Source: an uncultured Alphaproteobacteria bacterium (lineage in GTDB: Bacteria; Pseudomonadota; Alphaproteobacteria; CAZZKF01). From it: a stretch of 62,583 bases of DNA. The position numbers were made by a program, and so were the translations under genes. The notes below the pieces were generated by a model that searched no databases, had not been told where the DNA came from, and worked only from the letters and a program-made list of their open reading frames with translations. This document shows, one piece after another, positions 1 to 62,583 of the stretch; position 1 is the first letter of the stretch; each line of letters begins with the position of its first letter. The DNA lies in the NCBI GenBank assembly GCA_964654995.1, contig CAZZKF010000004.1, positions 1-62,583 on the forward strand, written 5' to 3'.

Positions 1-97
1 GCTGGCGCGTCAAACCGCAACAGAATTGATTCCATATGACCGTGATACGCTCTAGGCATCCTTGGCAAAGCGGGAAACTTGGTATGGAGACAGGGAA

Positions 98-364
98 ATG
101 AACGGGGCGGACGTCCTTGAAATTGCCCGTGACGCGATCTGGGTGCTGCTCCAGGTGGCCGGGCCGGTGATGGTCATGGCTCTGGTTGTCGGACTGGTGA
201 TCGCCTTTTTCCAGGCGCTGACCCAGATTCAGGAACTGACGCTCACCTTCGTTCCCAAGATCATCGCCATCTTTCTGTTCCTGCTTGTCCTGCTGCCCTA
301 CATGGGGCAGGCCCTCGTCGGATTCATGGAGCGGCTGTCGCAGCACATCGTCGGCATCGCCTAG
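98..364 (+). CDS. fliQ: Flagellar export apparatus protein FliQ
   Basis: 88-aa hydrophobic ORF with FQALTQIQELTLTFVPK motif; ATG at 98 after GGAGACAGGGAA preferred over TTG at 62; followed by fliR-flhB. Confidence 0.95.
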   Translation: MNGADVLEIARDAIWVLLQVAGPVMVMALVVGLVIAFFQALTQIQELTLTFVPKIIAIFLFLLVLLPYMGQALVGFMERLSQHIVGIA

Positions 365-379
365 GCCGAGAGCGGCGTC

Positions 380-1138
380 ATGCTGCAAGAAATTGTTCCC
401 GCGCAGGTTTTCGCCTTTCTTCTGGTCTTCGCCCGGCTCGGCACCATGGTCATGGTGTTGCCGGCGCTGGGCGAGCGAAGCATCCCGGCGCGCGTTCGCC
501 TGGCGATCGCACTGGCCGTCACCGTGGCGATCGCGCCGGTCGTCATGCAGACCCTGCCAGCGCTCCCCGACCATCCGGTGGCGCTGTTTCTCGCCCTGAT
601 CAGCGAGATCATCGTCGGCATCTTCATCGGCGGCACGGCCCGACTGATCATGAGCGGCCTGCATGTCGCCGGCACCGTGATCGCCTTTCAGAGCGGGCTG
701 GCAGCGGCCCAGAACTTCGATCCCACCCAGGGCAGCCAGAGCGCCCTGGTCGGCACCTTCATGATTCTGCTGGGTGTGGTGGTGATCTTCACCTTCGATC
801 TCCACTACCTCTTGCTGTGGGCGATGCGCGACAGCTACAGCCTGTTCCCGCCCGGCGAGCTGGCTTCGCCCGGAGAATTCGCCGAGCTGGCCGCCAGCTC
901 GGTGTCCAAGGCGTTTGCGCTCGGCATTCAGATCTCGGCGCCGTTTCTGGTCTATGGCATCGTGTTCAATGCCGGGCTCGGCCTGCTGTCGCGCCTGATG
1001 CCCCAGCTTCAGGTGTTCTTCATTGCCATGCCGCTCAACGTCATGCTCGCCTTTCTGGTCATGGCGCTGGTGATCGGCGCGGCGATGACCTGGTTCGCCG
1101 ACTTCTTCGAGACCGCCATGATGGCGTTCCTGAAGTAG
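380..1138 (+). CDS. fliR: Flagellar export apparatus protein FliR
   Basis: Polytopic membrane protein with FARLG, GLAAAQNFDP, RLMPQLQVFFIAMP motifs; between fliQ and flhB. Confidence 0.95.
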   Translation: MLQEIVPAQVFAFLLVFARLGTMVMVLPALGERSIPARVRLAIALAVTVAIAPVVMQTLPALPDHPVALFLALISEIIVGIFIGGTARLIMSGLHVAGTVIAFQSGLAAAQNFDPTQGSQSALVGTFMILLGVVVIFTFDLHYLLLWAMRDSYSLFPPGELASPGEFAELAASSVSKAFALGIQISAPFLVYGIVFNAGLGLLSRLMPQLQVFFIAMPLNVMLAFLVMALVIGAAMTWFADFFETAMMAFLK

Positions 1139-1159
1139 CCGCGAGGGGACCCGCAAGCC

Positions 1160-2248
1160 ATGGCCGGTGAAGACCAGGATCAAGCCCAGAAAACAGAAGA
1201 GCCGACACCGAAACGGCTTGAAGACGCCTATAAGAAGGGCGATGTCGCGCGCTCCCAGGAAGTCAAGCACCTGTTCATGATCCTGGCGGCGACGCTGGCG
1301 ATTACCCTGTTTGCCGGCCATACCATGAGCCGCCTGCAGAGCGATCTGCGGGTGTTTCTGGAATCACCGCATCTGGTGCTGGTCGGTCCCGGCAACATGC
1401 GGGCGTTGATCCAGGCTGTCGGCCATGATGTCTTTGCAGCGCTGCTGCTGCCGCTGATTTTGTTCGTGATCGCGGCGATCGCCGGCAACATGATTCAGAA
1501 CAAGCCGGTGCTCACCTTCGAGAAAATGAAGCCCAAGCCGGAGAAAATCTCGGTACTCAAGGGCTTGAAGCGGATGTTTTCGATCGAGACGGCGGCTGAA
1601 TTCGCCAAGAACCTGCTCAAGCTGCTGATCGTCTCCGCCGTGGTGCTGATCCTGATATGGCCGGAGCGCGCCCGCCTCGAGCAGCTGGTGACCTATGAAG
1701 CGGCCGGCCTGGTGCGCCTGATCGACGGCCTGGTCACCCGGATGCTGATCGGCGTGGTTTCGATTCTGGCGGTGATCGCCGGCGCCGACTATCTGTTTCA
1801 GCGCTTTCAGCATCACAAGAAACAGCGGATGACCAAGCAGGAGGTCAAGGACGAGCACAAGCAGCTCGAAGGCGATCCGGCGGTCAAGGCGCGACTGCGC
1901 CAGATCCGCATGGACCGGGCTCGCAAGCGGATGATGGCGGCGGTGCCCGAGGCCGATGTGGTGATCACCAACCCGACCCATTTCGCCGTCGCCCTCAAAT
2001 ATGACGCCGACGCGATGGAGGCGCCAAAACTGGTGGCCAAGGGCCTCGACAAGATAGCCCGGCGCATCCGCGACCTGGCCGAGGAAAACGACGTGCCGAT
2101 CGTCGAGAACCCGCCGCTGGCCCGGGCGCTTTATGCGACGGTGGAGGTCGACGAGCAAATCCCGCCCGAACATTACAAGGCGGTGGCCGAAATCATTGGC
2201 TACATCATGCGGCTGCGCAATAAAATGGCCGGGCGCCGACCCGCCTGA
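1160..2248 (+). CDS. flhB: Flagellar export substrate-specificity protein FlhB
   Basis: N-terminal KTEEPTPKRL and NPTH autocleavage motif (VVITNPTHFAVAL). Confidence 0.97.
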   Translation: MAGEDQDQAQKTEEPTPKRLEDAYKKGDVARSQEVKHLFMILAATLAITLFAGHTMSRLQSDLRVFLESPHLVLVGPGNMRALIQAVGHDVFAALLLPLILFVIAAIAGNMIQNKPVLTFEKMKPKPEKISVLKGLKRMFSIETAAEFAKNLLKLLIVSAVVLILIWPERARLEQLVTYEAAGLVRLIDGLVTRMLIGVVSILAVIAGADYLFQRFQHHKKQRMTKQEVKDEHKQLEGDPAVKARLRQIRMDRARKRMMAAVPEADVVITNPTHFAVALKYDADAMEAPKLVAKGLDKIARRIRDLAEENDVPIVENPPLARALYATVEVDEQIPPEHYKAVAEIIGYIMRLRNKMAGRRPA

Positions 2249-2251
2249 GGC

Positions 2252-2279
2252 TTGACGCCGGCGGCTGCCGTGCCATGCT
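2252..2279 (+). promoter_or_regulatory. Putative sigma70 promoter of cckA (TTGACG-N16-CATGCT), GANTC site immediately downstream
   Basis: Motif read directly in flhB-cckA intergenic gap; GATTC at 2280-2284. Confidence 0.4.
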
Positions 2280-2331
2280 GATTCCGGCGTCGACGCCAGG
2301 GCTGATTGCGGCTTTTTGAAGGGCTTTGAGG

Positions 2332-4503
<2,172 letters not shown>

Positions 4504-4577
4504 GCCGGCCGCAGCGCCGGCGACAGAGGCGCCCGGACCGGCGCCTGCCTAAGGCTTTACCGCGCTGGAAAAGTCCC

Positions 4578-4592
4578 GAACATTTCTCGAAC
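4578..4592 (+). promoter_or_regulatory. Alphaproteobacterial LexA (SOS) box, GAAC-N7-GAAC
   Basis: GAAC ATTTCTC GAAC upstream of recA. Confidence 0.7.
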
Positions 4593-4636
4593 ACATTTGT
4601 GAAACATACGTTATTTCAACAACTTGCCAAACAGGC

Positions 4637-4664
4637 TTGCCAATGGGAACAAAACATGTACATT
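4637..4664 (+). promoter_or_regulatory. recA promoter (TTGCCA-N16-TACATT) overlapped by LexA box GAAC-N7-GTAC at 4647-4661
   Basis: GAAC AAAACAT GTAC lies in the spacer and -10 of a sigma70-like promoter. Confidence 0.8.
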
Positions 4665-4725
4665 AGAGATCTGGCCAGGGCGATTGCATCGCTCGCAGGG
4701 CTGTGAAATAACAGGGGACCGGATC

Positions 4726-5823
4726 ATGTCAGCCACCAATTTGCGGGTCGTGGAACGCAGCGGAATGGACAAGGAAAAAGCACTCGAGGCGGCGCTCGGG
4801 CAGATCGAGCGGGCGTTCGGCAAGGGCTCGGTCATGAAACTGGGGCAAGAAGGCCGGGCCGTCGATATCGACGCCGTGCCCACCGGCTCGCTGGGTCTCG
4901 ATATCGCGCTTGGCGTCGGCGGCCTGCCGCGTGGCCGGGTGATTGAAATCTACGGCCCCGAAAGCTCGGGCAAGACGACGCTGGCCCTGCATGTCATCGC
5001 CGAGGTACAGAAGCGCGGCGGCGTCGCCGCCTTCATCGATGCCGAACATGCGCTCGATCCCGGCTATGCGGCCAAGCTCGGGGTCGATGTCGGCGAACTG
5101 CTGATCTCGCAGCCGGATGCCGGCGAACAGGCGCTGGAGATTGCCGATACCCTGGTGCGCTCCGGCGCGGTCGAGATTCTGGTGGTGGACTCGGTGGCGG
5201 CGCTGACCCCGCGGGCCGAGCTCGAGGGCGAGATGGGGGACACCCACGTCGGCCTGCATGCCCGGTTGATGAGCCAGGCCTTGCGCAAGCTCACCGGCTC
5301 GATCTCGCGCTCCAACTGCATGGTCGTCTTCATCAACCAGATCCGCATGAAGATCGGCGTCATGTTCGGCAATCCGGAAACCACGACCGGCGGCAACGCC
5401 CTCAAGTTCTATGCCTCGGTGCGTCTCGACATCCGCCGCATCGGCCAGATCAAGGACCGCGACGAGGTGGTCGGCAACCAGACCCGGGTCAAGGTGGTCA
5501 AAAACAAGGTGGCGCCGCCGTTCAAGGTGGTCGAATTCGACATCATGTACGGCGCCGGCATTTCGCGCACCGGCGAGCTGATCGATCTCGGTGTCAAATC
5601 CGGCATCATCGAAAAATCCGGGTCCTGGTTCTCTTACGACTCTCAGCGCATCGGTCAGGGCCGCGAAAACGCCAAGCGGTTCCTGGCCGAAAATCCCGGC
5701 ATTGCCGATGCCATCGAGCGCGCCATCCGCGAAAGCGCCGGGCTGCCGGTGGCGCCGGTGCCCGAGGCGGCGCCGATCGAGGCGCCGGCCGGCGATGACG
5801 GAGGCAAATCCCGCGCCGTCTAG
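4726..5823 (+). CDS. recA: Recombinase A
   Basis: GPESSGKTT Walker [21 protein letters not shown] signature; ATG 4726 after AGGGGA preferred to the longer ORF start. Confidence 0.99.
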
Positions 5824-5845
5824 CGCTTTTTGCAGCACCATGATC

Positions 5846-5875
5846 CAAAGGGGGCCTTTCGGGGCCCCCTTTGTT
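5846..5875 (+). terminator. Intrinsic terminator after recA
   Basis: Stem CAAAGGGGGCC / GGCCCCCTTTG with TTTCGG loop followed by TT. Confidence 0.8.
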
Positions 5876-6012
5876 GATCACAAACCTCACCGAAGGGCGT
5901 GGCTGGACAGGCTTCCGGGCAAAGGCTAAAAGCTAGGCATCCGCATGCATCGGGCGGCAGGAAGCCGTCGGACGTGTGAATTGCGGGCACCGGACAGCAG
6001 GGCACGAGGCGT

Positions 6013-8688
<2,676 letters not shown>

Positions 8689-8716
8689 GGCCGGCCCCCG
8701 CGCGGGAGATGACCTG

Positions 8717-9940
8717 ATGATGCGTCTGCGCCGCCGGCTGTTCGAAATCCTCGAGGTCGGCGATATCGGTGACCGCACCAGCCAGATGATCGATCTGGCG
8801 CTGGTCACCCTGATCATCGCCAATGTGATCGCGGTGGCCGCCGAGTCGGTTGAGGACCTGCATCAGCGGTTCTACACCGAGTTTCTCGTCTTCGAGATCG
8901 TCTCCGTCGTTATTTTCGGGCTCGAGTATCTGGCCCGGGTCTGGGTCTGCGTCGAGGGGCCGAAATACGGCCAGGGGCCAGCCTGGCGCGGGCGTTTGCG
9001 CTATGTGCTCTCGCTTTACGCGCTCATCGACCTGGCCGCGGTCCTGCCCTCGGTGCTGTGGATGCTGCTGTGGCCGGATCTGCGGTTTCTGCGCATCTTC
9101 CGGCTGGTGCGGCTGCTCAAGCTGGCCCGCTACTCGCCGGCGCTGCATACGCTCGGCCGGGTGCTGGCGCAGGAGCGCCGGGCGCTCGCCGCCAGCCTGG
9201 TGATCATGACCGGCCTGTTGTTCTTTTCCGCCAGCGTCATCTATTTCGTCGAGCGCGAGGCCCAGCCCGAGGCCTTCGGCAGCATTCCCGCCGCCCTGTG
9301 GTGGGCGCTGGCCACACTGACCACGGTGGGCTACGGCGACATCGTGCCGGTCACTCCGGCGGGGCGCATGTTCGGCGGTATCGTGATGGTCTTCGGGCTG
9401 GCGGTGTTCGCGCTGCCCATCGGCATTCTTGCCTCGGGCTTTGCCAGCGAAATCCAGCGCCGCGAATTCGTCGTCACCTGGGGAATGGTGGCGCGGGTGC
9501 CCCTGTTCGCCGGCCTCGATGCCGCGGCGATTGCCGAGATCGCCGGCCTGCTGCGCACCCGGGTGGTCAACGCCGGCGGCGTCATCACCCGGCGCGGCGA
9601 TCCGGCCGACGGCATGTATTTCATCCTCTCGGGCGAGGTCGAGATCTATCTGCCCGGCCAGATCGTCCGGCTCGGCGAGGGCGAATTCTTCGGCGAGCTG
9701 TCGCTGCTGCGCCGCACCCGGCGCCAGGCCAACATCATCGCGGTGCGCAAATGTCACCTGCTGATGCTCGAGGCCGCCGACTTCCACCGTCTGATCAAGG
9801 CCCATCCGGACATCGAGGAAAGCGTCATGCGCATCGCCCGCGAGCGCAGCGGCGCGTCGCTCGAAGCGGCCGGCGAGGGCGACCTGAGTGCCGCCGAGAT
9901 CGAGGCCGGGCGCTGCTGCCCGATGCCGGGTCAGGACTGA
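8717..9940 (+). CDS. Cyclic-nucleotide-gated potassium channel (6TM + cNMP-binding domain, MloK1-like)
   Basis: S4-like LRFLRIFRLVRLLKLAR, selectivity filter TTVGYGD, CNBD motif GEFFGELSLL; ATG at 8717. Confidence 0.9.
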   Translation: MMRLRRRLFEILEVGDIGDRTSQMIDLALVTLIIANVIAVAAESVEDLHQRFYTEFLVFEIVSVVIFGLEYLARVWVCVEGPKYGQGPAWRGRLRYVLSLYALIDLAAVLPSVLWMLLWPDLRFLRIFRLVRLLKLARYSPALHTLGRVLAQERRALAASLVIMTGLLFFSASVIYFVEREAQPEAFGSIPAALWWALATLTTVGYGDIVPVTPAGRMFGGIVMVFGLAVFALPIGILASGFASEIQRREFVVTWGMVARVPLFAGLDAAAIAEIAGLLRTRVVNAGGVITRRGDPADGMYFILSGEVEIYLPGQIVRLGEGEFFGELSLLRRTRRQANIIAVRKCHLLMLEAADFHRLIKAHPDIEESVMRIARERSGASLEAAGEGDLSAAEIEAGRCCPMPGQD

Positions 9941-9959
9941 CGCCTGGCGCTGACCGGGC

Positions 9960-11174
9960 TCAGGCCAGCGCCGCCTTGAGGTTCTCGTCCAGCTTCTCGA
10001 GGAACTGGCTGGTGGTCAGCCACGGCTGCTCGGGGCCGATGAGCAGCGCCAGATCCTTGGTCATATGCCCCGATTCCACGGTTTCCACACATACCCGCTC
10101 CAGCGTATGCGCGAAATTGGCCAGCGCCTCGTTGCCGTCGTTGCGGGCCCGGTAGGCGAGCCCGCGGGTCCAGGCGAAGATCGAGGCGATCGGGTTGGTC
10201 GAGGTTTCCTTGCCCTGCTGGTGCATGCGGTAGTGGCGAGTCACCGTGCCGTGCGCCGCCTCGGCCTCGACCGTCTTGCCGTCCGGGGTCATCAGCACCG
10301 AGGTCATCAGCCCCAGCGAGCCGAAGCCCTGGGCGACGATGTCGGACTGCACGTCGCCGTCATAATTCTTGCAGGCCCAGACGAACTTGCCGCTCCATTT
10401 AAGCGCGCAGGCCACCATGTCGTCGATCAGCCGGTGTTCGTAGGTCAGCCCGTTGGCCTCGAAGCGATCCTTGAACTCGGCCTCGAAGACCTCCTGGAAG
10501 AGATCCTTGAAGCGGCCGTCATAGGCCTTGAGGATGGTGTTCTTGGTCGACATGTAGAGCGGCCAGTTGCGCTCCAGTGCATAATTCATGCACGCCCGGG
10601 CAAAGTCGCGGATCGATTCGTCGAGATTGTACATGCCCATGGCGACGCCGCCGCCGGGGTAATCGAAGACCTCGTATTCGATGGCCTCGCCGCCGTCCGC
10701 CGGCGTATAGGTCATGGTCAGCTTGCCGGGCCCGGGGACGACGAAATCGGTGGCCCGGTACTGGTCGCCATAGGCGTGACGGCCGATGACGATCGGATCG
10801 GTCCAGCCGGGCACCAGCCGCGGCACGTTCTTGCAGATGATCGGCTCCCGGAACACGGTGCCGCCGAGAATGTTGCGGATGGTGCCGTTGGGCGAACGCC
10901 ACATCTTCTTGAGCCCGAACTCCTCGACCCGGGCTTCATCGGGGGTGATGGTGGCGCATTTGACACCGACGCCGTACTTCTTGATGGCGTTGGCGGCATC
11001 GACCGTCACCTGATCGTCGGTGGCGTCCCGGTTCTCGATGCCGAGATCGAAATAGACGAGTTCGATGTCGAGATAGGGAAGGATCAGCTTGTCCTTGATA
11101 AACGCCCAGATGATGCGGGTCATTTCGTCGCCGTCGAGCTCGACGATCGGGTTGGCCACCTTGATCTTTTCCAT
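9960..11174 (-). CDS. icd: NADP-dependent isocitrate dehydrogenase
   Basis: [40 protein letters not shown] motifs. Confidence 0.98.
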
Positions 11175-11334
11175 TGCCGTCCCTTCTTGTTAGCGATGCC
11201 GGTTGTCAGCGATGTCGGGATGGAGCGCCCCGGCAGGGGCCGCAGGCGGCGCGAACATAGCAAAGCCGGTGCGCCATGGAAAGCCGGCGAATGCGTTTTT
11301 TTTGATTGTCCTGTCGCGGCTTGTCCGCCGGCCG

Positions 11335-11919
11335 TCAGATCAACTCGCCGGCCGCGTGAATCAAGGGCGCACGCGCCCGTTTGAGCGTCGGCACGACGTC
11401 ATCGACGCTGGTCACCACCTGATACATGCCGGTGGTGGATTCAGAGGCGAAGCCGGTTGCGACGATATGTTCCATCAGCGCCAGCAGGGGCTGCCAGTAG
11501 TCCTGATGATCGACCAGGATCACCGGCTTGTCGTGGAGGCCGAGCTGGCGCCAGGAAATGATCTCGAAGGTCTCATCCAGCGTGCCGATGCCGCCGGGCA
11601 GGCTGACGAAGGCGTCGGACAGCTCGAACATGGTGCGCTTGCGCTCGTGCATGCTCTCCACGACGATCAATTCGCTCAAACCTTCCATGCCGAGCTCGAT
11701 TTCGTTGAGGTGATGCGGGATGATGCCGATCACCTCGCCGCCGGCGGCGAGCGCAGCGCGCGCTGCCGTGCCCATCAGGCCGATGCTGCCGCCACCGAAG
11801 ACCAGACGCAGGCCGGCGTCTGCGAGGCCGCGGCCGAGCCGGGCGGCTGCGTCTTCGTAATCGCCGCCCTGGCCGAGGCGCGACCCGCAATACAGACAGA
11901 CGGTTGCGATTTCGCTCAT
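11335..11919 (-). CDS. LOG family nucleotide monophosphate nucleosidase (TIGR00730-like)
   Basis: LVFGGGSIGLMG, MHERK and PGGIGTLDE motifs. Confidence 0.92.
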   Translation of the reverse strand: MSEIATVCLYCGSRLGQGGDYEDAAARLGRGLADAGLRLVFGGGSIGLMGTAARAALAAGGEVIGIIPHHLNEIELGMEGLSELIVVESMHERKRTMFELSDAFVSLPGGIGTLDETFEIISWRQLGLHDKPVILVDHQDYWQPLLALMEHIVATGFASESTTGMYQVVTSVDDVVPTLKRARAPLIHAAGELI

Positions 11920-12111
11920 CTCTGGCCCCCTGGCTACCGCCGATGCCGCGTAGCCACGTGTTATAGCCGGCTGGCGCCGGTGTTGGGAAGAGCGTCGGTC
12001 GGCCGGACGGGTCGCCGCAATCCGCGCGAATCGCAGAAAAGCCAGGGATTGCGCGGGGCGCGCCCATGGACTAGGGTAGCGCCTTCACCTCGGCAGCCCG
12101 GACGGCGACAG

Positions 12112-13137
12112 GTGCGCACCTCTTCAATTGTTGTGATCTCGGCGATGTTCGTGGCCGCATTGGCGGTCGCGGTCTATCTGTTGGTGCCGCAACAGCGCAC
12201 GCCCGAACCGCAGGCGGTGGCTCCGGCCCCGGCAAGCGCGCCGGCTCCGGCGGCGCAAACCGAGGCGCTGGCGCCGATCCGCCCGTCCTTCGATGTGGTG
12301 CGCATCAGCCGCGAAGGCACCGGCGTGATTGCCGGGCGCGCCGCCCCCAACGCCCGGGTCAGCATCCGCGCCGACGATAACGAAATCGGCAGCGTTGTCG
12401 CCAACATGAACGGCGAATGGGTGCTGATTTTCGACAATCCTCTGGCGCCCGGCGATCACGAGCTGACACTGGTCGCCAGCCAGGACAGCGGCGCGCCGGT
12501 CGAGTCCGACGGCGTGGTGATCGTTTCCCTGCCGGAACGCGTGCCCGAGACGTTTGCCGCCGACACACCGGAAGGGGTGGTGGCGGTGCTCAGCCCGCGC
12601 AGCGGCAGCGGCGTCAGCCGGGTGCTTCAGAAGCCCGGCATGGTGCTGGAGCGCGCCCTCGATCGCCAGCTTCGCATCGAGACCATCGACTATGACCAGG
12701 AAGGCCATGCGGCAATTGCCGGCGAGGGGCCGGCGGGCGCCGAAATCCGGATTTATATCGACAATGCCTACCAGGGGACGGCAACCGGCGACGAGACCGG
12801 GCGCTGGGTGTTCGAGCCGGCGGCGGCGATCGGGCCGGGCAAGCATGTTCTGCGTCTCGACCAGATTCTCGAAGGTGACGACGTGGAGATCCGGATCGAG
12901 CAGCCGTTCGAGCGCGACCGGGCACTTGATGCCTCGCTGGCCTCCGGTCATGTCGTCGTGCGGCCCGGCAATTCGCTGTGGAAGATTGCCCGGCGCATCT
13001 ATGGCAGCGGCATTCGCTATACGCTGATTTTCCGGGCCAATGAAAACCAGATCCGCGACCCCGATCTGATCTATCCCGGGCAGCTGTTCTCGCTGCCCCG
13101 CTCCCAGTCGGAAGCCTCCAGAGCCCCCGGTCCCTGA
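12112..13137 (+). CDS. Membrane-anchored LysM peptidoglycan-binding protein with two Ig-like repeats
   Basis: N-terminal TM, Pro/Ala linker, PSFDVVRI Ig-like domain, C-terminal VVRPGNSLWKIARRIYGSG...IRDPDLIYPGQ LysM; GTG start 12112. Confidence 0.88.
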   Translation: MRTSSIVVISAMFVAALAVAVYLLVPQQRTPEPQAVAPAPASAPAPAAQTEALAPIRPSFDVVRISREGTGVIAGRAAPNARVSIRADDNEIGSVVANMNGEWVLIFDNPLAPGDHELTLVASQDSGAPVESDGVVIVSLPERVPETFAADTPEGVVAVLSPRSGSGVSRVLQKPGMVLERALDRQLRIETIDYDQEGHAAIAGEGPAGAEIRIYIDNAYQGTATGDETGRWVFEPAAAIGPGKHVLRLDQILEGDDVEIRIEQPFERDRALDASLASGHVVVRPGNSLWKIARRIYGSGIRYTLIFRANENQIRDPDLIYPGQLFSLPRSQSEASRAPGP

Positions 13138-13160
13138 TTTCGAGAATCGTGTTGTCGGGA

Positions 13161-13613
13161 TCAGGCCCGTGCCCGGACGGCCCCCACCCGAGGCCGCGGC
13201 ATCCTCGCCCGGCGATCCGCCTGTGTCAGGCCACGAAAGAGGGCAAGATGGGGGCGCATCTGCATCAGAATGATGATCAGCCCGTGGATCAGCTGCGCTG
13301 CGCGCGGCCAGGCTTCGAATCGCGTGACATTGGTGAACTCGAGCCGCTGGCCCGGGGCCAGGCGCAGCCGCGCGGGCAGGTCCGGCGGGGGCTTGGCGAG
13401 AGCCTTGAGAATCTGCAGCCGGACAATCGGATCCTCGGCCGTGTAGGGCAGGGGCCCCAAATCGCAGGTGAGCGTCAGGGCAGCGCCCTGCGTGTCGCTT
13501 TCAACCAGCTCGCCGCGCACCACCATGCCCGACCAGATGAAGCGAAAGCCGGTGCCGCCCTCGGCCGCCATCTGTTCGCGCGCGCGCCGGGCCTCGGACA
13601 CCAGGTCGGCCAT
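13161..13613 (-). CDS. Hypothetical protein
   Basis: 150-aa ORF from ATG 13613 (TTG 13670 alternative) filling the LysM-atm1 gap with protein-like composition; no recognised motif. Confidence 0.6.
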   Translation of the reverse strand: MADLVSEARRAREQMAAEGGTGFRFIWSGMVVRGELVESDTQGAALTLTCDLGPLPYTAEDPIVRLQILKALAKPPPDLPARLRLAPGQRLEFTNVTRFEAWPRAAQLIHGLIIILMQMRPHLALFRGLTQADRRARMPRPRVGAVRARA

Positions 13614-13820
13614 CGATGTGCGATTATCTGCAGGGTTTGCTGCCTGGTCCTGGCAGAGCGAGTCCGTCAAGGCTAGGTCCTTTCCGCTACCGACCCCCTC
13701 AGATCGATGCCCTCAGAAAACAGGTTCAAGTTTAAGATACTGTAAAATCATTCCAGATTGCCGGGGTGCGGCCTGATCCGATTGCCCAAACCGGGGCTGA
13801 GACCCTACACTGCGCCGGTC

Positions 13821-15653
13821 ATGAGTTTCCACGCCGACAGCGATTCGAATCCCGGCACGGCCCATACGCGCACCGTGCGCGTGCTGCTGCCCTATCTGTG
13901 GCCGGCCGGCGCCTGGGGACTCAAGGTCCGGGTGGTGGTGGCGATGGTGCTGCTGGCGGCGGCCAAGGGCATCACCGTCTATGTACCGTTCCTCGGCAAG
14001 GCGGCGATCGATGCTCTGGACCCCAAGGTCACGCCCGCCATCTATGTCCCGGTCGCCCTGATTGCGGCCTATGCCCTGGCCCGCATTCTGGCCCGGGCAT
14101 TCGGCGAGCTGCGCGACGTGGTGTTCGTGCGGGTCGGCCAGCATGCGCTGCGCACGATTGCGCTGGAAGTCTTCCGCCATCTTCACCGGCTGTCCCTGCG
14201 GTTTCATCTCGAGCGGCGCACCGGCGGGCTGTCGCGGGCCATCGAGCGGGGCACCCGCGGCATCGATTTCCTGCTCCGCTTCATGCTGTTCAGCATTCTG
14301 CCCACTCTCATCGAGATCGTTCTGGTGACCGGGGTGATGCTGGTCAAATTCGACTGGCGGTTCGCGCTGATCACGATTCTGTCGGTGGCCGGCTTCATCG
14401 TCTTTACGCTTTTGGTCACCGAATGGCGGACCAAATTCCGCCGCGAGATGAACAAGCAGGACTCGGCCGCCAACACCAAGGCGATCGACAGCCTGCTGAA
14501 CTACGAAACGGTCAAATATTTCGGCAACGAGGCCCATGAGGCAGCCCGCTTCGATGAGGCCCTGGAGCGCTATCAACGCGCCGCGGTCAAGAGCCAGACC
14601 AGCCTGGCGCTGCTCAACGTCGGTCAGCAGACGATCGTCGCCCTGGGCCTGGCCGTTGCCCTGATCCTCACCGCGGCCGGTGTCGTTGGTGGGCAATACA
14701 GCATCGGAGATTACTTTCTTATCAATAGCTTGCTGCTCAATCTTTACACACCGCTCAACTTTCTGGGCTTCGTTTACCGGGAGATCAAGCAGTCGCTTGT
14801 CGACATGGAACAGATGTTCGAGCTGATGGCCCGGGGCGAAGAGGTCGCCGATCCTCCGGGTGCGCGCCCGCTCGAGGTGACGGGCGGTGAGATCGAGTTC
14901 GATGATGTCCACTTTCGCTATGAACCGGACCGCCCGATCCTGCACGGCATCAGCTTTCGCGTGCCGCCCGGCAGGACGGTGGCGATCGTCGGGCCCAGCG
15001 GCGCCGGCAAATCGACGATCTCCAGGGTTCTGTTCCGCTTCTACGACATCGAAAAGGGGGCGGTGCGGATCGACGGCCAGGACATTCGCGAGGTGACTCA
15101 GGCGAGCCTGCGCGCCGCCATCGGCATCGTTCCCCAGGATACCGTGCTGTTCAACGATTCGATCCGCTACAACATCGAATACGGCCGTCCCGGGGCCCCG
15201 CGCGAGGACATCGAGCAGGCGGCGCGCCTCGCCGCCATTCACGATTTCATCGAAACCCTACCCAAAGGCTACGACACGGTGGTCGGCGAGCGCGGGCTGA
15301 AGCTGTCGGGCGGCGAAAAGCAGCGCGTGGCGATCGCCCGCACTATCCTCAAGGACCCGCCGATTCTTTTGTTTGACGAGGCGACCTCGGCGCTCGATAC
15401 CCATACCGAGAAGGAAATTCAGGCGGCGCTCCGGCAGGTCTCGCGCAATCGCACGACCCTGATCATTGCCCATCGCCTGTCCACCGTCGTCGAGGCCGAC
15501 GAGATTCTGGTGCTCGACGCGGGGCGCATTGTCGAGCGCGGCCGCCACCAGGACCTTCTGGCTCTGGGCGGTGTCTATGCCGCCATGTGGCGGCGCCAGC
15601 AGGAGGCGGTACAGGCCCAGGAGCGCCTTGAGCGCCTGGCCGACGCCCTGTAG
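13821..15653 (+). CDS. atm1: ATM1/HMT1-type ABC transporter (fused TMD-NBD)
   Basis: [40 protein letters not shown]; ATG 13821. Confidence 0.9.
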
Positions 15654-15694
15654 AGACGATCCTGGCACGATGTGATCCCGGGGAAGGGGAGAGA

Positions 15695-16414
15695 ATGACT
15701 GACGACACGCAGACCGGGCTTGAGCAGCTCTTGAGCGCCTTGCCGCGCATTCACAAGGAGGGCCACCCGTTCATCCTGACCTTTGCCGTCGCCACCCTGA
15801 TCTTGTTCCTGATCTGGGTGCCGCTCGGCTGGCTGGGGGCCGGACTGACCGCCTGGTGCGTCTATTTCTTCCGTGATCCCGATCGGATCACCCCGGTGCG
15901 CCCGGGCCTGATCGTCGCCCCGGCCGACGGCATCGTTCAGGCCATCGAAAGCGCGCCGCCGCCGCCCGAGCTGGGCATGGACGCGGTGCCGCGGACCCGG
16001 ATTTCGATCTTCATGAATGTCTTCAATGTTCACGTCAACCGTATCCCGGCCGACGGCGAAGTCATCGGTCTCGCCTACCGCCCCGGCAAGTTCCTCAATG
16101 CCACGCTGGACAAGGCCAGCGAGGACAACGAACGCCAAAGCATCCGTCTGCGCATGGCCGTCGGCGACTGTGATCTGGTGGTGGTTCAGATCGCCGGGCT
16201 GATTGCCCGGCGCATCGTCTGCACCCTCGAGGAGGGCCAGAGCGTGATGGCCGGCGAGCGCTTCGGCATGATCCGTTTCGGCAGCCGCCTCGATGTCTAT
16301 CTGGACGCCGGGCTCGAGCCTCTGGTCGTCGTCGGGCAGACGACCGTTGCGGGCGAGACGATTCTGGCCGATATTAAATCCCATGAACCGGCCCGAACGG
16401 GTAAACTCCGCTGA
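15695..16414 (+). CDS. psd: Phosphatidylserine decarboxylase proenzyme
   Basis: [25 protein letters not shown] self-cleavage motif; upstream of pssA. Confidence 0.95.
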
Positions 16415-16459
16415 GCCTGGTCAAGGTGGCGGTCGGCCACAGAGGAAGGACCCGGAACG

Positions 16460-17248
16460 GTGAAAATGCCTCGAACCGAGCGGCGCCTGCGGCCGCTGCC
16501 GATTCGCAGCCTGGCCCCCAACATCCTTACCTTGCTGGCGCTGTCAGCCGGCATGACGTCGATTCGTCTGGCGCTTGACGGGCGCTGGGAACTGAGCGCC
16601 ATCGCCATCATGCTGGCGGCGATTTTCGATGCCCTTGACGGCAGCATCGCGCGGGCCCTCAAGGGCGCCACGAAGTTCGGCGCCGAGCTCGACTCGCTGT
16701 CCGATGTCGTCAGTTTCGGAGTGGCGCCGGCGCTGCTGCTCTACACCTGGTCGCTCAAGGACCTCGGCGGGCTGGGCTGGGTGCTGGCGCTGCTTTTCAC
16801 GGTGTGCTGCGCACTGCGTCTGGCTCGCTTCAACACCAGCCATGACACCAAGGAGCGGCCCGATTGGGCGGTCTACTACTTTCAGGGCACACCGGCGCCG
16901 GCGGCCGCCGGCTTGATCATGATCCCGCTGTTCGTCGAATTTCAGCTCGAGAACGGGGTCTTTCGCTCGCCGGTGATCGGCGGCGCCCTGGTTGCCCTGG
17001 TCTCGTTCCTGATGGTCAGCCGCATCCCCACCTATTCGTTCAAGCGGCTCGGTGTGCGGCGCGACTATGTGCTCCCGACGCTCATCGGAGTCGGGCTGTT
17101 CGCCGCCTTCCTGAGCAGCTATCTGTGGGCCACCGTGATGACCATCGGGGTGATGTATCTGGCCTCGATTCCGTTTTCGGCCAGCGATTACCGCCGCAGC
17201 CAGGCGGCCGCCGAGCGCGCGGCGCTTTCCGACGGCCCGCCACCCTAG
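16460..17248 (+). CDS. pssA: CDP-diacylglycerol--serine O-phosphatidyltransferase
   Basis: DALDGSIAR...GAELDSLSD CDP-alcohol phosphotransferase motif, LRLARFN. Confidence 0.95.
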   Translation: MKMPRTERRLRPLPIRSLAPNILTLLALSAGMTSIRLALDGRWELSAIAIMLAAIFDALDGSIARALKGATKFGAELDSLSDVVSFGVAPALLLYTWSLKDLGGLGWVLALLFTVCCALRLARFNTSHDTKERPDWAVYYFQGTPAPAAAGLIMIPLFVEFQLENGVFRSPVIGGALVALVSFLMVSRIPTYSFKRLGVRRDYVLPTLIGVGLFAAFLSSYLWATVMTIGVMYLASIPFSASDYRRSQAAAERAALSDGPPP

Positions 17249-17272
17249 GCAATACCTGCCGGCGTCGCGCGC

Positions 17273-20200
17273 CTATTCGGCGGGCTGGCCGGCGGCGGCA
17301 GCGTTTCGAGCGCGGCGGCGATGACGCAAGGCGGCGACCTTGCCCTTGATCGCCGCCGGCGCGGCCAGCAGGCACGGGGTCACCACCAGGGTCAGCACGG
17401 TGGCGAAGCTGAGCCCGAAGACGATGGCCAGCGACAAATCCACCCACCAGATCGAATCCGGGTCGCCCACCACCACATGGCGGTTGATCAGATCGATGTT
17501 GGTCGAAAACACCATCGGCAACAGGCCGGTGACCGTGGTGATGGTGGTCAGCAGCACCGGGCGCAGACGCTGGGCGCCGGTGCGCAGGATGGCATCGATC
17601 AGGTCATAGCCTTCGCGGCGCAGCCGGGCGAAGGTGTCGATCAGCACGATGTTGTTGTTGACCACGATGCCGGCCAATGAGATCACCCCGATGCCGGTCA
17701 TGACGATGACGAAGGTGCGGCCGGTAACGATCAGGCCGACCAGCACGCCGACCGTGGACAACACCACCGCGGTGAGGATCAGGAAGGCGTGGTAGAAGCT
17801 GTTGAACTGGGTCACCAGGATGATCGCCATCAGGAACAGGGCGATCAGGAAGGCCTGGCGCAGAAAGGCGCTGGATTCGCGCTGGTCGCGGTCCTGGCCG
17901 GCGAACACCACGCGCACCCGGGGGTCGATCTTAGCCGCACTGGCCAGCCAGGCCTGCAGCTCGCGCACCTTGTTGTCGGCCAGCACGCCGTCGGCGACAT
18001 TGGCCTTGACCGTCATCACCCGGTGGCCGTCGATGCGGGTGATCTTGGCGATCTTGGGCTTCGGCGTTCGGGTGACGAAATTGCTGATCGGCACCATGCC
18101 GCGTGCCGTCTCGACACGCAGCTGATCGAGCTGGTTGATGGTCCGGGCGTCCTCGGGGAAGCGGACCCGGATGTCGATCTCGTCATCGCTGTCGTCGGGC
18201 CGGATTTCGCCGACCTTGATGCCGTTTGTGATCAACTGCACGGCGCTTCCGACCGTGACGATGTCGGCGCCGAAACGGCTGGCCTGGGCGCGGTCGACGC
18301 GCAGCTCCCACTGAATGCCGGGCACCGAGCGGTCATCCTCGATGTCGACCAGGCCGGTCATCTCGCGCTCCATGTGGGTGCGGATCCGGTCCACGGCCAG
18401 CGGAATCAGGCTGGGATCGGCCGAGGATACCCGGATCTCGATGTCCTTGCCCTGCCGCGGTCCGTTCTGGGGCAGGTGCGGCTCGACCACGATGCCGGCC
18501 AGCGACCCGGTCTTCTGGCGCAGTTCGGCAAGGATTTCCTTGGCCGGCCGGCGGCGCTCCCAGTCGACCAGCTCAAGCGTGATGTTGCCGATCAGGTCCT
18601 CGGCCTGGCGATTGCCCGCCGAGCCCGCCTGGGTGGTCGCATAGATGGTGTCTACGCCGTCGATGCCGCGGGCGATCGCCTCGACCTCGCGGACCAGGGC
18701 GTCGCGCTCGTCGATCGACAGATTGCCGCGGGCGTGGACCAGAAGGCGCACCGATGTCGGCTCGCTCTGGGGGAAGAATTCGACGCCCTTGCTGGTCACC
18801 AGATAGATCCCCCAGGTGCCGACAAGCACCACTGCGGCCACCGCCAGCACCCGCAAGGGGCGCCGCAGCAAGCGGCGCAGGGTCCGCACATACCAGCCGG
18901 TGAAGCCGGGAAGGGTGCTCAGATCGCCGTGGCTCGAGGCCGCGACGGCGCGCATCACCGCCGGGTCGGTGGTGCTCGGCCGGCCGATCTTGGCACCCAG
19001 GGTGGGAAGGAAGATCAGCGCCGAAATCAGCGAGCCGGTGAGCGTCACGATCAGGGTCAGCGGCAGGTACCACATGAATTCGCCGACGATACCGGGCCAG
19101 AACATCAGCGGCAGAAAGGCGGCCAGCGTGGTCGCTGTCGATGCCGTGATCGGCCAGGCCATGCGCTTGGCGGCGGTGGCATAGGCGTCGCGCCGGTCCA
19201 GCCCCTCGGCCATTTTCCGGTCGGCGTATTCGGTGACCACGATGGCGCCGTCGACCAGCATGCCGACGGCGAGAATGAGGCCGAACAGGATCACCTGATT
19301 GATCGTCAGGCCAAGGATCGAGAGCACCAGAAAGCCGAACAGGAAAGAGGTCGGGATGGCGATTCCGACCAGTCCGGCGGAGCGCGCGCCGAGCGCCGCA
19401 ACGATGACGATCGCCACCAGAAGAATGGCGCTGATCACGCTGTTCTCGAGATTGTTCAGGCTGGACTTCAGGTCGATCGCCTGATCGAAGGTGTATTTCA
19501 CCTCGACGTTGGGCGGCATCTGCGCCCGCGCCTCCTCGACCTCGGCCCGCACCGTGTCGACGGCCTGGATCAGGTTGGCGCCGGTGCGCTTGAACACCTC
19601 GATGCTGACCGATGGCTTGCCGTTGATCCGGGCGTAGCTGAGGCGATCCTTGAAGGTGCGGCGAATTTCGGTCACGTCGGCCAGCGTCACCACCGCATCG
19701 CCATTGGTCTTGACGGGGAGCTCGAGCACGTCGCGGGCGGTCTCGAACAGCCCCGGCACCTTGATCGCAAAGCGCCCGCGCCCGGTGTCGAGGGTGCCGG
19801 CAGCGACCAGCCGGTTGTTGCGCAGCACCGCCCGGATCAGCTCATCCTGATTGATGTTGTAGCTCTGCAGGCGGGCGGGATCGATGATCACCTCGATCAG
19901 TTCCTCGCGCTCGCCGCGCAGATTGGCCTCCAGAATGCCGGGCAGCCCCTCGATGCGGTCGCGCAGGTCCCTGGCCAGGCGCACCAGGGCGCGCTCCGGC
20001 ACATTGCCGAGCAGATTGACGACGATGATCGGGTCCTGGTTGATGTTGATTTCGTGGACCGTCGGCTCCTCGGTCTCGTCCGGCAGCTTGGCCTTGGCCA
20101 GGTCGACCTGGGCGCGGACGTCGGCAATCGCCTGATCGACGTCGAAGCCGGCATCGAACTCGAGGATGATATTGGCGCCGCCCTCGCGCGCCGTGGCGGT

Positions 20201-20443
20201 CATTTCCTTGACCCCGTCGACATTGCGCAACTCGGTTTCCATCGGCTTGACCAGAAGCCGCTCGGCATCCTCCGGCGAAATGCCTTCGTGAACCATGCTG
20301 ACATAGATGTAGGGGATCGGAATGTCGGGGCTGACTTCCTTGGGAATGCTGATATAGGCGATGGTGCCGGCAATGATCACCACCAGAAAGGCCGACAGCA
20401 CGCTGCGCGAATAGGTCAGCGCCGTATCGATGAAGCGATTCAT
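17273..20443 (-). CDS. RND efflux transporter permease (AcrB/AcrD/AcrF family)
   Basis: 1056 aa, 12-TM RND topology, GMLVDGAIVV and RLRPVLLTT motifs; overlaps MFP gene by ATGA. Confidence 0.93.
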   Translation of the reverse strand: MNRFIDTALTYSRSVLSAFLVVIIAGTIAYISIPKEVSPDIPIPYIYVSMVHEGISPEDAERLLVKPMETELRNVDGVKEMTATAREGGANIILEFDAGFDVDQAIADVRAQVDLAKAKLPDETEEPTVHEININQDPIIVVNLLGNVPERALVRLARDLRDRIEGLPGILEANLRGEREELIEVIIDPARLQSYNINQDELIRAVLRNNRLVAAGTLDTGRGRFAIKVPGLFETARDVLELPVKTNGDAVVTLADVTEIRRTFKDRLSYARINGKPSVSIEVFKRTGANLIQAVDTVRAEVEEARAQMPPNVEVKYTFDQAIDLKSSLNNLENSVISAILLVAIVIVAALGARSAGLVGIAIPTSFLFGFLVLSILGLTINQVILFGLILAVGMLVDGAIVVTEYADRKMAEGLDRRDAYATAAKRMAWPITASTATTLAAFLPLMFWPGIVGEFMWYLPLTLIVTLTGSLISALIFLPTLGAKIGRPSTTDPAVMRAVAASSHGDLSTLPGFTGWYVRTLRRLLRRPLRVLAVAAVVLVGTWGIYLVTSKGVEFFPQSEPTSVRLLVHARGNLSIDERDALVREVEAIARGIDGVDTIYATTQAGSAGNRQAEDLIGNITLELVDWERRRPAKEILAELRQKTGSLAGIVVEPHLPQNGPRQGKDIEIRVSSADPSLIPLAVDRIRTHMEREMTGLVDIEDDRSVPGIQWELRVDRAQASRFGADIVTVGSAVQLITNGIKVGEIRPDDSDDEIDIRVRFPEDARTINQLDQLRVETARGMVPISNFVTRTPKPKIAKITRIDGHRVMTVKANVADGVLADNKVRELQAWLASAAKIDPRVRVVFAGQDRDQRESSAFLRQAFLIALFLMAIILVTQFNSFYHAFLILTAVVLSTVGVLVGLIVTGRTFVIVMTGIGVISLAGIVVNNNIVLIDTFARLRREGYDLIDAILRTGAQRLRPVLLTTITTVTGLLPMVFSTNIDLINRHVVVGDPDSIWWVDLSLAIVFGLSFATVLTLVVTPCLLAAPAAIKGKVAALRHRRRARNAAAAGQPAE

Positions 20444-21522
20444 GTGGTGGCTCCGTTATCGGGGTGCACCTCGACTTTCTGGCCGGCGCGCACGAATTCC
20501 TGGCCGACGGTAATCACCGTCACCCGCGCCGGCAGGCCGGTGACCCACATGCCCTCGGGCTCGTCGCTGACGATGGTGACCGGCTGAAAGCGCACGATTC
20601 CCTTGCCGTCGACGATGCGGATGCCCATCCGGCCCTTGGCATCGAGAACCAGGAGCGCCGGCGAAATCCGGTGGGCCAGGATCTCGCGCGCGGTGATGCG
20701 GATTTCGGCGGTCATCCCGTCGCGCAAGGAATGATCGGGATTGGCGACTTCCAGCTCGACCCGGAAGGTCCGGGTCAGGGGATCGGCGGTCTTGGCAATG
20801 AACCGGACCTTGCCTTCGAGGGTCTTGCCGTCGAGCAACCGGACCTCGCCGACATCGCCGATGTTCAAGTCGCCGACATGGCGCTCGGAGACCTCACCGA
20901 CCACCAGGAACGGGTCTTCATCAACGATTGTCGCGCAGGTCTGGCCCTTTTGCAGATAGTCGCCGATCTCGACCGGGCGGTCGTCCACGGTGCCGGCAAA
21001 GGGGGCGAGGATGCGGGTGTGTTCAAGCTCGACCTGCATCTGCTTGACCTGCGCCCTGGCGCCGTCGAGCAGGGCCCTGGCGGCAGCCACCTGGTTTTCC
21101 GCGCGGTAGCCCTTGGCGGCAAGCTGGACGGCGGCGTCATATTCGATCTGGCGCTGGCGGACCAGGGCCTGGGCCTCGGCGAGGCGGGCCTTGCGGTCAT
21201 CCACTGCCAGCCGGCAGATCAGCTCGCCGGCCTTGACCTGGGCACCTTTTTCCACCGGCAGGGCGACGATCCGGCCATCCGTCTGGGCCTTGAGATCGAC
21301 GCTGCGCAGGGCCTGGGTGCGGCCGCGCAGGACGACGTCGCTGCTGTGCGGAACCGCGTCAAGCGTGCGCACCCGCACCTTGACCAGCGGCGGTGCACCG
21401 GGCGACGGGGCGGCGGTGGCGGAATCGGCGGCATCGTCGTTGCCGCCGCCGATCTGGCCGGTGAGGATCCAGGCGGCAACGCCGAGGGCGATCAGACCGG
21501 CGGTGAGATAGGATTTCTTCAT
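20440..21522 (-). CDS. RND efflux periplasmic adaptor (membrane fusion protein)
   Basis: N-terminal anchor, lipoyl-like and coiled-coil segments, ILAPFAGTV, DPLTRTFRVE. Confidence 0.92.
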   Translation of the reverse strand: MKKSYLTAGLIALGVAAWILTGQIGGGNDDAADSATAAPSPGAPPLVKVRVRTLDAVPHSSDVVLRGRTQALRSVDLKAQTDGRIVALPVEKGAQVKAGELICRLAVDDRKARLAEAQALVRQRQIEYDAAVQLAAKGYRAENQVAAARALLDGARAQVKQMQVELEHTRILAPFAGTVDDRPVEIGDYLQKGQTCATIVDEDPFLVVGEVSERHVGDLNIGDVGEVRLLDGKTLEGKVRFIAKTADPLTRTFRVELEVANPDHSLRDGMTAEIRITAREILAHRISPALLVLDAKGRMGIRIVDGKGIVRFQPVTIVSDEPEGMWVTGLPARVTVITVGQEFVRAGQKVEVHPDNGATT

Positions 21523-21572
21523 GGGACAGGGGGCTCCCCATATGTGTTGGTTTTCAGCCTATGTCGTTTGCA

Positions 21573-22115
21573 TCACTCGGCCGGTTCAACCCGCGCCTTC
21601 AAGGCCTCGATCTCGAGCAGATGACGGTTCTCGCGAATGAACCGGATGGCCGCCTCGTGCACCGCCCGGGCATAGCGCACGGTGAATTCGGCTCCGGCAC
21701 TGAGCGGTGTTTCCAGATACTCCTCCAATCGCGCCAAGACCTCTTCATGACCGGCAAGCCGCTGATCTATAAGCTCGGAAAGTTCGCCAGGCAACAACAG
21801 GTCGCAAAACAGCATCTTGGCAAGAAAATCGGAGCGGAAACGATCGGGCTCGGCCGGCTCGGCCAGCGCCTGGGCGAGCGCCAGGCGACCGCGCGGCGTG
21901 ATCCGGTAGACCTTCTTGTCCGGGCGCTTGTCCTGGGCGAGTTCCGTGCACGATACCAGCCCGTCCTCGGTCAGGCGGCTCAGAGCCGGGTAGATCGAGC
22001 CATAGCTGGCATCAAAAAACGCGCTGAAACAGCCGTTCTTGAGCTGCTTCTGGATCTCGTAGCCGCTGGCCTCTCCAAAGGTCAGCAGGCCCAGACAGGC
22101 GGTTTTGACGTCCAT
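21573..22115 (-). CDS. PadR family transcriptional regulator
   Basis: SGYEI, ASYGSIYPALSRL, RPDKKVYRITPRG motifs; directly upstream of MFP-RND. Confidence 0.92.
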   Translation of the reverse strand: MDVKTACLGLLTFGEASGYEIQKQLKNGCFSAFFDASYGSIYPALSRLTEDGLVSCTELAQDKRPDKKVYRITPRGRLALAQALAEPAEPDRFRSDFLAKMLFCDLLLPGELSELIDQRLAGHEEVLARLEEYLETPLSAGAEFTVRYARAVHEAAIRFIRENRHLLEIEALKARVEPAE

Positions 22116-22167
22116 GGTGTCAGCTGCTCGCTGAGACAGCCTGAATCACTGTCAACTTCCAACGTAA

Positions 22168-22202
22168 ATATATCAGGCCGATATATATCTCAGTTTGATA
22201 TT
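22168..22202. promoter_or_regulatory. Overlapping inverted repeats, putative PadR operator, over the padR promoter
   Basis: ATATATC-AGGCC-GATATAT (22168-22186) and ATATC-TCAGTTT-GATAT (22185-22201); minus-strand TTGCCG -35 at 22210-22205. Confidence 0.55.
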
Positions 22203-22340
22203 AGCGGCAACGTCTTAATTATTGGTTCCTGTACGTGCCGGACACGCCAAAGCCTGCGCCGCCAGGCGAGATATGCGGGCGCATTCGTGCTCCTGATCAA
22301 GTCCGGTTGCATCGTGTTGCCGCTTCTTTAGGATGCCGGG

Positions 22341-23798
22341 ATGACCGTTCAGACCCTTGTACGCGAGGCCGAGGCCTTGCTGCGGGCCGGGCGCCTCGCC
22401 GAGGCCCAACAGCTCTACCAGCGAATTCTCGCCCGCGAGCCTGCTCACGTCGAGGCGCTCGAGAAGCTCGCTTTCATTGCCCGCGCCGCCGGCCGCCATG
22501 CGGACGCCGCCGATCTGTTTCGCCGGCTCTCCCGCCGCCTGCCCGATGAGCCGCGGGTGCTGGTCAATCTCGGCAATGTGCTGATCGAGGCCGGCGACCA
22601 GGAGGCCGGGCTCGAGGTCCTGGGCGAGGCGGCGGCAAAGGCCCCGGATCTGGCGATCGCCCGGTTTTCCCTCGGCTCGGCCCTGTTGCACGCCGGGCGC
22701 CGGGCCGAAGCCGGCGAACATCTGGAATATGCGGCGCGCCACGACGGCGGCCAGGCAGAGGCCTTTCGCCTGCTGACCTTCGCCCGCGACATTGCCCCTG
22801 ACGATGCGCTCGCCGTGATCATGCGTACCCTGCTGGCGCGCCCCGGGCTGGGGCCGCGCGACCGCCTGCATCTCCATTTCGCGCTCGGCGCCGTGCATGA
22901 CCGGGCGGATGATTTCGATACGGCCTTTTCCCACATCGCCATGGCCAATCGCATCCTCAAACGCGATTGCCGGGTGAAGATCGAGCATTACCGCGCCTAT
23001 TTCGAGGATCTCAAGGCAACCTTTACGCCCGAGCTGATTGAGCGTCTGGCCGGACGCAGCGGGCGCACGCGCCTCACGCCCATCTTTATCGTCGGGCTGC
23101 CGCGCTGCGGATCGACGCTGGTTGAGACCATGCTGTCGCGCCACCCCGAGGTCGGCACGGCCGGCGAGGTCAACTATTTGGCCGAGGAGGTGACCCGCCC
23201 GCTGGTTGCCCGCCCCGGTGCGCAGTTTCCCCAATGTCTGCAAGACACCCGACCGCGCGACCTGGCCCGCCTTGGCGAGGCGTATCTGAAGCGGCTGTCC
23301 GGCCATGCGCCGGGCAAGGGCTGCGTTACCGACAAGAACCTGGCGCAGTTCCAGGTCATCGGGCTGATCCGGGTGGCATTCCCAAACGCCCGCATCCTGC
23401 ATGTGAAGCGCGATCCGCGTGATGTCGGCTGGTCGATCTTTCGCAATTTTTTTCCCGAAAACCTCCCCTTTTACTGCGATCTGGAGGATTTCGGACGCTA
23501 TCACCGGCTGTACCGCGACCTCATGGCCTTCTGGCAGGACCTGTGCCCGGACCTGATTTGCGAGGTGTCCTACGAGGCCCTGGTCGGCGACCCGGAAGCC
23601 GAGATGCGCCGCATCCTCGCCTTCCTCGGGCTCGACTGGGACCCGGCCTGTCTGGAACCGGAGGCCGCCACCCGCCCCATTCGCACGCTCAGCGCGGTGG
23701 CCGCCCGCCAGCCGGTCACGACCGGCGCGGTGGGTGGCTGGAAACGCTATGAGCGCCATCTGGCACCGCTGCTTGGCGCGCTGGGAGCCGAGGCCTGA
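22341..23798 (+). CDS. TPR-repeat sulfotransferase family protein
   Basis: N-terminal TPR helices; PIFIVGLPRCGSTLVE PAPS loop, TDKNL, RDPRDVGWS, YEALVGDPE motifs. Confidence 0.9.
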   Translation: MTVQTLVREAEALLRAGRLAEAQQLYQRILAREPAHVEALEKLAFIARAAGRHADAADLFRRLSRRLPDEPRVLVNLGNVLIEAGDQEAGLEVLGEAAAKAPDLAIARFSLGSALLHAGRRAEAGEHLEYAARHDGGQAEAFRLLTFARDIAPDDALAVIMRTLLARPGLGPRDRLHLHFALGAVHDRADDFDTAFSHIAMANRILKRDCRVKIEHYRAYFEDLKATFTPELIERLAGRSGRTRLTPIFIVGLPRCGSTLVETMLSRHPEVGTAGEVNYLAEEVTRPLVARPGAQFPQCLQDTRPRDLARLGEAYLKRLSGHAPGKGCVTDKNLAQFQVIGLIRVAFPNARILHVKRDPRDVGWSIFRNFFPENLPFYCDLEDFGRYHRLYRDLMAFWQDLCPDLICEVSYEALVGDPEAEMRRILAFLGLDWDPACLEPEAATRPIRTLSAVAARQPVTTGAVGGWKRYERHLAPLLGALGAEA

Positions 23799-23833
23799 AG
23801 ATGAGGGGACGGGAATCGGTGCGCTCGGGGGAC

Positions 23834-23907
23834 TGGCTGGGGGAGCAGGATTCGAACCTGCACTGGCGGAGTCAGAGTCCGCTGTCCTACCGTTAGACGA
23901 TCCCCCA
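23834..23907 (-). tRNA. tRNA-Gln (anticodon CTG)
   Basis: Reverse complement folds as cloverleaf: TGGGGGA/TCCCCCA acceptor (U1-A72), GCGGA-CTCTGAC-TCCGC anticodon arm, GGTTCGAATCC T-loop, encoded CCA. Confidence 0.97.
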
Positions 23908-23928
23908 GGGGCCAGCATTCAGAGGCCG

Positions 23929-23958
23929 AACATAGGGACCGGCCGACCCGCTTGTCAA
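23929..23958 (-). promoter_or_regulatory. Putative sigma70 promoter of tRNA-Gln (TTGACA-N17-CTATGT)
   Basis: Perfect -35 and alpha-type -10 about 20 nt upstream of the tRNA 5' end. Confidence 0.6.
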
Positions 23959-24054
23959 CCGCGCGGGCGGGCATGGCGTCACGCTCATGAAGTTGCTAGA
24001 ATTCGCCCCAAGTGGAAGAAAGATGAGCGGGCGAGGGGCCCCGGATTTAAAGAT

Positions 24055-25101
24055 ATGACTCAAGACCGGAGGCAGGCAGGGACGGCGGGCCCGGCGCGGC
24101 GCGGCTGCAAGGGCGGGCCGTGGCGCCGGCGCAATCGTCCGGTCTACGGCGCCGTCGATCTCGGCTCCAACAATTGCCGGCTTTTGATCGCGATTCCGTG
24201 CCGCGACCGGCCCAAGATCATCGATGCCTTTTCCCGAATCGTCCGCCTCGGCGAAGGCGTCGGCGAGACCAGCGCACTGTCGCCGGCGGCGATGGACCGG
24301 GCGATTACGGCGCTGCAGATCTGCCGCAGCAAGATGGCCCGGCGCGGGGTTCAGCGCATGCGCTGTATCGCCACCGCCGCCTGCCGCGAGGCCGACAACG
24401 CTGCGGCCTTCGTTGCCCGCGTGCGGGGCGAGACCGGCCTTGACCTCGAAATCATCGATCCGGAGGAAGAAGCCCGCCTGGCGGTCGCCAGTTGCCGCGA
24501 GCTGCTCGACCTCGAGGCCGGCGAGGCGGTGGTCTTCGATATCGGCGGCGGCAGCACCGAAATCATCCGGGTGCGGGCCGATGTCTGCGGCGAGCCCGAA
24601 GTCGTGTGGTGGAGCTCCTTGCCGTTCGGGGTGATCACGCTGTCCGAGCGCTTCGCCCACGATCGCATGAGCCCGGACGACTTCGAGGCCATGATCGGCG
24701 AGGCCCGGCGCCTGATGGTGCCGGTGCGCGAAAACGACGGTTTTGACGCAAACGGTGGTGATCTGCGGTTTCTCGGCACCTCGGGGACGATCACCACCAT
24801 TGCCGGCGTGCACTTGGGCCTCGCGCGTTACAACCGCAGCCGGGTCGACGGCCTGACCCTGAGCGCCCCGGAGATCGACGCGGTGACCGACCGGCTGGCC
24901 GCCATGACCTGTGCCGAACGGGCCGCCGAGCCGTGCATCGGGCCGGAGCGCGCCGACATGGTGCTGGCCGGCTGTGCGATTCTGGAAGCAATGAAACGGC
25001 TGTGGGACTTTTCGCAGCTGCGGGTCGCCGACCGGGGCCTGCGTGAGGGCATTCTTCTCGACCTGATGCAGGCCGACGGCCGCCTGCGCCGGGCGAGCTA
25101 G
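24055..25101 (+). CDS. ppx: Ppx/GppA family phosphatase (short form)
   Basis: AVDLGSNNCRLLI, ATAACREA, EEEARL, DIGGGSTE, DRGLREG; ATG 24055 chosen because the longer ORF overlaps the tRNA. Confidence 0.88.
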   Translation: MTQDRRQAGTAGPARRGCKGGPWRRRNRPVYGAVDLGSNNCRLLIAIPCRDRPKIIDAFSRIVRLGEGVGETSALSPAAMDRAITALQICRSKMARRGVQRMRCIATAACREADNAAAFVARVRGETGLDLEIIDPEEEARLAVASCRELLDLEAGEAVVFDIGGGSTEIIRVRADVCGEPEVVWWSSLPFGVITLSERFAHDRMSPDDFEAMIGEARRLMVPVRENDGFDANGGDLRFLGTSGTITTIAGVHLGLARYNRSRVDGLTLSAPEIDAVTDRLAAMTCAERAAEPCIGPERADMVLAGCAILEAMKRLWDFSQLRVADRGLREGILLDLMQADGRLRRAS

Positions 25102-25107
25102 GCTTCG

Positions 25108-27382
<2,275 letters not shown>

Positions 27383-27427
27383 CTTGGCCGAGACACCGGG
27401 TGGCGGGGCCCGGATGCGGCCCGCGCC

Positions 27428-28753
27428 GTGACCCCCGGCGCCCGCCTGCAGGCGGTTCTCGATATCCTCGATCAGATTTTGGGGACCGGCGAAGCGGGCG
27501 CGCCGGCCGCCGATCGCGCCATCGCCGATTATTTCCGCAGCCGGCGTTATGCCGGCGCCAAGGACCGGGCGGCGATCGCCGATCGGCTCTATCGGATCGT
27601 GCGCGGGCGCGGGGCATTGGTCTGGCGGCTGCAGCAGGCGGGCGAGGCGAGCGCGACCCCGCGCGCCCTGCTCCTCGCCGATCTGGCGACGGGCGGGAAG
27701 GGGGATGACGAGATCGCCGCCCTGTTTTCCGGCACCGGCTATGCCCCGGCGCCTTTGAGTACGGAGGAGCGCCGGCTGCTCGCCCGGTTGCTCGCAACCC
27801 CGCCCGCACCGCCGCCGGACTGGGCGCGGCTCAATTACCGCGAAGAGCTGGACGCCATGCTCAAGCGCCGCTTTGCCGGGCGCTTCGAGGAAGAGATGGC
27901 GGCGCTGGCGAACCGCGCGCCCCTGGATGTGCGGGTCAATGCGCTCAAGACCACGCACGAGGCGGTGATCGCCCGCCTGACCCGCGAGGCCGGCATCGAG
28001 GCCCATCCGACGCCGTTGGCGCCCTTTGCCCTGCGGCTGCCGGCGGGCACGGCGGTCCGTCGCACCCCGGCCTGGCGGCGCGGGATGATCGAGGTGCAGG
28101 ACGTTGGCGCGCAGGTCGCCGCCCGCCTCGTCGATGCCCGGCCCGGCCAGCAGGTGGTCGACTTCGCCGCCGGTGCCGGCGGCAAGACCCTGGCGCTCGC
28201 CGCCGACATGAACAACACGGGCCAGATCTACGCGCTCGATCGCAGTCGCGCGCGGCTGGCTCCGATTCGCGCCCGCCTCGAGCGCGCCGGCGTGCGCAAC
28301 ACCCAGATCGGTGTGGTGGATGACAAGACTCTGCGCCAGCTTGAAGGCCGCATGGACCGGGTGCTGGTGGACGCACCGTGCTCGGGCTCGGGCACCTGGC
28401 GGCGCACTCCCGATCTGCGCTGGCGCTACGGCGCTGACGACATTGCCGGGCTGGCCGCCCGCCAAAGGGCGTTGCTTGATGAGGCGGCGCGGCTGGTGGC
28501 GCCCGGCGGCCGGCTGATCTATGTGACGTGCTCCCTGTTCGCCGAGGAAAATGAAGACGTGATCGGCGCTTTTCTTGCGCACCGACCGGAGTTTGCGCCG
28601 CTTCCCTTTGCCCGGGTCTGGCCCGAGGTGCTGACCGGCGAGCCGCCGGAGACCGCCGCACTCACCCCGGAATCCCTGCAGCTCACGCCGGCGCGCCACG
28701 GCTGCGACGGCTTTTTCATTGCCATCCTTGCGCGCCGTGAGGCGGACGGGTAG
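27428..28753 (+). CDS. RsmB/NOP family RNA m5C methyltransferase
   Basis: [34 protein letters not shown] motifs. Confidence 0.92.
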
Positions 28754-28763
28754 GTTGCCGGCC

Positions 28764-30311
28764 ATGACGGAACGCGTGCTCATCGTCGATTTCGGATCGC
28801 AGGTCACCCAGTTGATTGCGCGCCGGGTGCGCGAATGCGGGGTCTATTCGGAAATCGTGCCGTATAACCGGGTCGACGAGGTGCTCGACGCCTTCGCCCC
28901 GCGCGCGGTGATCCTCTCGGGCGGGCCGGCCTCGGTGATCGATGCCGGCACGCCGCGGGCCCCTGAGCGCCTGTTCGAGCTCGGCATTCCGGTCCTCGGC
29001 ATCTGCTATGGCCAGCAGGTTTTGTGTGCGCAACTCGGCGGCACGGTGGAAAAGGCCGAATTTCGCGAGTTCGGCCGCGCCTTTCTGGACGTGACCGAAC
29101 ATTGCGCCCTGTTCGACGGCGTCTGGGAGCCGGGCCGCCGCGTCCAGGTGTGGATGAGCCACGGCGATACGGTGACCGCGATTCCACAAGGCTTCCGCGT
29201 CGTCGGGGTGAGTGAGAACGCACCCTTCGCCGCCATTGCCGACGATGAACGCCGGTTCTACGGTCTGCAGTTTCACCCCGAGGTGGTGCATACCCCCGAT
29301 GGCGCCAAACTGCTGGCCAATTTCGTCCGCCGCGTCGCCGGCTGCAAGGGCGACTGGAGCATGGCCGCCTTTCGCGACACCAAGATCGCCGAAATTCGCC
29401 GCCAGGTGGGCAAGGGCCGGGTGATCTGCGGGCTCTCGGGCGGGGTCGATTCGGCGGTGGTGGCGATGCTCCTCCACGAAGCGATCGGCGAGCAGCTCAC
29501 CTGCGTCTTTGTCGATACCGGCCTGTTGCGGGCCGGCGAGGCCGATCAGGTGGTCACCGTCTTTCGTGACCATTACAACATCGCGCTGGTCCATCACGAC
29601 GCCTCGGATCTGTTTCTGGCCAAGCTCGCGGGCGTGCGCGACCCGGAGGAGAAACGCAAGATCATCGGCGCCACCTTCATCGATGTCTTCGAGCGCGAGG
29701 CCAAAGAGGCCGGCGGCGCCGATTTCCTCGCCCAGGGCACGCTTTATCCGGATGTCATCGAATCGGTGTCCTTCGATGGCGGGCCCAGCGTCACCATCAA
29801 ATCGCACCACAACGTCGGCGGCCTGCCGGAGCGCATGAACATGGCGCTGATCGAGCCCTTGCGCGAGCTGTTCAAGGACGAGGTGCGGGTTTTGGGGCGC
29901 GAGCTGGGCCTGCCCGAAGCCATGGTCGGCCGCCATCCGTTTCCTGGCCCCGGCCTGGCCATCCGCATCCCCGGCGAGGTGACGCGCGACAAGCTCGATA
30001 TTCTGCGCCAGGCCGACCGCATCTATCTCGAGGAAATCCGCAACCACGGCCTTTACGACGCGATCTGGCAGGCGTTTGCCGTCCTGCTGCCGGTGCGCAC
30101 GGTGGGCGTCATGGGCGACGAGCGCACCTATGACTATGTCTGCGCCCTGCGCGCGGTGACCTCTTCCGACGGCATGACCGCCGACTCCTTCGCCTTCGAC
30201 CATGAATTCCTGTCCGGCGTGGCGACCCGCATCATCAACGAGGTGCGAGGCATCAACCGGGTGGTCTATGACGTGACCTCAAAGCCGCCCGGAACCATAG
30301 AGTGGGAATAA
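28764..30311 (+). CDS. guaA: GMP synthase (glutamine-hydrolysing)
   Basis: [40 protein letters not shown]-terminus; ATG 28764. Confidence 0.99.
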
Positions 30312-30361
30312 AATCAGATTGTTACGTCATGATTATGATGTGATGCCTTTATTGCATTTGT

Positions 30362-30405
30362 GGGGTCGGAGCCGTTGTTGCGACAGCTCGTCGAGGTTCT
30401 GACGC
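30362..30405. repeat. Inverted pair of short motif copies forming a hairpin (GGGGTCGGAGCC ... GGTTCTGACGC)
   Basis: GTCGGAGCC (30365-30373) pairs with GGTTCTGAC (30395-30403) with two G-T wobbles; same motif as 31253-31264 and 32584-32592. Confidence 0.55.
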
Positions 30406-31238
30406 ATGCTGACGACTGTTCTGCTCCTGTCATTTGTTCTGGTCGGATCAACTCTTTTTGCCTTGCGCCTTTATGATCATCGGGCGGATTGCGCGGCCAT
30501 GAAGCGGCTTGCGTCCATGCAGCCGGCACGGCCCGCGTGCTTTGATCCCGAGATGATCGCCGACCTGCCGGAGCTCGCCCGTCGGTATTTTCTCTATACG
30601 ATAGAACCAGGCACACCACTCTATACGGTGGCCAACATCACCATGGCGGGACGGTTTGGGATGGGGACAAAAAACAAGCCCGGCTATCTTGATATGACGG
30701 CGACGCAGACCCTGGCCCTGCCTGCGGGATTTGTCTGGAAAATGCGCGCCCGACGCGGCCTGATAACTCTATCGGGCTCGGACAGTGAACGCTGGACACG
30801 GTTCTGACTGGTCGGGCTGCTACCTGTGGCGCGTATGGGTGGAGACCAGGATCATGCCCGCTCGGCATTCGGACGCTATGTGGCCGAGGCCCTGTTCTGG
30901 ACCCCCGCCGCAGTTTTGCCCGGTTCCGGTGTGAGTTGGGAGGGGTTGGGGGAAAATTGCGCCAGACTCACCGTCAGGCATCAGGGGGCGTCGCGGTCCG
31001 TCGATGTCACAGTGGCGCCGGACGGTCAGCCCACTCAGGTCAGCTTTGAGCGATGGAGCAATGCCAATCCCGAAAGCAGTACCGGCTGCAGTCTTTCGGG
31101 GGTTTTCTCTCCGAGTTTCGATGCTTCGACGGCTTCCATTTGCCCACACATGTGGAAGCGGGCGACCATTTTGGCACAGAGCTCTATTTTCCATTTTTCG
31201 TGGCGAATGTGACAGATGTCGAATTTCCCCACGATTGA
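30406..31238 (+). pseudogene. DUF6544-like membrane-anchored protein pseudogene
   Basis: Same frame continues across in-frame TGA 30805-30807 (WTRF*LVGLLPVAR); 1-nt frameshift at the A-run 31073-31075 (NANPE|KQYRLQSFGG) leads to the natural end YFPFFVANV at 31238; family call from recalled motif similarity. Confidence 0.8.
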
Positions 31239-31250
31239 ATCGAAATGTTG

Positions 31251-31267
31251 AGGGCTCTGACCCCTTT
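31251..31267 (+). repeat. Motif copy AGGGCTCTGACCCCTTT (imperfect palindrome)
   Basis: TCTGACCCCTTT 31256-31267 identical to 32584-32595; GGCTCTGACCCC matches the reverse complement of 30362-30373 at 11/12. Confidence 0.7.
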
Positions 31268-31338
31268 ACGAGCGTCGCGTAATCCGCCGAATGCCTGTAT
31301 CGGGATACATCCGGCGCAATACGCTTCGCTACTACGCC
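31266..31338. repeat. REP-doublet (REPIN-like) hairpin overlapping the PEP-CTERM stop codon
   Basis: GCGTAATCCGCCG (31277-31289) and CGGCGCAATACGCTTCGCTACTACGCC (31312-31338, GCGAAGC core on minus strand) flank the palindrome TGTATC-GG-GATACA. Confidence 0.55.
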
Positions 31339-32069
31339 GGATGCGGGCTCAATCTTCGGCCCGAACACCTTCTCGATCTGCGCCGCCGGCGCATCATCAG
31401 GTCGAGACCGGCGAGACCAGCCCCGAACAGGGTGAGGCTGGCAGGCTCGGGAATTGCGTTTCCCACATCTCCCGCATCCCTGGTTTCCAGGATGACGTTG
31501 TCGAGGATGAGGCCGACGAAGTCGAAACCGGCATGGCTGAAGGTCAGCTTGTCACCGCCACCGCCAATCGTCAGATTTCGTGTAATCGTTTCGAACGGCG
31601 CGTCAAAAGCCTTCGTGAAGGATTCGTTGAGGTCGCCGAGCGTCACCGTGACCTCATCGTTAAGAGAAGCCCCGCGCTGGTTACCCGATAAATCGAAGCG
31701 CAGGGTATATGCGCCGGCAGCAAATGTCGTCTTGCTCACCAGGTCGCCTGCGCTGATAGATGTCCCGGCGAGATCGACGCACCGGCCGGCGCCCCCCACG
31801 CAATCAATGCTGAAGTCCCCCGACTGGATCAGGTCGACCGCGCCGTTAAGCACGTCCCAGTTGGTAAAGGCGTTGAAGTTCAGCACCGTACCGCTGCCCT
31901 CCGTGTCGAAGTTGTCCGACAGGACGACGACGGCGGAGGCGTTCCCCGCCAACAGTACGCCGCCGGCAACGAGGGTGGCCAGCAATGGCATTTGCGCACT
32001 ACCTAACATCCGCCTCAAACCCAGTCCCGCGAGGGCTGCGGCGGTGGCAGTGATGCGATGAAACAGCAT
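31332..32069 (-). CDS. PEP-CTERM sorting-domain surface protein
   Basis: Signal peptide ending GNASA, beta-rich Ser/Thr/Gly/Asp body, C-terminal IPEPASLTLFGAGLAGL followed by RRRRR; ATG 32069 is 6 nt from AAGGAG. Confidence 0.9.
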   Translation of the reverse strand: MLFHRITATAAALAGLGLRRMLGSAQMPLLATLVAGGVLLAGNASAVVVLSDNFDTEGSGTVLNFNAFTNWDVLNGAVDLIQSGDFSIDCVGGAGRCVDLAGTSISAGDLVSKTTFAAGAYTLRFDLSGNQRGASLNDEVTVTLGDLNESFTKAFDAPFETITRNLTIGGGGDKLTFSHAGFDFVGLILDNVILETRDAGDVGNAIPEPASLTLFGAGLAGLDLMMRRRRRSRRCSGRRLSPHPA

Positions 32070-32111
32070 GTTCATCTCCTTAGTTAGCTATCCGAACTCA
32101 ACCATCCAAAC

Positions 32112-32126
32112 GCAACCCGAATGCAA
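32112..32126 (-). promoter_or_regulatory. Degenerate proximal sigma54-like promoter TTGCAT-TCGGG-TTGC (invariant -24 GG reads TG)
   Basis: Matches TGGCAC-N5-TTGC except at the first G of -24 and the C; -12 element lies about 43 nt upstream of the PEP-CTERM ATG. Confidence 0.35.
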
Positions 32127-32220
32127 CGCTACAAACGCCGCGCCTTTCCTCGCGACCGGTGCGTCACGCGTCGAACTCCCTTCCGGTTGCCGACAGGCGC
32201 ACCTAAGTGACGGCGAGACA

Positions 32221-32236
32221 AGCAAGAATTATACCG
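32221..32236 (-). promoter_or_regulatory. Putative sigma54 promoter CGGTATAATTCTTGCT (GG-N10-GC)
   Basis: Exact GG-N10-GC spacing with TTGCT -12; lies between PEP-CTERM gene and enhancer array. Confidence 0.5.
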
Positions 32237-32255
32237 CCATCCCGGTATTCTTTAA

Positions 32256-32268
32256 TTTCAACAACTTA
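32256..32268 (+). promoter_or_regulatory. IHF-like site TTTCAACAACTTA
   Basis: One mismatch to WATCAANNNNTTR, in an AT tract between the sigma54 site and the first enhancer. Confidence 0.45.
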
Positions 32269-32298
32269 AAAGTGGCGCAATTGGGTGGTGCGCGCGCG

Positions 32299-32562
32299 AC
32301 TGTCAAGAAATCCGACGCTCAAACCGCCGCCACCGCTCCGACGCGGCGCCGTCGAACGTAAAACATAAAGCCTGTCAGTGCCTTACGATTACGCACGAGG
32401 CGGCTCCGCGGAAATGCCGAACTGTCAAGAAATCCGACACTCAAACCGCCGCCACCGCTCCGACGCGGCCCCGTCGAACGTAAAACATAAAGCCTGGCAG
32501 TGGCTTACGATTGCGCACGAGGCGGCTCCGCAGAAAATAGAGAACTGTAAAGAAATCCGACA
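32299..32562. repeat. Tandem repeat, 122/123-bp unit, two full copies plus a partial third, each starting with a TGT-N11-ACA type enhancer
   Basis: TGTCAAGAAATCCGACG 32301-32317, TGTCAAGAAATCCGACA 32423-32439, TGTAAAGAAATCCGACA 32546-32562; units 1 and 2 differ at 5 of the first 111 nt. Confidence 0.92.
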
Positions 32563-32577
32563 CCTGGCGTCGATATA

Positions 32578-32595
32578 AAGGATTCTGACCCCTTT
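32578..32595 (+). repeat. Motif copy AAGGATTCTGACCCCTTT at the right islet boundary
   Basis: 12-nt identity with 31256-31267; panB promoter-like TTGACG follows at 32615. Confidence 0.7.
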
Positions 32596-32682
32596 TATGG
32601 GCGGTGCGGAGTGCTTGACGAATCGGGCCGGCCATGGGCATGGTGAGGCGGTATCCACTCCAGACAGCAGGACCATGCAATC

Positions 32683-33543
32683 ATGTCGGTACAACGCCCC
32701 GCGAAGCGCATGACGATCCCCCGGATTCGGGCCCGCAAGGGCGGCGATCCGGTGGTCTGCCTGACCGCCTACACGACGCCGATGGCGGAGATCCTCGACG
32801 AGCATGTCGATCTGCTGCTGGTCGGCGATTCAGTGGGCATGGTGTTGCACGGTCTGCCCAGTACGCTCGGTGTGACGCTGGAGATGATGGCGATGCACGG
32901 CGCCGCGGTGGTGCGCGGCGCGCGCCATGCCTGCGTGATCATCGACATGCCGTTCGGCAGCTATGAGGAAAGCCCGCAGATCGCCTATCGCAATGCTGCC
33001 CGCCTGATGCGTGAGACCGGCTGCGCCGGCGTCAAGCTGGAAGGCGGCCAGGCGATGGCCGAGACCATCGCGTTTCTCACCGCCCGCGGCATTCCGGTGA
33101 TGGCCCATATCGGCCTGCAGCCGCAGTCGGTTAATGTCACCGGCGGCTACAAGGCGCAGGGCCGCGCCCGGGCCGAATGGGACCGCTTTCTGGCCGATGC
33201 CCGGGCGGTCGACGAGGCCGGCGCCTTTGCCACCGTGATCGAGGCGGTGGCCGAACCCCTGGCCGCGGCGATCACCAAGGAAGTGAAGAACGTGACCATC
33301 GGCATCGGCGCCTCGGCCGCCTGTGACGGCCAGATTCTGGTGACCGAGGACCTGCTCGGCCTGTTCGAGCGCAGCCCCAAGTTCGTCAAGCGCTATGCCG
33401 ACATGCGGGCGCTGATCGCCAAGGCGGCGCGAGGCTATGCCGAGGACGTGCGGGCGCGTACGTTCCCCGGGCCCGATCACGTCTATGCGCCGGAAGACGA
33501 GAGCGCCGGGGCGATCCCGCTCTATCCCCGGGCCGGGGTCTGA
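32683..33543 (+). CDS. panB: 3-methyl-2-oxobutanoate hydroxymethyltransferase
   Basis: [43 protein letters not shown]. Confidence 0.98.
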
Positions 33544-33653
33544 GGCGGCCGCGGACAGCTGTTCGAACATAACCCGCAAGGCCCCGGCAGAACGGTTCCA
33601 TAAGTCCGGGATATGATCTATCTTACCGCCCGACGTCACCCCCGGAGGCTCCG

Positions 33654-34334
33654 TTGAGCGACATATTTCACGAGATTCAGGAAGAAGTCCGCCAGGAACG
33701 CTACGCCCGGCTGTGGAAGACCTATGGCAAATACGTGATCGTCCTGGCGATCCTGCTGGTCGTGGCGACCGCGGCCTGGCAGGGCTGGAAGGCCTACGAC
33801 AAGCAGCGCCAGGAATCCGCGGCGGCCGAGTATTTCGCGGCTCTCGATCTGCTTGAGGACGGCCAGACCGAGGTTGCCATCGATGCCTTCCTGCGCCTCG
33901 GCGAGCGCCTCCATGACGGCTACGGTGCGCTGGCGCGCCTGCGTGCGGCGGCCGCCCAGACCGCGGCCAGTCACCGCGATGAGGCGGTCAAGATCTACGA
34001 CGCACTGGCGGCGGATTCCCGGGCCTCAAGACCGTTTCGCAAGCTGGCGGCGCTCTATGCCGTGATCACGCTGATGGATACCGCCAGTCTGGACGAATTG
34101 AAACTGCGGCTGCAGCCGCTGCTCGACGACGACAACCCCTGGGTCTATTCCGCCCGCGAGATCAAAGGCCTGATTGCAGTGCGGGCTGGCGATTCGGAAA
34201 CGGCCCGGAAGATTTTCACCGATCTGGTGAACGATCCCAGGGCGCCCGACGGCCTGCGCAATCGGGTCGGACAGATCCTGGTGGCGTTGGGCCCGGGTGC
34301 CGGCCAGGCGCCGACGCCGGCCCCGAAGGAGTAG
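33654..34334 (+). CDS. YfgM-like TPR membrane protein
   Basis: SDIFHEIQEEVRQER start typical of the alphaproteobacterial family, single TM, TPR helices; first gene of the bamB-der cluster; TTG start. Confidence 0.82.
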   Translation: MSDIFHEIQEEVRQERYARLWKTYGKYVIVLAILLVVATAAWQGWKAYDKQRQESAAAEYFAALDLLEDGQTEVAIDAFLRLGERLHDGYGALARLRAAAAQTAASHRDEAVKIYDALAADSRASRPFRKLAALYAVITLMDTASLDELKLRLQPLLDDDNPWVYSAREIKGLIAVRAGDSETARKIFTDLVNDPRAPDGLRNRVGQILVALGPGAGQAPTPAPKE

Positions 34335-34338
34335 AGCC

Positions 34339-35679
34339 GTGCGCACCCGATCGACCTTGCGCACCGTGCTTCGCGCCGCCGTCGTGGCGGTGCTGATCGC
34401 CCCGCTTGTCGCCGCATGCAGCGGCAAGGACAAGAAGCAGACGCGGCTCAAGGGCGAGCGGATCTCGGTGCTCGCCTTCGAGCAGACCCTGCGGGCCGAT
34501 CCCCGGCTGTCCTCGGTTCAGGTGCGTCTGCCCAAGCCCTATGTCAATGACGCCTGGCCGCAGGCCGGCGGCTATCCGACCCACGCCATGCATCATCTGG
34601 CACTGGGTCGCTCCTTGCGCGAGGTCTGGCGGGTCAGCATCGGTGTCGGCGACGAGCGTAACAAGCCGCTGGTCAGCTCGCCGGTGGTGGCGGACGGACG
34701 GGTCTATACGCTCGACGCCGAGGCCATGGCCAGTGCCTTCGATGCCGAGACCGGGCGCAAGCTGTGGTCGGTCAAGTTCAAGCGCAAGGGCGAGAAGAAG
34801 TCGATCGCCTTTGGCGGCGGCATCGCCTTTGATGACGGGCGGGTCTTTGTCACCACCGGCTACGGCTATGCGGCGGCCCTCGATGCCGCCTCGGGGCGCG
34901 AGTTGTGGCGGGCCGATCTCGGCGTGTCCCTGCGCGGCACCCCGACCATTCAGGGCGGTCGGGTGTTCCTCAACAGCTATGACAATCAGTTGTTTGCCCT
35001 CGATGAGGAGACCGGCGAGGTGCTCTGGTACCATGTCGCCGTCAGCGAGACCGCCGGCATGCTGGGGACCGCCAGCCCGGCGGTGTTCGGGGACACCGTG
35101 GTGGCAGCCTTTTCATCCGGCGAACTGGTTGCGCTGCGGGTTGAGAACGGGCGCATGGCGTGGAGCGATACGCTGACCCGGACCGGTCGAATGACGCCGC
35201 TCGCCACGATCAGCGATATCGACGGCCATCCGGTGATCGATCGCGGCAGGGTCTATGCCATCAGCCATTCGGGGCGCATGGTGGCGATCGATCTGCGCAG
35301 CGGCGAGCGGGTATGGGAGCGCAACATCGGCGGCATCCAGACACCGTGGGTGGCCGGCGAGTTCATCTATCTGGTGACCTCGGACAACGAGGTCATCGCC
35401 CTGTCGCGCAACAGCGGGCGCATCCGCTGGGTCCGCGAACTGCAGCGCTTCGAAAACGAAAACAAGAAGAAACATGCTGTCTTCTGGGCCGGGCCGGTGC
35501 TTGCCGGGGATCGCCTGATCGTCGTGTCCTCGCATGGCTATGCGCTCTCCATCTCGCCCTATACCGGCGAAATCCTGGGGGCCGAGAAGATCGCCAAGAA
35601 GGTGTTCCTGCCCCCGATCGTCGCCGATCGCACGCTCTATATCCTGACCAACGGGGGGCGGCTGGTCGCCATGCGTTGA
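34339..35679 (+). CDS. bamB: BamB-like PQQ beta-propeller outer-membrane lipoprotein
   Basis: Lipobox LVAAC, repeated W-containing PQQ-like blades; yfgM-bamB-der synteny; GTG 34339. Confidence 0.82.
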
Positions 35680-35729
35680 ACCGGCGCTGGTTGTCGCCGC
35701 CCCGGACATCACATGCCGCCACCATTGCC

Positions 35730-37073
35730 ATGAGCTTCACCGTCGCCATCATCGGCCGGCCCAATGTCGGCAAGTCGACGCTGTTCAACCGGTTGGCCGG
35801 CAAGCGGCTGGCGCTGGTTCACGATACCCCTGGCGTGACCCGCGACCGGCGCGAGGCCGAGGCCCGCCTCGGCGAGCTCGCGTTCCGCATCATCGATACC
35901 GCCGGGCTCGAGGACGCCGCGCCCGAGACCCCGGAAGCGCGCATGCGGGCACAGACCGAACGCGCGCTTCGCGACGCCGATATCGCCCTGTTTCTGATCG
36001 ATGCCCGCGCCGGCATCACACCGCTCGATCGCCATTTTGCCCGCTGGCTGCGCGAAAGCGGGGTGCCGGTGATCGTGATCGCCAACAAATGCGAAGGCGA
36101 GGCGGCACGCGCCGGCGCTTACGAGGCGTTCGAGCTCGGGCTCGGCGATCCGGTGCCGCTGTCGGCCGCCCACGGCGACGGGCTGGACGCGCTCTATGAG
36201 GCGCTCAAACGGCTGCGCGCCGAAGCGGCGGGCGCCGGTGAAGGCGAAAGGCCGGCGCAGGCGGAAGGGCGGCCGCTGAAGATCGCCATTGTCGGTCGCC
36301 CCAATGCCGGCAAGTCGACGCTGGTCAACACGCTGATCGGTGATGAGCGCATGCTGACCGGGCCGGAACCGGGCCTGACCCGCGACGCGGTGGCCATCGA
36401 CTGGGCCTGGCGGGATCGCCCGATCAGCCTGTTCGATACCGCCGGCTTGCGCAAGCGGGCGCGGATGACGGCCGATCTCGACCGTCTGTCGGCCGCGGAT
36501 AGCCTGCGCGCCATCCGCTTTGCCGAGGTCGTGGTGCTTTTGCTGGATGCGCGGGCGCCGTTCGAGAAGCAGGACCGCCATATCGCCGGCCTGGTGGCGG
36601 ATGAGGGCCGGGCGCTGGTGATCGGGCTCAACAAATGGGATCTGGTCGAGGACCGGGACGCGACGCGGAAGGCCCTGCGCGAGGCGGTGGAGGAGGCGGT
36701 CCCGCAGGTCCGCGGGGTGCCGGTCGTGCCGCTCTCGGCGCTCACCGGCACCGGCACCGAGCGCCTGATGAAGGCCGTCTTCAAGGCCTATGAGCTGTGG
36801 AACCGGCGGCTGGCCACCGGCCCCTTGAACCGATGGCTGAGGTACGCCGTCGAGCGCCATCCGCCGCCGGCGCGCGCCGGGCGGCGCACCCGCATCCGTT
36901 ATGTGACGCAGGCCAAGGCGCGTCCGCCGACCTTCGTGTTCTTCTGCAACCGCCCGGACGTGGTGCCCGAATCCTACCGCCGCTATCTGGTCAACGAGCT
37001 GCGCGACGCCTTCCGTTTGCCCGGGGTGCCGATCCGCACGCATTTCCGCAAGGGCGAAAACCCTTACGCCTGA
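35730..37073 (+). CDS. der: Ribosome biogenesis GTPase Der (EngA)
   Basis: Two GTPase domains [16 protein letters not shown] and [16 protein letters not shown] plus KH-like tail; ATG 35730. Confidence 0.98.
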
Positions 37074-37801
37074 GCCGCACGCTCCGCCTGCCAGTCGCGA
37101 AAGCGGACGATCTCGCCGGTTTTCGTCCACTCGGGTACTGCCAGCTCAAGGAACAGCTCGGCCACGTCTTCGGGGGTGGGAAGGGTCATCGGGTCCTCGC
37201 CAGGCATGGCGGCGGCGCGCATGGCGGTGCGGGTCGGGCCGGGATCGACCAGATTGACCTTGACCGGCGTCTTGACGGTCTCGGCGGCATAGATCCGCGC
37301 CAACATCTCGAGGCCGGCCTTGCTGATCGCATAGGCCCCCCAATAGGCCTTGGGCCTTGAGCCGACCCCGGAGCTGACGAAAATCGCGCGGCCCGCCGGA
37401 GCAGCGCGCAGCAGCGGGTCCATGGAGCGGACAAGCCGCCAGTTGGCGGTCAGGTTGACGGCGATGACATCGTCCCAGACTTCCGTCTTGAGGTGGGCCA
37501 GCGGCCCGAGCACGCCGAGCAGGCCGGCATTGCCGACCAGCACGTCGAGCCGCTTCCACCGCTCGGCAATGACGCCACCGAGACGATCGATGCCGGGGCC
37601 ATCCTTGAGATCCAAGGGCACCAGCGTCGCCGAGCCGCCAAGCGCCTGGATTTCGTCGTCCAGTTCCTCCAGCCCGCCAACCGTGCGGGCGACCAGAATG
37701 ACATGCGCACCTTCGGCCGCGAAGCGGCGTGCCACCGCCGCCCCGATGCCGCGCGAAGCACCGGTGATCAGGGCCACTCGATCTGTCAGACGACCGGTCA
37801 T
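37064..37801 (-). CDS. SDR family oxidoreductase
   Basis: [17 protein letters not shown]; downstream of purF. Confidence 0.93.
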
Positions 37802-37820
37802 CGGACGAACCTCTTGGATG

Positions 37821-39317
37821 TCAGCCGCGTTCGGCCAGAAGAGAAAGCTGGACGCCGGTATCGCCGCCGTCGAAGTCGGTCAGCGGAATCGGATATTCGC
37901 CGCTGAAGCAGGCGTCGCAGTACTGGGGGTGTTCGGGGTCGCGTGCGCGCTCGCCGACCGCCCGGTAGAGCCCTTCAATCGACAGATAGGCCAGCGTATC
38001 GACACCGATATGGCGGGCCATTTCGTCGAGGTCCATGCGTGCCGCCAGAAGCTCGTCGCGTTCCGGCGTATCGACGCCATAGAAGCAGGAATGGGTGGTC
38101 GGCGGGCTGGCGACCCGCATATGCACCTCGACGGCACCGGCCGAGCGCACCATCTCGACGATCTTGAGCGAGGTGGTGCCGCGGACGATGCTGTCGTCGA
38201 CCAGAACCACCCGCTTGCCCGAAAGATGGCCACGGTTGGCGTTGTGCTTGAGCTTGACGCCGAGGTGGCGAATGTTGTCGGTCGGCTCGATAAACGTGCG
38301 CCCGACATAATGATTGCGGATGATGCCGAGCTCGAACGGAATGGCGGCGGCCTGGGCGTAGCCGATCGCCGCCGGCGTGCCCGAGTCGGGGACCGGCACG
38401 ACGATATCGGCGTCCACCGGCTTCTCCCGCGCCAGTTCGGCGCCGATCCGCTTGCGGATGTCATAGACGCTGGTGCCCGAGACGATGCTGTCGGGGCGCG
38501 AGAAATAGATATGCTCGAAAATGCACGGCCGCGGCCGTTCCTCGGGGAAGGGCTTGAGGCTGCGCACACCATGCTCGTTGATGATGACGATTTCGCCGGG
38601 ATCGATTTCGCGCACCAGCTCGGCACCGATGATATCGAGCGCGCAGGTCTCGGAGGCGAGGATATGGGCGGTCTCATCGAGCCGGCCGAGCACCAGCGGG
38701 CGCACGCCCAAAGGATCGCGGGCGCCAATGAGCGAATCCGCGGTCAGCGTCACCAGCGAATACGCGCCTTCGACCTTGCGCAGCGAATCGACGAAGCGGT
38801 CGATCAGCCAGGCGTAGTTGCTGGTGGCGATGAGATGGATGAAGACCTCGGTATCCGCCGTTGACTGGAAGATCGAGCCGGAGCGCACCAGCTCGCGGCG
38901 CAGGGCCAGCGCATTGGTCAGATTGCCGTTGTGCGCGATCGCGAAGCCGCCGGTGGAGAGGTCGGCGAACAGCGGCTGAACATTGCGCAGAAAGGTCTTC
39001 TCGCCGCTGGTCGAATAACGCACATGGCCAATGGCGCTCGATCCAGGAAGAGAGCGAATCACCTCCGGCGAGGTCAGATGGTCGCCGACCAGCCCGAGGC
39101 AGCGCTGGCTGTTGAAGCGGGCGCCGTCGAAGGTGACGATGCCGGCCGCTTCCTGGCCGCGGTGCTGCAGGGCGTGGAGCCCGAGCACCGTGTGGGCGGC
39201 GGCGTCCTTGTGGCCGAAAATGCCGAAAATGCCGCATTCTTCGTGAAAGGCGTCGTCAAACGGCATCTTTCCGACATCCCGCCTCATGCCCGGCCTGCCC
39301 TCTCGATTGGTCCGCAT
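37821..39317 (-). CDS. purF: Amidophosphoribosyltransferase
   Basis: EECGIFG, LQHRGQE, HVRYST, VLVDDSIVRGTT, Fe-S cysteines (CIFE, CFYG, YCDAC); start may be 39287 or 39266. Confidence 0.97.
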   Translation of the reverse strand: MRTNREGRPGMRRDVGKMPFDDAFHEECGIFGIFGHKDAAAHTVLGLHALQHRGQEAAGIVTFDGARFNSQRCLGLVGDHLTSPEVIRSLPGSSAIGHVRYSTSGEKTFLRNVQPLFADLSTGGFAIAHNGNLTNALALRRELVRSGSIFQSTADTEVFIHLIATSNYAWLIDRFVDSLRKVEGAYSLVTLTADSLIGARDPLGVRPLVLGRLDETAHILASETCALDIIGAELVREIDPGEIVIINEHGVRSLKPFPEERPRPCIFEHIYFSRPDSIVSGTSVYDIRKRIGAELAREKPVDADIVVPVPDSGTPAAIGYAQAAAIPFELGIIRNHYVGRTFIEPTDNIRHLGVKLKHNANRGHLSGKRVVLVDDSIVRGTTSLKIVEMVRSAGAVEVHMRVASPPTTHSCFYGVDTPERDELLAARMDLDEMARHIGVDTLAYLSIEGLYRAVGERARDPEHPQYCDACFSGEYPIPLTDFDGGDTGVQLSLLAERG

Positions 39318-39349
39318 CGCTTGTCGTCTGCCTCCGGTGTCGCCCTTTG

Positions 39350-40015
39350 CTAACGATCTTCGGCCTTCCGGATCAGCGTATTCAGTTCGCGCCGCTGATC
39401 GCGGTTATACCCGGTTTCATCCGGGCTGTCAGAGAAAGATTCGGGCGCCGGCAGGGTCTGCTTGAGCTTCTCGAAAACCTCGCGACTGCGGCTCCGCCAG
39501 GCCTTGCGGCTGCGCGCGCTCATCCATCCTTCCGGCAGCAGGCTGACCAGCACGTCGCCGCCGACTTCGGCCCAGGGGAGCAGGCGCGAGCCGGCGGCCC
39601 AGGCCGGGCGCGTCGCCGCCGAGCCGCCGATCAGGGCGAGCAACAGATAGAGCGCGCTGATGATGAAGGCGGCCCGCAGCAGCCCGAAGACGGCCCCGGC
39701 CGAGCGGTCGAGCAGGCCGAGCACGCTGGCGCGGGCGCGCCGGCCCAGCACCCGGGCGAGGCCGGAGAGGATGAGCAGCGTGGTAACGAAAATGGTGGCG
39801 CCGGCGATGGCCCCGGCGAGAAATGCGGGAGAGACATAGTCGCCGACAAAGTCGCGGACCCGGTCGAATCCGTAAAGCGTTGCCAGAACCGCACCGACCC
39901 AGGCCCCGACCGCCAGCGTTTCACGCACGAATCCGCGGGCAAAGCCGATCACCGCAGAGATCACGACGATGGTCAGAATGGCGGCATCAAGGCCGTGAAT
40001 GGGAAGACCGAACAT
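39350..40015 (-). CDS. cvpA: CvpA family membrane protein
   Basis: GFARGFVRE, LDRSAGAVFGLLR; radA-cvpA-purF synteny. Confidence 0.9.
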   Translation of the reverse strand: MFGLPIHGLDAAILTIVVISAVIGFARGFVRETLAVGAWVGAVLATLYGFDRVRDFVGDYVSPAFLAGAIAGATIFVTTLLILSGLARVLGRRARASVLGLLDRSAGAVFGLLRAAFIISALYLLLALIGGSAATRPAWAAGSRLLPWAEVGGDVLVSLLPEGWMSARSRKAWRSRSREVFEKLKQTLPAPESFSDSPDETGYNRDQRRELNTLIRKAEDR

Positions 40016-40031
40016 GTCTGAAACGGCTCTT

Positions 40032-41399
40032 TCAGTGGTCTGCGCCGGCCATCAATAGATCGGCCAGACCGGCGACGCTGTCAATGACGGTGACCTCGAT
40101 TCCGTCCGATCCGGCGGCCGCAGCCTGCGGCGCAAAGGCGCGGGCAAAGCCCAGTTTCGCGGCCTCGCGCAGGCGCGCACCCGGTTTTGATACCGGCCGG
40201 ACCTCGCCGGACAGGCCGATTTCACCGAAAAACACCGATTTGTCGGGCACCGCCACGTCGCCGGCCGAGGAAATCAGCGCCGCGGCCGCCGCCAGGTCGG
40301 CCGCCGGCTCGACGATCCGCAGGCCGCCGGCAACGTTGAGATAGACCTCGCGCGCGGCCAGCGCCAGCCCGGCGCGGCGCTCGAGGACCGCCAGGATCAT
40401 CGCCAGGCGCGCCCCGTCCCAGCCGACCACGGCGCGCCGCGGGGTTGCCAGCGGCGACGGCGCCACCAGCGCCTGAATCTCGACCAGCACAGGCCGCGAG
40501 CCTTCGATGCCGGCGAACACGGCGGCGCCGCTGACCGGCGTCCTGCGCTCACCCAGGAACAGGGACGAGGGATTGGCGACCTGGCGCAAGCCGGCGTCGG
40601 TCATCTCGAAGACGCCGATTTCTTCGGTGCCGCCAAAGCGGTTCTTGACCGAGCGCAGGATGCGGTACTGATGGCCGCGCTCGCCCTCGAAATAGAGCAC
40701 CGTGTCCACCATGTGCTCGAGCACCCGCGGGCCGGCGATCTGGCCGTCCTTGGTGACATGGCCGACCAGGAACAGGGCGGCGCCGCGACGCTTGGCAAAG
40801 CGGATCAGCTCCTGGGCGCTGGCCCGGACCTGAGCGACCGTGCCGGGGGCGGACTCGAGCACATCGACAAACATCGTCTGGATCGAATCGATGACCACCA
40901 CATCCGCCGGCGTGCCGCCCTCAAGTGTGGCGAGGATGTCGCGCACATTGGTCTCGGCCGCCAGCTTGATCGGCGCTTCGCCAAGCCCCAGACGGGCGGC
41001 GCGCATCTGGATCTGGGCCGGCGCCTCCTCGCCGGAGACATAGACGACGTCTGCGCCCGCTTTGGCCATGGCAGCGGCTGCCTGCAGCAGCAGCGTCGAT
41101 TTGCCGATCCCGGGATCGCCGCCGATCAGAACCGCCGATCCGGCCACCAGCCCACCGCCCAAGACCCGGTCGAGCTCGGCAATGCCGGCGGGGCGGCGCG
41201 GCGCGGTGTCCTCGAGGCCGGGCAGATCGGCGAGCTCGACGACCTTGCCGCGCCGCCGCCCCAGCCCGCGCGGCGCGCTGTCCCGGGGAACGGTTTCGAC
41301 GACGCTGTTCCATTCCGAACAGGCCTCGCAACGCCCGGTCCATTTGGCATAGACGGCGCCGCAGCTCTGACAGACGTAGCGATCAGCGGTCTTGGCCAT
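40032..41399 (-). CDS. radA: DNA repair protein RadA/Sms
   Basis: CQSC...CEAC zinc finger, GDPGIGKS, KNRFG motif, Lon-like C-terminus. Confidence 0.98.
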   Translation of the reverse strand: MAKTADRYVCQSCGAVYAKWTGRCEACSEWNSVVETVPRDSAPRGLGRRRGKVVELADLPGLEDTAPRRPAGIAELDRVLGGGLVAGSAVLIGGDPGIGKSTLLLQAAAAMAKAGADVVYVSGEEAPAQIQMRAARLGLGEAPIKLAAETNVRDILATLEGGTPADVVVIDSIQTMFVDVLESAPGTVAQVRASAQELIRFAKRRGAALFLVGHVTKDGQIAGPRVLEHMVDTVLYFEGERGHQYRILRSVKNRFGGTEEIGVFEMTDAGLRQVANPSSLFLGERRTPVSGAAVFAGIEGSRPVLVEIQALVAPSPLATPRRAVVGWDGARLAMILAVLERRAGLALAAREVYLNVAGGLRIVEPAADLAAAAALISSAGDVAVPDKSVFFGEIGLSGEVRPVSKPGARLREAAKLGFARAFAPQAAAAGSDGIEVTVIDSVAGLADLLMAGADH

Positions 41400-41438
41400 G
41401 GTGCTCGCCGGGTACGAAACGGGTGAGGCGGTGTGCGT

Positions 41439-42275
41439 TCACCGTTTCAGCACCTCCATGTGGATCGGGCCTTCGGCCCGGCCGTGGATGAACTGGTCGA
41501 CATAAGGGTTGCCGCTGTGATCGATCTGATCGACGGGGCCGATCCAGATGATGCGGCCCTGGTACAGCATGCCGATCCGGTCGGCGATCTTGCGGGCGCT
41601 GGCCATGTCGTGGGTGATCGACAGCGTCGTCGCGCCGAGCTCGCGCACGCAATCGACAATCAGATCGTTGATCACATCGGCCATGATCGGGTCGAGCCCG
41701 GTCGTGGGCTCGTCGAAAAAGATGCACTCGGGCTCGGTGGCGATGGCGCGGGCCAGCCCGACGCGCTTGCGCATGCCGCCCGACAGCTCGGCCGGGCTCA
41801 GCTCCCCGACCTCCGGGCCAAGCCCGACCATGGCCAGCTTGGCAATCGCCACCTCCTTGGCCTGGCCCCGCTTCATCTTGCGCCCGGCAATCAGCCCGAA
41901 GGCGACATTTTCCCATACCGGCAGACTGTCGAACAGGGCGGCGCTCTGGAACAGCATGCCGAAGCGGGCGAGCATCCGGTCGCGCTCGCGCCCGCGCAGG
42001 CCGACCACCTCCTCGCCGTCGACGGTGATGCTCCCCGATTCGGGCCGCAACAGACCGAGAATGCACTTCAGCATCACCGACTTGCCGGTGCCCGAGCCGC
42101 CGATGATGACCACCGAGCGCCCGCGCGGAATATCGAGGTCGAGGTGATCGAGAACGATGTTGCTGCCGAACCGCTTGCACACGCCGCGCAGCCGGATCAT
42201 CGGCGCTTCGTCGGCGGCCACGTCCGGAGTGCCGGGCGCGGCGGAGACAGGGGCGGAAAGGGGGCGCTCGTTCAT
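41439..42275 (-). CDS. mlaF: MlaF-like ABC ATP-binding protein
   Basis: GGSGTGKS, LSGGMRKRVGLARA, FDEPTTGLDP; overlaps mlaE. Confidence 0.88.
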   Translation of the reverse strand: MNERPLSAPVSAAPGTPDVAADEAPMIRLRGVCKRFGSNIVLDHLDLDIPRGRSVVIIGGSGTGKSVMLKCILGLLRPESGSITVDGEEVVGLRGRERDRMLARFGMLFQSAALFDSLPVWENVAFGLIAGRKMKRGQAKEVAIAKLAMVGLGPEVGELSPAELSGGMRKRVGLARAIATEPECIFFDEPTTGLDPIMADVINDLIVDCVRELGATTLSITHDMASARKIADRIGMLYQGRIIWIGPVDQIDHSGNPYVDQFIHGRAEGPIHMEVLKR

Positions 42276-43051
42276 GTCGCAAAGAACATTTCGGTGATGA
42301 AATAATTGGCCACCAGGATGAGGATCGAGGCGGAGACGACGGCGTTGCGGGTCGCGCTGCCGACGCCCTGCGCCCCGCCGCGGCTGTGAAAGCCGTGGAA
42401 ACAGCCCATCAGGGCAATGATGAACCCGAACGCCGCGGCCTTGACCAGGCCGGAGAAAACATCAAGAAATTCAAGGTAATCCACCGTGTTCTTCAAGTAA
42501 CTTCCGCTGGAAAACCCGAGCTTGCTGGTGCCCACCATGTAGCCGCCCAGCACACCGATGATATCGGCGACGATGACCAGGATCGGCAGCATCAGCGTCG
42601 CCGCCACGAGGCGCGGGGCGATCAGATATTTGTACGGATTGGTGGCCAGTGTGATCAGCGCATCGATCTGTTCGGTCACCCGCATGGTGCCGATTTCGGC
42701 GGCCATGGCGGCGCTGACGCGCCCCGCGACCATCAGCCCGGCGAGCACCGGGCCCAATTCGCGGGTAATGCCGATGACGACGATGGTGGCGACCGAGCCT
42801 TCGGCCGAGAAACGCGAGCTGCCGATATAGATCTGCAAGGCCAGCACGGCACCGGTAAACAGCGCCGTCAGCCCGACCACGGGCAGCGAAAAATAGCCGA
42901 TGCTGATCATCTGGACGCCGACATGACGCACATAGACCGGTGGCGTGAACACATGCGCCAACGAGGTGCCGGCAAAGATCGCCAGGCGTCCGGCGCTTGC
43001 CAGAAACCGCAGGGTGACGCGGCCGATCAGCGCCAGAAATTGCAGCATCAC
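42272..43051 (-). CDS. mlaE: MlaE-like ABC permease
   Basis: RELGPVL, AAEIGTMRVTEQIDAL, GAQGVGSAT motifs. Confidence 0.92.
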   Translation of the reverse strand: MMLQFLALIGRVTLRFLASAGRLAIFAGTSLAHVFTPPVYVRHVGVQMISIGYFSLPVVGLTALFTGAVLALQIYIGSSRFSAEGSVATIVVIGITRELGPVLAGLMVAGRVSAAMAAEIGTMRVTEQIDALITLATNPYKYLIAPRLVAATLMLPILVIVADIIGVLGGYMVGTSKLGFSSGSYLKNTVDYLEFLDVFSGLVKAAAFGFIIALMGCFHGFHSRGGAQGVGSATRNAVVSASILILVANYFITEMFFAT

Positions 43052-44185
43052 CTAGGCCCCGCCCTTGTAAACCCGGTGGAGCCGCGGCCCGAGGCGGGTG
43101 AGAAGCTCATAGCTGACCGACCCGGCGGCGGCTGCCGCCACATCCAGCGGTATGGCACCGCCGATCAGATCGACGAGCGTGCCGGGCGCGCATTGCTCGG
43201 CGGGTATCCGGGAGACATCGAGGGTGATCAGATCCATGGAAACCCTGCCGACAATCGGGACTTTCACGCCGTCTATCGCGCCGAACCCCCGATTGCTCAA
43301 GGCCCGCAAATAGCCGTCGGCATAGCCGACACCGACGGTGGCCAGACGGCCCGGCCCGGTGATCCCGTGGGTCGCACCATAGCCAACGGTCATGGGGCTG
43401 TCAACGCGCCGCACCTGCAGGATTCTTCCTTGCAGGTGAACCACTTGCGCCATCGGATTGTCACCGTGATCGAGCGGATTTCCGCCGTAAAGGGCGATGC
43501 CGGGACGCACCATGTCGAGGTGATAGGCAGACCCCAGAAAGATGCCGCCGGAATTGGCCAGGCTCGCCGGTGCCGGCGGCAGGGATCCGCGCAGCTCGTT
43601 GAACAGGGCCAGTTGGCGGGCATTCATCTCGTGATCCGGCTCGTCCGAGCAGGCCAGATGGCTCATCACCCAGGTGAGCATCACTCCTTCGAGGCGGTTT
43701 GGCTCAGCGGCCAGCGCCCGGGCATCCTCGGGCGTCAGCCCCAGCCGGTTCATGCCGGTGTCGAGGTGGAGGACGCCGGCCAGCGGGGTCTCGCGGCGGC
43801 GCGAAAACGCCGCCCACAGATCGATCTGGGCCGGATCGTTCAACACCGGCGTCAGCCCGAGGCCGGCGAAATCGGCCTCGGTGCCGGCGGTCGGGCCGGT
43901 GAGCACATGAATTTCCGCCTGCGGCAGGATCTCGCGCAGCCGCGCCCCTTCCTCGAGGTCGGCAACCAGAAAGATCCGGCAGCCGGCAGCGCTGAGCGCG
44001 CGCGCCACCGGGGCCAGCCCCAGGCCATAGGCATCGGCCTTCACCGCCGCCGAGCACAGGGCCGGGGCGGCACGTTCGGCGAGCGCCCGGTAGTTGGCGC
44101 GCAGGGCATCGAGGTCAATGGTGAGGATGCCGCCCGCTGTCGCAGCCTTCAACCGTTCGCGGGAAGGGCGGTCAACCGGTGGCAT
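43052..44185 (-). CDS. alr: Alanine racemase
   Basis: AAVKADAYGLG PLP lysine, HLDTGMNRLG, SHLAC, VGYGA, GRVSMD; ATG 44185 (TTG 44152 alternative). Confidence 0.96.
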   Translation of the reverse strand: MPPVDRPSRERLKAATAGGILTIDLDALRANYRALAERAAPALCSAAVKADAYGLGLAPVARALSAAGCRIFLVADLEEGARLREILPQAEIHVLTGPTAGTEADFAGLGLTPVLNDPAQIDLWAAFSRRRETPLAGVLHLDTGMNRLGLTPEDARALAAEPNRLEGVMLTWVMSHLACSDEPDHEMNARQLALFNELRGSLPPAPASLANSGGIFLGSAYHLDMVRPGIALYGGNPLDHGDNPMAQVVHLQGRILQVRRVDSPMTVGYGATHGITGPGRLATVGVGYADGYLRALSNRGFGAIDGVKVPIVGRVSMDLITLDVSRIPAEQCAPGTLVDLIGGAIPLDVAAAAAGSVSYELLTRLGPRLHRVYKGGA

Positions 44186-45689
44186 ACGGCAGGTGATCGT
44201 CTTCGTCGAGATCGCCGAAGCGGGTTGTTTCCTTGTTGAAATGCAGGCGGACGGTGCCGGTGGGTCCGTGGCGCTGCTTGCCGATGATGATCTCCGCCTT
44301 GCCGAGGATCTGCTCGCCCTTTTCCAGCCATTTCTCGTGCGATTCGGTGTCGCGCTCGGGCTCCTTGCGCTCGTGATAATATTCCTCGCGAAACACGAAC
44401 ATGACGACATCGGCGTCCTGCTCGATCGAGCCGGATTCACGCAGGTCGGCGAGCAATGGGCGCTTGTCCTCGCGCTGCTCGACGGCGCGGCTGAGCTGCG
44501 AAAGCGCCAGGACCGGCAGGTTCAGCTCCTTGGCCAGCGCCTTGAGGCCACGGGTAATCTCGGAAATCTCCAGCACCCGGCTGTCGAGATTGCGGTTTCC
44601 CGCCGGGCGCAGGAGCTGGAGATAGTCGACGATCACCAGGGAGAGCCCGTGCTGGCGCTTGAGGCGGCGCGCCCGGGCGCGCAGCGCCGCGATCGAGAGC
44701 GCCGGCGTATCGTCGATGAAAAAGGGGGCTTCCTCGATCTCCTGGGCGGCGCGCACCAGATTCTGGAAGTCGGCCTTGTTCATCATGCCGCGGCGCAGCT
44801 TTTCCGACGGGATGTTGGCTTCTTCGGCGAGCATCCGCATGGCCAGCTGCTCGGCCGACATCTCGAGCGAGAAGAACCCCACCACCGCGCCGTCCAGGTC
44901 CTTGTCCTGGGGATCACCGCCGGCGGCCAGCGCCCGGGCGCGCGCCTTGGCGGCATTAAACCCGATGTTGGTGGCCAGCGCCGTCTTGCCCATCGACGGG
45001 CGCCCGGCCAGCACCACCAGATCCGAGCGGTGCAGGCCGCCGAGCTTTTCATCGAGGGCGCGCAAGCCGGTGGCCACCCCGGTGACCTTGCCGTCGCGCT
45101 TGTAGGCCGCCTCGACCATCTCGACGGCGGCGGTCACCGAGCGCCGGAACGGCTTGAAGCCGCTTTCCACTTCGCCGGTCTCGGCCAGCTCGAACAGGCG
45201 ATGCTCGGCGCGCTCGATCTGGCTCATCGCGTCATCATCGATTTCCGTCTCGATCGCCTCGACGACCATTTCCTTGCCGATGTCGATGAGGCTGCGGCGA
45301 ATCGCGAGATCGTGAATCTGGCGCCCGAAACTCTCGGCGTTGTAGATGGTGATCGCGGCGCCCGCCAGCTTGGCCAGATAACGCGCCCCGCCAACGGCAC
45401 GCAGCGCCTCGTCGCTTTCAAAGAAGGGCTTGAGGGTGATCGCCGTGGCCAGTTGGCCGCGCTCGATCAGCTTCAGGCAGGCCTCATAGATGCGCCCGTG
45501 CAGGGGATCGTAGAAATGGCCGGGAAGCAGGAAATCGGAGACCTTTTCGGCCGCCGCATTGTTGACCAGAATGGCGCCCAGGAGCGCCTGTTCGACTTCG
45601 ATGTTGTGCGGCGGACCCAGGCCCTCTTCCGCCTCCGGGCCACCGGTGCCGGGCTCGAACGGGGTGATCTGCGGCTGCGACGAGTCCAT
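44172..45689 (-). CDS. dnaB: Replicative DNA helicase
   Basis: PPHNIEVEQ, AGRPSMGKT, FSLEMS, VDYLQL, SQLSR, LRESGSIEQDAD. Confidence 0.98.
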   Translation of the reverse strand: MDSSQPQITPFEPGTGGPEAEEGLGPPHNIEVEQALLGAILVNNAAAEKVSDFLLPGHFYDPLHGRIYEACLKLIERGQLATAITLKPFFESDEALRAVGGARYLAKLAGAAITIYNAESFGRQIHDLAIRRSLIDIGKEMVVEAIETEIDDDAMSQIERAEHRLFELAETGEVESGFKPFRRSVTAAVEMVEAAYKRDGKVTGVATGLRALDEKLGGLHRSDLVVLAGRPSMGKTALATNIGFNAAKARARALAAGGDPQDKDLDGAVVGFFSLEMSAEQLAMRMLAEEANIPSEKLRRGMMNKADFQNLVRAAQEIEEAPFFIDDTPALSIAALRARARRLKRQHGLSLVIVDYLQLLRPAGNRNLDSRVLEISEITRGLKALAKELNLPVLALSQLSRAVEQREDKRPLLADLRESGSIEQDADVVMFVFREEYYHERKEPERDTESHEKWLEKGEQILGKAEIIIGKQRHGPTGTVRLHFNKETTRFGDLDEDDHLPYATG

Positions 45690-45771
45690 GCTTTGCCATT
45701 AGCAACGGATCGCGCCCGCGTGCAAGGCAAAAGTTATACCGGCCTGTGAACGACGGGGATAACCTGGCCGG

Positions 45772-46998
45772 TCAGGCGGCATCCGAGCGTGGAATGGCCT
45801 GGGCGTGCTCCCATTCATAGATGTAGTCGCGGGTGCGCGGCACTGCCTGTTTGTGCTTGGCCAGCTGGATCTGATAAACGAGCTGGTCGCCGTGCCGGAA
45901 GGTGGCCTCGCAGGCGGCGAGATAGAAGTCCCACATCCGGCAGAAGCGCTCGTCGTAGATCTCCCGGATCTCGTCGCGGTTGGCGTTGAAGCGGGCCCGC
46001 CAGGCCTTGAGCGTATCGGCATAGTGCAGGCCCAGGGTTTCGATGTCGGTCATCACCAGGCCGCTGGCCTCGATCGCCTCGGCCACCTCGGACAAGGCCG
46101 GACAGTAACCGCCCGGGAAGATGTACTTGCGAATCCACGGATCGGTCGCGCCCGGGCCGTCGGCCCGCGCAATGGTGTGAATGAGCGCCACGCCGTCGTC
46201 CTCGAGCAGCTTGGCGACGGTTGCGAAAAAGCGGTGCAGATGCGGGGCGCCGACATGCTCGAGCATGCCGACCGAGACGATTCGATCGAACCGGCCGCTC
46301 ACCTGGCGATAATCCTGGAGGCGAAACTCGACTTTGGGCTCGAGCCCGGCCGCCTTGGCGCGGGCCTGCGAGACCTTGAGCTGCTCCGTCGACAGCGTCA
46401 CGCCGGTGACCCGGCAGCCGGCGACATCGGCAAGATAGAGGTCGAGGCCACCCCAGCCGCTGCCGATATCCAGCACCGTCTGCCCCGGGGCAAGCAGCAG
46501 TTTGGCGGCGATATGCCGTTTCTTCAGGGCCTGGGCAGTGTCGAGATCCTCGTCGGCGGTCGGAAAATAGGCGCAGGAATACTGGCGGTCGGCATCCAGG
46601 AACAGCTCATAAAGGCGGTCCGAGAGGTCGTAATGATGGGCAACATTGCGACGCGCCCGGCCTACCGGATTGTATTGCGCCAGCCAGCGGAACGCCCGGC
46701 CAATCCGCGCCGCCATCCGGAACGGGCCATGTGCGGCCAGGCGGTGGCGGTTGCGCACGGCCCAGTCGAGAAAATCGTAAACATCGCCGTTCTCGACCGT
46801 AAAGGTGCCGTTCATGAACGCCTCGCCGACCACCAGCGAGGGGTTGAAAGGCAGCTTCCAGGCCACCCACGGGTCGTGAATTCGAACCGTGACTTCGGGG
46901 CCGGGCTCGCCTTCGAAGCGGTGGAAGACGCCCTTGGAGTCAATCAGATTGAGGGTGCCGATCTCGACAAAGGCGCGCAGGAACCACGGTAGAAACAT
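45772..46998 (-). CDS. cfa: Cyclopropane-fatty-acyl-phospholipid synthase family methyltransferase
   Basis: HHYDLS, QYSCAYF, LDIGSGWGG, SVGMLEHVG, KYIFPGG, RMWDFYL. Confidence 0.93.
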   Translation of the reverse strand: MFLPWFLRAFVEIGTLNLIDSKGVFHRFEGEPGPEVTVRIHDPWVAWKLPFNPSLVVGEAFMNGTFTVENGDVYDFLDWAVRNRHRLAAHGPFRMAARIGRAFRWLAQYNPVGRARRNVAHHYDLSDRLYELFLDADRQYSCAYFPTADEDLDTAQALKKRHIAAKLLLAPGQTVLDIGSGWGGLDLYLADVAGCRVTGVTLSTEQLKVSQARAKAAGLEPKVEFRLQDYRQVSGRFDRIVSVGMLEHVGAPHLHRFFATVAKLLEDDGVALIHTIARADGPGATDPWIRKYIFPGGYCPALSEVAEAIEASGLVMTDIETLGLHYADTLKAWRARFNANRDEIREIYDERFCRMWDFYLAACEATFRHGDQLVYQIQLAKHKQAVPRTRDYIYEWEHAQAIPRSDAA

Positions 46999-47233
46999 CG
47001 AACCTCTCCCTGGTTACGCGAGCTGCGGTCAGGAGCTGACGATGTCCAGTGACCCGATCACCCGCTCCCCCGGCCCGGCTGGTCGAAAGGTTAAGTGTAT
47101 CAGACATAAGGAGCCTTCGGAACCAGTGCAAGGCGAGTCGCCGACAATAATCACTGATGTGCGCGGAATCGTCGCAACCGGAAAGCCGGCCAGTATCGCC
47201 CGAGGAACTTGGCGGCGGACTTGGGAGACGGAC

Positions 47234-47890
47234 TTAGGAAGCGGGCTTGCCTGCCTCTGCAGTGTCGCTCGACTCGCCTGCCTCCGGCGATTCCGGCGAA
47301 GGCGGGGTTTCGTCTTCCCCGGCCTCGTCCTCGACCAGTTCGGCGACTGCTTCCTCGGCCAGTTCCTTGCTCTCGAAGAAGGCTTCGGCCGCCGCCACCT
47401 GTTCGCTCTTGCCGTCGTGCAGGTCGATCTGGCGTTCGGCCTCCTCGCGCGAACGGGCGACGCTGATCCGCACCGTCGCCACGACTTCCGGGTGCAGCGC
47501 GATCTTTACCTCGAACACGCCAAGGGTCTTGATCGGACGATCCAGCATGACCTGGCGGCGTTCGACCATGAATCCCATGGCTGCCAGCTCTTCGACGATG
47601 TCGCGATTGCTCACCGAACCGTAGAGCTGGCCGTTCTCTCCGGCCTGGCGCAGCACCGTGCAGGACTGACCATCGAGCTTGGCGCCCACCGCTTCCGCCT
47701 CCTGGCGGCGCTCGAGATTGCGGGCCTCGAGCTCACTGCGGCGCGATTCGAACAGGCGGCGGTTTTCCTCGGTCGCCCGCAGCGCCTTGTTCTGGGGCAG
47801 CAGGAAGTTGCGGGCGTAGCCGTCCTTGACGGTGACCACATCGCCCATCTGGCCCAGCTTTTCAATCCGCTCCAACAGAATGACGTCCAT
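47234..47890 (-). CDS. rplI: 50S ribosomal protein L9
   Basis: MDVILLE...[19 protein letters not shown]; acidic C-terminal tail. Confidence 0.98.
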
Positions 47891-47900
47891 CACAGTTCTC

Positions 47901-48866
47901 CTAACCGCCGGCGCTTGGTCCCAGGCGCTCCCGCAGCCCGGTCCATTGCTGCACCAGTCCCAAAATCGCAATCAGAATCGCCGGCCATGCCAGCATCACC
48001 AGAGCCAGGTAAAACAGTGCCAGCAGGCCGATCCGCCCCGGGCTTCGGGCGGCAAAAGCATGTACCACGCTGAGGCCCAGCAGAAAATAGGCAAACAACC
48101 CGATCACCGCCAATGCCATCGCCACCGCGCCGATGTTGCCGGGCAGCCACGAAGCGATCAGGGTTGCGCCGGTGAACCAGGCGAGGCCGGCTGGCAGATC
48201 GAGCCGGCGAAAATCCGGGCTCGGGCGGAGATTGTGCCGGGAGCGTACCAGAAGAGCCTGGCCGAGCACGCCGTTGATCACCATGAAGGTGAGCCACACC
48301 ACCGCCAGAATGGCCGGCATCGCCGGCGCCAGCCCGGGAATGACCCGGCGCAGCGCCGTGATCAGCGCCTGATTGTCGGGGGTTTCCTGTATCCGGCCGG
48401 CGAACCCCTCGAGAGCAGTGCGCACAGCCCCGATCAGCCCCCCTTCGTGGCCGGCGAACAGGACCGCAGCGCCGAGCACCAGCACGGCGGCGATCCCGCA
48501 CAGCCGGACCAGCAGCAGGCCCGGCGGGTACCATTCGGTTGAACCCTCCGCGGTGGTTCGGTTGAGCAGCGCCCAGCGGCTCAACAAATAAGGCGCGGCT
48601 CCGGTGAGCGCCAGAAAGATCAATCCTTCCGATGACCGCGAGGTTCCCTCGGCGTCGATCATCAGTGGCATCAGCGCCACCACCGCGGCGGCGATCAGGG
48701 TGGCAAGACCGGCGGCCAGCGGGGCCAGCCCGAGACCGCTCATGAACAACGGCAGCGGCGCCAGATTGGACAGCATCGCCGCGCCCGGGGTGCCGGCCAT
48801 GGCGGCCAGATAGAGGCCGGCGCTGGCCAGCCCCGCGATCGCCGTCAGAAGGGCGAAGCTGGACAT
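47901..48866 (-). CDS. DUF2232/YybS-like membrane protein
   Basis: Polytopic membrane ORF between rpsR and rplI containing EWYPPG; ATG 48866. Confidence 0.8.
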
Positions 48867-48931
48867 GATGGCGTGTCTTTCTCCGGCGCACAGTGCGGTC
48901 AGCGGACCGCTCGAACCCGACCGTCGGGCCC

Positions 48932-49195
48932 TCAGCGGACCAGGAACGGCAGCAGCGCAAGATTGCGCGCCCGCTTGATCGCTTTCGCCAGCTCCCGCTG
49001 CTTCTTGGAAGAAACGGCGGTGATCCGGCTGGGCACGATCTTGCCACGCTCGGAAATATAGCGCGACAGAAGCTTGACGTCCTTGTAGTCGATCTTCGGC
49101 GCGTTCGGGCCGGTAAACGGGCAGGTCTTGCGCCGGCGAAAGAACGGGCGCCGGGCCGGCTCGAAGGACCGGCCGCCTGGCTTGGCTTCGCTCAT
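48932..49195 (-). CDS. rpsR: 30S ribosomal protein S18
   Basis: [35 protein letters not shown]. Confidence 0.99.
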
Positions 49196-49683
49196 GTCTC
49201 ATCTCCCGACTTTGCGGCCGGTGGCGTGTCGGCGGCCTTGTCCTTGGCCTCTTCACTGGCGGCCGGAGCCGCCGGGGCAGCCTCGGCCTTCGGGGCTTCG
49301 GCCCGGTCGCGCGGCCGCGGGCCGCCGCGATCACCGCGATGACCGCGGCCATCACGGGACGATTTCGCCCGCATCATCGCCGACGGGCCATCTTCCAGCT
49401 CATCGACGCGCACCGTCATATAGCGCAGGATGTCGTCGTTGAGGCGCTCCTGGCGCTCGAGTTCCTGAACCGCCTCATGCGGCGTATCCAGGTTCATCAG
49501 TACGTAATGGCCCTTGCGGTTCTTCCTGATCCGATAGGCCAGCGTGCGCAGGCCCCAGGTTTCGGTCTTGGTGACCTTGCCGCCGCCCTTTTCGATGATC
49601 TCGGCGAACTGCTGGGCCATATCGGCCACGTGCTGGGACGAAATGTCCTGGCGCGCGATGAAAATATGCTCGTAGTAAGGCAT
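49192..49683 (-). CDS. rpsF: 30S ribosomal protein S6
   Basis: [23 protein letters not shown]; ATG 49683 after AAGGAG. Confidence 0.98.
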
Positions 49684-49693
49684 GGAACAGCGC

Positions 49694-49779
49694 ACTCCTT
49701 CTGGCTGTTGGGTGCCCGGTGCTGCGCCGGTTTCGGCGATCAGCAGTCACGGGCTCAGCCGGCATTGCCGGCAAGGAGT
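49694..49779 (-). promoter_or_regulatory. S6:S18-type ribosomal protein leader RNA
   Basis: ACUCCUU (49779-49773) pairs with the SD AAGGAGU (49700-49694); CCG follows the anti-SD; GGC/GCC second stem. Confidence 0.7.
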
Positions 49780-49793
49780 TTCAAAGGCGGCGC

Positions 49794-49821
49794 ACTATAC
49801 ATCATCTGGCGGCCTGTGCAA
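49794..49821 (-). promoter_or_regulatory. rpsF operon promoter (TTGCAC-N16-TATAGT)
   Basis: Motif just upstream of the leader RNA. Confidence 0.65.
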
Positions 49822-49928
49822 GCCCGTAGAGGTGGATTCGAGCGCTTGACAGGGGGCGGCATGCAGGCTTTCTTTGCGCCCGGGACAGGGCGGCCCGAAA
49901 GCGGCCGCCGGAACGGGAGCAACACGCG

Positions 49929-50870
49929 GTGACACGAGCCTTTGTCTTTCCCGGTCAGGGCAGCCAGGCGGTGGGCATGGGCCAGGCGCTGGCCGAGGCC
50001 TTTGTGAGCGCCCGCGAGGTGTTCGAAGAGGTCGACGAGGCCCTCAAGCAGCATCTCTCGAAGCTGATGTTCGAGGGCCCGGATGACGAGCTGCGGCTGA
50101 CCGAAAATGCCCAGCCGGCACTGATGGCGGTGAGCCTGGCGGCGCTGCGCGTCATCACCCGCGACGGCGGCATGGATTTGCCGGCCAACGTGGCAATGGT
50201 CGCCGGCCACAGCCTCGGCGAATATTCGGCGCTGGCGGCGGCCGGTGCCCTCGAGGTGGCCGAGGCGGCGCGGCTGCTCAAGCGCCGCGGCCAGGCGATG
50301 CAGCGCGCCGTGCCGGTGGGCGAGGGGGCGATGGCGGCGCTGCTCGGCATCGACTGGGAAACCGCGCTTCAGGTGGCGGCCGATGCGGCCGAGGACGGGG
50401 TCTGCGAGGCGGCCAATGACAACGCGCCCGGCCAGGTGGTGATCAGCGGCCACCGGGCGGCGGTCGAACGGGCGATCGACATTGCCCGCGGGCGCGGCGC
50501 CAAACGCGGCGTGCTGCTGCCGGTCAGCGCCCCCTTTCACTGCAAGCTGATGGCGCCGGCGGCCGAGGAAATGGAAGAGGCGCTGGGTGAAGCCGAAATC
50601 GCGACGCCGGCGGTGCCGGTGGTCGCCAATGTGACCGCCCGGCCGGTCACCGAGCCGGACGAGATCCGCCGGCTTCTGGTCGAGCAGGTGACGGCCGCCG
50701 TGCGCTGGCGCGAAAGTGTCGAGTACATGGTCGAGGCCGGCGTCGATACGCTGGTCGAGATCGGCGCCGGCAAGGTGCTCTCGGGCCTCGCCCGGCGCAT
50801 CCATCGTGATCTGGCGGCGGTCAGCATCGGTACGCCCGAGGACATCGAGGCCTTTTTCGCCTCCCTGTAA
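49929..50870 (+). CDS. fabD: Malonyl CoA-ACP transacylase
   Basis: FPGQGSQ, GHSLGE, SAPFHC; GTG start. Confidence 0.98.
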   Translation: MTRAFVFPGQGSQAVGMGQALAEAFVSAREVFEEVDEALKQHLSKLMFEGPDDELRLTENAQPALMAVSLAALRVITRDGGMDLPANVAMVAGHSLGEYSALAAAGALEVAEAARLLKRRGQAMQRAVPVGEGAMAALLGIDWETALQVAADAAEDGVCEAANDNAPGQVVISGHRAAVERAIDIARGRGAKRGVLLPVSAPFHCKLMAPAAEEMEEALGEAEIATPAVPVVANVTARPVTEPDEIRRLLVEQVTAAVRWRESVEYMVEAGVDTLVEIGAGKVLSGLARRIHRDLAAVSIGTPEDIEAFFASL

Positions 50871-50909
50871 TCGGGCGGGGCGACGCAGGCGGTCAAGGAA
50901 GGGAATCCC

Positions 50910-51647
50910 ATGTTCAATCTCAGCGGAAAATCGGCGCTGGTCACCGGCGCCTCGGGTGGAATCGGTGCTGCGATTGCCAGAACCTTGCATGCCGCGGGAG
51001 CAACGGTTGCGCTCTCCGGCACCCGCGAAGAGGCGCTGGCGGCCGTAGCCGAGACCCTTGGCGAGCGGGTCCATGTGGTGCCTTGCGATCTCGGTGACCG
51101 GGCCGCCGTGGCGGCGCTGCCGGCCCGTGCCGAAGAGGCGATGGGCCGGATCGACATTCTGGTCAACAATGCCGGGGTGACCCGCGACCGGCTGGCCGTG
51201 CGCATGAAGCTCGAGGACTGGGACCGGGTGCTCGCGGTCAATCTGACCGCTGCCTTCCAGCTTGCCCAGGCGGTTCTGCCGGGCATGATGAAACACCGCT
51301 GGGGGCGGATCATCGGCATTTCCTCGATCATCGGGGTGACCGGCAATCCCGGCCAGACCAATTACGCGGCGTCGAAAGCCGGCATGATCGGCATGAGCAA
51401 GGCGTTGGCCCAGGAAGTGGCAAGCCGCGGGATCACCGTGAACTGCATCGCGCCGGGCTTCATTGCCACGCCGATGACCGAAGTTCTGCCCGAGAAGCTG
51501 CGCGACAAATTGTGCGAGAAGATTCCCGCCGGCATGTTCGGCACGCCCGACGATATCGCCGCTGCGGCTGTTTATCTGGCCAGCGACGAAGCCGGTTACG
51601 TGACCGGGCAGACCTTGCATGTGAACGGTGGAATGGCCATGATCTGA
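50910..51647 (+). CDS. fabG: 3-oxoacyl-ACP reductase
   Basis: TGASGGIG, NNAGVTRD, GNPGQTNYAASK; fab cluster. Confidence 0.97.
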   Translation: MFNLSGKSALVTGASGGIGAAIARTLHAAGATVALSGTREEALAAVAETLGERVHVVPCDLGDRAAVAALPARAEEAMGRIDILVNNAGVTRDRLAVRMKLEDWDRVLAVNLTAAFQLAQAVLPGMMKHRWGRIIGISSIIGVTGNPGQTNYAASKAGMIGMSKALAQEVASRGITVNCIAPGFIATPMTEVLPEKLRDKLCEKIPAGMFGTPDDIAAAAVYLASDEAGYVTGQTLHVNGGMAMI

Positions 51648-51790
51648 AAGGTCCGAGTCGGGCCGGGGGGATTCTGGTCAAGGCCGGAAAAGTGTGATAG
51701 GGAGTTGCGCAAACGGGGTGCTCCGCGTTGGCCCGGGCTGTCCGGGTTCGGAAATGTCGTTGAATTACCATAGCTTAAAGGATAGCTGCC

Positions 51791-52027
51791 ATGACTGACG
51801 TTGCCGATCGGGTAAAGAAAATCGTCATCGAACATCTGGGCGTGGACGAGGACAAAGTGGTCGAGACCGCGAGTTTTATCGACGATCTCGGTGCTGACAG
51901 CCTCGATACCGTCGAGCTGGTCATGGCCTTTGAGGAAGAATTCGGCTGCGAGATTCCGGACGATGCCGCCGAAAAGATTCTGACGGTCAAGGACGCCATC
52001 GACTACATCAGCCAGAACGCCGGCTGA
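51791..52027 (+). CDS. acpP: Acyl carrier protein
   Basis: [20 protein letters not shown]. Confidence 0.99.
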
Positions 52028-52037
52028 TCCACGCTTG

Positions 52038-52075
52038 AACCCGGTGCCGCCGGCTTGCCGGCGGCGTGCCGGGTT
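52038..52075 (+). other. Strong GC-rich stem-loop between acpP and fabF
   Basis: AACCCGG/CCGGGTT outer stem enclosing GCCGCCGG-CTTG-CCGGCGGC; no U-tract. Confidence 0.6.
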
Positions 52076-52133
52076 GCAGACCCGACGGCGGCTGAAGCAG
52101 GGCCACCGGCGATCGCACCAACGAGGCAGGGGC

Positions 52134-53399
52134 ATGAAACGCGTCGTTGTTACCGGACTGGGGCTGGTCACGCCGCTTGCCTGCGGCGTCGAGGCGACAT
52201 GGCGCCGCCTGATCGCCGGCGAATCGGGTGCCGGCCTGATTACCCGCTTCGACGTCTCCAACACCATGGCCAAGGTGGCCTGCGAGATCCCGTTCGGGGA
52301 CGGCTCCCAGGACAGCTTCAACCCGGATGACTGGGTGCTGCCCAAGAACCAGCGGCGGATGGACAGGTTCATCCTCTATGGCATGGCGGCCGCCGCCCAG
52401 GCGGTGGCCGATGCCGGCTGGATGCCGGAGGACGAGGAGGCGCGCGAGCGCACCGGCGTGATGATCGGCTCGGGCATTGGCGGTTTGCCGGAAATCGAGC
52501 GCTGGGCCGAGGTCCTGCACAATCAGGGGCCGCGCAAGGTCAGCCCGTTCTTCATCACCAACAGCCTGATCAATCTGGCGTCCGGCAACATCGCCATCAA
52601 ATACGGATTCAAGGGCCCCAATCATGCGGTGGTCACCGCCTGCTCCAGCGGTGCGCATGCGATCGGCGACGCCGCCCGGCTGATCAAATGGGGCGATGCC
52701 GACGTGATGATCGCCGGCGGCGCCGAAAGCGCGCTCTCACCCCTCGGCATCGCCGGATTTGCCGCGATCAAGGCGCTGAGCACCCATTTCAATGACACGC
52801 CCGAGCGCGCCTCGCGCCCCTGGGACTGCGACCGCGACGGCTTTGTCATGGGCGAGGGTGCCGGCATCGTCGTGCTTGAGGAGCTCGAGCACGCCCGCAA
52901 GCGCGGCGCCACCATTTACGCCGAGGTCGCCGGCTACGGCCTGTCGGGCGATGCCTATCACATCACCGCCCCGGCGCCCGACGGCAATGGCGGCTTCCGC
53001 TCGATGCAGGCGGCGCTCAAGAGCGCCGGGCTGACCCCCGACGACATCGACTATGTGAATGCCCACGGCACCTCGACGCCGGTCGGCGACGAAATCGAAT
53101 TCGCCGCCGTCAAGCGCCTGTTCGGCGATGCCGCGGCGAAGATTTCGATGTCCTCGACCAAATCGTCGATCGGCCATCTGCTCGGCGCGGCCGGCGGTGT
53201 CGAGGCGATTTTCTGCATTCTCGCGATCCGCGACGGCGTGGTGCCGCCGACGCTCAATCTCGACAACCCGTCGGAGGGCTGCGAGGGCATCGATCTGGTC
53301 CCCCATGAGGCCCGCGAGCGACCGGTGCGTGCGGCGCTGACCAATTCCTTCGGGTTCGGCGGAACCAACGCTTCGCTGGTGCTCACCGCCGTCGATTGA
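52134..53399 (+). CDS. fabF: 3-oxoacyl-ACP synthase II
   Basis: VTACSSG catalytic Cys, NAHGTST, KSSIGHLLGAAG, NSFGFGGTN; ATG 52134. Confidence 0.98.
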   Translation: MKRVVVTGLGLVTPLACGVEATWRRLIAGESGAGLITRFDVSNTMAKVACEIPFGDGSQDSFNPDDWVLPKNQRRMDRFILYGMAAAAQAVADAGWMPEDEEARERTGVMIGSGIGGLPEIERWAEVLHNQGPRKVSPFFITNSLINLASGNIAIKYGFKGPNHAVVTACSSGAHAIGDAARLIKWGDADVMIAGGAESALSPLGIAGFAAIKALSTHFNDTPERASRPWDCDRDGFVMGEGAGIVVLEELEHARKRGATIYAEVAGYGLSGDAYHITAPAPDGNGGFRSMQAALKSAGLTPDDIDYVNAHGTSTPVGDEIEFAAVKRLFGDAAAKISMSSTKSSIGHLLGAAGGVEAIFCILAIRDGVVPPTLNLDNPSEGCEGIDLVPHEARERPVRAALTNSFGFGGTNASLVLTAVD

Positions 53400-53443
53400 C
53401 GCCGGTGCCGGCGATGCCGGGTCGCCCCGGCGGGCAGAAAGAC

Positions 53444-54430
53444 ATGAACAAGCGGCTGTGGATGTCCGGCGCCGTTCTGGCGCTCCTGGTGGTGGCCATG
53501 GCGGCCGCCGGCTGGCTGGTCCTGCGCCTCGATGCGCCAGGCCCGCTGGCCGAGGATACGGCCGTCATCCTGCCGCGCGGGGCGCATTTGCGCCAGGCCG
53601 CCACCATTCTCGAGGATGCCGGCGCCATTGATTCAGCCCGTCTGTTCGTTCTGGCGGCACGGCTGCGGGGCGAGGACCGGCGGCTCAAGGCCGGCGAATT
53701 CCTGATCCCGGCCGGGGCCAGCATCAACCGGGTTCTCGCCATTTTGCGGGCCGGCCGCACGGTGCTGCGGCGGCTCACCGTGCCCGAGGGGCTGACGGTC
53801 GCCCAGGTGATCGATCTGCTGGAGGCGGAAACCGCACTCACCGGCACCGTGACGCGCACGCCGGAAGAGGGCAGCCTGCTGCCCGAGACCTATTATTTCA
53901 GCTATGGCGACGATCGCCAGGCGCTGCTCGACCGGATGATGGAGGCCATGGACCGCACGCTCGATGCGCTGTGGCAGACGCGCAAGCCCGATCTGCCCTA
54001 TGTCAGCGCCCGCGACGGGGTGATTCTGGCCTCGATCATCGAGAAGGAAACGGCGCTCCCCGAAGAACGCAGCCGCATCGCCGGGGTGTTCATCAACCGG
54101 CTGCGCCGGGGCATGCGCCTGCAGTCGGACCCGACCGTGGCCTACGGGCTGGGTGATGGTCGCCCCCTGGGGCGGGCGCTGACGCGCACTGATCTCGACA
54201 TTCCCACGCCCTATAACACCTATCTGATCGCCGGGCTGCCGCCGACCCCGATCGCCAATCCGGGCCGCCAGGCGCTGATCGCCGCCTTCCAGCCGCTGGA
54301 CACCGACGAGCTCTACTTCGTCGCCGACGGGCGCGGCGGTCACGCCTTTGCCCGGACGCTGGAGGAGCACCAGCGCAATGTCCGGCGCTGGCGGGCGCTG
54401 CGTGCCGCGCCGGCTCAGCCGACCCAATAG
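53444..54430 (+). CDS. mltG: Endolytic transglycosylase MltG
   Basis: LTVPEG, EGSLLPETY, LASIIEKET, LQSDPT, YNTY..GLPPTPIANPG; ATG 53444. Confidence 0.96.
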   Translation: MNKRLWMSGAVLALLVVAMAAAGWLVLRLDAPGPLAEDTAVILPRGAHLRQAATILEDAGAIDSARLFVLAARLRGEDRRLKAGEFLIPAGASINRVLAILRAGRTVLRRLTVPEGLTVAQVIDLLEAETALTGTVTRTPEEGSLLPETYYFSYGDDRQALLDRMMEAMDRTLDALWQTRKPDLPYVSARDGVILASIIEKETALPEERSRIAGVFINRLRRGMRLQSDPTVAYGLGDGRPLGRALTRTDLDIPTPYNTYLIAGLPPTPIANPGRQALIAAFQPLDTDELYFVADGRGGHAFARTLEEHQRNVRRWRALRAAPAQPTQ

Positions 54431-54438
54431 CTGCGCGA

Positions 54439-55185
54439 TCAGGCCCGCAGCAGCCGCTCGACCAGGCGCTCGGGCAGCAGCCCGAGGAGGCGGCCGAACA
54501 CCAGCATCTGCCAGGGAAAGACGATGCGTGGCGCATTGCGGGCAAGCCCGCGGCGGATGATCCGGGCGGCCCGTTCCGGGGGCATCAGAAACGGCATGGG
54601 AAAGGTGTTCTTGGCCGTCATCGGCGTTTCCACGAACCCTGGGCAGATCACCGAGACGCGGATGCCGTCCGCCGCGTAAAGCCCGCGCAGGGCCTCGCCA
54701 TAGGCCTTGACCGCGCATTTGCTGACCGAATAGGCGGGCGAGCGCGGCATGCCGTGAAAGCCGGCGATCGAGCTGACGATGGCAATCTGGCCGTGCCGGC
54801 GCTCTCGCATCACATCGAGGGCCGGCTGCACCGTGTTGATCACGCCCTCGAGATTGACCGCCAGAACGCGGCGCAGCTGCTCGCGCAAGCCCTCGCGCAG
54901 ATCCCAGGGGGTGGAGATGCCGGCATTGGCGATTACCAGATCGAGCGGCCGGGCGGCATCCACCTCGCGGATCCAGGCATCCATGGCGGCCTCGTCGGTG
55001 ACATCGATAAGGCGGGTGTCCGCCTTGGCCCCGATCGCGCGGCAGTCGCCCGCCACCGCTTCCAGCCGCTCGCCGTTGCGCCCGGCCAGCGCCAGATGGA
55101 CGCCCGGCTCGGCATACGTCCGGGCCAGCGCGGCGCCGATGCCGCTGCTTGCCCCGGTGATCAGAATCGATGTCGGCCTTGCCAT
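54439..55185 (-). CDS. SDR family oxidoreductase
   Basis: ITGASSGIG, ANAG, SSIAG, YSVSK; ATG 55185. Confidence 0.92.
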   Translation of the reverse strand: MARPTSILITGASSGIGAALARTYAEPGVHLALAGRNGERLEAVAGDCRAIGAKADTRLIDVTDEAAMDAWIREVDAARPLDLVIANAGISTPWDLREGLREQLRRVLAVNLEGVINTVQPALDVMRERRHGQIAIVSSIAGFHGMPRSPAYSVSKCAVKAYGEALRGLYAADGIRVSVICPGFVETPMTAKNTFPMPFLMPPERAARIIRRGLARNAPRIVFPWQMLVFGRLLGLLPERLVERLLRA

Positions 55186-55327
55186 CTCCCCCGGTCCTCG
55201 CCTTCGTCGGGCGCCTGCGGCTTGTTGGCCCCCGGACCAGGCTCTATAGTGCAGGGCCAAAGCCGCCGGACGCAAGGATCGACAGGCGCTGAAGGAGGAA
55301 ACGGCCCTGACCAAAACGGTATCCAGC

Positions 55328-56200
55328 ATGACCGGATTTGCCCGGCGCGAGGGCCGCGACGATGGTGCCTCCTGGGTCTGGGAGGTGAAAAGCGTCAACG
55401 GCCGCAGCCTCGATGTGCGCTGCCGCCTGGCGCCCGGCATGGACATGCTGGAACCCGACATCCGCGGCGTCATCGAGGCGGCGATGGCACGCGGCCATGT
55501 CAGCGTCGCGCTCAAGCTGGCCCGCACCACCGGCCAGGTTCGCCTGCGCATCAACGAGGCGGCGCTCACCCAGGTGATGGCGGCGGTTGCGAAGCTGGAG
55601 GTGCCGGCCGGCATCGCGCCACCCGGCCTCGACGGATTGCTGCGCCTCAACGGCATCACCGAGATCGAGGAAACGGAGGACAGCGAGGCCGCCCGCCAGG
55701 CCCGCATCTCGGCCATGATGGCTGACCTGAGCGCGGCGGTGGCCGATCTGTGTACCATGCGGGCCGAGGAAGGCGCCCGTCTGGCGCGCCTCGTCGAGAC
55801 CCGCCTCGACCGGCTCGAGGAACTTGTCGCGGCGGCGCGGGCAGCGGCCGAAGGCCAGCCGCAGGCGATTCGCGAGCGCCTGATGCAGCGGCTCGACGAC
55901 TGGCTGGAGGCCCGACCGGCGCTGCCCGAGGAGCGCCTCGCCCAGGAAGTCGCGCTGCTGGCCGCCAAGGCCGATGTGGCGGAAGAGCTCGACCGGCTGG
56001 ACTCGCACATTACCGCCGCCCGCGAGCTGCTGGCGGCCGGCGGCGCCATTGGCCGGCGCCTCGACTTCCTGAGCCAGGAGCTGAGCCGCGAGGCCAACAC
56101 CCTGTGCGCCAAGGCGGCGGCCCGCGATCTCGGCGATATCGGGCTCGAGATCAAGGTCGTGGCCGACCAGATCCGCGAACAGATTCAGAATATCGAATAG
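55328..56200 (+). CDS. yicC: YicC/YloC family endoribonuclease
   Basis: MTGFAR, WEVKSVNGRSLD, EELDRL, GRRLDFL.QEL.REANT, REQIQNIE. Confidence 0.93.
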   Translation: MTGFARREGRDDGASWVWEVKSVNGRSLDVRCRLAPGMDMLEPDIRGVIEAAMARGHVSVALKLARTTGQVRLRINEAALTQVMAAVAKLEVPAGIAPPGLDGLLRLNGITEIEETEDSEAARQARISAMMADLSAAVADLCTMRAEEGARLARLVETRLDRLEELVAAARAAAEGQPQAIRERLMQRLDDWLEARPALPEERLAQEVALLAAKADVAEELDRLDSHITAARELLAAGGAIGRRLDFLSQELSREANTLCAKAAARDLGDIGLEIKVVADQIREQIQNIE

Positions 56201-56202
56201 CC

Positions 56203-56841
56203 ATGACCACCACCACCGCCCCACGCCGCGGCCTGATGCTCATCCTGTCGTCACCGTCAGGCGCCGGCAAGACGACGCTGTCGCGCCTGCTGCTCGAGCG
56301 CGATGCGAATTTCCGCATGTCGGTATCGACCACCACCCGCCCGCCGCGGCCCGGCGAGGTCGAGGGCAAGGATTACTTTTTCGTCGATGACGCCACCTTT
56401 GCAAAGCTGGTCGAGGACGGCGAGCTGCTCGAGCACGCCGAGGTCTTCGGCCATCGCTACGGCACCCGGGCGGCGCCGGTGCAGAGCTATCTTGAGCAGG
56501 GCCACGACGTACTGTTCGACATCGACTGGCAGGGCGCCCAGCAGATCGCCCAGCGGGCGCCCGAGGATCTGGTGCGCATCTTCATCCTGCCGCCCTCGGC
56601 GGCAGCGCTCGAAGCGCGGCTCAAGACCCGCGCCCAGGACCCGCCCGAGGTGGTCGCCCGGCGCATGGCCGGGGCGGCCGAGGAAATCAACCACTGGGCC
56701 GAATACGACTATGTGCTGATCAATGACGTGCTCGACGTCTGCCTCGCCCAGATCGAGACCATCATCGCCGCCGAGCGCCTGCGCCGGCACCGGCAGATCC
56801 ACCTTCCGGAGTTCGTAAAGAGCTTGAAGGATGGATTGTAA
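56203..56841 (+). CDS. gmk: Guanylate kinase
   Basis: SSPSGAGKTT, TTRPPRPGE, DIDWQGA; ATG 56203. Confidence 0.98.
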   Translation: MTTTTAPRRGLMLILSSPSGAGKTTLSRLLLERDANFRMSVSTTTRPPRPGEVEGKDYFFVDDATFAKLVEDGELLEHAEVFGHRYGTRAAPVQSYLEQGHDVLFDIDWQGAQQIAQRAPEDLVRIFILPPSAAALEARLKTRAQDPPEVVARRMAGAAEEINHWAEYDYVLINDVLDVCLAQIETIIAAERLRRHRQIHLPEFVKSLKDGL

Positions 56842-56849
56842 GCCACGGT

Positions 56850-57701
56850 TTAATCGCGTAATTCCATATAGAAATTAGCCAGGCAACAAAAGTCCGCGAC
56901 CGTCAATGTCTCGGCCCGCCGGTTCGCGTCGATGCCGGCCCGGGCGAGCAGAGCCTGCGCGTCGACGCCCAGGCTCTTGAGGCTGGAGCGCAGCATCTTG
57001 CGGCGCTGGCCGAAGGCCGCCGCCAGCACCGCCGACAGGGCCGTCGTGTCGGCGGGCAGGGGCGCATCGCGCGGCACCAGTTGCAGCACGCTGGAGGTCA
57101 CCCTGGGCCTTGGTACAAACGCTGTGGGCGGCACATCGAACAGGCGCCGCGCCTCGCTGCGCCACTGGGCGAGGACCGACAAGCGCCCGTAGTCGCGCCC
57201 GCCCGGGGCGGCCACGATGCGGGCCGCCACCTCGCGCTGAAACATCAGGGTTGCCGAGGCATACCAGGGCGGCCAGGGCTCGGCGGTGAGCCATTTGGCG
57301 AGCAGCGGGCTGGCGATGTTATAGGGCAGATTGGCGATCACCCGCACGTCCGTTTCGTCCGCAAGCAGGGCGCGCTCGTCGATGGTGAGCGCGTCACCCG
57401 AGACGATCTCCAGTCGGCCCGGATAGTAACCGGCAAGCTCTTCGAGAACGGGCAGAAAGCGCGCATCCTTCTCGACCACCACCAGCCGGCGCGGGCCTGC
57501 GGCCAGCAGTGCCCGGGTCAGCGCTCCGGCACCCGGACCGACCTCATAGACCACCTTGTCCTTGAGCGGTCCGGCAGCCCTGGCGATGCGCCGGGCAATG
57601 TTGGCATCGGCGAGAAAGTTCTGCCCCAGGGCGCGGCGTGCCCGCAGGCCATGGCGGCGCAAAACCTCGGCGAGCGGCGGCAGGGACGCGGCATCCGTCA
57701 T
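56850..57701 (-). CDS. rsmA: 16S rRNA dimethyladenosine transferase
   Basis: LGQNFL, EVGPGAGALT, ANLPYN, FVPRP motifs. Confidence 0.97.
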   Translation of the reverse strand: MTDAASLPPLAEVLRRHGLRARRALGQNFLADANIARRIARAAGPLKDKVVYEVGPGAGALTRALLAAGPRRLVVVEKDARFLPVLEELAGYYPGRLEIVSGDALTIDERALLADETDVRVIANLPYNIASPLLAKWLTAEPWPPWYASATLMFQREVAARIVAAPGGRDYGRLSVLAQWRSEARRLFDVPPTAFVPRPRVTSSVLQLVPRDAPLPADTTALSAVLAAAFGQRRKMLRSSLKSLGVDAQALLARAGIDANRRAETLTVADFCCLANFYMELRD

Positions 57702-58780
57702 GAAGCATCGCGCCCGGCCCGGCGCCAGGCGATTTCACGGGCCATGGTGAGCGCCGCAATCAGGCTTTCCGCATCGGCGCGGCCCGACCCGGCGAGATCG
57801 AAAGCGGTGCCATGCGCCGGCGAGGTGCGCACCACCGGCAGGTTGAGGGTGATATTGACGGTGCGGCGGAAATCGAGGGTCTTGACCGGGATCAGCGCCT
57901 GATCGTGATACATGGCGAGGGCCGCGTCGTAACCTTCGCGCGCCTCCTCGCGGAACAGGCTGTCGGCCGCCGCCGGGCCGAAGGCGTCGATGCCGTCGTC
58001 GCGAAGCCGGGTGACGGCCGGCGCAACCACGTCCTTGTCCTCGTGGCCCAGGGCCCCGGCCTCGCCGGCGTGGGGGTTGAGGCCGGCGACCGCGATGCGC
58101 GGGGCCTGAATGCCAAAATCGCGTGTGAGCGCGCGCGCCAGCGCCCGGCCGGCGGCAAGGACACGCTCTTGCGATAAAGCGCCCGGCACTTCGGCCAGCG
58201 GCACATGCACGGTCACCGGCACGACCCGCAATTGCGGGCAGGCCAGCATCATCCACGGCTGCGCCTCTCCAAGGCCTTCCCGACGGCACAAGTCACCCAG
58301 AAGCTCGGTATGGCCGGGATGGGAAAAGCCGGCGGCATAGAGGCTTTGCTTGTGAATCGGCGCGGTGACCAGGGCAGCCGCTGCGCCTTCGGCGACGGCC
58401 GCGAAGGCACGCTCGATCGAGGCGACAACCGCCGTCGCATTGGCCGCTACGGGGCGACCCGGACGCGGGCGTTCGGCGAGCGAAAGGGGCACCACCGGCA
58501 AGGCCTGATCGAAGACGCCGGCGGTGTCCCGGGGGGCTTCGATCGGCGTGATCGGCACTTCCAGTCCCAGACGGGCGGCGAGATCCCGCAGATGTTCGGG
58601 ATCGGCAACCACGAAGAAGGCGGGCAGGGCGTGGGCGTGTCGCGCCGTCCAGGCGCTCAGGGCGAGCTCCGGGCCGACGCCCGCCGGCTCGCCCATGGTG
58701 AGCGCGAGGGGCCGGCCGGGATCGGATTCTGGGGGGTGTCCGGCGCGCCCAGCGGCGCCGGGGCGAAAACCCGAATTCAC
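57698..58780 (-). CDS. pdxA: 4-hydroxythreonine-4-phosphate dehydrogenase
   Basis: TMGEPAGVGPE, TAPIHK, GHTE, GLNPHAGE, MYHDQ, RTSPAHGTA; exact start uncertain. Confidence 0.96.
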   Translation of the reverse strand: MNSGFRPGAAGRAGHPPESDPGRPLALTMGEPAGVGPELALSAWTARHAHALPAFFVVADPEHLRDLAARLGLEVPITPIEAPRDTAGVFDQALPVVPLSLAERPRPGRPVAANATAVVASIERAFAAVAEGAAAALVTAPIHKQSLYAAGFSHPGHTELLGDLCRREGLGEAQPWMMLACPQLRVVPVTVHVPLAEVPGALSQERVLAAGRALARALTRDFGIQAPRIAVAGLNPHAGEAGALGHEDKDVVAPAVTRLRDDGIDAFGPAAADSLFREEAREGYDAALAMYHDQALIPVKTLDFRRTVNITLNLPVVRTSPAHGTAFDLAGSGRADAESLIAALTMAREIAWRRAGRDAS

Positions 58781-60141
58781 CGGTAATCGACGATGGCGTC
58801 GCGCCGCAGGTCGCGCAGGTAGCGCCGCGCCATCAGGGCCAGGCGTTCGCGGGTCAACTGATTCTCGATGGTTTCGTAGTCGGGGATTTCGACTTTCGGC
58901 TGGGTCCGCTTGCAGACAACGAAAATGCGCACCTCCTCCTTGCCGCGGATCACCGGCTGGCTGGCCTGGCCTTCTTTCAGATTTTCGACCGCCAGGGTGA
59001 TCGTCGGTGGCAATTCGCCGAGCTTGACGTTGCCGAGATTGCCGAAATCGACGGCCCCGAGGTCCCGGGCGGCGGCCGGAACTTCGTCACATGAGGTGAT
59101 CCTGGCGGCGCGGTCGCGTGCCATGGTCATCAGGGCCTGGATTTCCTCGGGCAGGGCGTCAGGCGCGATTCGCAGGACGATCTGGCTGAGGTTCAAATCG
59201 ATCTGCATCGGGTCGACATCGAGAATCTTGCGCCGGTCGCGCAGGAAGATGATGTAGATACCGCCCGCCGTTTCGATCGGTTCGGCGATCCGCCCTTTGG
59301 GCATCTTTTCCAGAACCTTCTCGATTTCCGGCTGCATCTGGCCGCTCGGCACCCAGCCGAGATCGCCGCCGACGGCGGCCGTGGCACCATCCGAGAACTG
59401 GCGGGCAAGGGCGGCAAAGGACACCCCGTTGCGAAGCTGATCGACCAGCCGGCGGGCGGTGTGGCGGACTTCCGCGGCGCGATCCGGCGACGGGATGATC
59501 AGGTAAATCTCGGACAGCAGATATTCAGGCTTTCCGGCCGATGCCTTCATGCGATCGATCACGCCCTGGATCTCCGCGTCCGAGATGCTGAGGCGCGAGG
59601 CCAGCCGGCGGCCGACCAGCTCGTTCCAGGCGAGCTCGGCCTCGACCCGCTGCTTGATGGTGGAAATATCGGTACCGATGCTGAGCAGGTAATCCTCGAA
59701 CTGACCGCGCTCCAGCCCGTTCTGGCGGCCGAGATCGGTCACCGCCTTTTCGATCTCGTCCTTGGAAATAGTGATGTCGTTTTCCTTGGCTTCCTGGATC
59801 TGGAGCTTTTCGTCGACCAGCCCCTGCAGGATCTGCTGGCGCAGGCGGCGGCGCTCTTCCGGGTCGTTGAAGGCGCCGGTCGAGGACAGCACCAGATTGA
59901 GCCGTAAATCGACATCGTACTGCGAGACGATCTCGTCGTTGACCACCGCGACGATGCGCTGGATATCCTGGTTCTCCTTGACGGCGTCGTTTTCCGGCGG
60001 CGTGCCTCGCGCCGGGGACGGGCTGAGGGTCGGGGACGCCGGCGGAGTCTGGGCGAATGCCGGCGCGGTGCCGGCCAGGGCCAGCACGACGAGCCCGAGC
60101 CGCGCCCCTGCACGGATCGCATCTGCGCTTCGCCACAGCAT
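58777..60141 (-). CDS. surA: SurA-like periplasmic chaperone / PPIase
   Basis: IVAVVNDEIVS N-domain, parvulin domain (FAALARQFS..GGDLGW), YLRDLRRDAIVDYR; lptD-surA-pdxA-rsmA synteny. Confidence 0.9.
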   Translation of the reverse strand: MLWRSADAIRAGARLGLVVLALAGTAPAFAQTPPASPTLSPSPARGTPPENDAVKENQDIQRIVAVVNDEIVSQYDVDLRLNLVLSSTGAFNDPEERRRLRQQILQGLVDEKLQIQEAKENDITISKDEIEKAVTDLGRQNGLERGQFEDYLLSIGTDISTIKQRVEAELAWNELVGRRLASRLSISDAEIQGVIDRMKASAGKPEYLLSEIYLIIPSPDRAAEVRHTARRLVDQLRNGVSFAALARQFSDGATAAVGGDLGWVPSGQMQPEIEKVLEKMPKGRIAEPIETAGGIYIIFLRDRRKILDVDPMQIDLNLSQIVLRIAPDALPEEIQALMTMARDRAARITSCDEVPAAARDLGAVDFGNLGNVKLGELPPTITLAVENLKEGQASQPVIRGKEEVRIFVVCKRTQPKVEIPDYETIENQLTRERLALMARRYLRDLRRDAIVDYR

Positions 60142-60277
60142 GGATTGTCCGTCCGCCTCTTCGTGTTCCGTGCAATCACCGCCAGCGCCAAGGATGTGCC
60201 ACAGTAAGGTGACCAAATCAAGGCGCGCGGCCCAATGCCGGGCACCAGCCGGCCTGTCGGGGGTGACGATCACCGCC

Positions 60278-62530
60278 TTATCCCAGGTGCTTCAGCTTGA
60301 GCCGGAGAATCACCGAAGTCGACGGCTGCAGCTCGCGGTCGGCAGTGAAATCGCGGCGAATGGTGAGCCCCAGGTCGATGCAGTCATCGCGATAAAAGAC
60401 GCCGCCTTCGGCCAGGATGTTGTGGTGTCGATCGAGGTTGCGGATGAACCGGCCGCTGGCCCACCAGTTGGGCGCCAGGCGCAGGCGCATGGCCGCGCGG
60501 ACCTCGCGGCGGTCCGGGCGCAAGGGATCATCCGACTTGTTGTTGATGTCGAGAAATCCGAGATCGAGCCGCAGCCGACTTCCCGGGGTCAGCACCAGAT
60601 CGACCTCGGTGCGCCGCAGCGCCAGGCTGTGGCGATCGAGGCGCAGGCGATGGATCAGCTCGACGGTCTCGCCCAGCGTCAGTTGCAGCCGGGCGATGAA
60701 GTCGGAGAGGCGGCGATCGAGCCCGGCCAGCGCCGGGACCGGCCCGCGATCGCTTAAGCGGTAGCTTTGTCCGACCAGCAGGTCGAGACCGGTGCCATCC
60801 GCCGCGTTGAGCGCATAGCGCAGGCCGTAATTGACCCGGCTTCCCGAATCGAAGCGGTCGCGCCCGGTAAAGCGATTGGCCCGGAACAGATTGCTGACGT
60901 CGAACTGGAAGCTCTGGCTGTCCTCGTTGGGAATGTCGGCGGGATTGCCGGTATCCGGCGCCGCAATGATCGACACGATGGGCTCGATGATCTGGGTGAT
61001 GTGCGGCCCGCGCCGGATCAGCGGCAGGCGCGAGTCGATCACCAGTTGCGGCACCAGCCGGCCGGTGACATTGGTCCTGGTGACACTCGGCGGGGTGATC
61101 AGATCGCTGGGCCGGTACACGCCGTCGGTGTAATAGAGATCGCCGGCAATGCGCGCCGTGATCCGGGTGAGCGCACCGAAGCGGCTGACCATCGGCATCT
61201 GCCAGTTCACATCCAGTGAGGCGCGTCGGGTATCGGCTCCAGCGGTGCGTTGCAGCACGACGAGGCCGGCGTCCATCCCGAAGCGGCCGCCCAGCCAGCC
61301 GGGCTTGCCGACGTAGGAATATTCCGCCATCGGCAGCACAAACGGGGTCTGGCCGGCGACATCCTCGATCCTGAGCCCCTGAAAGGCATAGGCACTGATG
61401 GCGCCATAGCTGCGCCCGGCGAAATGCTCGACGAACAGGCGGCTGGTCAGCGTTTCCGCCTCGCTCACCCCATAACGGCGCAGATAGGTGTCATCGCCGG
61501 TCCAGGCGGCATCGAACCCCCAGCGGGTGTTGTCCGAGATGCGAAAGCGGCCGTTTCCGAAGATGTGGCCGCGAAAGATCCGGCGGCCGGTCTTTTCGTT
61601 GAAATCGTCGCGTTCATCAACACGGGTCACCGAGCCCGACAGCGCATACTGACCGCTGCGGGTGCGCTGCCGGTATTCGCCGAAGAAGGCGACGCCTTCC
61701 TTGGTCGTGAACAGCGGTGCAAAGGTGATATCGCGATTCGGCGCCAGCGCGAAATAATAGGGGATCTGAACCTTGGCGCCGAGGAACGACGAGCTTCCGA
61801 CCTCGGGCACGAGAAAGCCGCTGCGCCGCTTCACCGTCGGGTCGGGATGCGAGAGATAGGGCAGATAGGCGATCGGCAGGCCGAAGACTTCGAGGACCGC
61901 GTTCTTGTAGACGATGGTCTTCTCATCCTCCTTGTGAATGACCTTGGCGGCCTTGATCTGCCACACCGGCGGGCGTTTCTGGCCCTCGCAGATCTTGCAC
62001 GGCGAATAGACCGCGCGGGTCAGCGTGTTGCGCCGGTCGCGGCTGCGCCGGGCATCAATGGCGGCGAGGCGCGAGCCGTCGGAAAACAGCAGCCGGATAT
62101 GACGGATGATGCCATCGCGCAGATCGCTGGACAGCTCCACCTCGTCGGCGAACAGGCGATTGCCGCTCATGTCGGTAATGCGAACATTGCCGCTGGCCCG
62201 GATCTGGCCCGACGTCTGATCGTAGGTCAGAAGGTCGGCGGCAAGCCGGCGCTGTTTGTAGAGAACCTCGACATGGCCGCGGGCCTCGAAGGTGCCGGAC
62301 TCGCGGTCGTAGACCATTTCATCGGCCGACAGCGTCATCCGTCCGTCACCGGCCTGCCCGTCCGGTTCGGCCCGCGCCGCGCCGAGGACGGCAGCGGCGA
62401 ACAGAACGGCCAGGACCAGCAGCCCGATCGCCGAAGTGTGGAAGCGGGGGGCTCCGGATGCCGTTTTGCCTGCCATGCCGCGTCGCGCCAAAAGGCCCGC
62501 TCCCGCCTTGTGCCCTGGATGCCGGGCCAC
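60278..62530 (-). CDS. lptD: LPS-assembly protein LptD
   Basis: OstA-like N-domain, YSPC..C, WQIKA, PDPTVKRRSGFL, C-terminal DDC; start uncertain. Confidence 0.95.
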   Translation of the reverse strand: MARHPGHKAGAGLLARRGMAGKTASGAPRFHTSAIGLLVLAVLFAAAVLGAARAEPDGQAGDGRMTLSADEMVYDRESGTFEARGHVEVLYKQRRLAADLLTYDQTSGQIRASGNVRITDMSGNRLFADEVELSSDLRDGIIRHIRLLFSDGSRLAAIDARRSRDRRNTLTRAVYSPCKICEGQKRPPVWQIKAAKVIHKEDEKTIVYKNAVLEVFGLPIAYLPYLSHPDPTVKRRSGFLVPEVGSSSFLGAKVQIPYYFALAPNRDITFAPLFTTKEGVAFFGEYRQRTRSGQYALSGSVTRVDERDDFNEKTGRRIFRGHIFGNGRFRISDNTRWGFDAAWTGDDTYLRRYGVSEAETLTSRLFVEHFAGRSYGAISAYAFQGLRIEDVAGQTPFVLPMAEYSYVGKPGWLGGRFGMDAGLVVLQRTAGADTRRASLDVNWQMPMVSRFGALTRITARIAGDLYYTDGVYRPSDLITPPSVTRTNVTGRLVPQLVIDSRLPLIRRGPHITQIIEPIVSIIAAPDTGNPADIPNEDSQSFQFDVSNLFRANRFTGRDRFDSGSRVNYGLRYALNAADGTGLDLLVGQSYRLSDRGPVPALAGLDRRLSDFIARLQLTLGETVELIHRLRLDRHSLALRRTEVDLVLTPGSRLRLDLGFLDINNKSDDPLRPDRREVRAAMRLRLAPNWWASGRFIRNLDRHHNILAEGGVFYRDDCIDLGLTIRRDFTADRELQPSTSVILRLKLKHLG

Positions 62531-62583
62531 CGTCTGCGCCCGGTCTTGCCGTCATAAAGGAACTCGGCCGGACCGACAAGCGG

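What the first reader, a model, noticed from the sequence alone, without database searches (positions are those of the whole stretch)
30362..32597. Candidate cassette array: one short motif sits at the borders of both cargo genes of the integrase-less guaA islet
Seen: four copies of a GG(C/T)TCYGACCCC-like motif: GGGGTCGGAGCC 30362-30373 (inverted), GGTTCTGACGC 30395-30405 (abuts the pseudogene ATG), GGCTCTGACCCCTTT 31253-31267 (15 nt after the pseudogene stop) and TCTGACCCCTTT 32584-32595 (right boundary). Copies 3 and 4 are 12-nt direct repeats bracketing the PEP-CTERM gene with its full regulatory region; copies 1 and 3 are inverted around the DUF6544-like gene; copies 3 and 4 are decayed forms of the palindrome AAAGGGGTC-T-GACCCCTTT. 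I noticed no TCTGACCCC elsewhere in the window. Established: HUH (IS200/IS605, RAYT) transposases act on short palindromes. Inference: genes may be added here as palindrome-delimited cassettes by a trans-acting enzyme, an integron-like accumulation site without an integrase.
Basis: partly seen in the sequence, partly recalled or inferred. Interest (0 to 1): 0.72.

Follow-up and report, generated by a model that had tools for sequence, protein, structure and literature searches.

The report
Split hairpin flanking two inserted genes
Two foreign genes sit in the short spacer between the housekeeping genes guaA and panB of an uncultured alphaproteobacterium, and the short motif at their borders is best read as the arms of one former hairpin pulled apart by the insertions, not as the mark of a cassette-capturing enzyme.

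Summary
All four strings are at the stated coordinates. Three are related beyond chance: c1 (30362-30373), c3 (31253-31267) and c4 (32579-32595). The fourth, c2, is the ribosome-binding site and spacer of the DUF6544 gene and is a chance look-alike.

A syntenic relative has guaA and panB 134 nt apart, so 30362-32595 is an insertion. A sister lineage carries different DNA at the same spot, which makes it a local hotspot.

The cassette/HUH reading finds no support.
- Single motif copies do not fold.
- The motif occurs nowhere else in 62.5 kb.
- The 28 window ORFs scanned against Pfam and the genes flanking the islet include no transposase, integrase or RAYT.
- c1 is inverted relative to c3.

c1 and c3 are 12/12 complementary. 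Joined, they form a -27 kcal/mol hairpin followed by TTT, 50 nt after the guaA stop.

Best model (about 0.5): a hairpin after guaA was split by a recently acquired, promoterless DUF6544 fragment that is now a pseudogene. An older insertion carrying the PEP-CTERM gene is flanked by a diverged duplicate of the hairpin's 3' arm plus adjoining spacer.

This is an ordinary small islet with an informative scar.

The parts
28764..30311 (+). guaA (GMP synthase), left anchor of the site. Its 3' end holds one copy of GAGTGGGA (30300-30307).
   Evidence: Synteny with L148.
30312..30361 (+). AT-rich (32% GC) remnant of the native guaA-panB spacer.
   Evidence: Same position and composition as the first ~45 nt of the 134-nt spacer of L148/L149. 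50 nt here plus 87 nt on the right gives 137 nt, against 134 nt in the empty site.
30362..30373 (+). c1, GGGGTCGGAGCC: proposed 5' arm of the split hairpin.
   Evidence: 12/12 complementary to c3, including one G.U pair. Duplex energy -27.9 kcal/mol. Ends one base before homology to foreign DUF6544 loci begins.
30374..31242 (+). Acquired DUF6544 fragment: 32-nt leader with the SD sequence (this holds 'copy 2', 30395-30405), then the coding region 30406-31238. It is now a pseudogene with an in-frame TGA at 30805-30807 and a -1 frameshift in the A-run near 31072.
   Evidence: Pfam PF20181/PF21900. blastn 79-84% identity to L150-L156 over exactly this span. GC3 0.58-0.69 against 0.81-0.86 in host genes. 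The X3 strain has an extra A after 31072.
31243..31252 (+). AAATGTTGAG: residual loop of the hairpin or filler at the right DUF6544 junction.
   Evidence: Lies between the end of donor homology and c3. With these 10 nt as the loop, the joined flanks fold at -26.9 kcal/mol, z -4.0.
31253..31267 (+). c3, GGCTCTGACCCC plus TTT: proposed 3' arm and T-tract of the hairpin. Also the left copy of the direct repeat (31251-31267).
   Evidence: (D7).
31268..31331 (-). 3' untranslated region of the PEP-CTERM gene with a long imperfect hairpin. Its first ~27 nt weakly resemble the sequence that follows c4.
   Evidence: Minus-strand fold -23.3 kcal/mol, z -2.6. Anchored similarity to 32596-32624, p about 0.014.
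31332..32069 (-). PEP-CTERM protein gene (245 aa, choice-of-anchor-C-like domain), intact.
   Evidence: Pfam PF07589 and TIGR04362. AAGGAG lies 6 nt before the ATG at 32069. Nearest homologues 55-56% identical. GC3 0.74.
32070..32578 (-). Upstream region of the PEP-CTERM gene, including 2.2 copies of a 122-bp tandem repeat (32299-32563).
   Evidence: D1, D2.
32579..32595 (+). c4, AGGATTCTGACCCCTTT: right copy of the direct repeat (15/17 match, core 12/12). It can also pair with c1 (-21.5 kcal/mol) and is followed by TAT.
   Evidence: Unchanged in the divergent X3 strain, while 5 of the next 16 nt differ.
32596..32682 (+). Native spacer with the panB promoter block (-35 TTGACG at 32615-32620). 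Part of a 32636-32703 stretch that is biallelic in metagenome X1 and runs into the annotated 5' end of panB.
   Evidence: Conserved in L147, L148 and L157. Bubble shown.
32683..33543 (+). panB (ketopantoate hydroxymethyltransferase), right anchor. The true start may be the ATG at 32710.
   Evidence: Pfam PF02548. Synteny.

Best explanation
The motif is not a recombination signal that recurs. It is one structure seen three times by descent.

Inferred ancestral state: the guaA-panB spacer of this lineage carried a GC-rich hairpin, GGGGTCGGAGCC-loop-GGCTCTGACCCC-TTT(T). It lay about 50 nt after the guaA stop and just upstream of the panB promoter. It was probably the guaA transcription terminator.

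Inferred older event: a ~1.3-kb piece was placed behind the hairpin. It carried the PEP-CTERM gene, that gene's 3' hairpin and its long upstream region. The hairpin's 3' arm, the T-tract and perhaps about 27 further nt of spacer were duplicated. c3 is the left copy. c4 is the right copy and has drifted at GC>AT. The likeliest route is a single crossover of a circular DNA that carried a similar spacer segment. A long staggered break is the alternative.

Partly shown younger event: an 869-nt promoterless fragment holding only DUF6544 landed in or at the edge of the hairpin loop, so c1 and c3 now lie 879 nt apart. In other bacteria DUF6544 is the first gene of a DUF6544 + CPBP-protease pair. The right junction shares TCG with the donor, which suggests microhomology joining. 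The gene then decayed.

Shown:
- The empty site in relatives.
- The foreign origin and exact extent of the DUF6544 piece.
- The c1/c3 complementarity.
- The c3/c4 repeat.
- The absence of mobility genes and of other motif copies in the window.

Inferred:
- That the hairpin pre-existed.
- The order of the two events.
- The joining mechanisms.
For: Empty site: L148/L149 are syntenic from the TPR-sulfotransferase gene and ppx through guaB-rsmB-guaA | 134 nt | panB-yfgM-bamB-der. The window's 50-nt left and 87-nt right remnants add up to 137 nt.

DUF6544 is foreign.
- Protein homologues of 67-82% identity include named hits in Marinobacter, Halomonas, Lacimicrobium and Desulfobacteraceae.
- In the seven loci fetched for the three closest homologues it is followed by an Rce1-like/CPBP gene in at least six; L154 breaks off inside the next ORF.
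- Nucleotide homology is confined to 30374-31242.
- Its GC3 is low.

Hairpin.
- c1/c3 give 12 contiguous pairs and a duplex of -27.9 kcal/mol.
- The joined flanks fold at -26.9 kcal/mol with z -4.0 and 0 of 200 shuffles as good. TTT follows the stem.
- The positional null is 27/20000.

c3/c4 repeat.
- The positional null is 9/20000.
- The local alignment extends to 31251-31292 against 32579-32623, score 17 against a shuffle maximum of 15.
- The right-flank anchored test gives p = 0.0135.

Against a recurring element.
- Single copies do not fold.
- No other copy occurs in the window or in 1.37 Mb of alphaproteobacterial loci.

Other support.
- No mobility gene was found among the window ORFs scanned.
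- L148 also has a hairpin at the matching place after guaA.
- Relative ages fit the order proposed. DUF6544 has the most foreign GC3 and a frameshift still polymorphic between strains. c4 has drifted from c3, and the 122-bp repeats differ by 5%.
Against: - No allele with the intact hairpin (c1-loop-c3 without DUF6544) was found. Every metagenome that covers that part of the species' spacer has islet sequence there.
- The T-tract after c3 is only TTT.
- Canonical stem-plus-T-tract terminators are rare in this window.
- The AT-rich stretch right after guaA might be the real terminator.
- The left DUF6544 junction is known only to within about 35 nt, because non-coding similarity to 79-84% relatives fades. 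c1 could therefore have come with the insert.
- L148's spacer has no GC-rich hairpin, so the hairpin would be specific to this lineage.
- The mechanism that duplicated the 3' arm is not established. A perfect 12-nt core with degenerate flanks is also what att sites look like.
Confidence: 0.5

Rival explanations
1. Site-specific capture. TCTGACCCCTTT is the crossover core of an att-like site used by a recombinase encoded elsewhere. The PEP-CTERM unit (31268-32578) is an integrase-less unit integrated and possibly excised in trans, as CR2-sul2 is by the GIsul2 integrase at guaA.
For: - Direct repeat with a perfect 12-nt core and degenerate flanks at both ends of a complete gene with its regulatory region.
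- c4 is conserved in the divergent X3 strain while the next 16 nt change at 5 places.
- The same spot holds different DNA in L157.
- There is a precedent for trans-mobilised units between att cores next to guaA (PMC9376610).
Against: - No recombinase gene among the window ORFs scanned.
- No skipping or circular joint in X1-X4 contigs, though contigs hide rare forms.
- The PEP-CTERM gene has no relative above 56% identity and no second location.
- The GIsul2 core GAGTGGGA occurs only once.
- c1 is inverted, so the DUF6544 gene cannot be a unit of the same system.
- No motif was found beside the one distant PEP-CTERM homologue locus fetched, L144.
Confidence: 0.15
2. Non-autonomous transposon (mobile insertion cassette or TIME-like). 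30362-31264 is a 903-bp element with 12-bp terminal inverted repeats that start with GGGG. It carries DUF6544 as a passenger and is moved by a transposase in trans. c4 would be a solo end.
For: - c1 and c3 are oriented as terminal inverted repeats reading inward, 11/12 identical.
- The repeats enclose one gene and no transposase.
- From my own knowledge, untested here: GGGG termini are typical of Tn3-family ends.
Against: - The flanks TTTGT and TTTAC are not a target duplication.
- The repeat is 12 bp, not about 38 bp. Similarity stops at once inside it (by eye).
- The fetched loci of the three closest DUF6544 homologues lack these repeats.
- No other copy in the window.
- The c3/c4 similarity continues outside the supposed element end, through TTT and about 27 further nt. 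A solo end does not predict this.
Confidence: 0.1
3. REP/REPIN-type repeat handled by a RAYT (HUH Y1) enzyme. The copies would be members of an abundant intergenic family that happens to border these genes.
For: c1 plus c3 would form a REPIN-like doublet if adjacent. A second long hairpin lies next to c3.
Against: - Three copies, all within 2.3 kb, and none in the other ~60 kb with its roughly 40-50 intergenic spacers.
- Single units do not fold.
- No Y1_Tnp gene among the window ORFs scanned.
- No hit in Rfam.
Confidence: 0.05
4. Coincidence. Short GC-rich matches that a reader picked out after the fact.
For: - 12-nt perfect inverted pairs occur by chance in 3-kb stretches (L150 I4, L152 I8).
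- 11/12 matches are expected several times per 2.4 kb.
- Window-wide there is no enrichment.
- c2 is demonstrably a coincidence.
Against: When positions are fixed by independent junction evidence, the empirical frequencies are 1.35e-3 for c1/c3 and 4.5e-4 for c3/c4.
Confidence: 0.05

Closest known systems
GIsul2 / CR2-sul2 att-site array at the 3' end of guaA (PMC9376610)
   Same: Accessory DNA next to guaA. Units are delimited by short repeated cores. One unit has no integrase of its own and is moved in trans.
   Different: The GIsul2 core GAGTGGGA lies inside the guaA coding end and is repeated at every border. Here it occurs once and the islet starts 50 nt after the stop codon. No integrase was found, the motif is different, and one copy is inverted.
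Integron cassette arrays and CALINs (attC clusters lacking an integrase)
   Same: Single-gene units accumulate at one place. The DUF6544 piece is promoterless with a short leader, like a cassette.
   Different: There is no attC: no 57-141-nt imperfect palindrome and no RYYYAAC/GTTRRRY cores at the borders. The 12-nt copies do not fold. The PEP-CTERM unit carries about 500 nt of its own regulatory DNA. The two genes converge.
REP/REPIN elements with RAYT transposases
   Same: Short GC-rich sequences that pair as inverted doublets in intergenic DNA.
   Different: Not abundant: three copies in 62.5 kb, all in the islet. Single units are not palindromic hairpins. No RAYT was found among the window ORFs scanned.
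Mobile insertion cassettes (MICs) and Tn3-derived TIMEs
   Same: A passenger gene sits between short inverted repeats without a transposase.
   Different: No target duplication. The repeats are only 12 bp. They are absent from DUF6544 loci elsewhere. No second copy was found.
Insertions at or behind intrinsic terminators (attTn7 behind glmS, class C group II introns; terminator-like sequences are enriched just upstream of insertion sequences, PMC13548323)
   Same: Foreign DNA lodged at a hairpin between the end of a conserved gene and the next promoter, where it does little harm.
   Different: Here the inserts carry no mobility function. One insert sits inside the hairpin rather than behind it. 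The Tn7 and intron parallels are from my own knowledge and were not tested.

Membership tests
Integron cassette array / CALIN | Each unit ends in an attC site: an imperfect palindrome of 57-141 nt with R''/R' cores (RYYYAAC ... GTTRRRY) that folds as a single strand. | tested here: not met
   The borders read GTTGTTG (30374) and GTTGAGG (31248), and neither fits GTTRRRY. Motif copies fold at -2.1 and -1.8 kcal/mol, z > 0. No attC covariance model was available.
Integron cassette array / CALIN | Cassettes are co-oriented and mostly promoterless. | tested here: not met
   DUF6544 (+) and PEP-CTERM (-) converge. The PEP-CTERM unit has about 500 nt of upstream DNA with tandem repeats.
REP / REPIN with RAYT | Tens to hundreds of copies spread over intergenic regions. 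| tested here: inconclusive
   Window: no copy outside the islet.
REP / REPIN with RAYT | Each unit is an imperfect palindrome that forms a hairpin. | tested here: not met
   z +0.17 and +0.46 for c3 and c4.
REP / REPIN with RAYT | A Y1 (PF01797) transposase gene in the genome, often flanked by REPs. | tested here: inconclusive
   None among 28 window ORFs or the genes listed for L081. The rest of the genome could not be reached.
GIsul2-type guaA island | The att core GAGTGGGA is repeated at each border of the inserted units. | tested here: not met
   One copy only, at 30300-30307.
GIsul2-type guaA island | A tyrosine integrase next to attL. | tested here: not met
   No integrase lies between guaA and panB or among the window ORFs scanned.
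Mobile insertion cassette / TIME | Terminal inverted repeats that match a transposon family. | tested here: inconclusive
   A 12-bp inverted repeat (11/12) is present. A match to any transposon family's ends was not tested. The GGGG resemblance to Tn3-family ends is from memory.
Mobile insertion cassette / TIME | A direct target-site duplication outside the repeats. | tested here: not met
   TTTGT on the left against TTTAC on the right.
Mobile insertion cassette / TIME | The same ends flank the passenger gene or other cargo elsewhere. | tested here: not met
   Absent from L150-L156 and from the rest of the window.
Intrinsic (Rho-independent) terminator, reconstructed from c1 + c3 | A GC-rich stem, a short loop, then a T-tract, downstream of a gene on the same strand. 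| tested here: inconclusive
   The joined flanks give a 12-bp stem, -26.9 kcal/mol, z -4.0, 50 nt after guaA on the + strand. The loop would be 10 nt and the tract only TTT. The intact form was not observed, and such terminators are rare in the window.

The most novel reading that the evidence does not exclude
The hairpin between guaA and panB is a dedicated landing site. An unlinked enzyme recognises the GGGGTC...GACCCC stem and inserts single genes or small units into or beside it. This would have produced at least three independent insertions in two sister lineages: DUF6544 and PEP-CTERM here, and the MarR + RelE/ParE block in L157. That would be an integrase-less, hairpin-targeted gene-capture site.
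Probability: 0.1. Interest if true: 0.7.

Novelty: new member of a known kind. Interest (0 to 1): 0.25.

Why it matters
The case shows how a junction 'motif' can arise by descent from one hairpin that insertions pulled apart, with no enzyme acting on repeated sites. That is a useful control for scans that look for new cassette systems.

It documents a small insertion hotspot between two core genes in an uncultured alphaproteobacterial lineage from microbial mats and vents. Three states were seen: empty, DUF6544 + PEP-CTERM, and MarR + toxin remnant.

It also shows that DUF6544, paired elsewhere with a CPBP protease, moves between phyla at 67-82% protein identity.

If the minority reading were right, with hairpin-targeted capture in trans, it would be a new route of gene accretion. 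Nothing found here requires it.

Tried and rejected
- The one genome-contig scan used guaA as the query and returned only relatives of 77% identity or less. Five had panB 3-6 kb downstream with unrelated genes in between. This helped only as a 1.37-Mb background for motif counts.
- The one metagenome scan went on a 19-mer from an apparent alternative junction at 32650. All 62 hits were unrelated. The 'junction' proved to be a divergent allele of the panB leader that rejoins at 32704.
- A search with the guaA end plus spacer found no run with an empty or different left junction.
- tRNA fragments and known RNA families in the islet: none.
- Inverted repeats around DUF6544 modules in other genomes: only chance pairs.
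- c4 as a decayed complete hairpin (GGCGTCG 32566-32572 pairing with TGACCCC): the fold is not better than shuffles.
- The MarR protein of L157 was looked up to reach the guaA side of that relative. Only the same contig came back.
Full report
**Setting**

The window is GC-rich (66%) and comes from an uncultured alphaproteobacterium. A JGI microbial-mat contig (L081) is 99.5% identical over 13.9 kb. It has no difference between 29652 and its end at 32635. Around the finding the genes run guaB, rsmB, guaA (28764-30311), the islet, panB (32683-33543), yfgM-like, bamB, der. The 28 larger ORFs scanned elsewhere in the window are either housekeeping genes (fliQR/flhB, alaS, icd, psd, pssA, purF, radA, dnaB, fabF, ksgA, pdxA, surA, lptD and others) or gave no Pfam family (three of them). 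None is a transposase, integrase or Y1/RAYT gene. ORFs under 90 aa and a few gaps between calls were not scanned.

**Observation**

The four strings are at the stated places. TCTGACCCC and TCTGACCCCTTT occur only at 31256 and 32584 in 62.5 kb. In 1.37 Mb of other alphaproteobacterial loci, TCTGACCCC occurs four times and TCTGACCCCTT never. The degenerate motif is not enriched in the window: 13 hits against 10 expected at up to 2 mismatches. By length alone the matches are unremarkable, because 12-nt perfect inverted pairs turn up by chance in 3-kb stretches. What makes three of them significant is their position relative to junctions that I could define independently.

**The islet is an insertion**

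- L148 is a Sphingomonadales MAG with panB 77% identical. It and L149 are syntenic from the TPR-sulfotransferase gene and ppx through guaB-rsmB-guaA to panB-yfgM-bamB-der. In both, guaA and panB are separated by only 134 nt.
- The window keeps an AT-rich 50 nt after guaA (30312-30361, 32% GC) and 87 nt before panB (32596-32682). Together these make 137 nt.
- The panB promoter block (TTGACG at 32615-32620) aligns in L147, L148 and L157.
- L157 is a sister lineage (panB 91% aa, about 84% nt). It is homologous to the window only from 32607 rightwards. To the left it carries an AT-rich tract, an N-terminally truncated RelE/ParE toxin gene (TIGR02683, E 6e-21) and a MarR gene, and then the contig ends.
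- The divergent strain in metagenome X3 is window-like up to c4. It then differs at 5 of 16 positions (32598-32613) and becomes L157-like, reading CTCGGAGTTCTTGACG.
- The right border of the variable DNA therefore lies between 32596 and 32606, directly after c4. The spot is variable across this clade.

**The DUF6544 piece**

- The gene is broken by an in-frame TGA (30805) and a frameshift in an A-run near 31072. X3 has one more A there, so the decay is still polymorphic.
- Read through, the protein is 67-82% identical to the best 120 homologues listed. The named ones are from Marinobacter, Halomonas, Lacimicrobium and Desulfobacteraceae.
- In the seven loci fetched for the three closest homologues, the gene is followed by an Rce1-like/CPBP protease gene in at least six. 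L154 breaks off 100 nt into the next ORF.
- blastn homology to these loci covers exactly 30374-31242. That is 32 nt before the ATG to 4 nt after the stop. The protease partner is absent.
- GC3 is 0.58-0.69 against 0.81-0.86 in host genes.
- 'Copy 2' of the motif is the GAGG Shine-Dalgarno sequence plus spacer of this leader. It reads GGTCCTGAATC or GGATTTGAAAC in the homologues, so it is a coincidence.
- The left junction is less exact than the right. Non-coding similarity to 79-84% relatives fades, so the junction lies somewhere in about 30340-30374.

**c1 and c3**

c1 ends at 30373. c3 begins 10 nt after the donor homology ends. They are inverted and pair over 12 contiguous positions, including one G.U pair, with a duplex energy of -27.9 kcal/mol. 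With the flanks joined and the 10 intervening nt kept as the loop, the RNA folds at -26.9 kcal/mol. That gives z -4.0, with 0 of 200 shuffles as good, and TTT follows. In 20000 random placements in this window, a stem of this quality between a 35-nt and a 30-nt window 870 nt apart occurred 27 times. Each copy alone does not fold. The simplest reading is that c1 and c3 were the arms of one hairpin located 50 nt after guaA, and that the DUF6544 fragment landed in its loop. L148 also has a hairpin at the matching place.

**c3 and c4**

These copies flank the PEP-CTERM gene, its 3' hairpin and its roughly 500-nt upstream region with the 122-bp tandem repeat. The repeat matches at 15 of 17 positions with a perfect 12-nt core. 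The positional null is 9/20000. A local alignment runs on to the right: 31251-31292 against 32579-32623, score 17 against a shuffle maximum of 15. The anchored right flank alone gives p = 0.0135. So the 12-mer looks like the best-kept part of a longer, decayed duplication of native spacer: the 3' arm, the T-tract and the start of the panB promoter region. c4 can still pair with c1 (-21.5 kcal/mol). The PEP-CTERM gene has no relative above 56% identity and is known only from this locus. Its GC3 of 0.74 is intermediate.

**Population data**

Contigs of the four metagenomes laid across the whole islet (X1-X4; microbial mat, hydrothermal vent and one other study) hold parts or all of it. They show no joint that skips or inverts either unit. 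X5 and X7 were laid only on 30200-30700 and do not cover the islet there. Contigs hide rare forms, so this is weak evidence against excision. An apparent break at 32635/32650 is a bubble between two alleles of the 32636-32703 stretch, which covers the panB leader and the start of the annotated ORF. The two alleles differ by 10 substitutions and 12 inserted nt, have depths 26 and 20, and rejoin at 32704. This is unrelated to the motif.

**Model and rivals**

My best model (about 0.5) is descent from one hairpin.
- First, an older insertion of the PEP-CTERM unit behind the hairpin duplicated the 3' arm and adjoining spacer. This probably happened by a single crossover with a circular DNA carrying a similar segment.
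- Later, a promoterless DUF6544 fragment inserted into the loop. TCG is shared at its right junction, which hints at microhomology joining. The gene then decayed.

The rivals are as follows.
- An att-like core used in trans for the PEP-CTERM unit (0.15). The GIsul2/CR2-sul2 array at guaA is the precedent (PMC9376610), but its core GAGTGGGA occurs only once here.
- A mobile-insertion-cassette-like element with 12-bp ends (0.10). It has no target duplication, and the ends are absent from other DUF6544 loci.
- A REP/RAYT family (0.05).
- Coincidence (0.05).

**Weak points**

- The intact hairpin was not observed.
- The T-tract is short.
- Canonical terminators are rare in this window.

**Verdict**

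This is a real small islet at a local hotspot, with an informative scar. The cassette/HUH mechanism is not supported. Interest is low to moderate.

Noticed in passing
window 32636-32703: Metagenome X1 holds two alleles of this stretch, which spans the panB leader and the first 21 nt of the annotated panB ORF, at similar depth (26 and 20). They differ by 10 substitutions and 12 inserted nt and rejoin at 32704. X3 has the second allele. The JGI contig L081 ends at this bubble.
   Followed up: yes
L150-L156 (for example L151:6001-7675) and window 30374-31242: In the fetched loci of the three closest homologues, DUF6544 is followed by, or overlaps, one or two Rce1-like/CPBP intramembrane protease genes. 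L154 is cut off inside the next ORF. The DUF6544 protein is 67-82% identical between this alphaproteobacterium and hits that include Marinobacter, Halomonas and Desulfobacteraceae, so it looks like a widely transferred two-gene module of unknown function. No paper in the library mentions DUF6544.
   Followed up: partly
window 31072 and 30668: The DUF6544 pseudogene is polymorphic. The X3 strain has an extra A after 31072, where the window has its frameshift. The X4 strain lacks one base at 30668.
   Followed up: partly
L157:1-1236: A sister lineage (panB 91% identical) carries other DNA directly upstream of the same panB promoter block: a very AT-rich 170-nt tract, a truncated RelE/ParE toxin gene (TIGR02683) and a MarR gene. 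The contig ends there, so the guaA side is unknown.
   Followed up: partly
window 30300-30307: The last codons of guaA contain GAGTGGGA, the att core used by GIsul2-type islands in Gammaproteobacteria (PMC9376610). It occurs once and is unoccupied.
   Followed up: yes
window 18764-32635 against L081: The 73 differences between the window and the JGI contig are clustered (for example 20455-20491, 24744-24762, 27517-28167). There are none after 29651. The pattern looks like short recombination patches, with the guaA end and the islet identical in both populations.
   Followed up: no
window 32299-32563: 2.2 copies of a 122-bp tandem repeat (95% alike) lie upstream of the PEP-CTERM gene, each starting with CTGTCAAGAAATCCGAC. 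Logan unitigs break inside it.
   Followed up: no
window 31270-31330, minus strand: A long imperfect hairpin lies directly after the PEP-CTERM stop codon (-23.3 kcal/mol, z -2.6). It is probably the end of that gene's transcript.
   Followed up: partly
whole window: A scan for stems of 8 or more pairs followed by a T-tract found only three sites in 62.5 kb (about 1331-1354, 7961-7988 and 11829-11851). By coordinates each falls inside one of the larger ORFs called. Canonical intrinsic terminators seem rare here.
   Followed up: no

Follow-up and report, generated by a model that had tools for sequence, protein, structure and literature searches.

A predicted PrsR-box enhancer expanded by a 122-bp tandem duplication at a candidate sigma-54 promoter of a PEP-CTERM gene in an uncultured alphaproteobacterium

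Introduction

Enhancers with several sites are familiar from activators of the NtrC family, for example NtrC at glnAp2 and NifA, whose TGT-N10-ACA upstream activating sequences operate with IHF-assisted looping. Repeat-number-dependent promoters, which serve expression tuning or phase variation, are known from pathogenic Neisseria and Haemophilus. The closest described system is the region upstream of proteobacterial PEP-CTERM genes, in which Haft (2006, PMC1569441) recognized a 17-nt motif 1 ending in TTTACA and 'sometimes repeated', a spacer of 62.8 ± 10.6 nt (range 32-92), and a 17-nt motif 2 carrying the sigma-54 elements, -24 GG and -12 GC; the response regulator PrsR was predicted there to bind motif 1 (PMC1569441). 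Moreover, the RpoN dependence of a PEP-CTERM gene was demonstrated in Aquincola in 2023 (PMC9850573).

In this study, a tandem repeat in the control region of one PEP-CTERM gene was investigated together with the box-bearing promoters of the same genome and of other Alphaproteobacteria. The window, meaning the whole stretch of 62,583 nt that was analysed, is contig C4 of a metagenome-assembled genome (G000) of 2.88 Mb, 164 contigs and 65% G+C, and the runs holding this sequence are microbial-mat metagenomes.

Results

Structure of the tandem repeat

Tandem Repeats Finder (TRF) detected one long-period repeat in the 62,583-nt window, at 32299-32563, with a period of 122, 2.2 copies, 92% matches and a score of 453. 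The repeat sits in the 607-bp gap between a PEP-CTERM gene and the divergently transcribed panB, and consists of the following parts:

32299..32420, minus strand: repeat unit 1, 122 bp, made of the gene-nearest predicted PrsR box and a 105-nt spacer body X (TRF, alignment)
32421..32543, minus strand: repeat unit 2, 123 bp, made of the middle predicted PrsR box and a spacer body X' (TRF, alignment)
32544..32563, minus strand: partial third unit, the distal predicted PrsR box alone with 2-3 flanking bases (alignment)

A sequence-only reading of this DNA had described a 122/123-bp tandem repeat whose units differ at five of their first 111 nt, and both statements were borne out by TRF and alignment, since units 1 and 2 are mismatched at unit positions 19, 50, 77, 83, 93 and 112, the first five of which fall within that stretch. 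The last 7-8 nt of the two units also differ, including a 1-nt indel, and identical runs of 26-57 nt are common to both; the local alignment score between their spacers is 169. The likeness of the third unit is limited to about the first 20 nt and stops right behind the box. When the unit was searched by blastn against the whole genome, no further copy of the unit body was found and the box was the sole part matched elsewhere, by which a dispersed repeat or mobile element was rejected.

The three boxes

The 17-mer TGTCGG-N5-TTTACA, read in gene orientation, is by its letters the 'PEP-CTERM box', that is motif 1, a predicted PrsR site. It occurs three times in the repeat:

32301..32317, minus strand: proximal PrsR box, predicted; TGTCAAGAAATCCGACG on the plus strand, CGTCGGATTTCTTGACA in gene orientation; 23.0 bits, the weakest of the three
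32423..32439, minus strand: middle PrsR box, predicted; TGTCAAGAAATCCGACA on the plus strand, TGTCGGATTTCTTGACA in gene orientation; 30.3 bits
32546..32562, minus strand: distal PrsR box, predicted; TGTAAAGAAATCCGACA on the plus strand, TGTCGGATTTCTTTACA in gene orientation; 34.5 bits, typical of the regulon

With TGTCAAGAAATCCGACA as query, the mismatches at 32301, 32423 and 32546 are 1, 0 and 1, respectively, which agrees with the three start positions read earlier and with the remark that the copy nearest the gene ends in ACG. Within the window, four 17-mers match with up to three mismatches, against 0.02 expected. The fourth of them, TGTCGAGAAATCCGAGA at 60547-60563, has two mismatches, falls within a 750-aa reading frame of the opposite strand and is probably a chance match.

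The scores of the three boxes, obtained with a matrix from the other loci of the genome, climb with distance from the gene (23.0, 30.3 and 34.5 bits). Position 1 of the proximal box is C, where 15 of 16 other boxes have T, and the distal box ends in TTTACA, the proximal and middle boxes in TTGACA. Between the units, the boxes differ at 1 of 17 positions and the spacer bodies at about 9 of 105, so the boxes have diverged no less than the spacers, and selection on the additional boxes is not apparent.

The sequence-only reading had assigned TGT-N11-ACA to the NtrC-family enhancer type, including PrsR at PEP-CTERM genes. The tie to PEP-CTERM genes stands, as the site agrees with motif 1 (PMC1569441) and serves to identify the regulon in this genome, but calling the PrsR site established was an overstatement, since PrsR binding is a bioinformatic prediction and was still termed 'previously predicted' in 2023 (PMC9850573). 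A role of the boxes in serving panB was also considered and rejected, because all boxes face the PEP-CTERM gene and inspection by eye of 32563-32682 revealed no -24/-12 element toward panB.

Promoter, IHF-consensus site and neighbouring genes

Between the repeat and the PEP-CTERM gene, and on the far side of the repeat, the following features were recognized:

32221..32236, minus strand: candidate sigma-54 promoter CGGTATAATTCTTGCT, with GG-N10-GC and TTGC; 16.5 bits
32256..32268, plus strand: IHF-consensus site TTTCAACAACTTA with one mismatch; it starts 32 nt ahead of the -24 element and is not part of the repeat
31332..32075, minus strand: target gene, a PEP-CTERM protein of 247 aa (TIGR02595, 18.4 bits, cut-off 16; PF07589, 27.2 bits, cut-off 20.7)
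32683-33543, plus strand: panB (PF02548, 341.7 bits)

The candidate promoter lies 64 nt past the proximal box and 81 nt from the first base of that box. It was scored with a matrix of the remaining 15 promoters, for which leave-one-out scores run from 11.9 to 25.5 bits; as 16.5 bits lies within this range, the candidate is acceptable, not strong, and its -24 hexamer, CGGTAT, departs from TGGCAC. A separate decayed sigma-54 promoter in each unit was rejected, as no GG-N10-GC/TTGC element was present 50-75 nt after the middle or the distal box, and the search of the 607-bp gap for a sigma-70 promoter found none.

In the spacers between proximal boxes and promoters, an IHF site with at most one mismatch was found at 8 of the 16 promoters (three of them perfect), against a mean of 0.8 in shuffled spacers, none of 2000 shuffles reaching 8. 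Six of these eight sites share the same orientation, and five, including 32256-32268, start 31-33 nt before the -24 element; four other regulon promoters carry a perfect or one-mismatch site at the same place and in the same orientation as the site reported here. The IHF-like 13-mers that had been proposed earlier for each full unit are a different matter: their letters are present, but they differ from WATCAANNNNTTR at two positions (32373-32385) and three positions (32495-32507), the genome has 2.1 sites per kb with up to two mismatches, and the 13-mers are accordingly at chance level. In the spacer bodies of the repeat, no IHF site with at most one mismatch was found. The IHF-consensus site whose position is conserved is not part of the repeat, so that only the activator site is multiplied by the duplication.

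An alternative ATG of the PEP-CTERM gene, at 32069, is better spaced from AAGGAG. Beside the gene there are two adjoining reading frames on the plus strand, 30406-30807 and 30826-31212, which cover positions 3-83 and then 107-178 of the DUF6544 profile and look like one frameshift-broken gene. In the sole genome of the same family (G001, locus L004), guaA is directly followed by panB across a 135-nt gap, with no PEP-CTERM gene; this adjacency indicates that the broken DUF6544 gene, the PEP-CTERM gene and its control region form a lineage-specific insertion of about 2.3 kb (30312-32682 of the window). DNA-pattern scans of the metagenome and genome collections found no orthologous locus, and protein-based scans for an orthologue yielded only a 36%-identical relative without boxes, with no match in the genome collection.

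The predicted PrsR/sigma-54 regulon of the genome

The scan upstream of other PEP-CTERM genes, which the sequence-only reading had suggested, gave a positive result. A box position matrix was made from 16 boxes of other loci, with the present locus excluded, and was applied to both strands at a threshold of 18 bits; it returned 26 sites in the genome, against 2 in a shuffled genome. Of these, 21 lie upstream of 12 PEP-CTERM genes, every one in the same orientation relative to its gene, in a genome with 17 PEP-CTERM domains. In the 16 control regions, each proximal box is followed by a GG-N10-GC/TTGC element 70-94 nt away, and three groups of distances from box to -24 element are seen: 70-72 nt at six promoters, 79-82 nt at five, the present locus among them with 82, and 91-94 nt at the other five (examples are G000:C52:1085, C24:5813 and C102:1737). 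The best period of these distances is 10.9 bp (R = 0.86, with none of 5000 randomisations as high), and ten of the 16 promoters have a single box at 70-94 nt.

Four of the five remaining boxes precede reading frames without a PEP-CTERM tail, each with a -24/-12 element (G000:C29:24159, C13:16176, C5:36048 and C60:4820), and one box among these four is about 4.5 kb from an exosortase gene. Such pairs of box and sigma-54 promoter suggest that the PrsR regulon seems to reach beyond PEP-CTERM genes.

The machinery that this scheme calls for is encoded in the genome. A prsK-prsR-prsT cluster is located at C2:64945-71296, with PrsR recognized by TIGR02915 (719 bits, cut-off 502.6), PrsK by TIGR02916 (776.5 bits) and PrsT by TIGR02917 (855.8 bits), the last two also over their cut-offs, and three PrsT paralogues are present. 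Additionally, an exosortase (TIGR02602, 219.7 bits) and RpoN (TIGR02395, 460.6 bits) were detected over their cut-offs, and ihfA, the gene for IHF-alpha, is encoded as well.

Two side observations were made at other promoters. At G000:C24:7852-10899, a 380-aa PEP-CTERM gene is present twice, 1752 bp apart, the two copies being identical in the gene as well as in the box and promoter regions; here a complete gene was recently duplicated in tandem along with its control region. The promoter on G000:C9, about 71 nt after the box at 40310, reads TTGCATGATTCTTGCA, with T in place of the first G of the -24 GG and otherwise consensus.

Multi-box promoters in this and other genomes

Apart from the present locus, six two-box promoters were found in the genome, with spacings of 98, 111, 132, 134, 134 and 143 bp. 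Their spacers are unrelated, as the in-register identity of 17-33% is at chance level and the local scores are 12-16. Among 20 box loci from other Alphaproteobacteria, 12 carry two or three boxes; same-facing boxes in those genomes are spaced 89-297 bp apart, with 122 or 123 bp at three unrelated promoters. TRF found no long-period tandem repeat in these 20 loci, and, together with the chance-level spacer identity, this led us to reject the possibility that the other two-box loci are duplications. The present locus is consequently the only sequence duplication among the 26 box loci examined (6 in the genome and 20 elsewhere). Another alphaproteobacterium has three boxes 297 and 148 bp apart with no sequence duplication (L018, G176:C30:11200-12500). 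Multiple boxes are normal for such promoters; a visible sequence duplication is the exception. By its length, the 122-bp unit is a reproduction of the usual inter-box distance of the predicted regulon.

Helical phase

At 10.5 bp per turn, 122-123 bp corresponds to 11.6-11.7 turns, and at that pitch the earlier suggestion that the sites alternate between faces of the DNA would hold. The spacings of the regulon speak for a longer effective period. All 21 sites outside the present locus fit best to a period of 11.06 bp (R = 0.76), and on this period the three boxes deviate by 0.4, 0.7 and 2.1 bp from the common phase. For the box-to-promoter distances, 10.5-11.5 bp fits nearly as well as the best value of about 10.9. 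When the own genome was taken alone and the period scan was allowed for, the phasing of the distal boxes with the promoter was not significant (808/4000). The 19 box-box spacings from all genomes are periodic (3/5000), with a period that is loosely fixed at 11.0-11.6 bp: at 11.0-11.1 bp (R 0.67) the boxes are in phase, and anti-phase results at 11.58 bp, where the fit is best (R = 0.72), so the face of the helix is not fixed by this range. In the ara and lac systems, looping in vivo is known to have periods near 11 bp.

Copy number and alleles

Copy number was assessed on assembler contigs, and runs X2 and X5 had no coverage of the repeat. In run X1, which is probably the source sample, a 125-nt contig corresponding to 32345-32469 passes with zero mismatches from letters specific to unit 1 across the junction into letters specific to unit 2. 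As this contig spans the junction, the two-unit structure is present in the reads and is no artefact of this assembly alone. The contigs of X1 and X2 were also searched for alternative junctions or joints, and none was found. Two further details of the contigs were recorded: the 57-nt X1 piece common to both units (window 32318-32374) has a depth of 33.3, not double the unit-specific depths of 26.6 and 28.3, and at window position 32470 the assembly has C, while the X1 and X3 contigs have G, as does unit 1 at the corresponding place.

Run X3 belongs to a different study (2025). One of its contigs, 253 nt long and of depth 3.2, begins in the left flank (32280-32296, 17 nt identical), passes directly into a single unit and extends past the distal box as far as 32656; 9 of 236 nt differ (about 96% identical). 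This is a probable one-unit, two-box allele in a strain that has diverged by about 4%, as read from a single contig at depth 3.2, at which a branch of the assembly graph was possibly missed. The letters of its unit are of the unit-1 type at positions 50, 77, 83 and 93, of the unit-2 type at 112 and in the tail, and consensus A at 19; a deletion by recombination between units 1 and 2 and an ancestral single unit both fit this pattern. A difference in copy number between strains is likely. Within the array itself, the units are merely 92% alike, which indicates that the duplication is old and that the array has not been homogenised by frequent exchange.

Discussion

Our data indicate that 32299-32563 is, with high probability, the upstream activating region of a sigma-54 promoter driving the PEP-CTERM gene at 31332-32075, and that the repeat is a duplicated module of box and spacer. 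The proximal box stands at one of the three -24/-12 distances that the regulon prefers, with an IHF-type bend site between, and phosphorylated PrsR on the box would contact the sigma-54 holoenzyme by looping and open the promoter. As for the origin, the partial third unit coincides exactly with a box, for which the simplest history suggested is a two-box ancestor of the form box-X-box-Y-promoter. This ancestor may have had its two boxes 122 bp apart, an arrangement common in the regulon, and unequal exchange between the two boxes would have duplicated 'box-X', unequal recombination or slippage between them giving box-X-box-X-box. The differences between the units are concentrated in the 7-8 nt ahead of the following box, which would not be expected from a clean crossover between boxes. 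As the unit is just as long as the inter-box distance, a new box gained in this way lands on the usual spacing of the regulon. The extra box would then offer a third loading place for PrsR, and should raise the local occupancy of the activator where the proximal box is degraded. In short, a normal two-box enhancer has been expanded in a single step, and the repeat is not a dedicated switching device.

A serious rival as regards function, which we regard as possible though on the doubtful side, is a neutral duplication, by which the PrsR/sigma-54 enhancer is real and the proximal box does the work, while the extra unit is a recombination accident with little or no change in expression. It is in keeping with the ten of 16 regulon promoters that manage with a single box at 70-94 nt, with the similar rates at which boxes and spacer bodies diverged between the units, and with the finding that no second tandem duplication exists in 26 box loci, so that such events do not look favoured. 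Nevertheless, two-box promoters with quantised spacing are frequent, which implies that upstream boxes are maintained in general, and at this locus both upstream boxes still score 30.3 and 34.5 bits while the damaging change is in the proximal one.

A more far-reaching extension of the expansion just described, to which we attach little weight, is that PrsR boxes, placed in quantised steps of about 11 bp with a recurrent 122-123 bp, double as recombination substrates, and that box number could be an evolvable, strain-variable dial for the output of individual PEP-CTERM proteins. If this were true, natural populations could gain and lose whole modules without breaking the phasing, and the dial would stand at one setting in the two-unit allele of this study and at another in the one-unit mosaic allele of the other mat sample.

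The sequence-only reading had gone further and proposed a rheostat or phase-variation device, in which frequent gain and loss of units tunes the expression of the surface protein within populations. What remains of this proposal is the probable one-unit allele in a related strain; no sign of frequent switching was seen, and we judge it quite unlikely. The mosaic pattern of the X3 contig does fit a deletion by recombination between units 1 and 2, which would mean at least two copy-number events, and the identical runs of 26-57 nt could support RecA recombination. On the other hand, the units, at 92% likeness, are neither near-identical nor short simple repeats, the source-sample contigs hold no alternative junctions, and the allele with one unit was found outside this population, in a strain with about 4% divergence. 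Phase-variable loci, to our knowledge, use short simple repeats or invertases, both of which are absent here, and no other regulon promoter has such a repeat.

It is very improbable that the repeat is an array of small-RNA genes or a processed RNA repeat in place of a protein-binding enhancer. Weak matches to a hairpin with a T-run lie on the minus strand inside each unit, and the minus-strand fold of unit 1 has z = -1.87; yet the other three unit folds (z = 0.93, -0.11 and 0.55) are no better than shuffles, an Rfam search with E up to 1 gave no match, the unit body occurs nowhere else in the genome, and the box, tied to sigma-54 promoters, is the sole part common to other loci. An assembly artefact, by which the second unit would be absent from the organism, can hardly be credited either: the depth of 33.3 in the common 57-nt piece of X1, not twice 26.6 and 28.3, and the mismatch between the assembly and the X1 contigs at 32470 speak for it, but the X1 contig 32345-32469 crosses the unit junction with no mismatch, and the units bear distinct letters that collapse or false expansion could not create.

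Under the preferred reading of a duplicated box-and-spacer module, the locus would offer a snapshot of a sigma-54 enhancer gaining a site, through duplication of one module bounded by the sites themselves. The surrounding analysis also gives a within-genome picture of the predicted PrsR regulon in an uncultured alphaproteobacterium, with 16 promoters, three distances, an IHF-consensus site fixed in half of them and periodic box-box spacing. Moreover, the natural pair of alleles, with two and three boxes, could serve to test whether upstream PrsR boxes matter.

With regard to known systems, the region resembles the enhancers of NtrC and NifA in its dyad-like TGT...ACA sites upstream of a -24/-12 promoter, in the IHF-consensus site between them and in the face-of-helix quantisation of the distances. 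It departs from glnAp2 in the distance between sites, as the boxes of this genome are 98-143 bp apart and the glnAp2 sites are adjacent, at about three turns; and unlike the sites of NtrC and NifA, the PrsR box is asymmetric and always has one orientation, with binding here being predicted. With the repeat promoters of Neisseria and Haemophilus the locus shares a control-region repeat that, in at least one instance, probably differs in copy number between strains, whereas the unit here is long (122 bp), has two copies that are 8% diverged, and showed no variation within the population in assembler contigs; the mechanism here would be the number of sites and not promoter spacing. The nearest likeness is to the region of Haft (2006, PMC1569441), with which the locus has in common the 17-nt motif ending in TTTACA and its occurrence in repeated form, the -24 GG and -12 GC, a long untranslated leader and a single-gene PEP-CTERM unit, as well as a spacer of 64 nt against the published mean of 62.8. 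It differs in that the third box has come with a visible duplication of 122 bp, where the paper has repeated motifs and not duplicated spacers, and in that neither the proximal box nor the -24 element conforms to consensus; and for the distance between box and promoter, where the paper (PMC1569441) gives a mean and SD, three discrete classes were found in this study. The control scheme having been known from comparative genomics since 2006, the locus in itself is an ordinary member of it.
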